Assembly (NCBI GenBank): GCA_026770705.1
Contig: JANJGN010000071.1
Coordinates: forward strand, 806,001 to 869,858
Direction: 5' to 3'
Source of the DNA: Isurus oxyrinchus
Lineage: Eukaryota
Length of the DNA: 63,858 nt
This document shows positions 1-63,858 of the stretch, one piece after another (position 1 is the first letter of the stretch; the number at the start of each line of letters is the position of its first letter). The notes under the pieces were generated by a model that had not been told where the DNA came from, did no database searches, and was given only the letters and a program-made list of their open reading frames with translations. The position numbers and the translations under genes are program-made.

Positions 1-10929: not shown

Positions 10930-12609
10930 AACTGAGTGTGAAACGGGTAGAGGGGGTGAGGAGGTTTGTGGGTGGGGGCAGGGATTATGATTCCTTGGAG
11001 AATGAGACAACCCACTGGGGGAGAGGGGGAGAGAGGGAGGAAGGGACTGAATGGGTCTGTGGTTGGTGTGGTTTGGAATGAAATGTTTCCCCAGTGATGA
11101 CTTGATGCTGAGTCATTGGGGACAGAGATTCAGTNNNNNNNNNNNNNNNNNNNNNNNNNNNNNNNNNNNNNNNNNNNNNNNNNNNNNNNNNNNNNNNNNN
11201 NNNNNNNNNNNNNNNNNNNNNNNNNNNNNNNNNNNNNNNNNNNNNNNNNNNNNNNNNNNNNNNNNNNNNNNNNNNNNNNNNNNNNNNNNNNNNNNNNNNN
11301 NNNNNNNNNNNNNNNNNNNNNNNNNNNNNNNNNNNNNNNNNNNNNNNNNNNNNTAACTGCCTTTGTTAACTCAGCTTTTTGTCACCTTTCCCTAATATTT
11401 CATTACGTGTCTCAGAGATGGATTTATATGTGGTTAACAATCCCCTGAATAGTTTTGGGACAGGTTGCCACATTACGGGTGCTATATAAATGCAAGTTGT
11501 TGTGGAAAAATTGATCTGCCTCGATTCAGAATGGAAACACGGAGAATCCTTCGACAGGGCATGTGTGCAACAGGCTCGCAATAAATGCATTGCACGGCAA
11601 CAACTAAGCATGTCCTTTGATGCTGATGCATCCCAGTCCTGCTGTGTGGACACATCACAACCGAGGGACTGCCTGACTGCGTGCAGCCAACATGGCCAAA
11701 TAGTAATTAGCAGAAATGTGACATCACTGAACTTTGTTAACATTTCAGAGTGTGCTTTCTGAATTCTGCAACTAGTTTATTCTGTGATAGATTACAAGAA
11801 GCCTTTGCATTTTCTATAATATTACATTTATTGTCACAAGGGATTGAAATGCCCAGACAACTCTGTACAGATATATTTTTATTAAACATCTTACTCTGGG
11901 ACAACCTTCCTGCTCCAATCTGTTAATTCATGTCATTGCATTTCACCCCCCCAAATTATGTAAATTCATGTGTCCACATTTATCATGAAAATTTCCCATG
12001 TAAACATGTCACACTGTACTTACACTCTCTTGCCAGTGGTGGTGCTGTAAACACACCAAATTCTTTCTCAGAGATTGCAGGACATCTCCCAGTTGTCTTT
12101 ACAATATTATTAAGATACAGGGAATGGGGACAAGCTTCACACTGTGGTTACGATGTTGTTAAGACAGAGAAATGGTAATACCTCCCCCCACCCCCTCCAC
12201 AGAGTTGTGGGCAGGGTCAGTTCTGGCTGTGAGACCCCCACACTCATCCCACGCCCCCTGTTCATTTCCCCATCCCTGCTCTAACTTAGCGCTTTTAGAC
12301 GTGAAGTGCGGGGCCCACAGGAAAGTGTGGAAGGGCTGCCCATCGCAGCTGGAACAAGGAACCTGGCAAGTCACCCAGGATAGAATGGCAGAGTGGGGGA
12401 GGGGGAGCAGTGGGGTCAATATCCACATCCTCCACAATACCCCCATCACTGTGTCACTACCAAGAGGGAACATCAGTTCGAGACAGAGGCCAGAGTGTGA
12501 CCAACTGAGACAAACTGAGCCTGAAACCAGCATCAACCAGTGTCCCAGCAAATAAGGTCAGAGTAGGGGAAATGGGGAAAAGACAGAAAGGTTCTTAATC
12601 TGAATGCAC

Positions 12610-13345
12610 GCAAGAGAGAATCTAACCATCTCCCCTTGACATTCAATGGCAACACCATCACTGAATCCCCAAATATCAACAGCCTGGGGGTTACCATAGG
12701 CCAGAGAATGAACTGGACCAGCCACATAAATGCTATGACTGTTAGAGCAGCTCAGAGGCTGGGAATCCTGCGGTGAGTAACTCACCTCCTGACTCCTGAA
12801 ATCCTGTCCATCATCAACATAGCACAAGGCAGGAGTGTGAATGGAATACTCTCCACTTGCCCGGATGAGTGCAGCTCCAACAACACTCAAGAAGCCCGAC
12901 ACCACCCTGGACAAAGCAGCCCCGCTTGATTGTCTCCCCGTCAACCACAGCAACACTCACTCCCTCCATCGTCAATGCACAGTGGCAGCAGTGTGTCCCA
13001 TCTACAATATGAACTTCAGCAACTCAGCAAGGTTCCTTCAACAGCACCTTCCAAACCCACGAGCTCTACCATTGAGAAGGACAAGGGCAGCAGACATAGG
13101 GGAACACCACCACCTGGAAGTTCCCCTCCAATCCACACATCATCCTGATTTTGAAATATATCGCCGTCCCTTCACTGCCACTGGGTCAAAATCTTGGACT
13201 TCCTTCTCTAACTGCATTGTGGGTGTACCTACACCACATGGACTGCAGAGGTTCAGGAAGGCAGCTCACCACCACCTTCTCAAGGTAATTAAGGATGGGC
13301 CATAAATGCTGGCCTAGCCAGTGATGCCCACTTCCCATGGAAGAA
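12610..13345 (+). mobile_element. Non-LTR retrotransposon (CR1/L2 group) 3' fragment
   Basis: ORF 12841-13305 MEYSPLARMSAAPTTLKKPDTTLDKAA... Confidence 0.8.
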
Positions 13346-13354
13346 TGAATATAT

Positions 13355-16140
13355 AAAACATTAATTTGGAACAAAATGAATGAAGTTATAGCACAAATAG
13401 AGATTAATGGGTACGATAAGATGGACACTGCAGAGAGTTGGTTGCAAGGTGACCAAGGTTGGAAATTGAAAATTGAAGGATATTTGGTATCTTTGAAAGG
13501 ATAGGAAAAATGAAAAGGAGGTGGGGTCGCTCTGTTAATAAAAGATGAGACCTGTAAAGTAGTGAGAAATGATTTTGGCTCAGATGTCAAGATGCACAGT
13601 CTTGGGTGAATATAAGGAATTGCAAGGGAAAGAATGTCTGATGGGTTGGTTTACACTCCCCCCTGACAGTAGTTACACTGCAGGGATAGATTATAAATCA
13701 ATACATCAGGAGGTTTATGAGAAAGGCACCACAATAATCATGGGAGTTTTCAATCGTCATATCGATTAGACAAATCAGATTAGCAAATGTAGCTTTCAGC
13801 GAGGTTATACAGATTGTATTCAGGACAGTATTTTAGAACAATGCAACATGGAACCAACCAGGGAAGAGGCTGTTTTAGTCCTGGCAATGTTTAATGAGAC
13901 AAGACTAATTAACATCTCATTGTAAAGGACCCTCAAGGGAAGAGTAATCATACGGTGTTGAAATTTAATATTCAGTTTAGAAACTTGGTTCTGAAGCTAG
14001 TGTCATAAACTTAACTAAAGGCAATTACAAGGGTTAAAAGTAGAGTCAGCCCAAGTAGGGTGGGACAGCAGGTTAAAGGGGGGGGGGGTAGATGAGGAGT
14101 AACAGGCGTCTAAAGAGATGTTTCATAAATGCCAATGAAGATATTTTCCAGTAAGAAAGAAAGAATCTATAAAAAGGATGGAGCATCGGTGGCTAACTCA
14201 GGAAGCTAAGGACGGTATCCAATTGTGAGATAAAGCCGGCAATGTTGGGATGCTTAGTGATAGGCTGGAGATTGGGAATATTTGAGAAACCAGAAAAGTG
14301 AGGGAAGAAATATAAGGAGGCAGAAATGATGATATGAGAGTAAACTAGCAAGAACCATAAACAATGACAGTGAGATGTTGTACATTAAAATAAGAGAGAA
14401 GCTACAGTAATAATGGGACACATAGAAAATCAGACTGGGGAATTAATAATGGGAAACAAGGAAATGACAGAGACTTTCAACAAGAATTTTGTGTCTGTCT
14501 TCACAGTAAAAATCTCTAAAACCATCCCAATAGCAGGAGAAAGTCACGGTGCAACAAGGAGGGAGGAACATAAAACAATCACTATCACCAGAGAAAAAGT
14601 ATTAAGAAAACTAATGAGACAAATGCTGACAAGTCCCATGGAGCAGACGGCCTGAATGTGAGGGTCTGAAAGGAAATGGCTGCAGAGACGGTGGATGCAT
14701 TGGTTGTAATCTTCCAGAATTCCTTAGATTATGGGAAGGTCCCAGCGCATTGGAAAAACATAAATGAAACATTTCTGTTCAATAAAGGGAGGAGGCAGAA
14801 AGCAAGAAACTACAGGTCAGTTAGTCTAATATCTGTCATTGAGAAAATACCAGAATTCATTATGAAGGAGGGAGCAGCGGGACATTTAGAAAACCATAAT
14901 TCAATCAGACAGAGTCAACATGGGTTTGTGAAAGGGATATCATGTTTGAAAAAATAATTAGATTTCCTCGAGGATGTAACAAGTGGATTGGATAAAGGGG
15001 AAACTGTAGATGTGGTGTATTAGGGACTATGACACAGCCAAGGGTAAAGGCTGAGTTGTTCAAATCCCAGAGGGAAAATTGAAACAACTGTCGTAACCCA
15101 ATCTTGCTGTTTGTAATTTCGAGATGAAGACTTTGAATTCAGAAGGAATAAAACCACCGAGGCTTGTGGGGTTTTAATACAAAACTAAATGAAACATTTA
15201 TTAATTTAACAACAAAATTAACACATACACATTGGCTACAAATAACTACTATAAAAACTTTTTAACAAATCCCCCAATTAATCACCCCCACGTAAATCTC
15301 TACTAAGGCAACAATGAACCATTGACATAATATAGACACCAGGCAAAGCACATTTGACATTCCGAATTCCGAATGAGGTTCCTTTGCAAGTTGGTTGGAG
15401 GTTACAGGTTGGTTCGGTCTGAAATGCTCCTGCCTCACACACACAAACTCCTTCCTTTATATAGCTAGCTTTCCTTTTGAATGTAAATTTTCCATTGTAT
15501 CACTCTGACTTCTGAACTCCAGCTCTTCGAACAATAAACCCCCCTTTCATAGCACCAATTTCATTAGTAAGTTCAAGAAAAAACACATCTTTTAGCTCCT
15601 TCTAACTAGGTGCAAGACTTTTCCCCCAGTCTTGAATGGTTTATTCAACAATTACAAATTAACAATTTAATGTTCTCCTCACAATTCACCTAATTAACAT
15701 CTCAAAACTACTAAACATCAAAGCACACAGACCAGCTGACTTTAATCCAATTAAGACACACACAGACACACCCCTATACATGGACTACCACTAGAATTCT
15801 ATTTTAAATAATAATTTCCAAGCACATTTTACACACAAATATCTCTTCATGACATTGCATTTCCAAAAGACATTCGATAAGGAGCCACATCAAAGGATAC
15901 TGCACAGGGTGAAATTGGATGGTGTTGGAGGGGATATATTAATATGGATAGAGGACTGGCTAACTGACAGGAAACAGAGAGCCAGGATAAATGGGTGATT
16001 TTCAGCTTGGTAAACTGTAACTAGTGGAGAGCCGCAGGGATCAGTGCTGAGGCCTCAACTATTCACAATCGACATTAGTGACTTGGATGAAGAGACTGAC
16101 TGTACTGTAGGCAGATTTTCTAACTGTATGGTGAAGATAG
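13355..16140 (+). mobile_element. Degenerate CR1 LINE ORF2 (endonuclease/RT), interrupted by an LTR-like insertion at about 15022-15854
   Basis: Fragments IMGVFN, IFQNSLDYGKVPAHWK, NYRSVSLIS, QSQHGFVKG and PQGSVL-like, with many stops and frameshifts. Confidence 0.85.
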
Positions 16141-16154
16141 GTAGGAAATATATA

Positions 16155-16250
16155 AAACAAAAACAGAATTACCTGGAAAAACTCAGCAGGTCTGGCAGCA
16201 TCGGCGGAGAAGAAAAGAGTTGACGTTCCAAGTCCTCATGACCCTTCACC
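16155..16250 (-). mobile_element. Short Penelope-type non-autonomous element with a degenerate hammerhead-like end
   Basis: Same family as 31303-31435 and 43295-43446; absent from the paralogous site near 2820. Confidence 0.6.
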
Positions 16251-17036
16251 TGTGAGGAGGACACAAAGGGGCACAGAGGGAGATAAATAGTTTCAGTGAG
16301 GGGATAAAAAAATGAGTGGATGGAATATAAGGAGTGAAAATGTCAGGGTGTCCAGCTGATCCTACTTGTTCTGTTCTTATATTCTTATACAGACACAGGG
16401 TTTACTGACAGTGCACAGCAAAGTGCTGTTCTCTCACTTTGTTCCAACTTCCTCATTTTGTCTCACAGAGACACATCAACCCTTTCTAATTAAATACACA
16501 GAGGGAGCAGCACAGGAAGAGGTCATTCAGCCCAAGCAGAGCGTGTGGGCAGTTCCTCCCCAGGCGAGCAGTCGGACAGGTCCTGGGTAAGTAACGGAAC
16601 GATTGGAATTCACTTCCACCACCAACACCGTCCTTTGTTGATGTTGTGACTTTATAAAGACAGATTCCAATGATTGATGCCTTTGAAAGATTTCTACTGA
16701 TTATTGAGATCTGGGTGTGAGGCTCAAGTCTGTTGTACAGAACATCTTTCTAGCTCAAGGGATGAGGGAAGTGGAGTGACATGAGATTTTGGATGCCCTG
16801 AGGTGGTGAAAGGTGCTATACAAATTCAAATCCTTCAATGTTTTTCTTCCTTAAAGCCTTGTAACTCTCTGCAGAGCACCTATCATCCCACAGAGAATCA
16901 AATTAGTCAGTGAAGTCATAGTCTAAAAGGAGTTCTGATCTCTCGAGAGCTGTCGGACAAGAGGTGAGGTCTCATTAACTCCTTTCTCTTTCAGAGTTTG
17001 AGAGTGAGAAGTGAATGGAATATCTGGGAGTGGACA

Positions 17037-17076
17037 ATGATCGGGAAATCTTACTTCATCCTGTCACTTCTCCAAG
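17037..17076 (+). CDS. Siglec-like gene B, signal-peptide exon (MIGKSYFILSLLQ)
   Basis: Paralogue of 3627-3666 with an intact phase-1 donor. Confidence 0.8.
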
Positions 17077-18959
17077 GTAATATCATCGTCAGCTTGGACA
17101 GATTTATGGTAAAGAGTCTTTGTAAAAGATCATTCTTATTGAGCTCTGATTGGGAACTAATTCAGCAGTGAGCCAGTGTACAAACTCATACCAAGTCCCA
17201 TTCACCCATCACCCCTGTGCTCACTGATATACACTGACTCCCTGTCTGACAGCAGAATTGGAGGAGAATAGAGATCTCAGAGGGTTGTAGGAGCTGGAGA
17301 CGGTTACACAATTAGGCAGGATTGTAGCAGCTAGAGCAGAATCTTAAACTTCAGGTGATGTCGAGTGTTGGTCAGTGAGAGATGGGGAGTGATGGGTTGA
17401 GAAGTAAATCAGGGAAAAAAACTGGGGGATGAAATCTATCCAGGCGCTAGGATTCTGATAGCAATAACCTGAAATTTGTGTCTTTTGCTGATTTTAGACA
17501 GCATTTCCCATGAAGACAGCACAGCAGCTCCTAGAATAGACAGGCTGTTCAGTGTCACACTTCCTGCCCATTCTCACCATGCTAGATACTTCAATCAGGG
17601 AGCAAGATAACTGAAAGAGAGAAGGGAGGCAAAGCTGTCTGTGTGTAAAACTGTCAAATATTCTGAGTTATCATGATTGATTCTGATCTGCTGCAGAGTT
17701 TAAATTTCACAGAATCTGAGCACTTTGCAGCTCAGAGAGAGACCATTGACTCACTGCCTGAAAGGGCGGTGGAAGCAGATTCAACAGGAACTTTCAGAAG
17801 GGGAACTGGATAAATACTTGAAGGGAAATTTGTAGGGATGTGTGAAAGGTGCTGGAGAGGAATTGGGAAAGAGCCAGCACATGCACGATGGGTCAAATGA
17901 GCTCCTCCTGTGTTGTATCATTCAACAATCAGACAATTTTAGATCCTTATCAGCAAATCTTCAGAATCCTGCTGAAGTCACGGATATTTCAGAAGGACAG
18001 GGAACAAGAGGTTTCTGGTATCAGCGTTTCACGTGGGGCCCAGTTCAGTTTGAACAAATAAACAACACCATCTTTGAAAGTCATGAACCCACCACTGCGG
18101 CACCTCCGACACATGCAGAGCTCAGGCTAGAGGCGCTTTGTTAGTGTGTTTCACAGTGTCTGCTGGAGTAGGGTCAGTGCTGAGCTTGGGGACAAGTCAG
18201 TCTACAATGCTGCATCGGAATCAACAATACAACAATATGGGGTTTGGATCAGAAATAATCCCTTAGACAATGAGGATCCATAGAGATTCCTCAGACAATG
18301 AGGATCCAAAGTGATTCCTCAGACAATGAGGATCCAACGAGATTCCTTATTCCATTGGTTGTCTAATTGGGGTCCATAATTTTCCAAGGGGTCCTCGGCA
18401 GAATCAAATTATCGAGCACGAGAGAGAAAAACACCGGAGAGAACGGGAAAGGTGGGTTGGGTTCATGACTTTCAAAGATGGTGTTGTTTATTTGTTCAAA
18501 CTGAACTGGGCCCCACACAAAACGCTGATACCAGAAACCTCTTGTTCCCTGTCCTTCTGAAATATCCGTGACTTCAGCAGGATTCTGAAGAGTTGCTGAT
18601 GGAGGAACAGACACCCAATTTTTTTTTTGGTGAAGTTCAGTCAGGAACCAATAACGTTTTGTTTCAAGTAGACGTTGTTTGAGATTCAAGACATTTGCTA
18701 AGAGAATAAGGCGACAAGATTCCATTTTTGCACAGACACCCTGGGGTCTGCCCTCGGCCCCCCCCAAAAATGACAAAAGCAGCAAATTGTGCTGCGAGCC
18801 CCCCGCGCACGTGTGAACCTCCCGAGGTCTGTGAGGACTCGGCGTTCCGGCTCTCTGCTCACGATGCACGAGGTCAGTCTGGATCTCAGGCCAAGGTGGG
18901 ATGGAGGAACACAGGGAGAACGGATACAGATACATCATTCACCAAAAGTTACACCACAC

Positions 18960-19600
18960 ATTAACCAGGTCAGAAAAATAGCAGTCCAAACGCTAGACTT
19001 TATTCTGAAAGGGAGTGAACTGAAAAGCAGGGAAGTGATGGAAAACCTGTATTGAACCTTGGTCAGTCTACATTGACCGTGCTGCCTGCAGTTCTGGTCA
19101 CCGTGTTATAAAAAGGATATAGAGACACTGGAGAGGGCGCAGAGAAGATTGACAATGATGATCCCAGAAATGTGGGGGTAAACATATGAGGACAGGACTG
19201 ACGGGCTGGGTCTCTCTTCCCTAGAAGAGACAAGGCTGAGGGGATGACCTAATCCAGGTGTTTAAAACTGAGAAAGGTTTCGATGGAGTGGATACAGAGA
19301 GAGTGTTTCCTCTTGTTGGGAGAGGAGACGAGAACTAGGGGCCCTCAATATGAGATCATCACTGATAAACCCAATGGGGAATTCCGGAGAAACGTCTTTA
19401 CCCAGAGAGTGGGGAGAATGTGGAACTCGCTCCCACAGGGAGTGGCTGGGGTGAATAGTATTGATGTATTTAAGACGGAACCTGGATTAACACATGAGGG
19501 AGAAAGGACCATAGGGGTATGATGGTAGGTTTAGAGGAAAGTTTTTAGTTGACTGGGTAGACAGAGAATATTTCCCCTTGTGGGGAGGAGAATAACTAGA
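18960..19600 (+). mobile_element. CR1-type LINE 3' fragment
   Basis: FRRNVFTQRVGRMWNSLPQ and CLQFWSP-like motifs. Confidence 0.8.
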
Positions 19601-20067
19601 GGCCGAGTGATTGGTGATTCCTTAAACATTGAAGAGAGAATGAACACCAATCAGATTGAATCAGATTAGCCAATCAGCTGTGTTGAAGAGCAGACAGGAA
19701 TGTTAGGCTAATTAGTGATTCATGACGGTGATAATGGGGGGAGTTCTGAGGGCTCCTAATCCATTGTCCTGTCTTGTAAATCAGCACTGAATGGATCTCA
19801 ATTGGTGTGTCTTGTAGACACTGTGTTGGGACGAAGACTAGCTTCACTAAACAGGGTCCTGAGGACCATGAGCCAATGTAGAATGAACTTGTCCACTCCT
19901 GTGTCCAGGATTCTCTACCATCCATTGTGAAACCTTGGGGAGTTCCTTGTGTGTCCTGTAGATGGTCCACACTGCAGCCACTGTGCCCCAGTGATGGAGG
20001 GGGTGGATATCGAGTCTAGTGGATCTACAAACTATCCAGGGTTAAATATTGATATTTCTCTCCCCAG

Positions 20068-20436
20068 TTGGACTGTCACAAAAGTGGAAAGGTGACACTC
20101 CACGAGAGGTGTCAGCGCAGGAAGGTTCCTGTGTACAGATTCCATGTCATTACAGTTATCCAGCAAAATCTGAAAACCGACCGCGAGGTGGAGTCTGGTT
20201 TAATAATGAGGAACAGATTCCCTGGGCTCCCATTGTCTTTCACTCCAAGGATCACAGTCACGAGTTACCACGGTTCCACCATCGGACCCGGCTGTCAGGA
20301 GACCTGCAAGATGGCGACAGTTCCCTGATTATAAACAACATCAGACGGGAAGATGCAGGACCTTATTTTTTCAGAATAGAATTTGACAATGGTCCGAGCC
20401 ATAACTATTACCCTGTAACCCAGCTTCACGTTTCTG
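20068..20436 (+). CDS. Siglec-like gene B, V-set Ig exon (canonical Arg kept, E-strand Cys replaced by Ser)
   Basis: 369 nt with canonical splice sites. GSCVQIPC...GDSSLII...YFFRIE. Confidence 0.9.
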
Positions 20437-20836
20437 GTAAGTGCTGTGTTATAATTACTCGACAATTCACATTCAACACTCAATGGGAAATAACACAATC
20501 TGTGATGTTTACATATTAACACAAAACACAGCTTATTATAACACACTGTCTGATTCTCAATAACCTGGTGATAGCTTCCAGTTCTGTCCTAAAGCAACCT
20601 CTAATACTCACTTTAATATCAATGATGAAATGCATTGATTGTGTCCATTAATGGTATCAGGTTATCCACTCTCATCGATCTCTCTAATCCAGTTTAAAAG
20701 TCTTTCCTGATCATTGTAAACTCTCAGTTCTGATATCATCCTTGTAAAAGTGCTTTCTCGTGTGGGACTGTGGTTTCTATTTGAACTGATGCTTCACGTT
20801 ATATTTCTCTAAAATGATCCATTCTCTGTGTGTTAG

Positions 20837-21133
20837 ATTTCACAGATAAACCCACGATATTCCCTGCTGAAATTATTGCAGGAAAGCGTGTGGATGTAAG
20901 CTGCACCTTCAACACAACGTGCAATGGAACAGCAGCACCTGTCTTAACCTGGGACACTCCCACTGACGTACCTGGATCAGTCTCAAACACTGTAACTCAG
21001 CATGGTGTCACTCTGACCTATACTTCTGTTCTGACCCTGATCCCATCACTCAAACACCACGGACACACACTCAGCTGCAGAGTGAGATATCCATCTGTTT
21101 CATCGGAGCGGACCCTCGTACTAACTGTGCAAG
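20837..21133 (+). CDS. Siglec-like gene B, C2-set exon (domain 2)
   Basis: 297 nt bounded by ttag| and |gtaagt; differs from the gene A exon by 2 amino acids. Confidence 0.9.
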
Positions 21134-21147
21134 GTAAGTATGGACAT

Positions 21148-22745
21148 CCAGTGTCTGGTGAGATAGTTGATACATTGGTTTTCATCTTCCAAAACTCCCT
21201 AGATTGAGGGAAGGTCCCATTAGATTGGAAGATAGGAAATGTAGCTCCATTATTCAAAAAGAGAGGGAGACAGAAATTGGGCAACTATAGATTTAACATC
21301 TGTCAGAGGGAAAATGTTAGAAGCTATTATTAAAGACGTTATAGCAGGGCACTCCAATAAGCTCAATGTCATCAGGCATAGTCAACATTGTTTTGTGACA
21401 GGGAAATTGCATTTAGCCAACTTATTGGATTTCTTTGAGGAAGTAACATGTGAATAAAGGGGAACTGGTGGATGTACTGTACCTATACATCCAGGAGCCA
21501 TTGGATAAAGTGCCACATCACAGGTTATTGTGGATAATAAAAGCTCATTATGTAGAGGCTAACATTTCGGCATGGTTAGAAGATTGGCTAGCTAGCAGGA
21601 AGCAGCGAGTAGGCATAAATGGGTCTTTTAGGTTGGCAGAATGTGAGGATTGATGTGCCACAGGGGTCAGTGCTGGGACCACAACAGTTATCAATTTCTG
21701 TAAATCATTTTGATGAAGGGATTGTTGGGATGGTAACTAAATTTGCTGATGAGACAGGGATATGAAATGGTCCATTTTGACAGGAGAAATGAAAGAGAAG
21801 CATGTTATCTAAGTGGTGAGAGATTGCATAGTTCTGAGGTGCAGAGGGATCTGGGTGTTCCAGTGCATGAATCATAAAAGGCCAATATCCAGGTTCAGCA
21901 AATAACTAGGAAAGCTAATAAAACATTGTTTTGTGACAGGGAAATTGCATTTAGCCAACTTATTGGATTTCTTTGAGGAAGTAACATGTGAATAAAGGGG
22001 AACTGGTGGATGTACTGTACCTATACATCCAGGAGGCATTGGATAAAGTGCCACATCACAGGTTATTGTGGATAATAAAAGCTCATTATGTAGAGGCTAA
22101 CATTTAATAAAACGTTATCATTGATTGTGAGGGGGAATTGAATACAAAAGTAGGGAGGCTACACTTCAGTTGTACAGGGAACTGCTGAGACCACATTAGG
22201 AGTACTGTGTACAGTATTGGTCTCCTTATTTAAGGAAGGATGTAAATGCGTCGGAAGCAGTTCAGAGAAGGTTGACCAGACCAATACCTGGAATGGGTGG
22301 GTTTGTCTGATGAGGAAAGGCTGGACAGACTAGGATTGGATCAGCTGGAGTTGAGAAGAGTAAGAGGCGACTTGACTGAAACATGTAAGATCCTGAGGGG
22401 TCTTGACAGGGTGGGTGTGGAGAGGGAGTTTCCTCTTATGGAAGAATCTAGAACTAGGGGTGACTGATTAAAAGTAACGGGACGTACATTTAAGAGAGAG
22501 ATGAGATGAAATTGTTTTCTCTCCGGGTTTGTAAGTCTTTGGAACTCTCTTCCTGAAATGATGGGAGAAACAGGGTCTTTAGATATTTTTAAAGCAGAGC
22601 AGCACAGATCCTTGGTAAGCAAGGGGGTGAGAGGTTATCGGGGGTGGATGGGATGCAGATTTCAGGTTAATATCAGATCAGCCAAGATCTTATTAAATGA
22701 TGGACCAGCCTCAAGGGGCTGAATGGCCTACTCCTGCTCCTTGTT
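21148..22745 (+). mobile_element. Degenerate CR1 LINE insertion with an internal ~180-bp duplication (21385-21565 and 21925-22100)
   Basis: IFQNSLD, LEDWLASRKQRVGING, PQGSVLGP and LEYCVQYWSP-like motifs; absent from the paralogous gene A intron. Confidence 0.85.
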
Positions 22746-22844
22746 TACCTATTCTACATCAGCTGTGATAGTCCTGACTTTGCACAGCAAGATCCCACAA
22801 ACTGCACTCTGTTTAGCAACAGATCACCTATCTGATAAAAATTC

Positions 22845-23910
22845 ACCTCTGACAGTGCAGCACTCTCTCAGAACTGACACTCCAACAGTTCAGCACCACC
22901 TCTCCACTGACCCTCTGACAATGTAGCGCTCCCTCAGTACTGACCCTCCAACAGTTCAGCACCATCTCTCTACTGACCCTCTGACAATGCATCACTCCCT
23001 CAGTACTGACCACCTGACAGTGCAGTGCTCCCGCAGCACTGACCCACCGACAATGCTGCAATCCCTAGGTACTGACCCTCCAACAGTGCAGCACTCCCTC
23101 AGTACTGAGAGTCAGTACTGCGGGAGTGCTGCACTGTCGGACGGTCAGTACTGAGGGAGTGCTGCACTGTCAGAGGGCAGTACTGAGAGAGTGCCACACT
23201 GTCAGAGTGTCAGTACTGAGGGAGTGCTGCACTGTCAGAGGGTCAGTACTGAGGGAGTGCTGCACTTCGGAGGGTGAATACTGAGGGAGTGCTGCACTGT
23301 CAGAGGGTCATTACTGAGGGATTGCTGCAATGTCAGAGGGTCATTACTGAGGGAGTGCTGCACTGTCGGAGGGTCAGTATTGAGGGAGTGCTGCACTGTC
23401 GGAGGGTGAATACTGAGGGAGTGCTGCACTGTCGGAGGGTGAATACTGAGGGAGTGCTGCACTGTCATCGGGTCAGTACTGAGGGAGTGCTGAACTTTCA
23501 GAGGGTCAGTACTGAGGGGGTGCTGCACTGTTGGAGAGTGAGTACTGAGGTGGTGCTGCACCATTGGGGGTTCAGTACTGACGGAGTGCTGCACTGTCAC
23601 CGGGTCAGTACTGAGGGAGTGCTGCACTGTCAGAGGGTCAGTACTGAGGGCTGCTGCACTGTCAGAGGGTCAGTACTGAGGGAGTGCTACACTGTCAGAG
23701 GGTGAGTACTGAGGGAGTGCTGCACTGTCAGAGGGTCAGTACTGATGGAGTGCTGCACTGTCAGAGGGTCAGTACTGATGGAGTGCTGTACTGTCGGAGG
23801 GTCAGTACTGAGGGAGTGCTGCACCGTCGGAGGGTGAGTACTGAGGGGGTGCTGCACCTTTGGGGGGTCAGTATTGAGGGAGTGCTGCACCGTTGGGGGG
23901 TCATTGCCGA
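22845..23910. repeat. 32-bp array that switches orientation near 23105
   Basis: C-rich units from 22845 to about 23108, then G-rich reverse-complement units to 23910. Confidence 0.85.
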
Positions 23911-24549
23911 GTGAGTGCTGCTCTGTCTGAGAATTATCACTTGTATCAAAACGTTTTTAACTTTACTGTTGTTCCCACTTCTGCTGCAACTGCTCCACAT
24001 CCCCATGTGTTAACTGGAGCATGTCAGCCTGGAGTTACGTGGAATTGCAGAGCAGAATCTGCTCTCACACATTGAAGCTGGCAATCGCTAAATGTCCCTC
24101 AGTGATGATGTTTTCTGATGGAATGAAACTTGGCAAAGCCGTGGGTAGTGATAAGGAGAGATTGGGCATGAGAGGGGCAGGATCAGTGTGAGGTGGGCAG
24201 ACACATGGCTGATGCAGTTCAGCGCAGTGTCGTGTGAAGTGACGCACTTTGTCAGGATGAATACAGACAGATATTGGACAGTAATGATTTGGACAGGTGT
24301 AGGTGAGCAGAGACCTGAGCGTCTCTCTGCACTCATTCTGAAAGATTAAAGGACAACTTGTTGAGGTGATGAAGAAAGAAAATGTCTTCCTTGTGTTAAC
24401 AGACTGAGGAACTGAGTTAAAAGCAAAGAGATCATGCGGGAACTTTATAAATCACTGGTTAGAACTCAGCTGGAATATTGTTCAGAACGCTGGGCCTCCA
24501 CACTTCAGGAAAGATGTAAGAGCTTCAGACAGGGTGTCCAAGAGGACAA

Positions 24550-24905
24550 AACAGTAAAAACTGGGACATAAGAGTCCTGCTCCAAACTGGTCTTGTATAG
24601 CTTAACGTATAACACCAGTAAAACTGGGAAATAAGAGTACTGCTCCAAACTGGTCTTGTATAGCTTAACATATAACACCAGTAAAACTGGGAAATAAGAG
24701 TCCTGGTCCAAACTGGTCTTGTATAGCTTAATATAGAACACCAGTAAAACTGGGAAATAAGAGTCCTGGTCCAAACTGGTCTTGCATAGCTTAATATAGA
24801 ACAACAGTAAAACTGGGAAATAAGATTACTGGTCCAAACTGGTCTTGTATAGAATAATATAGAACACCAGTAAAACTGCGAGATAAGAGTACTGATCTGA
24901 ACTGA
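24550..24905. repeat. ~60-bp tandem repeat, about 6 copies
   Basis: Unit cagtaaaactgggaaataagagtcctggtccaaactggtcttgtatagcttaatatagaacac. Confidence 0.9.
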
Positions 24906-24918
24906 TTTTTTGCTTCTG

Positions 24919-25380
24919 GGTGGGGAGGAGATTGAGCAGAATGGGTCCAGGGATGAGGGATTTTAGCTACAAGGTTGGGTTGGAGAAGCTGGGGTTGTTC
25001 TCCTTGGATCAAAGGAGATTGAGGGGGGATCTGATCGAGGTGTACAAGATGATGATGGGTTTAGATACGATAGACAAAGAGAAGCTATTGCCATTAGCTG
25101 ATGGTACAAGGACTGGGGGACACAGATTGAAGGTTTTGTGCAGAGGGAGTGATGTGAGGAGGAACTTTTTTATAGAGTGAGTGGTAATGAGCTGGAACTC
25201 GCTGCCTACGAGGATGGTGGAAGTGGAGACGATGAACGATTTCAAAAGGAAATTGGACGGACACTTGGAAATAAACTTGCAGGGATACGAGGACAGAGCG
25301 GGGGGAATGGGACTGAGTGGATTGCTCTACAGAGAAACAGCATGAACTGGATGGGCCAATGGCCTCCTTCTGTGTTCTGA
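24919..25380 (+). mobile_element. CR1 LINE 3' fragment, inverted relative to its near-identical copies at 590-1055 and 34410-34857
   Basis: ORF 24920-25180 GRRLSRMGPGMRDFSYKVGLEKLGLFSL... Confidence 0.9.
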
Positions 25381-25465
25381 GTGTCTGTGACCCTATTGAA
25401 AAATCAGAGGACAAATCCAAATTGTTTTCTGCTTGTCAGTTAACATCTGGAACTTTCTATTCCAG

Positions 25466-25753
25466 TTGCTCCAGATAAGCCAGTTATTGTGCTCCTGAAG
25501 GATTTACAGGAGGGGACTCCTGCACATATCATCTGTAAATGCCTCTACACCTGCCCTGATAACCACCCCAATCTAACCTGGAGTGAATTGCTGACTTCCT
25601 CGGTCAGCACCATCACAGAGAACGGTGGTGATGTTTCCGCTCCACTGACCTTTAACCCTTCGTTCAAGCATCATGGACGAACTCTCTGCTGTACGTGTGA
25701 CTACTCTCAAACCAGCCATCGAGTGGTCAACTCAGTTACTCTGAGTGTAAAGT
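25466..25753 (+). CDS. Siglec-like gene B, C2-set exon (domain 3, domain-2-like Cys pattern)
   Basis: Bounded by ttccag| and |gtaagt, 288 nt, open. VAPDKPVIVLLKDLQEGTPAHIICKCLYTCPDNHPNLTW...HHGRTLCCTCDY. Confidence 0.82.
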
Positions 25754-26261
25754 GTAAGTATTGGTTAGAACATCCTGCTTGTGATGGAGGGGGAGTCAGT
25801 CTCCTACTAAATCAGGCATTGGAGAAGGTGCAAGTGGGATTGACAAGGATGATTCCAGAACTGAGAGGTTATAACTATCAGGAAAGACTGAACAAGCTGG
25901 GCTTCTTTTCTCTAGAAAAGAGAAGGCTGAGGGGGTGACCTGATCGAGGTCCTTAAAATGGTGAAAGGGTTTCGATAGGGTAGATGTGGAGAAGATGTCT
26001 CCACTTGTCGGAGTGACGAAGAGTTAGGGGCCATCAATATAAGATCATCACTAATAAAATGGTGCACACTGCAAACAATGTGCGTTCATGGTGGAGGGAG
26101 TGAATGTTGAAGATGGTGGGTGGGATGCCAATCAATCGGGCTGCGTTGTCCTGGATGGTGTCGAGCTTCTTGAGTGTTGTTGGAGCTGCACTCATCCCGG
26201 CAACTGGAGAGAATTCCATCACACTCAGTGTTTAATGTGTTGATAATTTTGTATTTGAAAG

Positions 26262-26519
26262 ATTCTCCTCACAACACGTCTGTCAGGCTGACACTGGAAA
26301 AAGGAAAGGTGATTTCTCTAAGTTGTTCCAGTGACGAGAATCCAGCAGTCCACAATTTCACCTGGTTTAAGATCTCCCAAGGAAAGGTGACGAATCTGGC
26401 GCTCGCTGGTCAAACTATTACAGTTCCTTCTGGATTCGATGAGGAAATCTCCTACTACTGTGAAGCAACAAGTATCCTGGGCAGTTCCCAGTCTCTGCCC
26501 ATTAGAATTCCCACTGAAT
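26262..26519 (+). CDS. Siglec-like gene B, CD22/sialoadhesin-type C2-set exon (domain 4)
   Basis: Bounded by aaag| and |gtgagt, 258 nt, phase 1. YSPHNTSV...ISLSCSSDENPAVHNFTWFK...YYCEATSILGSSQS. Confidence 0.82.
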
Positions 26520-27024
26520 GTGAGTAATTTCAATCCTGACTTTTAAACAATTCCACATCTTGTCCAAACTCCGAGGTGAACCAAATCTCCCCTTGGGTGT
26601 TGCTGAAAACATGCTGTCGAAGGTTTCAGTCTCGTCAGGACAGAGTCACGAGAAAACCCAATCTCAAAGGGAACAGCCATTTCTGATGCGGGGGAAGAGG
26701 GCGTGCTGATTGGCTGGCAAGTCGACATTTCTCCACAGTTTGTTCACAATTCTCAGTGATGGTCACCATGAAACTACCAGATTGTTGTAAAAACCCTTCA
26801 GTACTGTCCCTCCAACAGTGCAGATCTCCCTCGCTACTGACTCTCTGATAGTGTAGCACCCTCTCAGTACTGACCTTCTGACATTGCAGGACTCCCTCAG
26901 TACTGAACTGAAGTGTCTGCCTGAATTAAGTTCTTTGTGGTGAAGGAACCTACATTGATATCACACCTTTCACATTCTCAGGGTCTCTCAAAGTGTTTCA
27001 CAGTCAATGTAAGTAACTGATCAG

Positions 27025-27306
27025 ACACACCACAGAATCTCTCAATTAATTCTCTTGATATAATTAACGCTTCATCGAACAATATAATTGAGGGGAATTC
27101 TGCAGTGATAATCTGCTCTGTCGAGAGCTTCCCAGCTTCTAACCTGACGTGGCGACATCTTAATGTCCCAATGAACAGAACAAGTTCCAACAATGAGCTG
27201 TGGTTGGTGATTCCTCACGTTACATCCAGGGACACGGGACACTATCAGTGTGCGGCAGAGAAGGAACATGGAGCAGTGGAGGGATTTATAACCATCTCTG
27301 TGGAAC
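27025..27306 (+). CDS. Siglec-like gene B, membrane-proximal Ig exon (domain 5)
   Basis: 282 nt, open, phase 1. YTPQNLSI...EGNSAVIICSVESFPASNLTW...DTGHYQCAAE. The acceptor (aactgatcag) has a weak pyrimidine tract. Confidence 0.78.
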
Positions 27307-27339
27307 GTGAGTTACACAGAATTGAACATTCTTGTGTTA

Positions 27340-28380
27340 TTAGCTCATGGGATGTGGGCATTGTTGACAAGACCAGAAATTATTGCCCATCTGTAACTGC
27401 CCCTTGAGAAGGTGGTGGTGAGCTGCCTTCTTTAACCACTGCAGTCCATGTGGTGTAGGCACACCCACAGTGCTGTTAGGGAGGGAGTTCCAGGATTTTG
27501 TCCCAGTGATGGTGAAGGAACGGCCGATATAGTTCCAAGTCACAGGGCAGACCACCACCTCAAGTTCACCTCCAAATCACACACCACACTGACTTGGAAC
27601 TGTCTTGGTGGAAGAGGTTAAGAGTTTGGAAGGTGCTGTCGAAGGAGCCTTGGTGAGTTGCTGCAGTGCATCTTGTAGATGGTGCACACTGCTGCCATTG
27701 TGTGCCAGTGGTGGAGGATATGAATGTTTATGCTGGTGGATGGGCTGTCGATCAAACAAGCTGCTCCTGGATGGTGTTGAGGTTCTTGAGTGTTGTTGGA
27801 GCTGCACTCATCCAGCCAAGTGGAGATTATTCCATCACACTCCTGACTTGTGCCTTGTCAATGGTGGACAGGCTTTGGGTGGTCAGGAGTTGAATTACTC
27901 ACCACAGAGTTCCCAGCCTCTGACCCGCTCTTGTAGCCACATTATTTCCTGTTGCCGGGTTGTTGCCAGGGCCAATAGCCTTTGCTGTATCCAGTATCAT
28001 CAGCTGATTCCTGATGTCACGTGGAGTCAATCGAATTGTCTGAAAGCTGACATCTGTGATGCTGGGACCCTCTGGAGGAGGCCGAGAAGGAGCATCCATT
28101 CAGCACTTCTGGCTGAACATGGTTGCCAATGCTTCAGCCTTGTTGTTTGCACTGATGTGCTGAGCTCCCCCATCATTAAGGATGGGGATATTTGTGGAGC
28201 ATCCTCCTCCGGTTAGATCATTAATTGTCCATCACCATTCATGACTGGATGTGGCAGGACTGCAGAGCTTAGATCTGACCCGTTGGTTGTGGGATCGCTT
28301 TGCTCTGTCTATAGCATGTTGTTTCCGCTGTTTGGCGTGTATGTAGTCCTGTGTGTCACCTCAGCAGCTTGGCACCTCTG
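27340..28380 (-). mobile_element. Non-LTR retrotransposon (CR1/L2 group) fragments
   Basis: RSFTITGTKSWNSLPNSTVG and IRLTPRDI...LDTAKAIGP. Confidence 0.8.
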
Positions 28381-28570
28381 TTATATGTGAATCCTCCTTA
28401 TAGAAACCTGCATGTACATGGATATTATCAATAAATATTACATAGATAAATGTTATTTGTATAAATCTTTCATGCATAGACAATATCACTTCACAAGTTC
28501 AGAATTACTACATGTACATAGGGAACCATTCTCAATCTGTACCGGAGTCATTCATTGGCTGATTTTACAG

Positions 28571-28667
28571 GGCGAGATTCCAATGAATGGAAAGCAGGAT
28601 TGCTTGGAGCTGGAATCTGTTTGAGTGTTGGACTGAGTGGATTCTTCATTTTCAAGTGTGTGAGAAA
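28571..28667 (+). CDS. Siglec-like gene B, transmembrane exon (divergent inhibitory-type)
   Basis: Bounded by ttttacag| and |gtaagt, 97 nt as in gene A. Reads RRDSNEWKAGLLGAGICLSVGLSGFFIFKCVRK. Confidence 0.8.
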
Positions 28668-28974
28668 GTAAGTGTGAAGGTTTAATTGGTTGTTTTCGAA
28701 AATGTTTTCTTCAAACTTCTCTCCTTATAGAAAGAACTTTCATTTCTATAGCACCTTTTACAACCCAAACCCCTTCACAGCCCCTGAAGAATTTTGATGT
28801 TCACCTACTGTTTAACATCTCATCCAACACTCAATGTTTCACAACTCAGACCTGTAACAGGCAGTGTTGACCCGGACCATAAGATACCTTGTGACCTACT
28901 GAGGATGTGAAAGGTGCTATATAAATGAAAACCTTTCTTTTGTTAGTGAATGCAATCTCTTTCCTTTTTCCATG

Positions 28975-29245
28975 TTTCATTCACTCTCTCTTATCTCCAC
29001 TAATGTTGGCCTTCTCATTCTCTCTCTCTCTCATTCACTCTCTCTCCAATCTCCACTAACGCTCTATTTCTCATTCTCTCTCTCATTCACTCTCTCTCTT
29101 ATCTCCACTAATGCTCTCCTTCTCATTCTCGCTCTCATTCACTCTCTCTCCAGTCTCCACTAATGCTCTCCTTCTCATTCTCTCTCTCATTCACTCTCTC
29201 TCCTATCTCCACTAATGCTCTCCTTCTCATTCTCTCTCTCGTCCT
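28975..29245. repeat. ~48-bp CT-rich tandem repeat
   Basis: Recurrent cattcactctctct...atctccactaatgctctccttctcattctc. Confidence 0.8.
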
Positions 29246-31302
29246 CTTACACAATGTTCAGTCTCTCACATTTTTAAGGAGTGCTGAGCAACATCTGCTC
29301 CTTCAGAAGATCCACCTCAACACCTGGAGTGAGCAGTGAATTGAAACTCGCTCACCAACTGCTCAGCTTTACACAGGAATCACGTCACAGAGTCAGGACA
29401 CAAAGGGTTAACAGTTTGTTTACAACACAACACTAAGGCCCTACGTTTCAGTGAAAGGGTTTTCACAATTGTTCCCCAATTCCTGATTTTACTCACAGAG
29501 AAACATCAACCCTTTCTCATTAAATACACAGAGGGAGCAGCACAGGAAGAGGTCATTCAGCCCAAGCAGAGCGTGTGGGCAGTTCCTCCCCAGGCGAGTA
29601 GTCGGACAGGTCCTGGGTAAGTAACGGAACGATTGGAATTCACTTCCATGACCAACACCATCCTTTGTTGATGTTGTGACTTTATAAAGACAGATTCCAA
29701 TAACTGATGCCTTTGAAAGATTTCTACTGGTTATTGACATCTGGATGTGAGTCTCAGGTCTGTTGTACAGAACATCTTTCTAGCTCAAGGGATGAGGGAA
29801 GTGCAGAGACATGAGCTTTGGGGCATCCTGAGGAGGTGAAAGGTGCTATAGAAATGCAAATCCTTCATTGATTTTCTTTCTTAAAGCCTTGTAACTCTCT
29901 GCAGAGCACCTATCATCCCACAGAGAATCAAATTCTTCTGTGAAGATATTGTCTAAAAGCTGTTCTGATCTCTTGAAAGCTGTCGGACAATAGGTGAAGT
30001 CTCATTAACTCCTTTCTCTTTCACAGCTTGAGAGTGAGAAGTGGATGGACTATCTGGGAGTGGACAATGATCGGGAAATCTTACTTCCTCCTGTGACTTC
30101 TCCAAGGTAATATCATCGTCAGTATGGACAGATTTATGTTTAACAGTTTTTGTAAAAGATCATTCTTATCTCTTTATCTCTGTAACGTCCTGCAACTCAA
30201 CCAAACAACTTCCCAGATCTCTGTGTTACTCCAATTCCGGCCTCTTGACCATCCCCCGATTCCCATCACTCCAATAGTGGCGGCCGTGCCTTCAGCTGCC
30301 TGGGGCCTGAGCTCTGGAATTCACTCCCTAAACCTCGGCGATGGAGGAGATCAGAGGGTTTCATTTTACTGAGAATCACCACGACCACATCACAGCTGCA
30401 GTCAGAATAGACAGAGAGTCCAGCCCTCACACTTCCTGCACAGTTTCACCATAGCAACCACAATAAGGAAGTAAAATAACTGAAAGTTAAACCGAAGCCA
30501 AACCAGTCGGTGTAGAGAGATGAGATGTTTACACAGTTTCCCTGTGTATCTTGTAGACACTGTGTTGGGTGGAAGACTGGCTTCAGTAAACAGAGTCCTG
30601 AGGACCATGAGCCAATGTAGAATGAACTTGTCCACTCCTGTGTCCAGGATTCTCTTCCATCCATTGTGAAACCTTGGGGACTTCCTTGTGTGTCCTGTAG
30701 ATGGTCCTCACTGCAGCCACTGTGCCCCAGTGATGGAGGGGGTGGATATCGAGTCTAGTGGATTGACAAACCATCCAGAGTTAAATATTGATATTTATAT
30801 TACCCTGTAACCCGGCTTCACGGTTCTGGTAAGTGCTGCGTTATAATTACTCAACAATTCACATCCAACACTCAATGGGAAATAACACTAACTGTGACGT
30901 TTACATATTAACACAAAACACAGCTTATTATAACACACTGTCTGATTCTCAATAACCTGGTGATCGCTTCCAGTTCAGTCCTAAAGCAACCTCTAATACT
31001 CACTTTAATATCAATGATGAAAAGCATTAACTGTATTATCAGGTTACCACTCCCATCAATCTCTCCTGTCCTGTTTAAAAGTCTGACGTATCGATAAAAG
31101 AAAGATGTGCATTTCTGCTGCGCAATTTACCACCTCAGGAGGATCCAAATCCCTTCACAGCCAATGAAATTATTCCTGAATTGTAGTCACAGATGTTAAA
31201 CACAGCAGGCAGTTTGTGCACAGCAAGATCCAACAAACCACAAGGTGATAAATCACCCAGATCACTGAGGAAATGAGAAGCCAGTGAACTCAAACCTCTG
31301 GT

Positions 31303-31435
31303 CTGATGAAGAGTCATACGGACTCGAAACGTTAACCCTGTCTTCCTCTCCACTGATACTGTCAGACCTGCTGAGTCTTTCCAGCAATTTTTGTTTTGGT
31401 TTCAGATTTCCAGCATCCGCAGTATTCTGCTTTTA
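31303..31435 (+). mobile_element. Short Penelope-type element beginning with a minimal hammerhead-ribozyme-like motif, flanked by 20-bp direct repeats
   Basis: CTGATGA-A-GAGTC-atacg-GACTC-GAAAC-GTT. Flanks 31287-31306 and 31435-31454 match at 18/20. Empty site in gene A near 5375-5391. Confidence 0.65.
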
Positions 31436-31686
31436 ACTCCAATCTCTGGTCTGAGCCTCTTCTCTCATCCAGTGTTCTCAATTCACATGTCTCGGAGTGA
31501 ACGTGTATTAAGCTGAGAGACAGAAACACTACTGCCAAAGAGCAAGAAAATCTTTCCTGATCATTGTAACCTCTCAGTTCTGACATCATCCTTGTAAAAG
31601 TGCTTTCTCTTGTGGGACTGTGGTTTCTATTTGAACTGATGCTTCACGTTATATTTCTCTAAAAGGATCCATTCTCTGTCTGTTAG

Positions 31687-31983
31687 ATTTCACAGATAAA
31701 CCCACGATATTCCCTGCTGAAATTATTGCAGGAAAGCGTGTGGATGTAAGCTGCACCTTCAACACAACGTGCAATGGAACAGCAGCACCTGTCTTAACCT
31801 GGGACACTCCCACTGACGTCCCTGGATCACTCTCAAACACTGTAACTCAGCATGGTGTCACTCTGACCTATACTTCTGTTCTGACCCTGATCCCATCACT
31901 CAAACACCACGGACACACTCTCAGCTGCAGAGTGAGATATCCATCTGTTTCATCGGAGCGGACCCTCGTACTAACTGTGCAAG
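31687..31983 (+). CDS. Gene C, intact C2-set exon (domain 2)
   Basis: 297 nt with canonical splice sites; nearly identical to the exons of genes A and B. Confidence 0.75.
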
Positions 31984-34136
31984 GTAATTACATACACTTT
32001 CATTCTACATCAGCACTCCCTCAGCGCTGACCCTCTGACAGTGCAGCCCATTCTCAGTATCCACATTCTAAGGCCTCTCTAAGTGCTTCAAAGTCGATAG
32101 AAGTTAATTGATCTTTATTTGATTATTGCTGAATGAAGAGACAAGCTGTCTAAACTTTACATCTCGCACACACCATTCTCCATGGCAACACCTCCACCTA
32201 TCAGAGACCACTTGCCAACCAATCAGCACTCTCTTCCCATTAAGTATAAATTGTTGTTCACTTTCTGTTGGTAATCCTGTGAACGGGCTTCTTGATTCCT
32301 GCCCTGACATCTTAATGTCCCAATGAACAGAACAACTTCCAACAATGAGCTGTGGTTAGTGATTCCTCACATTACATCCAGGGACACTGGAGACTATCAG
32401 TGTGTGGCAGAGAATGAACATGGAGCAGTGGAGGGATTCATAACCATCACTGTGGAACGTGAGTGTACACAGACTTCAACATCTCTCGCAGATTCGAACA
32501 CGACACAAACACCCTCAAACATACACATCTAAGTAGACACATGCAGACACACATATATGACCACACAGAAAGACACACTCACACACAAACACACTAACAC
32601 ACACTCCCCTGTGGGCTACCTGACCTCCCTCAGTACTGCCCTGGAGAGTTGGCCTGAATTCTGGGATTTGTGTTCCCATTCATATTTATGCAAGAATATG
32701 GAAATTACAAAGTCTATTACAGACAGTCAGATGCATAGAGACACTCACAGATACTCTCTGCCTCTCCAACTCTCTCTCTCCCTTTAAGAAGCTTCCTGAA
32801 AGCTCACCCTTCGAACAATCACCGGTCCCAAATCCTCCTTATCTGATTTGTGTGATTTTCTTTGTGTATTTGAGAGTAAGCGAGAGGTGGAGAGGTTTAG
32901 GAGGAGAATTCCTGTTGGTGAAAAGCTTACATCATGTTCTCACCTTTCCAGTGCCCATATTTTACATGATGTCCAATGTCCTTGTTCATAATGGGAATTG
33001 CCTATGTAAACATCACGCTGTAGTTACAGTCTCCTACCAGTGGTGGCATTGTAGCACTTAATCCTTGTGTTTCCCAGCTTTTCAAGCAACTCCACTTCCC
33101 AGTTTGCTCCACAAGCTGTGAGTTCATTGGAATTCAATTATTTCTCAAACGGTAGATTTGATGTCATTTTATTGAAAACTTCCTCAGTGCCTCCCTGAAG
33201 GGTTGACACTCTCTGGGAAGCAGGAATAGGCTGGATGTTGGGGAGTTCATCTTTTCCCAAAGAGTAGTGATCCTCGGGAATGTGCTGTCAGTGGGTGTGG
33301 TGGTTGCTGATTCTCTGTCGCCTTCAAGAGGGATCTGGAGTCGTTACTGACTGGGGGAGAGATCATGGAAACGGAGAATGATACAGCACAGGAGGAGGCC
33401 ATTCAGTCCATTGTGCCTGTGCCAGGTCTTTCAATGTTCTATCCAATCAGATCCAATAACCACCATTCCAATTTGCCACCATCTTCCTCCTTTAAGTATT
33501 TATCCAATTTCCCTTTTGAAAGTTCCTATTGAATCTGCTTCCACCGCCCTTTCAGGCAGCACCTTCCAGATCACAACAACTCGCTCTGTCAAAACAAATT
33601 CTCCTCATCTCCCCCTCTGGTTCGTCAATCTGTGTCCCTCTGGTTACCGAGCCTCCTGCCCCTTAAGTACATTGATACTGTTCACCTCAACCACTCCCTG
33701 TGGGAGCGAGTTCCACATTCTCCCCTCTCTCTGGGTAAAGATTGGAACTGTTTATTAAGTGAGGCCTGTAAGTCCGTGGGGGAGTCCATCTCGATCCTGC
33801 CCGATTCGTACACGCGTCCGAGATGGATTTCCACCCTGCACTAAACGTTTCCAGAATTTTCTACAGCACAATCCTGTACACAACGATTGGGAGAAACATT
33901 GGACAGGGAGTCCAACAGCACAATGATCCATTCTCACCAATGTTCCACGCTAAGGGGAAAGTTCCGATTGTCCACTCTTAGAGTGTTTACAATGAAAACA
34001 TTCATTCCACATTGAATCCCAGTGGATGGGTCAATATTACAACAAATGTTGCAGTGATATGAAGCTTGATTGTTCAGCCAGAGTGAGAGATTGAAAGCGG
34101 AGAGTCAGTGATGATTTCTTTCTGTGTGTTCTCTAG

Positions 34137-34255
34137 ACAGTGGAGGAGAGATTCTGCACGTGATCCTGATCCTGGGAATACGAGCTGTGATATTCCTTGT
34201 GGCTGTGGTTATCACTATCGCTGGAGTCTGTGTCTGGGAGAGACAAACAGTGAAA
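34137..34255 (+). CDS. Activating-type transmembrane exon with intramembrane Arg
   Basis: Acceptor ctctag|, phase 1: SGGEILHVILILGIRAVIFLVAVVITIAGVCVWERQTVK, Arg codon CGA at 34181-34183. Ends at a GC-type donor |gcaagt, or reads through to TGA at 34274-34276. Confidence 0.78.
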
Positions 34256-34409
34256 GCAAGTCGACAGACTGTTTGAAGCTTTGTACAGCAACAATCTGGT
34301 CAGTCAGTGTGGACAAATAACGTGTGATGTTGGGTTAAGTTGTAATGAAACTGGTCAGTGTCCTGGTTAGAATCACCTTCGTATCAGAGAGGCATTCCAG
34401 CACAGTGGG

Positions 34410-34992
34410 AGCCCATTCAGCCCATTGAGTCCATGCTGTCTCTCTGTAGAGCAATACAGTCAGTCCCATTTCCCCCGCTCTATCCCCGTATCCCTGCAAG
34501 TTTATTTCCCCTCAAGTGTCCAACCAATTTCCTTTTGAAATCGTTCGTCTCCGCTTCCACCATCCTCGTAGGCAGCGAGTTCCAGCTCATTACCACTCGC
34601 TGTGTAAAAAAGTTACTCCTCACATCCCCCCTCTGCCCAAAACCTTCAATCTGTGTCCCCCAGTCCTTGTCCCATCAGCTAATGGCAACAGCTTCTCTTT
34701 GTCTGCCTTATCTAAACCCATCATCATCTTGTACACCTCGATCAGATCCCCCCTCAATCTCCTTTGCTCCAAGGAGAACAACCCCAGCTTCTCCAACCCA
34801 ACCTTGTAGCTAAAATCCCTCATCCCTGGACCCATTCTGCTCAATCTCCTCCCCACCCTCTCAAGGACCCTCACTTCCTTCCCAAAGTGAGGAGACCAGA
34901 ACTGGACACAATACTCTAGTTGTCACCTAAACAGAGCTTTATAAATGTTCAGCATAACCTCCCTGTGTTTGTACTCAATCCCTCGATTTATG
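34410..34992 (-). mobile_element. CR1 LINE 3' fragment
   Basis: Near-identical to 600-1190. Confidence 0.9.
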
Positions 34993-35699
34993 AAAAGCTT
35001 ATTCTTTCCATCAGCACAAACAGCAATTTCCAAGCGGACTCCCATCAGCAGACAGAGTGCAATGAAACATCGGCATGCCTGCTTCTTAATGTACGGAGAG
35101 AAACCTGGAACGAGAGATTCTCCTTCTTCTCCTCAGCAAGCTGAAACTTTTCCTTATACCTGGTGCTCCCCAGTCCTGCTGTGTGGACACATCATAACCA
35201 TGGCATTGTCTGGCTGTGTGCAGCCAACATGGTCGAATAGGAATGAACAGAAATGTGACATTGCTAAACTCTGTTCTCTGATTGGAATGTGCTTTCTGAA
35301 TGCTGCACCTTTTTCATGCTGCAATAGATTGTAAGAAGCATTTGGGTTATGAATAAAATTACATTGATTAACACAAGTGATTAAAATGCTCAGGCTGTTC
35401 TGTAGATATTTAAAGATTAAAATTCTTGTTTTGCTGCAAAATACTTGGCTCAAAGACATTACTTCATATTGTCATGTTTTCCAATCAGATGAATTCCTCT
35501 GTCCATCTTTATAATAGAAATTTCCAATGTAAACATGTCACATTGTAGCTGCACACACTTGCCAGTGGCTGGTGTGATATCAAAGCTGTCTTGCTGTCGA
35601 GAAACAGCGAGAAATATTCCTGTTGTGTGCATGAACTTCATGTTAGCATGAGACACAGGCATCAGATACAATTTTGTGCAATTTGTACAATGTTCTTTA

Positions 35700-36250
35700 G
35701 ACAGCGGAGCACTCCCTCAGTACTGACCCTCCAACAGTGCTGCACTCCCTCAGTTCAGACCCTCCTACAGTGCAGCACTCCCTCAGATCAGACCCTCCGA
35801 CAATGCAGCACTCCCTCAGTTCAAACCCTCCGACAGTGCAGCACTCCCTCAGTTCAGACCCTCCGACTTTGCAGCACTCCCTCAGTTCAAACCCTCAGAC
35901 AGTGCAGCACTCCCTCAGTTCAGAACCTCCGACAGTGCAGCACTCTCTCAGTTCAGACCCTCCGACAGTGCAGCCCTCCCTCATTTCAGACCCTCCGACA
36001 GTGCAGCACTCCCTCAGTTCAGGCCTCCGACAGTGCAGCACTCCTTCAGTTCAGACCCTCCGACAGTGCAGCACTCCCTCAGTTCAAACCATCCGACAGT
36101 GCAGCACTCCCTCAGTTCAAACCCTCCGACAGTGCAGCTCTCCCTCAGTTCAGAGCCTCCGACAGTGCAGCACTCCCTCAGTTCAGACCCTCCGACAGTG
36201 CAGCACTCCCTCAGTACTGAACCTCCGACAGTGCCGCACTACCTCAGTAC
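35700..36250 (+). repeat. 32-bp DeuSINE-derived tandem array
   Basis: Tandem cagttcagaccctccgacagtgcagcactccct units; paralogous to 1885-2560. Confidence 0.9.
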
Positions 36251-37739
36251 TTCTCTGCCGATGCTGCCAGACCTGCTGAGTTTTTCCAGGTATTTCTGTT
36301 TCTGTTTCTGTTTTGGATTTCCAGCATCTGCAGTTTTTTTGCTTTTAGTGCTGGGCAGTTCCTCAGCAAGGATTCGGGCCACAAAACATTGCGAGTGCTG
36401 TGGATCTGCGCCACGATTTAGAGAGCTGTGCTTGGCATGCCTATTCTAGTCCCAGTCCAGTGTGGTGGGGACAGCCTGGCAGTCCTGGGTTGGTGGTGCC
36501 CAGCATGGTGTGAGTGACGTGGTCAGTCCCTCACACACGTCCATCCTGGGGGTGGGTGGCTTGATACTAGGCCGCAGGTGGCACAATCCCAGTCAGGGGA
36601 GGCATCTGCAGCCTGTCAGTGGGGAGCAGGTAATATAGAGAGTAGGGGTGGGGGTGGGAATCGAGGGGGGCCGGTGGTCTCTGTAAGTCACAGTACAATG
36701 GGCCTCTAGTTGGAGAGAGGTCAGGTCTACATGGGGCATTGGGATGTCAACATCAGACAGTCTAGGGAGGAGGACTGGGATGTCAACCCCGAACACAATA
36801 AGATCAAGGATTAGAGAGGAAGGGAGGAGACTGATTGGAAGGAGGGGAATGTGCACATTATGCTCCTCCAGCACGATGGGAGGGACTGTGATGGTTACGG
36901 GGGTGGGGGGGGTGAAGTGGGAGGGGATAGACGCTTACCTGGTGGTATTGCCTCAGCCTCACCCTTTTTCAAGCTGATCCAATGTCGCAGTTGAAGAATA
37001 AGCTACAAAACAAATTGGCAGGGGAGGTCTCCCAGGGCCTGTGGGAGACATCACCCACTGCATCTTTGGCCTGTTTGAAGGGGCACCCGAACAATTCCGG
37101 CTTTTCCAAATGATGAGGAAGACACAGCTGCACCCCGAGTCCCCTACTGGGGATCCAGAAGGTTGCAATAGCGCTGCGAGGGACTCATGGGCTCCACAGT
37201 GAGTCCCTAATTAGCGACTGGAAGGTTTATGTTCATTTATCTTTATTATCCGTTCATATTGAGCAATGGAGCTCCTGATCTGACACCTTTCTGTACCTCG
37301 TCCAATGCTTCTGTTATCAGGACTTCCACATCGATGTGAAAGAGCCATGATGATAGCAGACAGTCGCACAATGGGAATGGCACTAGGCCAGTGATCCAGA
37401 GGCCCAGGTGAATGCTTTGGAGGTACGGGTTCAAATCCCACCACGGCAGCTGGAGGAATTTAGATTCGATTAATCAATAAATTTAATTGATTGATACATT
37501 TTTTTCTTATTCATTTCAGGGATGTTGGTGTCGCTGACTAGGCCAGTATTTGTTGCCCATCCCCATTTGCCTTTGAGAACATATGGATATCTGAGTTAGG
37601 ATCAGGAGTAGGTCACTCAGTCCCTCGAACCTGCTCCGCCATTCAGTAAGATCATGGCTGATCTGATTGTCACCTCAACCTCACATTCCTGCCTACCCCC
37701 AATGACCTTTCACCCCATTGTTAATCAAGAATCTATCTA

Positions 37740-39720
37740 GCTCTGTGGAAGGGGAGCCAATCAATCGGGCTGCTTTGTCCTGGATGGTGTCAAGCTTCTT
37801 GAGTGTTGTTGGAGCTGCACTCATCCAGGCATGTGGAGAGTATTCCATCACACTCCTGACTTGTGCGTTGTAGATGGTGGACAGGATTTGGGGAGTCAGG
37901 AGGTGAGTTACTGTCTGCAGGGTTCCCAGCCTCTGACCTGCTCTTGCAGCCACAGTGTTTATATGGCTGGTCCAGTTCAGTTTCTGCTCAATGGTAACTC
38001 CCAGGATGTTGATATTGGGGGATTCAGTGATGGTAATGCCATTGAATGCCAAGGGGCGATGGTTATGAATGGTCTGTGGGATATTCTGGTACAAAATGTC
38101 AACACTCGGACTCCAGATGCAATATTCAAGTGGTTCCTTTATTAGGCATGTGGGGAGCAAACGCTGAGCAGTCCAGGCGCTTCTCCACCGAAGTTCAAAT
38201 GAGCACAGTTTATATATTTTTTACTCTCAGTTACAAGGTAATGGTATTAGTTAGACAAAGGCCACAGCACAATGACCCTCCGGTAGGCTGATAATTGTGT
38301 TCTTGTACAGTAATTACAGGGCAGAGACTGGCTATTGTCCTTTTGAGACAGCAAAGAATCTATGTTTGTTCGATACAAAAGGTTTCCGGAGGCTGACTGG
38401 ATGTGGTTCAAGGCCATCGGACGGTGTGAAATAACCTTCCCCAATTCTTGATTGAGTCACCCTGTGTCCTTGTGTGTGTGTCTCCCATTTCCTCATTGCA
38501 AATTTCCAGCTGAGCCCTCTGTACAGGTTTTTAGCTTTCACGTAAGGATGTGATTGTCTGTGTACGCTTTGTCACCCTAGCTGCTGGTCCTGGCTGGCTC
38601 TTTAAAATAAATCCAAATTTTCTGCGCCTTCAGTTAGATTCTCTCTTGTTGGAGCTGGTCATTGCCTGGCACTTGTGTGGCATGAATGTTACTTGTCACC
38701 TGTCAGCCCAAGCCTGGATGTTGTCCAGGTCTTGCTGCATTTGGACATAACTTGCTTCAGTATCTGAGGAGCCATGAATGATGCTGAACATTGTGCAAAC
38801 ATCAGCAAACATCCCCACTTCTGACCTTATGATGGAAGGAAGGTCATTGATGAAGCAGTTGAAGATGTTTGAGCCTAGGACACTACCCTGAGTAACTCCT
38901 GCAGTGATGTCCTGGAACTGAGATGATTGACCCCCAATAATCACAACCATCGTCCTTTGTGCTGGGTATGACTCCAAGCAGCGGAGAGTTTTCCCCCGAT
39001 TCCCATTGACTCCAGTTTTGCTCGGGCTCCTTGATTTGCCACACTCAGTCAAATGCTGCCTTGATGTCAAGGGCAGTCACTCTCACCTCACCTCTGGAGT
39101 TCAGCTCATTTGTGCATGTTTGAACCAAGGCTGTAATGAGGGCAGGAGCTGAATGATCCTGGTGGAACACAAACTGAGCGTCAGTGAGCAGGTTCTTGGT
39201 AAGCAGGTGCTGCTTGCAAGCGCTGTTGATGACCCCTTCCATCACTTTAGTAATGATCAAGAATAGACTGCTGGGGAATTGGCTGGGTTGGATTTGTCCT
39301 GCTTTTTGTGTACAGGACGTACCCCATAGCCGGGTAGTTGCCAGTGTTGCAGCTGTACTAGAAAATTCCAGAAAAGCTTGGCTAGGGGCGCAGCAAGTTC
39401 TGGAGCACAAGTCTTCAGTGCTATTGCCGGAATAATGTCAGGGTCTGGAGCATTTACAATATCCAGTGCCTTCAGCCCTTTCTTGATATCACATGGAATT
39501 AATCGAATTGGCTAAAGATTGGCATCTCTGATGCTGGGGACCTCCGGAGGAGGCCGAGATGGATCACCCACTCAGCACTTCTGGCTGAAGGTTGTTGCGC
39601 ATGCTTCAGTCTTGTCTTTTGCACCGATGTGCTGGGCTCCTCCATCATTGAGGATGGGGATATTTGTGGAGCCTCCTCCTCCAGTGAGTTGTTTAATTGT
39701 CCACGACTGGATGTGACATC
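37740..39720 (-). mobile_element. Degenerate non-LTR retrotransposon RT (CR1/L2 group), interrupted at about 38065-38630
   Basis: ALDIKAAFD, QGSVLGSNIFNCFINDL, MFADVC, QQDLDNIQAWAD and MEYSPHAWMSAAPTTLKKLDTIQDKAARLI. Confidence 0.85.
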
Positions 39721-41554
39721 TGGAATGCGAAGCTAGTCTCAGTAATGGTGACCATGAAACTAAGGCCAATTGTTACAAAAACCCATCTGGGTCACTAATG
39801 CCCTTTGGGGAAGGAAACCTGCCGTCCTTACCCATTCTGGCCTACGTGTGACTCCTGACCCACAGCAATGTGGTTGACTCTTAACTGGCCCCTGAAATGG
39901 CCGAGCAAGCTACTGAGTTATATCAAAACCCGCCACAGACCAGTCAAACCAGGCGAACTGCAGCACTTCGAAAAGGCAGCTCAGCACCCCCTTCTCAAGG
40001 GGTCAGTCAGGAACAGGTAACAAACGCTGTCCACATCCCGTGAAAGAATTTTGGTAAAAAGGTAGCCGTGTATCACCACCCACGGCCAGCGCCAACCCCC
40101 CCACCCCTACCTGATTGCACCAGTTTCAGATTACACCAGGTCAATGAACGGATAGAAACTCAAACCAATGAGATGAGCACAGAGCAGGATCAAGCCAGAG
40201 AGAGTTGGTGGGAAGAATTGGGAAAGCAACAAAAAAGGCAGAGCGGACACTAACACTATAACAAAGTAAAGACCAGAGGAGGAAGGAAGCAAGTGCGAAG
40301 AGGAATTGAGAGCAGAGCTGGTCGGCTGCTTGTCGAAGCCAAGGAACCTCCATAGGGCACATCCACAGTGCTGTTGGGGAGGGTGATACATGATTTTGAC
40401 CCAGGATCATCAAGTGTTGCACTGGCAGAGCCTTTAAAGTAAAGGAACCTTTACTACCCGTGCACCCCCCCGCCCTACAAAGCTGTTGACCTGCTGAGTC
40501 CACCTGTACAGGCAACCTCCAGACAGTTGGCTACAGAGGCCATTGCAGCTGCTGAATATGACTTCCAGTTTCAAACCCTTCATGAATGCAAGGATGGAGA
40601 ATTCAGCAGGAATATTCCTGCACATCCTGTGGCAGATCCTGTAAATAAAAGGGACCTTCACTCACTCCCCAAAGCTGCTGACCTGCTGATTCACATCTAC
40701 AGGCAACCTCCAAATAGTCAACTAGAGAAGACAACGCAGCTGCTGAATGTGACTCCTAGTTTTAAACCCTTCACTCTGGAAAGAAGGAATCCAGTGCAAT
40801 GGCCTCAGTATGATTCCTCACAGAAACTGATTTTAAATCTCATGTCTAAGTATTATTTTTCCTTTGCTTACATTTTAATCCCTGCACCTGATGGCTTTAT
40901 CGCTTCAACTTAAATAACTTTCAGCAGGAGCCAGGTTCAAATTGAATGGACAAGCTGGCTTGGGAGGCCAAAAGGCCTACTCCTGCTTCTGTTTATTTAT
41001 GTTGGTGTTGTTATGTAGTGGAACTAGAGAGGTTATAGCAGTTATGAGAACATTAAGCAAACAGCAGCAAGAATTGAACACCTACGTTGTGGTTTATGAA
41101 AAGGTTTTCAACCTGGTCAACTGGTAAAATCTGCTGAAAGTGGGCTATCATGGCGTGTGCCCTTTGTGAGATATTTGTAACAACGTTCTCGATGTCGGAA
41201 CAGCTTGCATTGAACAAAGCTGATCTTTACCCAGAACTTCAGAGGAAGGGGGGACAATTGTTCCCTGGTGTGGGGGGCATGGTGGGGGGGGAGGGTGAGG
41301 GAGAGACAAGTAGCCTGAAATACCAAGCCAGACACTTTGTGAAGACACAAGTTGTTTATTCATTTTTTTTCACAAATCATAATCTTTACAATTAAAGTCC
41401 CGACAAGATGATGGTGAATCATGAACACATTGTCGGGGTCAATCTGTGCCCGGGAGCATAAAGCAGCAAAATCAGGAGCCCGCTTTACATCACTCTGAAT
41501 TTTAACTATCATTAACCCCAGTAACATCCATTCAAATGACTTAGTCATAAGATT

Positions 41555-41708
41555 CCTCACACATTCACTTGCACACTCACACACCCACACCCACACAGAC
41601 ACACTGACACACTCACTCATTCACATTGACACACACTGACACAGTCACACACACCCACACAGACACACTGACACACTCACTCATTCACATTGACACACAC
41701 TGACACAG

Positions 41709-41746
<38 letters not shown>

Positions 41747-41905
41747 ACACAATCACACACATTCACATTGACACGCACTGACAGTCACACATACACACAC
41801 ACACGCTGACACAATCACACACATTCACATTGACACACACATATTGACAGTCACACACACACACACACACACACGCTCATAAAGACAGACACAAACACAG
41901 TCACG
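41555..41905. repeat. CA-rich microsatellite and minisatellite
   Basis: Directly visible. Confidence 0.9.
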
Positions 41906-42205
41906 TGAGGTGAATAGTGTCGATGTATTTAAGGGGAAGCTGGATAAACACATGAGGGAGAAATGAATAGAAGGATATGGTGATGGGGTGAGATGGAGAA
42001 GGGGTGGGCGGAGACTCGTGTGGAGCAGAAACTCCAGCATGGAACAGATGGGCCGAATGGTTCCTTTCCCTGCTGTAAAACGCAGGTAAAGTTTCAGTTG
42101 GAATTAATGAACAGGGCCTGTGTGAAATAGATTGCTAAGCAGTAGATAAGGAGGGGAGAGGCTGTGGCATGGTGCAGGATGACCTTGCGTGAATGAGGCC
42201 AGGGT

Positions 42206-42322
42206 CTAATATCTACAGCAGAGACCACAAGTCTCATTTGGTTCTCTCCAATTACAGCAGCTACAGCAGAATATGCAGAGCTGCTGTCTGTCCATTCTGT
42301 TCTGGCGCTGCAGCAAGGAGCC
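42206..42322 (-). CDS. HAMP: Hepcidin-type gene, exon 3 (pro-region end, RQNR cleavage site, 8-Cys mature peptide)
   Basis: Acceptor cttttccag|, phase 0. Reads GSLLQRQNRMDRQQLCIFCCSCCNWREPNETCGLCCRY*, matching the hepcidin pattern C-xx-CC-x-CC-x(n)-C-G-x-CC (human [25 protein letters not shown]). Confidence 0.93.
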   Translation of the reverse strand, partial: GSLLQRQNRMDRQQLCIFCCSCCNWREPNETCGLCCRY

Positions 42323-42409
42323 CTGGAAAAGCAGGAGGACAATAGGTGAGAACATTCCGGAAAGAAAGAAGGCATCATTTCAATCAGGCGCGTCATTGGA
42401 AGGAGGATG

Positions 42410-43020
42410 GCGCATTTCTATAGCGCCTTTCCCCTCCTCAGGATGGCCCAAAGTGTTCCACAGCTGAAGGAAGGACTTTTTCTGAAGTGAGCTCACCGCT
42501 GAAATGTAGGAAACGCAGCAGGCAATTCACGCACAGCAAGATCCCACAAACAGAAATGTGATAATGGCCCCGATTTTCAGTTTTTTACTAATGTCAGTTG
42601 AGGGATAAATGTTTGCCCCAGGAAAGCAGACATAACTGCATCCCATCCACCCCCCACCACCCCCTCCACACATACCCCCAACTCCTGACGCACTTCATTT
42701 AAATTGTGGCCATGGAATCCTCTACATCCATCTGAGAGGGCAGATGTTGTCTCAGTTTAACATCTCATCTGAAAGACAGCGCATTCAACAGTGCAGCACC
42801 CCCTCAGTACTGACCCTCCGACTGTGCAGCACTCCCTCAGTACTGACCGTCTGACAATGCAGCACCCCCTCAGTACTGACCCTCCGACTGTGCAGTCCCC
42901 CGCCGGTACTGACCTTCTGACAATGCAGCACTCCAAGACTGACTGTCTGACAATGCAGCACCCCCTCAGTACTGACCCTCCGACTCTCCTGCCCCCCCGC
43001 TGGTACTGACCCTCCGACAG
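42410..43020 (-). mobile_element. DeuSINE-type SINE (AmnSINE/SacSINE-like) with an internally amplified 32-bp unit
   Basis: gcacagcaagatcccacaaac...tgagggataaat...tgagagggcaga...catctgaaagacagc runs directly into the 32-bp array. Family name from memory of the consensus. Confidence 0.65.
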
Positions 43021-43294
43021 CTCGGTAATTTCTCAATTATGCCTGGTGGTCCTTTTAACTCAGAGCTGAGAGTTGCAGAGAATCGAGCAGACACCCTGAA
43101 CTGACACTTGCAGTGCAAGTACTGGGAGCGCGCTGGTCATTATCATGCTGCTGTCTGTGGGATCTTACTGTGCGCCAATGGCTGATTCTTTTCCCACAGT
43201 ACATCAGTGACCTCACATGAAAGAAAAAAAGCACTTGATTGTCTGCGAAACAGTTTGGGACGTCCTGATGTGTTGGAAGGCGCTAGAGAAATGC

Positions 43295-43446
43295 AAGAGT
43301 TGACGTTTCGAGTCCTCATGACCCTTCTGAGGACTCGAAACGTCAACTCTTTTCTTCTCCGCCGATGCGGCCAGACCTGCTGAGTTTTTTCAGGTAATTC
43401 TGTTTTTGTTTTGGCTTTCCAGCATCTGCAGTTTTCTTTGTTTTTA
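43295..43446 (+). mobile_element. Short Penelope-type element with an inverted 5' end (24-bp perfect hairpin) and 14-bp target-site duplication
   Basis: Arms 43295-43318 and 43328-43351; TSD tagagaaatgcaag at 43284-43297 and 43447-43460. Confidence 0.75.
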
Positions 43447-44723
43447 TAGAGAAATGCAAGTCCTCTTTGTCTTTCACTCGATCCTCTAAGGTGTCTGTTG
43501 ATTAACCAGTCTCTCGGTGTTTGATGTAGGCCTGGTTATAAACAGGTAGAAGGATCAAATATCAAAAATGCTTTGGCTGACAGTCAAACCGATTGTGCAT
43601 TCGGAGAGATTAGATACGGTCTGCACACAATGACTCCAGTCTCTGGCACTGACTGCCGCCTGGGGTCTCCCTTCCACATAACACTCACAACTTGCATTTA
43701 CACAGCGCCTCTGACATTGCAAAATGTCCCAGCCCACATTACCGGAGCGTAAATCAGAGAGAAGTCTAACACTGAGTCACATATGGAGATATTAGGGATA
43801 GGTGACCAAAAGCTTGGTCAAAGATGTCAGTTTTTAAGGAGCGTCTTAAAGGAGAGAGAGAGAGAGAGGCAGAGAGGTTAAGGGAGGGTATTCCGGAGCT
43901 CAGGGCCCCAGGCAGCTGAAGGCACGGCCACCAATGGTGGAGCGATGGGAATCAGGGGGACCCGGGAGATGCAGTAATGTCAGAGATTTTGGAGGAACAT
44001 CGGGACCGGAGGAGGTGTTCTCCTGCTCCATATCTCTCTCTCTCTTCCTCTCTTCCACTCCTCCTCTCCCTGTCTCTCTCTCTCCTACTCTTCCGCTCAA
44101 TTGCCCTCTCTCCCAATCTTTCTCTCCTCTCTCCCTTTTCCTGTCTCTCTCCCTCTCTCTCCCCTGTCTCCTTCTCCCACTCTGTATCTCTCCCTCTCTC
44201 TCACACTATTTTTGTACCTTTCGCTCACTCTGTAACTCTCCCTTCCCTGTTAATTTCTCTCTCTTGGACAATCTCTCTTCCCTTTTCACTTTCCCTCACT
44301 CTGCATCTCTTCTTTAATTTCTCCCTCTGTCACTCTCTCCCACCTATGTTCTTTCTCTTTCACCCCTCCCCGTCCCACTCTCTGTCTCTCTCTTCCAATC
44401 CCTCCCTCCCCCATTCCATCCCTCTCTCCGACTCTCGACTCCCAGCCTCTCTTTAACCCACTCCCAGGCTGGATCAGTCTCCCTCTCACTATTCCCGGCG
44501 TGGGTTACATTTAAAATTCCTGTGGGGATATGTTCACTTCCTTGGAATTGCCTCTTCCCAGCTTTGCAAAAAAAGTGGGGGTGGGGGGGGGGCTCGATTT
44601 CAAACATGCCTCCTGAGTATAACCGAGACAGACTGCCACTGAAATCAGCTTGAAATCAGAAAACTTTCTGTGGAAGAAACGAGCAGGGAGAAACCTTAAA
44701 ATAAGGAATGAATTTCCACCTAC

Positions 44724-44780
44724 CGTGTCCGGGGAATCCACAGATTTCTCAATAGTCGAAGAACCTAAAGCAGTGTCAAC
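44724..44780 (-). CDS. HAMP: Hepcidin-type gene, exon 2 (pro-region VDTALGSSTIEKSVDSPDT)
   Basis: Strong acceptor ttctttctttttgcag| and donor |gtaggt; 57 nt, phase 0 at both ends, as expected for the small HAMP exon 2. Confidence 0.75.
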
Positions 44781-44879
44781 CTGCAAAAAGAAAGAATTTA
44801 TCAGGGAGAAAGTGAGAGGAGGATTGAGGGAGAGGGAGAGAGAGAGAGAGAGGTACAGGAGAGAGAGGGGGAGGAGGAC

Positions 44880-45480
44880 AGACTTGCATTTCTCTAACGC
44901 CTTTCACCACATCCCAAAGCATTTCACAGCCACTGAAGGAGGTTTTTGAAGTGCACTCACACTGTAGGAAATGTGGCAGCTGATTTGTGCACAGCAAGAT
45001 CCCACAAATAGCAATGTGATCATGGCCTAGATCATCTGTTTTTGGTGATGTTGGGTGAGGGATAAATATTGGTGCCAGGACACCGGGGAGAACACCCCCT
45101 GCTCTTCCTCCAAATAGTGGCTGTGGGATCTTTCACACCCGCCCGAGAGGGCAGACGGGGGACTCGGTTTAATGTCTCATTCAACATTGTTGTGCTCCCT
45201 CAGTACTAACCCTTTGACACTGCAGCACTCCCTCAGTACTAACCCTTCGATAGTGCTGCGCTCCCACAGTATTGTCCCTCCGTCAGTGCAGCGCTCCCTC
45301 AGTACTGACCCTCCGACAGTGCAACACTTCCACAGTACTGACCCTGTAACAATGCAGCACTTCCTCAGTACTGACCTCCGACAGTATAGCACTCACTCAG
45401 TACTGTCCCTCCAATAGTGCAACACTTAAAAAACTACTGACCCTCTGACAGTGCAGCACTCCCTCAGCACGGAGTGTTGA
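44880..45480 (-). mobile_element. DeuSINE-type SINE with an amplified 32-bp unit
   Basis: L2-like tail gacttgcatttctctaacgcctttcac, then central domain, then 32-bp array. Confidence 0.7.
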
Positions 45481-45539
45481 CCGACGTTATGGGACTGAAT
45501 TCCGTGGAGTGAGACTCAGACCAGAGATTTAGGTAGGGT

Positions 45540-46430
45540 TGTTCCGGCTGGAGGAGGTTACAGAGATAGGGAGGGTTGTAGAGGCTGTAGGAGGTTACAG
45601 AGATAGGGAGGGATCTAGAGGCTGTAGGAGGTTACAGAGATAGGGAGGGTTGTAGGGGCTGTAGGAGGTTACAGAGATAGGGAGGTGAGTAGGGGCTGTA
45701 GGAGGTTAAAGAGATGGGGGGGTTGTGGGGGCTGGAGGAGGTTACAGAGGTAGGGAGGGTTGTAGAGGCTGGAGGAGGTTACCAAAATAGATACTGTTGT
45801 AGGGGCCACAGTAGGTTACAGAGATAGGGAGAGTTATAGTGTGGAGAGGACGTTATAGAATTCATGAGCATTGTAGGGGCTGGAGGAGGTGACAGTGATT
45901 CTGAGGGTCGTGGGGCCTGGAGGAGGTTACAGAGATAGGGAGGGTTGTAGGGTCTGGAGGAGGTTACAGAGATAGGGAGGGTTGTAGGGTCTGGAGCAGG
46001 TTACAGAGATAGCGAGGGTTGTAGGGTCTAGAGGAGGTTACAGTGATCATGAGGGTTGTGGGGCCTGGGGGAGGTTACAGAGATAGGTAGGGTTGTAGGG
46101 GCTGGAGGAGGTTACAGAGATAGGGAGGTTTATAGGGGCTGGAGGAGGTTACAGAGATAGGGAGGGTTGTAGGGGCTGGAGGAGGTTACGGAGATAGGGA
46201 GTGTTGTAGGGGCTGGAGGAGGTAACAGAGATAGGGACAGTTGTAGGGGCTGGAGGAAGTTACAGAGATAGGGAGGGTTGTAGGGGCTGGAGGAGGTTAC
46301 AGATATAGGGAGGGTTGTAGCGGCTGGAGGAGGTTACAGAGATAGGGAGGGGTGTAGGGGCTGGAGGAGGTTACAGAGATAGGGAGGGTTGTAAGGCCTG
46401 GTGGAGGTTACAGAGATAGGGAGTCGCTGA
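45540..46430. repeat. 37-bp G-rich minisatellite in hepcidin intron 1
   Basis: Unit gtaggggctggaggaggttacagagatagggagggtt, more than 20 copies. Confidence 0.92.
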
Positions 46431-46600
46431 GTAGGGATTGAAAACAAGAATGAGAATTTCAGGGGAAACGACAGAAGGAAATGATGTTAAATTCATAGAG
46501 GGCGACAATATTAAAGGCACGAACATAATAATATCAAACTGCGGAAGAGACCAGTCTATCTGGGTGGTAGACGTAGAGTCATGTGCAAGAAACACCTCAC

Positions 46601-46717
46601 CCAGAGGGACATCTCTTAGCTTAACCTCGGCAAGGAGAAGAAGTGACTCAGCTGCAGGGAGAGCAGCAAAGTCAGAGTGAACAAGACAAGTCGCCATTTC
46701 ATCTGGGAGCTTCCCAT
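46601..46717 (-). pseudogene. HAMP: Hepcidin-type gene, exon 1 (signal peptide) with an in-frame TAA
   Basis: Reads MGSSQMKWRLVLFTLTLLLSLQLSHFFSLPRLS*EMSLW|gtgagg; 117 nt, phase 0; TAA at 46616-46618; clear hydrophobic signal-peptide core. Confidence 0.78.
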
Positions 46718-46787
46718 CTCTGCCTGTCTCTTCTGATCTTCTGGCTCTGCTTTGATGCTTTGGTTTGTAACTAGAGGAGCTTCCTGC

Positions 46788-46978
46788 TCTTATACCTGAA
46801 ACACTTGAAGGGGACAGCCGGGGGCGGGTAGCTGTGTTGTATCACACCCATTTCTGGATATTGCAGTGTCGATGTTCCCTGTCCCACTGGCCTGGGACCA
46901 GCAGTAAGGTCACTGGGACATTGACTGTCTGGCGCCGAGAACTATCAGTCCCTCCGCAACGCCCTTCACCTTGTGCAA
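46788..46978 (-). promoter_or_regulatory. Putative hepcidin proximal promoter
   Basis: TATAAGA on the minus strand at 46788-46794, GC box at 46821-46828, GGCGCC (BMP-responsive-element core) at 46931-46936 next to GTCT, and C/EBP-like TTGTGCAA at 46971-46978. Confidence 0.6.
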
Positions 46979-47166
46979 ATATGTGTTCATATTGACGCCA
47001 CACAACGTAGCAAAAACATAGGGGCTGGTTCTTATGTCGGCAAATCAGGTGAACCGCACGCCCCCTAACCCATTACTCCTCTCATTGCTACACTTACTAT
47101 TTTACAAATTGTGTGCGTTGCTTTTATTTTGGACAAGGGGCCTCGAGGGGGAACTGATTTACAATT

Positions 47167-47350
47167 TGTAACCTCCTCCAGCCCCTACAACACTCCTTAT
47201 CTCTGTAACCTCCTCCAGCCCCTACAACCCTCCCTATCTCTGTAACCTCCTCCAGCCCCTACCACACTCCTTATCTCTGTAACCTCCTCCAGCCCCTACA
47301 ACCCTCCCTATCTCTGTAACCTCCTCCAGCCCCTGTAACCCTCCCCATCT
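47167..47350. repeat. 37-bp minisatellite, inverted relative to 45540-46430
   Basis: About 5 units of tgtaacctcctccagcccctacaaccctccctatctc. Confidence 0.9.
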
Positions 47351-47734
47351 CTTGAAGGGTTCTCAAAATTTCCAACTGTCAAGGAACCCTGGGTTGGTGA
47401 GCGTGACCCCTGACCTCTCCTAGTGCAATTTAGTTAGGGTTTGGGGGTGGGACAAGGGTAAGGGCATTAGTAGCGTGATTCTCCCTCGTTATGCCGTGTG
47501 TTCCCTATTCTTAACTCAGTGTACTTTGTAAGTCTGTATAATCTCAGTGTCATCCTAATGTTAGAAGTTCATTTGTGACTTCAGTAAACTCAGTTTTTGT
47601 CTTGCACCAAAACCAGTTGTCTGCTGCACTTTGTGACAAGCCCCGAATAAGTCCAAGGTCTAGAACCCAGGGATTGGGAGTGATTCAGATGGCTCAGAAG
47701 TCGCAGGTGAAGCTGACACACACCACCACACCCT

Positions 47735-48095
47735 ACAAGGGGCTGAATGGCCTCCTCCTGTTCCTGTGTAATGGGCTTCAGTGGCTGAATGGCCTCCTCC
47801 TGTTCCTGTATAACGGACATAAGTGGCAGAATGGCCTCCTCTTGTTCCTGTGTAACGGACATAAGTGGCAGAATGGCCTCCTCCTGTTTCTGTGTAACAG
47901 TCTTGAGGGGGCTGAATGGCCTCCTCCTGTTCCTGTGTAACAGTCTCGAGGGGGCTGAATGGCCTCCTCCTGTTCCTGTGTAACAGGCTCGAGGGGACTG
48001 AATGGCCTCCTCCTGTTCCTGTGTAACAGGCTCAAGGGGCTGAATGGCCTCCTCCTGTTCCTGTGTAACAGGCTCAAGGGGCTGAATGGCCTCCT
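47735..48095. repeat. ~40-bp tandem repeat derived from a CR1 3' tail
   Basis: Unit aggggctgaatggcctcctcctgttcctgtgtaacaggctc. Confidence 0.85.
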
Positions 48096-48389
48096 TCTGC
48101 ACTGTAAACTTGTTGTGATACTGTAACTGCCTCTTTGGTTTCATTCAGCTGAATCTTCAGCTCTTCAGTCTCTTCCTTGTATCTCTTGCCTTCCTCCTGG
48201 AACATTGGACATGGTTGGGTCTTCCCTGCCAACTGTTTCTTCAGTTTGCTCAGAGCGGCACAGAATTCGCTTTCTTTCTCTTCAGGATTTTCCAGTGGAA
48301 CCAACTCTGACCTGAGGGACACTTGCAGCCTGTGAGGATGCTTCAATTCTTCAAACTCATTCCGAGATACACTCTCATATTCCCCCAGC

Positions 48390-49465
48390 AACTCAGCAAC
48401 TCCTCCAGTGAAACATTTCAGAGCAGCTGAGCTTGGTTTTCTGGAACCAGTCTCGGCCCAGAAGACTAGGGCCCTCACCTGTCGCTATGATCACTGGAAG
48501 CTGGGCTGTCTGCTGCCTGTAGGACACAGGTACTGGGATGAGGTCCTTTCCCTGTATGGATTCTCCAGTGTGTGTCTTCAGCTGATCCATTGTTTGCTCT
48601 AAATTCAGCATCTGGGTTCCTTCATTTAGCTGTTTAAATGTGGGCTCTTCCACCACTGTGTCTGAGGCTCCTGTATCTGCCCCATTACTAGTGGCTGCCC
48701 ATTCACTTGGGTTGTGATGGTTATAGGTTCAGTTTTTACCACTGTGACATTGGACAGGGAATAGACATCGGTATCAGCAGCTTCAGGCTCTGTGATATTA
48801 TTCACTTCCATCATGTTGGTGCACTGTCTGATGGGCTGTCTCGATTTCACCCTGCATTGCTTTATTACCCGCCCCTTTCTTGTGGCAGTGATGGCATTCT
48901 GCCCCCTTGAACCTGCAGGTGTCCAGTACGTGCTCAATGCCCCCCACATCGAGAACAGGCCAACTTCGGAGTTGCTGCTGAAATACTCCCACGAAGCCTT
49001 TTAGTTTCTGGAGCGGCAGAGACTGTCTCTCGCTTGGCGGCTGTCTCTCTCCCTCTCTCTCCAGTTTGAGCCTCACGCCCGGTGGTTGTTTCCTGTCCCA
49101 GCTGAGGACTGGCGCCATGTTGTACATCCTGTAAATCTCGCCAGTCTCTCCCAGCACTTTCCATGCCTGGCGCTATTTCCATGGTGCGCTTCAAATCGAT
49201 GTCGGCTTCTGCGAGTAAACGGCTCTGAATGGCGTTGGGGTGAACGACACAAACCAATCGGCCCCGCAACATGTCATTGAGTGTGTCTCCGAGGTCCCAG
49301 TGCTCAGTCACCTGCTTCCACTTCACTGTATAGGTTGCGATGGACTCTCCCTGGGCCCTTACTCTGGAGTTAAACTTAAACCTTTTCATTATTACCCACG
49401 GCTTCAGCTGAAAATACATCTTCATGAGGTCGACTAATTGGTGAAAAGATTTAGAATTGGGTGTA
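48390..49465 (-). mobile_element. Degenerate Ty3/Gypsy LTR-retrotransposon gag-protease remnant
   Basis: Gag-like RFKFNSRVRAQGESIATY...LNDMLRGRLVC..IQSRLLAE, zinc-knuckle remnants CSRCGGH and CRFKGAECHHCHKKG, protease-like VNGQPLVM and GEGPSLLGRDW; frameshifted. Confidence 0.85.
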
Positions 49466-49752
49466 ATACACGTCACTGTCTTCAGCTCTGAGACTGTCAA
49501 TCCTCACCAAACAATTCTTCCCTTCCAAGTCGCCGATTATTTTAGCACGTCCCACGAATGTGGCCATCCCATAGTTGGGATCTTTGGTATATGTGATGAT
49601 ATATTTCCATCTATACCAATATTTATACCAAGCTCCGTGCAGTGCTGTGTAAGAGTGGGAAGGAAAGTCAAAGCTACACGGAATAACCACACAAGAGCTG
49701 CTGATGGCCCTCCGAGGCAGCGCCTTCATAGACCATCCCTCTGACGTCACTC
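49465..49752 (-). pseudogene. Siglec/MAG-like gene E, V-set exon truncated at the F strand by the Gypsy remnant
   Basis: Acceptor gcctttcag|, phase 1. GVTSEGWSMKALPRRAISSSCVVIPCSFDFP..HGAWYK...FVGRAKIIGDLEGKNCLVRIDSLRAEDSDVYY, then gag sequence and a stop at 49451. Confidence 0.8.
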
Positions 49753-49814
49753 CTGAAAGGCAACAAGGGAGGGGACTGAACATCAAAAAGCAGAATATTA
49801 CTTCAATTGAGAGA

Positions 49815-50260
49815 GTCTACAGAATGCGGTACAGAGGGATCTGGGTGTCCTTGTACATGAATCACAGAAAGTCAGCATTCAGGAACAGCACGGAATGAGG
49901 AAGGCAAGTGGAATGTTGGCCTTTATTGCAAAGGGATGGAGTATAAAAGGAGGGAAGTCTTGCTACAACTGTACAGGGCGTTGGTGAGATTGTATCAGGA
50001 GCAGTGTGTACAGTTCTGGTCTCCTTACTTAGGGAGGGATAGACTCTGCATTGGAGGCAGCTCAGAGGAGGTTCACTGGGCTGATTCCTGGGATGAAGGG
50101 GGTTTGTCTTATGAGGAAATGTTGAGCAGGTTGGGCCCTGTATCCATTGGAGTTTAGAAGAATGAGAGGTGATCTTATTGAAACATATAAGATTCTGAGG
50201 TGGTGGGGGGTTTGACAGGGTGGATGCTGAGGGGATGTTACCCCTTGTGGGGGAATCCTG
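49815..50260 (+). mobile_element. CR1 LINE 3' fragment in gene E intron 1
   Basis: MEYKRREVLLQLYRALVRLYQEQCVQFWSPY. Confidence 0.85.
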
Positions 50261-50572
50261 TGAAGCAATAAGGATGTTTTACTGCATTAAAGGTGCTGTA
50301 TAAATGCACTGTCATTCCTATTGAAACAAGCTCTCTGATGCACAAACAGAAAATGCTGGAAAAACTCAGCAGGTCTGACAGCATCTGTGGAGAGAGAAAC
50401 AGAGTTGGTGTTTCGAGTCCGTATGAGACTTTTGCTTTTGCTATATTCTCTGACTTGCTATTCACTCACTCTCTGTGTGATCACTAACCCTGTTCTCTAA
50501 AATTAAATGTTCACTTCCTCACTCCAGGAAAGAATCCAATTCCCTGAGTTCCGATCAGTAATGAATTTGTAC

Positions 50573-50618
50573 CTTGCAGCAAGCAGATGAAGATCAGTAT
50601 CAGACCGACCTCTCCCAT
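50573..50618 (-). CDS. Gene E signal-peptide exon (MGEVGLILIFICLLQ)
   Basis: 46 nt with phase-1 donor |gtacaa; joins the V exon in frame; ends in LLQ|G like the other leaders. Confidence 0.72.
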
Positions 50619-50889
50619 CTTCAGTTCCTCATCTAAATGGAAATGATAAAGACAGAGACTTTTTCAGAAATTGTCCCCAGCGTTTCTTCCTCAAACAACA
50701 ACAACTTGTGTTTAAATGGCACCTTTCAGGGAATTAAACAGCCCCAGGGAATTATCCAATGTCAAGACAAGGAAGGAGAGATTGAGAAGGGACATCGCAA
50801 ACTGATTCACCAAACACGGCAAAAATTCATTGTTCCCTCACTCCCTCTGCTCGGTGTCCAGCTTTTTCTCTCAGTGAGTTTAGTCCTCA

Positions 50890-51880
50890 CAATCTCTATC
50901 GCACTCTTCTGCTCTATCTCTCTCTCTCACACACACATTCTCTCTCTAACACTCACAATCTCTCTCTATCACACTCTTCTGCTCTCTCTCTCTCTCTCAC
51001 ACACACACATTCTCTCCCTAACACTCACAATCTCTCTCTATCGCACTCTTCTGCTCTATCTCTCTCTCTCACACACACATTCTCTCTCTAACACTCACAA
51101 TCTCTCTCTATCACACTCTTCTGCTCTATCTCTCTCTCTCTCACACACACATTCTCTCTCTAACACTCACAATCTCTCTCTATCACACTCTTCTGCTCTC
51201 TCTCTCTCTCACACACACACATTCTCTCTAACAAACACAATCTCTCTCTATCACACTCTTCTGCTCTCTCTCTCTCTCTCACACACACACATTCTCTCTC
51301 TAACACTCACAATCTCTCTCTATCGCACTCTTCTGCTCTATCTCTCTCTCTCACACACACATTCTCTCTCTAACACTCACAATCTCTCTCTATCACACTC
51401 TTCTGCTCTATCTCTCTCTCTATCGCACACACATTCTCTCTCTAACACTCACAATCTCTCTCTATCACACTCTTCTGCTCTATCTCTCTCTCTCTCACAC
51501 ACACATTCTCTCTCTAACACTCACAATCTCTCTCTATCACACTCTTCTGCTCTCTCTCTCTCTCACACACACACACATTCTCTCTCTAACACTCACAATC
51601 TCTCTCTATCACACTCTTCTGCTCTATCTCTCTCTCTCACACACACACCTTCTCTCTCTAACACTCACAATCTCTCTCTATCACACTCTTCTGCTCTATC
51701 TCTCTCTCTCTCACACACACATTCTCTCTCTAACACTCACAATCTCTCTCTATCACACTCTTCTGCTCTCTCTCTCTCTCACACACACACACATTCTCTC
51801 TCTAACACTCACAATCTCTCTCTATCGCACTCTTCTGCTCTCTCTCTCTCTCACACACACACTCTCTCTCAAACACACAC
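50890..51880. repeat. Composite (TC)n/(CA)n minisatellite, unit about 60-65 bp
   Basis: Directly visible; source of the spurious 455-aa ORF. Confidence 0.92.
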
Positions 51881-52250
51881 TGTCAGAGGGTCAGTACTGA
51901 GGGAGTGCTGCACTGTCAGAGGGTCAGTACTGAGGGAGTGCTGCACTGTCAGAGGGTCAGTACTGAGGGAGTGCTGCACTGTCAGAGGGTCAGTACTGAG
52001 GTAGTGCTGCGCTGTCAGAGGGTCAGTAGTGAGGGAGTGCTGCACTGTCAGAGGGTCAGTACTGAGGGAGTGCTGCACTGTCAGAGGGTCAGTACTGAGG
52101 GAGGGCTGCACTGTCAGAGGGTCAGTACTGAGGGAGTGCTGCACTGTCAGAGGGTCAGTAGTGAGGGAGTGCTGCACTGTCAGAGGGTCAGTACTGAGGG
52201 AGTGCTGCACTGTCAGAGGGTCAGTACTGAGGGAGTGCTGCACTGTCAGA
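51880..52250 (-). repeat. Homogeneous 32-bp array; this block plus its flank is duplicated at about 53660-54195
   Basis: Tandem gagggagtgctgcactgtcagagggtcagtact; shared downstream flank ttcagatgatgtttgaaattagcaacatgcctc. Confidence 0.88.
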
Positions 52251-54966
52251 ACTGTCGTAATTCAGATGATGTTTGAAATTAGCAACATGCCTCGTGTAAC
52301 ATTCTATATCATCAGCTCAATATAACCAGATTAGTCTTGTACGTTTCACTTCACTGCAAATTGTTCATGGTTTCATTTCCTTGTTAACCAGGCTCATGTG
52401 ATCACTATTTTTAAATAATGTTTGTTATTTGGAACAAGGGGCCATGCCTGAACAGATAACTATAGGATCAAGCAGCTGGGTTTTTTCTTGAACCTTACTT
52501 CATTCTGTTGTTTGCTGCTGGACATGAGATCATTAATGTGTGAATGTAGAATCAAAGTCACCTCAGTGAACAGCAGCATTGGTTGAACAGCCTGATCTGC
52601 AATAAGAACTGCTGAACACAATGTCCATTCAGAACAGCTCGGTCCCCGATCAGAGAAACAGCCTCAGACAGAACCAACTGACGCTGGAATCCATACAATT
52701 CATCAACGTGTTGGGAGTTAGTTTGATGTCGGAGATGGAGTGTTACTGGGAAGGAGGGAACCCGTCAGGATGAACAGCTCGATGTACGACAAGGAAAGGA
52801 TGAGCTAAGAGGGGTTGGTCACGGACAGACGGAGCGTGTGAAGACTCAACAAGCTAATGGCAGGTGAAGAGCTGGAAAGGTGTCTTTTCAACACAAGGTT
52901 TAGACACAGAACTCGATGTTTGATCGGGTATTTCAAACCAGAGAAACTCTTTACAGGGTGAATGGACCTTGTCAATAATCCATCCAGCCAACCTCGCCTG
53001 GAGATTAGTCCAATATTAGACACTAAACCGAGTCCCCCGTCTGCCCTCTCGGGCGGGTGTGAAAGATCCCACAGCCACTATTTGGAGGAAGAGCAGGGGG
53101 GAGATCTCACACGCAGACACACACACACACACACACACGTACACACATTTTCTCTTGTTCATTCTTTTAAACACACACACTCCCTCTCAAATACACACAC
53201 CCTCTCTCGCACACTCCTTCTCTCAAACACATACACCCTCTCTCTCAAACACACACACAGACGCTCTCACGCACACGTTCTCTCACATACACACTCTCTC
53301 TTTCACACACACACTGTCTAACACACACAGATTCTCTCTCTTTCTTTCTCTCTCACACATAAGCTCTCTCTCTAACACAGACATTCCCTTTCTCTCACAC
53401 ACACTCTCTCTCTCACACAATTCAGCTACCTCACTCTCTCATGCGTACACACTCTACCTCTCTTTTGCTCTCTCACACATTTTCTCTTTCTCTCTATCCT
53501 TCTCTCTCGCACACATACGCACTGTCACTCTCTCACACACACATTGTCTCTCTTTCTCACACACGCATTCACTCTCTCTCTCTCTCTCTCCAAGACAGAA
53601 GGTTGGGGTTTTCAAACCGTCTCAAGGTTTCAGCTCAAAACCCAGATGGACTCTCCCCAGTGAGGGAGTGCTGAGGGAGTGCTGCACTGTTGGAGGGTCA
53701 ATATTGAGGGAGTGCTGCACTGTCAGAGGGTCAGTACTGAGGGAGTGCTGCACTGTCAGGAGGTCAGTACTGAGGGAAACCCTGCTCTATCAAAGGGTCA
53801 GTACTGAGGCAGTGCTGAACTGTCAGAGGGTCAGTACTTAGGGAGTGCTGCACTGTCAGAGGGTCAGTACTGAGGGAGTGCTGCACTGTTGGAGGGTTAG
53901 CACTGAGGGAGTGCTGCACTTCCAGAGGGTCAATACTGAAGGAGTGCTGCACTCTCAAAGCGTCAATGCTGAGGGAGTGCTGCACTGTCAGAGGGTGGAC
54001 ACTGAGGGAATGCTGCTCTGTCAGACCTGCCATATTTCAGATGATGTTTGAAATTAGCAACATGCCTCATGTATAATTATATATCATCAACTCAAAATAA
54101 ATAGATTATTCCTGTACATTTCACTTTACTGTAAATTGTTTGCAGTTTCATCTCCTTAGAAGCCAGGCTTGTGTGATCACTATTTTTAAATAACGTTAAT
54201 AATAAAGATGCGACAATCCACATGCACACATGTACACACACACACACACACACACACACACTCATGTGTAGGCACATACATGCACATTTACACACAGTCA
54301 TACACGTGCAAAAACCTACACAGAAACATACACACACTCAACTCACACACACACACTCACACGTGCACACACATACACATACACATGTACACACATTCAC
54401 TTATGCACAGAAATATACACAAAGACACACGCACATTTGCGCAAACACATACACACATGCACACACAGACACATGCATGCATACTCACACAAACATACTC
54501 ACATATGTAGAAACACAAACACATACACATAAACACGCGTGAGGTCCCTCTTCTCTCTCAGGGCTGCACTGGAGTCTCGGTGTCAGCTCCGATTCTGTGT
54601 TGAAGGAAGGTAAACTCCAGATCAACAAGACCCTGAACTGGATGAGCAACCTCCTGAACAGAGAATTGTAGATTTACCCCTCAGTGCTCCATCGATCAAA
54701 TACAATTCATTCCCGTAAATCCCTTGGCAAAATCCTGAGGATGTGAAAGTTTCTTTCATTCTAGGTGAACAGCACCTCTACTGGTGGGAGAATGTAACTG
54801 TAGTTTGACTGTTTACATAGGCAGTGCCCATTATAAATTTGACAGTGGAAGTTTTATGGAGGGAAGGTATCTGGAAATGCATACAGACATCAGATACAGA
54901 GAGATGATGCATGGAGTCTTGCTGTGCACGCCGCTTGCTCACATTAAACACTTGATTTGTTCTTGG

Positions 54967-55248
54967 ATGCTCCACAGAATCTCACATTTACTTCTCTTGA
55001 AATGATTAACGCTTCATCGATCAATATAATTGAGGGGAATTCTGCAGAGATAATCTGCTCTGTCGAGAGCTTCCCAGCTTCTAACCTGACGTGGCGACAT
55101 CTTAATGTCCCAATGAACAGAACAAGTTCCAACAATGAGCTGTGGTTGGTGATTCCTCACGTTACATCCAGGGACACTGGAGACTATCAGTGTGTGGCAG
55201 AGAATGAACATGGAGCAGTGGAGGGATACATCACCATCACTGTGGAAT
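54967..55248 (+). pseudogene. Gene D, Ig exon copy 1 (open frame, but acceptor AG>GG)
   Basis: tcttgg|atgctcca here versus ttttag|atgcacca in copy 3; 282 nt. Confidence 0.75.
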
Positions 55249-56004
55249 GTGAGTGTACACAGACTTCAACATCTCTCACACACACACTCACACATGCAAA
55301 AACACTCATGTGTAGACACAAACATGCACGCTTACACACAAACATACGTTCAAACACATACACAGAAACACACACAAACTCAACTCANNNNNNNNNNNNN
55401 NNNNNNNNNNNNNNNNNNNNNNNNNNNNNNNNNNNNNNNNNNNNNNNNNNNNNNNNNNNNNNNNNNNNNNNNNNNNNNNNNNNNNNNNNNNNNNNNNNNN
55501 NNNNNNNNNNNNNNNNNNACAGACACGCGCATACACACAAATACAAACTCACATGCAGAAGTACACACACAAGTGTGAGCTCCCTCTCCTCTCTCAGTTC
55601 TGCACTGGAGTCATGGTATCAGCTCCCATTCTGTGCTGAAGGAAGGTAAACTCCAGATCAGCAAGACCCTGAATTGGATGAGCAACCTCCTGAACAGAGA
55701 AATGTAGATTTAGCCCTCAGTGCTCCATCGATCAAATACAATTCATTGCCTATCAAGCCCTTGGGGACATCTTGAGAGTGTTAAAGGATGTTTCTTTCAT
55801 TCTAGAGGGTTAGCAACTCTACTGGTGGGAGGAAGCAACTGCAGTGTGACAGTTTACATAGGAAGTGTCCATTATAAATATGACAGTAATTTTTCATGAG
55901 GGAAGGTACCTGGAAAAGCATTCCAACATCAGATAGAGAGAGATGATGCATGGAGTCTTGCTGTGCACTATGCTTGCTCACATTAAAATCTTTATTTCTT
56001 TTAG

Positions 56005-56285
56005 ACGCACCCAGAATCTCTCAATTCATTCTCTTGATATGATTAACGCTTCATCGATCAATATAATTGAGGGGAATTCTGCAGTGATAATCTGCTCTGT
56101 CGAGAGCTTCCCAGCTTCTAACCTGATGTGGCGACATCTTAATGTCCCAATGAACAGAACAAGTTCCAACAATGAGCTGTGGTTGGTGATTCCTCACGTT
56201 ACATCCAGGGACACTGGAGACTATCAGTGTGTGGCAGAGAATGAACATGGAGCAGTGGAGGGGTTCATAACCATCACTGTGGAAC
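56005..56285 (+). pseudogene. Gene D, Ig exon copy 2 (1-nt deletion, frameshift)
   Basis: 281 nt instead of 282; gcacccagaat versus gcaccacag(a/g)at. Confidence 0.7.
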
Positions 56286-57084
56286 GTGAGTTACTGCAAA
56301 CTCCAACATCACTCACACATACACACACACACACAGACACACACACACATACACACACACACGCACACACACACAGACACACACACACAGACAGAAACCT
56401 GTAGGCACACACATGCATAATTATCCACACACAGTCATACACATACAAGCATATACACAGGAAAATACACACCCATCTCAAACACACACACACATTCATG
56501 CCCACACATAGACACACACATGCACATACTCTCACTCATGGACAGACCTAGACACACAGACACATGCGCATGCGCACACACAGACACATGTGTGCATACA
56601 CACACAAACACACTCACATGTGCAGAAACACAAACAAACAGATACACACACGTGAGTTCCCTCTCCTCTCTCAGTGCCGCACTGGAGTCTTGGTATCAGC
56701 TCCGATTCTGTGTTGAAAGAAGGTAAACTCCAGATCAACCAGACCCTGAATTGGATGAGCAACCTCCTGAACAGAGAATTGTAGATTTACCCCTCAGTGC
56801 TCCATCAATCAAATACAATTCATTGCCTGTCCAGCCCTTTGCGAAATCCTGAGGATGTGAAAGCAAGCTTCTTTCATTCTAGATGGACAACACCTCTACT
56901 GGTGGGAGAATGCAACTGCAGTGTGACAGTTTACATAGGCAGTGTCCATTAAAAATGTGGCATAAGACGTTATCCTGAGGGAAGTTACCTGGAAATGCAT
57001 TCAGACATCAGATACAGAGAGATGATGCATGGAGTCTTGCTGTGCAATAGGTTTGCTCACATTAAACACTTGATTTGTTTTTAG

Positions 57085-57366
57085 ATGCACCACAGGATCT
57101 CTCATTTACTTCGCTTAATATGATTTACGCTTCATCAATCAATATAATTGAGGGGAATTCTGCAGTGATAATCTGCTCTGTCGAGAGCTTCCCAGCTTCT
57201 AACCTGACGTGGCGACATCTTAATGTCCCAATGAACAGAACAAGTTCCAACAATGAGCTGTGGTTGGTGATTCCTCACGTTACATCCAGGGACACTGGAG
57301 ACTATCAGTGTGTGGCAGAGAATGAACATGGAGCAGTGGAGGGGTTCATAACCATCACTGTGGAAT
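57085..57366 (+). CDS. Gene D, Ig exon copy 3 (intact)
   Basis: Bounded by ttag| and |gtgagt, 282 nt. APQDLSF...EGNSAVIICSVESFPASNLTW...DTGDYQCVAENEHG. Confidence 0.85.
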
Positions 57367-58183
57367 GTGAGTGTGGAGATACATTTGTTTGTTTGTTGTC
57401 TCCGTGGTCTCCATGGAGCCATTGGGATCGTGTTGTTTTTAATCCAGTTTTCTTCAATCCTCGCTCAGTCCACGTTATCCACACATCCAATTTTTCCTCT
57501 CCCTTTCTGTTTTTGCTCTCAGTTTCTCCTTCAATGGTTGTCAGGACAAGGCTGTCAGGTCTTCGTTTCCAATCTCCGTACTTGACGACCTTTCTCTCTC
57601 TAACTGTCCTGAACAACCCTTTTAATTGCTGAACTTCTCATTCTTTAATTGATAAATATTATATATAAATGTTACATGGATTACTTTGAAATGCAACACC
57701 TGTATTCATAAATTGCTTAGAAATTACTAAACATTCAACAGCCAATGCAGCATTATCGAAGTGAGCTCACTGTTGTAATGTAGGAAACACAGGTACTGAT
57801 TTGTGCACAGCAAGATCCCGCAAACCACCGTGTGATAATGACCTGATAGTTGATTATTTCAGTGAGGTTGGTTGTTACATGTGTAGAGACTACATACCCT
57901 TTAGGGAGGGAAGCATGTCTCGATGTGGATGTGACTCCAGTCTCAGACACCAACATGGTTAACTCTTACCTGCCCTCTGAACTGGTCTCCCAGTTTGGGA
58001 CAAACCAGTGGTTCAGGAGGAAGACCCCCCACCACCATCTCAAGGGGAAACTAGGGATGGACAATAAATGTCAGCATTGCCCGAGAATGAGTATTTAAAC
58101 ATTGAGTGAGTGTATCGCTTCTCGAGATACATCGGAGCATCATTGTAAATCTGTAGTGCAGTAATTAATGGCTGTTTTTACAG

Positions 58184-58280
58184 GTAGAGACTCCAGTAAA
58201 TGGACAGTAGGATTGTTCACGGCTGGGATCATGTTGAGTGTTTTCCTGGCTGGAATCTTCATCTTCATCTGTGTGAGAAA
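58184..58280 (+). CDS. Gene D, transmembrane exon
   Basis: Identical by eye to 8363-8459. Confidence 0.87.
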
Positions 58281-59157
58281 GTAAGTTTGAAGATTTAACT
58301 TGATTTTAATATAAACATTTGCTTCAATGTTCTTTCCTTAAGTCGGTGATTGTTTCCCTTGGGATCAGCGCCAGGTCCCTCTCTGCAAGTGATCCCTGTG
58401 TCCACTATGATCCGGAGAGAACCTTTCATTGTCCTGTATCCAGTAAACAATCACGAGACCCAGAGATTCCTCACTCTGCACGATTACTCCTGGATAAATA
58501 TTTGCTTCAATGTTCTTTCCTTAAGTCGGTGATTGTTTCCCTTGTGTTAAGCGCCAGATGCCTCTCCGTAACTGGTCTCTTTTGTCCCTTACGATCCAGA
58601 CAGTGTTTTTCATTGCCCGTTATCCAGATGAATAATAATCAGTTGCTGTGATCTGGAAGGTGCTGCCTGAAAGGGCGCTCGAAGCAGATTTAATAGGATC
58701 TTTCAAAAGGGGAATTGGATAAATACTTGAAGGGGGAACATTTGAAGGGCTACGGGGGGAAGAGCAGGGGTGGAGGGGGGGTCAAAGATATGGCGTGTCA
58801 TTATAATGATATTATACCTTAGGCTTATTTATTGTACAAGAAACAAAGCACCAATCGCTCACAGGGATTGGGTGAGAATGTTAATGATTTGTTTATCAAG
58901 ACTCGGCACGAGAACAGTTATACATATGGAGAAAGATTGAAGGCATCAGAGCTGTGAGTGTGTGTTCTGCTCAAAGCAAAAGTCAAACTGAGATTGGATC
59001 ACATGACACACTTCCATTATAGTGATGTCACGCTGATACCCCTTATTGGAACTAGAGACAGTCCTGTCGTTGGTGTAAGGTTACACTGGGCTCTGTGTCT
59101 GTGCTGCACTGACTCTCTGCTATATGATAACCACAGTGTGATATTGTGTTATTGCAG

Positions 59158-59239
59158 GAGAAAGACAGCGACGGAGGAGAGAGTTTCAGGGACCAGTGAC
59201 ATTGTATTGACCCCCAGTCCACTCTCTGTGAAGCACCAG
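59158..59239 (+). CDS. Gene D, first cytoplasmic exon
   Basis: Reads RKTATEERVSGTSDIVLTPSPLSVKHQ with canonical splice sites. Confidence 0.82.
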
Positions 59240-59449
59240 GTACAGGAGCTGTTTACACTCACTCCAAAGCTTCTATCTCAGTTTGTAGACAACACATGTC
59301 CCAGATTCCCAGCCAGGTTACCCACAGATATCTACCTGTGGAGTCAGATATGGCTCAGTAGGTAGCATTGTCTCTCGCTCCCTCCCCCTCTTCCCTCCAT
59401 CACTCGCTCTTTGACCAGAAACCTGAACGCAATAATGACAAGGCACCTG

Positions 59450-59830
59450 ATGTCAGTAGTGAGGGAGTGCTGCACTGTCCTAGGGTCTGTGCTGAGGGAG
59501 TGCTGGAGTGTCAGAAGGTCAGTACTGAGGGAGTGTTGCACTGTCAGAGGGTCTGTACTGAGGGAGAGCTAGACTGTCAGAGGGTCAGTACTGAGTGAGT
59601 GCTGCGCTGTCATAGGGTCAGTACTGAGGGAGTGCTGGACTGTCGGACGGTCAGTACTGAGGGAGTGCTGCACTGTCGGAGGGTCAGTACTGAGGGAGTG
59701 CTGCACTGTCGGATGGTCAGTACTGAGGACAGTACTGAGTGAGTGCTGCACTGTCAAAGAGTCCATTTTCAAGGGGTGCTGCACTCCTGACGGGGCAGTT
59801 CCGAGGGAGTGCTGCACTGTCAGCAGAGAG
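59450..59830 (-). repeat. 32-bp DeuSINE-derived array
   Basis: Directly visible. Confidence 0.85.
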
Positions 59831-60287
59831 CACTGAGAGAACATTGCAGTGTTCGAGGTGCCTCTTTCAGAATAGTTGTATAATGCTGACCATGTTTACC
59901 ATCTTATCTGGTCCCATGGCCACATTTCCAACAATGTAGCAGTGTCGCCCTTCAATAAAATTCCTTCATTGGCGTGAGGTTCTTTGTGTGTCTGTGTTTG
60001 TGAATAATGGGGCACAAATCTCATGATTGGACTGGTAACATAGGACTTCAAGACTCAGGTCTGCGATAGCGAGAGAGATTACATGATAAATAGAGAGAGA
60101 AAGCAAGAGAGAGAGAGAGAAAGAGAGACAGAGAAAGAGATTGAAAAAAAGGAGACAGAGAAAGAGAGTGAAAAAGAGGGTTAAACCCATCGAGACATGA
60201 CTGACAGTAACGAGGCTGCAGAATAACTTAACCCTATCAGTGCCAGTAAATGATGTGAGGATGTCTTCTGTTTCTATTTCTCTGTAG

Positions 60288-60536
60288 GGTAAACAGAACG
60301 TGCTGATTACTGAGCCCCGGAACACAACCAGAGACACAACTAGTGAGGGGGAGACCCCAGCTCCCCGGGGTCTCTCTGAAGGTCCAGTAGAAGGCGATGC
60401 TGGACATGGGAACCCCGACAAACCCGACGAGCTTTTCTACGCCAACATCAACTTTTCAAATCTGCCCGGCGGTGACAGGACTGTGCACAGGAGCGAGGAC
60501 ACGGAATACGCACAGATCAGGTTCCAGAAAAACTGA
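60288..60536 (+). CDS. Gene D, terminal exon with ITIM (LFYANI) and ITSM-like motif (TEYAQI)
   Basis: Acceptor ctgtag|, phase 0. Reads GKQNVLITEP...DELFYANINFSN...EDTEYAQIRFQKN*. Confidence 0.9.
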   Translation, partial: GKQNVLITEPRNTTRDTTSEGETPAPRGLSEGPVEGDAGHGNPDKPDELFYANINFSNLPGGDRTVHRSEDTEYAQIRFQKN

Positions 60537-60729
60537 GTGTGAAACAGGGAGCGGGGCTGTGGGGTGTGTGCAGCCAACATGGCCAAATAGTAATGAACAC
60601 AAATATGATGTTGCTCAACTTTTTTTTATTGGTTTTAACTGAGCTTTCTGAATGCTGCACCTTTTTCCATGCTGTAAAAGATTGTGAGAAGCTTATGAAT
60701 TATGTATAATTTAACATCTGTTAATACAA

Positions 60730-62210
60730 GGTGAGGTGAGAGTGACTGCCTTTGACATCAAGTCTGCATTTGACCGAGTGTGGCATCTAGGAGCCCGAGT
60801 AAAACTGGAGTCAATGGGAATCAGGGGTGGTACGAAAGTATAATAATTTGCTTAATATTTTCCTGGTTTGTTGTAAACTAGGTTTATGGGTGTGAGTGTA
60901 GATGGGTCTGTCTGTGTAGTTTAATTACATCTGGAGTCAGGTAGACTGCAAGTTTGAGATTATCAAAAGAAGCTAGGTGTAGAAATGTACTTGAAATGCT
61001 AATGAGAACACATGGAGGCTGCCTTAGCATGTAAGGTGTGAAGGGGTTGTTTAGATTTCAAAGGGATGTTGGTCTGTTTAGGACAAGCCCAATAAGCAAA
61101 GCTAAGGAGTTTTTTTTTAATTTTACCCAAACTTCATTGACAATATTGGCAACATGAAAGTTTATATTTTGGGAAAGGTACAGTTCCAAAGAATTTACAC
61201 ATGAAAGAGAGAGAAACATGTATAAAGGAGAATGAAAGGCTATGTTGGGGGCCATGTAAGATCTAACAGGAGTGTGTGAAACAGGCTTGAAGAAGCCTCC
61301 AGGCATTTGTGCATAAGTCTGTTATGTTCAGTAAATAAAGTTGGAGAAATCCATTTAGAATTCCAGTGTCAAGTGTGTGCTGTGTTAACTCGCTGGGTTT
61401 GTTTTTAATCTAAAATCTTATTTTGGACTGTTGCCTTAAACAGGCTCTGTAACTGGGAGTCAGGTTAATTAGGAATTTGAGAATATATTTTAGCTGTAAC
61501 TAACCGTGGTATTATGTCTGTGCTTGAAATCTTTTATTTTGTTAATAAATATCTTAATTGAATTTTTAAAAACTCTAAAGGTGTGGTCAACTCATTACTC
61601 CTGAATTCAGTGCACACTTCTTGTAATAAATACAAATTGCAAAACTATTGTGATAGCGTGACCAATTTTCCCTTGTGGATTTGGAGCACCAAGCACACAT
61701 CATCTGCCATGTCATGTCACAGGGAAAACTCTCCACTCGTTGGATTCATACCAAGTACAAAGGAAGGTGGTTGTGGTTGTTGGAGGTCAGTCATCTCAGT
61801 TCCAGGACATCACTGCAGGAGTTGCTCAGTGTAGTGTCCTAGGCCCAACCATCTTCAGCTGCTTCATCAATGACATTCATTCTATCAGATGGTCAGAATT
61901 ATGGAAGGTCGCTGATGATTGCAGAACGTTCAACATCATTCATGACTCATCAGATGCTGAAGCAGTCCATGTCCAAATGCAGCAAGACCTGGACAATATC
62001 CAGGCTTGGCCTGACAAGTGGCAAGTAACATTCATGCCACACAAGTGCCAGGCAATGACCATTTCCAACCAGAGAGAATATATCCATCTCCCCTTAATGT
62101 CCAATAGCATCACCATTGCTGAATCCCACACTATCAACACTCTGGGGGTTACCAATGACTAGAAACTGAACTGGACTAGCCATATAAACACTGTGACTAT
62201 AAGAGCAGGC
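60730..62210 (+). mobile_element. CR1/L2-group LINE RT fragment with a nested solo-LTR-like insertion (about 60828-61720)
   Basis: LINE sequence ggaatcagggg...gaaaactctccact is split by a TG...CA element. ORF 61740-62162 reads SVLGPTIFSCFINDI...ADD...QQDLDNIQAW. Confidence 0.8.
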
Positions 62211-62649
62211 GAGAAGCAATTAAAATGCCCTGACATTTCTGTACATTTTTATCAAATTAAATACCTACTCTAGTGAATAATTCCATTCTCCAAGGCACCA
62301 CTTCCTGTTGTCACATGTCCTTCTGATTATTTAAATTCCTGTGTCATTGGTAATGGAACATTCCCATGTAAACATGTCACACTGTAATTACAGCCTCCTA
62401 CCAGTGGTGGTGCTTTAGTGTCCTAGTTTTGCTTCTCAGAGACTGGAGGAGCTGGAAACGTTGTGTTTACAATATAAGTAACACTCAGGAGTGACCAGGG
62501 GGATTCTTTTGGCCAAGTTTACGATGTTGCTAAGATACAATGGCCCCGTGGGATTTTTCCTACTGCGTTTACAAGGTTGAATTGAAGAGATTTTTGAAGT
62601 GTCTGGCACAGTTTTATTAAGATCCCCTCACAACCAATCTGGTGTCACT

Positions 62650-63165
62650 GATTTCAGTTCTGGGTCCAGCAGCTTAGGAAGGATATATTGTCCTTGGAGG
62701 GGCTGCTGTGCAGAGTCACCAGAACGATCCCGGGGCTGAAAGGGTTAAATCCCGAGGACAGGTTGCACAGACCAGGCTTGTGTTCCCTCGAGTCTCGAAG
62801 ATTAAGGGGTGATCTAATCGAGGGGTTTAAGATGATTAAAGGCTTTGTTACGGGCAATAGAGAGAAACTATTTCCTCTGATGGGGTTGAGGTGAGGAGGG
62901 TTCAGAACAAGGGGGCAGAACATTAACATTGGAGCCAGGCCGTTCAGGGGGTGATGTCAGGAAGCACTTCTTCACACAAAGCGGGGGTGGAAATCTGGAA
63001 CTCACTCCCCCAGAAAAAGCTGTCGAGACTGGGAGGGGTCAATTGTAAATTTCAAAACTGAGATTGGGAGATGTTTGTTGGGTCGGGGGGTTAAGGGTTA
63101 CAGAACCGAGGCGGGTGGATGGGGTTAAGATACAGATCGGACGTGATCCAATCAAATGTTAGGAC
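62650..63165 (+). mobile_element. CR1 LINE 3' fragment
   Basis: LCSLESRRLRGDLIEGFKMIKG. Confidence 0.85.
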
Positions 63166-63858
63166 GGTGAGTCTCAGGGAGGCTGGCCCAACCCCAGACG
63201 CAGCCGTCTCTGTGACCTGCTTCAACCCTGTGAGTCAGCAATGACAACATGAGTTGATGTTAGCCTGATATGTAGTGCATGGAGGGATATTACTCTCCAG
63301 GGTGTGTGTGCATCACAGTGCTCATTCACATGTGTTCCATGTGCACCTACATCAGCTGTGTAGACATACAAGCCTCAATGCTGCATCCGGGGAATGTGCC
63401 ATGTCTCACACCTTAGCTGCAGCACGACCCTTCCCTTGGAGCTCTGTGTGCTCGAGACATATTTTGTTATTTTTTCCTGCCGTCTCTGTGTCCCCCGACC
63501 CGGGAGTGAAAATCCGGCCTTAACTTCCACTTTCTAGTGTCTGAGACAAGAGGCAATGAGTGAGTGGGCTGACGGTCAGGATTAATGCTGTTAATCTGTG
63601 TTTGAGGGGCTGTGAATTCTCGGGGGACTAGTTACTCTCTGAGCTGCAGCTTCCAAATCCTTATTTGATGCCGTGCATGTGGGGTTGGAAGATTTTTTTT
63701 AAAACCACAGGCAGTTCACAGAAACCCACAGGAAACCCACAGAGAGACAGTCACTGGGATACACACTCACTCCTTGTGGTTTCACCTTTTAACCACATCC
63801 TGTCTGTGTGGCTTAAATGTTAAACACAGTGGCCAGACTCAAGGAGGTTTCACTCTGT

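Follow-up and report, generated by a model that had tools for sequence, protein, structure and literature searches.

The window, by which we mean the whole 63,858-base stretch of DNA analysed here, contains a minus-strand gene of the hepcidin family whose predicted mature peptide carries an enlarged loop between its fifth and sixth cysteines. Hepcidin serves vertebrates as their master iron hormone, and to our knowledge there is little documentation, bony fish aside, of how it arose and first diversified. With somewhat more confidence than doubt, we read the gene in the window as a silent duplicate that belongs to a fast-evolving subfamily of expressed long-loop hepcidins, a subfamily standing beside a canonical hepcidin. 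The long-loop peptide type itself is a real, expressed and new variant of the hepcidin family. Coordinates of the features are collected in Table 1.

Table 1. Features of the long-loop hepcidin gene, in window positions, with the evidence for each.
Feature	Position	Strand	Evidence
Exon 1, coding part, 93 nt, MGSSQMKWRLVLFTLTLLLSLQLSHFFSLP(R), signal-peptide-like	46625..46717	minus	translation
Donor lesion, TT versus GT in organism B	46623..46624	minus	window sequence; X13 contig
Intron 1, TT..AG in window letters	44781..46624	minus	X1 junction
Exon 2, 57 nt, VDTALGSSTIEKSVDSPDT, prodomain	44724..44780	minus	translation; X1 depth 144,302 (bin 44660-44843)
Intron 2, GT..AG	42323..44723	minus	X1 joint 42321>44723 (cut +1), CT..AC on plus
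Exon 3, coding part, GSLLQRQNR + 29-residue peptide + TAG	42206..42322	minus	translation, RNA joint, Pfam
Convertase site R-Q-N-R	42296..42307	minus	sequence
Predicted mature peptide, 29 residues, 8 Cys	42209..42295	minus	translation and scripted count
Cys5-Cys6 loop NWREPNET, eight residues	42230..42253	minus	translation; 4-residue gap in human loop on alignment

Judged from its sequence, the stretch that encodes this peptide is the last exon of a hepcidin-family gene. Minus-strand translation of 42206-42295 yields MDRQQLCIFCCSCCNWREPNETCGLCCRY followed by a stop codon; the interval, which the sequence-only reading had singled out, thus covers the mature peptide and nothing more of the gene. 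Six residues precede Cys1, and the eight cysteines fall at residues 7, 10, 11, 13, 14, 23, 26 and 27 with gaps of 2, 0, 1, 0, 8, 2 and 0 residues (scripted count), that is, in the pattern C-x2-CC-x-CC-loop-C-x2-CC near the C-terminus. The Pfam Hepcidin profile (PF06446) matches the 38-residue exon-3 product at 29.1 bits against a curated cut-off of 27, aligning 33 residues with 29 profile positions, and the 49-residue open reading frame scores 28.6 bits. Additionally, the CC.CC pattern occurs a single time when the whole window is read in all six frames. Because the Pfam score lies above the curated cut-off and the CC.CC pattern is single, the hepcidin match is not a matter of chance.

Alignment with known structures places the novelty in the loop. 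In a HMMER comparison with PDB chains, human hepcidin (1m4f) aligns with every cysteine in register and with C-I-F-C-C identical, and a four-residue gap opens in the human loop; the PDB-chain matches have weak E-values (0.98), as one expects with targets of 25 residues. The cysteines likewise align with those of human and bass hepcidin, the loop being the sole longer part. Exact translation and the gap against 1m4f therefore bear out the earlier description of a 29-residue peptide with eight residues between Cys5 and Cys6 where the human peptide has four. Human hepcidin-25 (HAMP; PDB 1m4f, 2kef and 6wbv) shares the C-x2-CC-x-CC...C-x2-CC framework, the C-I-F-C-C segment and the six residues before Cys1. 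The human arrangement of three exons, the third of which encodes the peptide, is also that of the gene type described here, but is doubtful for the window copy. The window peptide differs from it in having a loop of eight rather than four residues that carries a sequon, a net charge of 0, no equivalent of His3 or Phe4, and RQNR as its convertase site.

The gene lies in a neighbourhood of the Siglec/MAG type. Mammalian HAMP adjoins the Siglec gene MAG, and the hepcidin gene in the window sits among Siglec/CD22-like immunoglobulin genes. Specifically, open reading frames with V-set and Ig_CD22 matches lie at 4509-4979 and 20049-20519 (32.8 and 34.5 bits, cut-off 27), and those at 55943-56404 and 57075-57632 match Ig C2-type families. 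The V-set/Ig_CD22 exons at 4509-4979 and 20049-20519 are near-identical to each other, and two identical 26-residue hydrophobic stretches, met as chance tblastn matches, occur on the plus strand at 8362-8439 and 58183-58260. The sequence evidence points to duplicated Siglec-like units flanking the hepcidin gene on both sides. Six runs of N, together 1,234 letters, fall within 6081-7162, 11135-11353 and 55388-55518.

Searches for relatives returned little. Blastn and tblastn of the three exons, together with the CC.CC pattern, revealed no second hepcidin exon in the window. A protein homologue search with the 57-residue stop-free reading of 42209-42379, scored over residues 18-57 and covering only proteins of about 31-100 residues, found none that shared three 5-residue words, and phmmer with the exon-3 product (38 residues) matched none of 1.84 billion representatives at E<=0.001, a level that so short a query can hardly reach. 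In the ESM Atlas, the top match (0.75) belongs to a plant cluster, which is noise, and no relative was found there. An AlphaFold2 single-sequence model has a mean pLDDT of 65 and two helices, and is meaningless for a disulfide hairpin. These database searches used exon 3 rather than the joined three-exon product; exons 1 and 2 were compared with the window only. Full-text literature searches, for which subscription journals lie mostly outside coverage, returned neither a cartilaginous-fish hepcidin gene nor a glycosylated hepcidin. A single line in one paper mentions hepcidin as detected in nurse shark plasma (PMC9207270).

The exon structure was defined with contigs of four runs, placed on 41900-47400 at a likeness of at least 90%; depths are family totals, not values per copy, and contig-based RNA evidence drops rare variants. 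Run X1 comes from organism A and is taken as RNA; X5 and X13 come from organism B, X13 being DNA-like. X1 is treated as RNA because it contains spliced joints and because its exon depth exceeds its intron depth by 100 to 1,000 fold. Specifically, X1 word depth is 128,000-817,000 in the exon bins (41900-42451, 44660-44843 and 46500-46867), with 140,520 and 128,332 in the bins of exon 1 (46500-46867), as against 650-1,400 in bins over the introns, for example 43004-43187, 43556-43739, 44292-44659 and 46868-47051. The exon-3 acceptor reads cag/GGC at 42324-42323 in the context ttttccag/, and the 3' UTR continues below 42206. The intron-2 joint 42322/44724 is present in nine X1 contigs (depth 2,474.9), and a variant of it in one X1 contig (13,927.5) and one X5 contig (24.1).

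For intron 1, upstream of the exon-2 acceptor tttttgcag/ that ends at 44781, three kinds of X1 contig bear on the junction: seven with a loose end behind 44781, four with a joint 44781>46631 and five replaced letters (9,817.4), and one with a joint 44778>46625, two replaced letters and skipped ends AC..AA (766). All three read ...GAGG and then GTTGAC, so that exon 1 ends at 46625 and exon 2 starts at 44780. An exon 1 extending to 46601, with an in-frame TAA, was rejected on the ground that the RNA junctions end the exon at 46625, and the TAA at 46619-46617 is therefore intronic. The sole GT of the window near this boundary lies one base upstream (46625-46624). A donor AG/GT at 46626/46625 used with the acceptor 44781/44780 was likewise rejected, as it gives 266 nt with a stop at codon 36 and as the RNA contigs carry one extra G. 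Joined at the RNA-defined junctions, the exons keep an open frame of 88 codons (script). Exon 1 begins with an ATG at 46717 and contains a hydrophobic stretch, read by eye as a signal peptide. The three-exon layout of signal peptide, prodomain and exon-3 peptide thus holds for the gene type and is doubtful for the window copy, whose own intron 1 reads TT..AG.

Several further elements surround or interrupt the gene. A TATAAGA box at 46788-46794 on the minus strand, about 70 bases upstream of the ATG, would fit a compact promoter. Ahead of exon 1, an X1 contig carries 15 letters behind 47089 that the window lacks. On the other side of the gene, the stop codon is followed by its first AATAAA at 41360, and a long CA-rich microsatellite, built of degenerate units about 60 bases in length, occupies 41540-41880, just downstream. 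One X1 contig (844.4) joins the exon-2 donor to an acceptor near 43531 (43530-44723, minus; CT..AC on plus), a minor alternative or cryptic splice. Interspersed repeats in both introns, at 42636-43003, 43188-43555 and 45212-45579, attain word depths between 10^5 and 10^6 in each of the four runs, those of organisms B and C among them, and are probably SINE-like elements common to these species.

The window copy departs from the expressed type at its convertase site and several coding letters, and from organism B at its intron-1 donor. Where the window has TT, the X13 contig has A>C on the plus strand at 46624 (1,454.3/1,454.3), which makes GT on the minus strand; no X1 contig spans 46624, and the comparison donor GT comes from organism B (X13). 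At 42299, the other letter accounts for 564,748.6 of 574,465.9 in X1 (window letter 1.7%) and turns RQNR into RQKR; the same G>C on the plus strand is found at 24.1/24.1 in X5 and 404/404 in X13. At 42261, 369,314.6 of 371,490.6 carry the letter that changes Ser12 to Asn (window letter 0.6%), and at 42273, 236,631 of 286,712.3 carry the one that changes Ile8 to Arg (window letter 17%). The minimal RQNR site, reported earlier from the sequence, is thus a property of the window copy and not of the type, for which RQKR makes up 98% of the RNA depth and is found in organism B; Ile8 and Ser12 are in the same way letters of the window copy that are minor or rare in RNA. Given the TT boundary, the RQNR-weakened convertase site and the rarity of the window letters in RNA, the likeliest reading of the window copy is a duplicate that is silent or in decay.

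The residues before the Met of the window peptide are R-Q-N-R, within the exon-3 lead GSLLQRQNR. This tetrapeptide lacks the basic third residue of RX(K/R)R and still matches the minimal R-x-x-R. Cleavage after the following R-M-D-R, which would leave a QQL start, is disfavoured: organism B offers no further R-x-x-R at that point, the site in common is RQKR, and a cut at RQ(N/K)R leaves the family-typical six residues before Cys1.

A functional window copy would require the T at 46624 to be polymorphic or wrongly assembled, or the TT..AG intron to be removed all the same, and would add an RQNR/Ile8/Ser12 isoform. We consider this unlikely. It would be in keeping with a frame that is otherwise open over its 88 codons, with the TATA-like box upstream, with X1 intron contigs that match the locus at about 99%, and with the window letters in X1 at depths of about 2,200 (42261), 9,700 (42299) and 50,000 (42273). 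However, we know of no working TT splice donor, organism B has GT at the same place, and depths of about 1,200-2,200 are near the level of the unspliced contig over exon 3 (1,236).

The probable silence of the window copy does not extend to the long-loop subfamily, which is spliced, very strongly transcribed (about 10^5 depth) and equipped with the standard RQKR site. At 42280, 42284 and 42291, X1 has zero other letter at depths of 411,000-440,000, so the abundant RNA starts MDRQQL; the His-free start described earlier for the window peptide is therefore confirmed by translation and carried by the RNA as well. Because RNA with this same N-terminus is spliced and reaches a depth of about 10^5, the long-loop peptide type is not a product of pseudogene drift. 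The loop codons contain no substitution or indel in X1 or X13 among the differences listed. X1 intron contigs differ from the window by 21 letters in about 2,030 (about 1%), and the three junction variants, together with the mixed letters, imply that X1 contains more than one expressed copy or allele.

Comparison with organism B shows where the type varies. X13 contigs differ from the window by 46 letters in about 1,514 (about 3%). The contig over 42070-42491 has 14 other letters, 11 of which are listed, and between 42261 and 42309 it differs by eight substitutions and two one-base indels, of which the deletion is at 42288 and the insertion behind 42292. By hand translation it reads RQKR, then M-S-Q-H-Q-F, then C-R-F-C-C-N-C-C, and among the differences listed it keeps all eight cysteines and the loop length. 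The patch of 49 nt thus holds eight substitutions as against 3 to 6 in the 373 nt elsewhere (Fisher one-sided p 2.4e-6 to 3.3e-5, for a patch picked after the data were seen), and all but one of the eight are protein-changing (hand translation). At 42287-42293, the deletion and the insertion lie four bases apart and can be read by hand as a compensated frameshift in codons 2-3 that replaces S-Q by D-R; an ungapped reading would take six substitutions. In intron 2, organism B also carries 22 letters behind 42370 that the window lacks.

Loop length thus appears to be kept over about 3% divergence, and the N-terminal half and the cleavage site to vary, with conservation known only between samples 1% to 3% apart. 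The pattern in the patch resembles the outcome of diversifying selection, or of conversion by a different copy, rather than uniform decay. According to the sequence-only reading, orthologues with a canonical short turn and a QSH-type start would have reduced the atypical features to pseudogene drift. Organism B does have a His in its start, M-S-Q-H-Q-F, but no short turn, since no loop indel is among the differences listed; drift applies in part to the window copy, with its copy-specific RQNR and no GT at the intron-1 boundary, and not to the type, whose spliced RNA reaches about 10^5.

A canonical hepcidin appears to accompany the long-loop form. One X1 contig follows the window to 42293 and then departs, with 30 loose letters displayed. 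After the ATG, these letters translate by hand as S-H-L-S-I-C-M-Y-C-C, giving M-SHLSIC-MY-CC with cysteines at 7, 10 and 11, as in the window peptide. The sea bass Hamp1 peptide given in PMC5665920 agrees with it at S2, H3, L4, S5, C7, C10 and C11. On the evidence of this one contig of 30 letters, an ordinary iron-type hepcidin is probably also present in the animal.

Charge and N-terminus set the window peptide apart from the classical activities of the family. It has three basic and three acidic residues, a net charge of 0, a pI of 5.9 and no His (script), which upholds the near-neutral charge claimed earlier and lacks the net positive charge of a cationic antimicrobial peptide; the dominant RNA form with Arg8 comes to +1 (hand count). 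Its MDRQQL start, without His and with Gln at position 4, departs from the DTHFPIC and QSHLSLC starts of iron-regulatory hepcidins, which bear a His and a hydrophobic residue at position 4; hepcidins of that type bind ferroportin, trigger its internalisation and respond to iron and inflammation by induction. The N-E-T noted earlier in the NWREPNET loop is indeed a sequon, and the sole one of the peptide by scripted count (residues 20-22, 42230-42238). It lies nine residues from the C-terminus and is flanked by disulfide-forming cysteines, and sequons that late in a protein are modified inefficiently. N-glycosylation at N-E-T is putative only and uncertain.

Among teleost hepcidins, Hamp1, with its QSHLSLC start, belongs to the same family and has the same six-residue N-terminal length; the X1 sister transcript M-SHLSIC-MY-CC resembles this type, whereas the window peptide has no S-H-L-S motif. 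That motif reportedly confers iron-regulatory activity, to go by the title of a 2021 paper by Chen et al. Teleost Hamp2, which comprises diversified, multi-copy hepcidins of the defence type, offers a parallel, as it likewise stands beside a canonical copy and has a divergent, fast-evolving N-terminus with amino-acid-changing substitutions. PMC5665920 gives a loop of five residues for sea bass Hamp1 and also for sea bass Hamp2, and states that Hamp2 does not regulate ferroportin; in the same vein, second fish hepcidin genes are described in PMC8235187 as having no part in iron regulation. Positive selection and six copies are described for the large yellow croaker in PMC6240063, which also confines Hamp2 to Percomorphaceae and Ovalentaria. 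Given that confinement, the likeness of Hamp2 to the window type arose independently; membership in the teleost Hamp2 clade is unlikely, and the likeness is functional only. The window peptide further differs from Hamp2 in its net charge of 0, which is not clearly cationic.

An altered function of the long-loop peptide is plausible. We propose that the long-loop prepropeptide would be secreted and cut after RQKR (RQ(K/N)R), and that the mature peptide would fold by four disulfides into a hairpin. In section 5 of PMC8235187, the variable loop of hepcidin is described as largely extracellular, with both termini buried in ferroportin. The enlarged loop, possibly glycosylated, may thus point away from a ferroportin-like partner, and the peptide would be a poor or weak ferroportin ligand owing to its changed N-terminus, which lacks His and is polar at position 4. 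The long-loop form would then be a diversified sister of canonical hepcidin, as teleost Hamp2 is beside Hamp1. A net charge of 0 argues against both a classical cationic antimicrobial peptide and a Hamp2-like membrane-active role.

A bolder version of this proposal holds that cartilaginous fish possess a large, very highly expressed subfamily of near-neutral long-loop hepcidins with an N-glycosylated loop, which act neither by ferroportin degradation nor by cationic membrane attack and whose N-terminal half is under diversifying selection. We regard this version, taken as a whole, as distinctly unlikely. If true, it would provide the first glycosylated hepcidin, and long-loop hepcidins might, for instance, modulate one of the two ferroportins that these fishes have, serve there as a decoy, or act through a new receptor.

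Alternatively, the long-loop peptide could be a working iron hormone matched to a divergent ferroportin, a reading that we find very doubtful. Very high RNA depth is what would be expected of a liver hepcidin, the six residues before Cys1 as well as C7, I8/R8 and F9 are kept, and the altered loop is the part that lies outside ferroportin (PMC8235187, section 5). The same review also reports, for some cartilaginous fish, a second ferroportin with a different residue at the hepcidin-binding Cys. Against this, a transcript with the standard SHLSIC start occurs in the same sample, the long-loop peptide has no His and a polar position 4, and its N-terminal half is strongly different at about 3% divergence, unlike a conserved hormone-receptor interface. 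The earlier suggestion of a ligand co-evolved with a divergent ferroportin is not supported, given the X1 contig that reads M-S-H-L-S-I-C, itself one loose end.

It is highly improbable that pseudogene drift accounts for every atypical feature and that the long-loop type as a whole lacks function. The donor lesion and weakened convertase site of the window copy and the lack of a database relative (protein homologue search, phmmer) speak for this reading; against it stand spliced RNA that has RQKR and an open frame and reaches a depth of about 10^5, eight cysteines and a loop length kept in organism B, and substitutions clustered in one 49-nt patch rather than evenly spread.

The window copy, read as a silent duplicate within a transcribed subfamily, illustrates birth and decay within the hepcidin family, and is of smaller significance than the subfamily to which it belongs. 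If the subfamily is as we propose, a split into an iron hormone and diversified sisters would have arisen here independently of the teleost Hamp1/Hamp2 split. The long-loop form beside a canonical one would, in addition, offer a natural test of how much weight the loop and the N-terminus carry in ferroportin binding.
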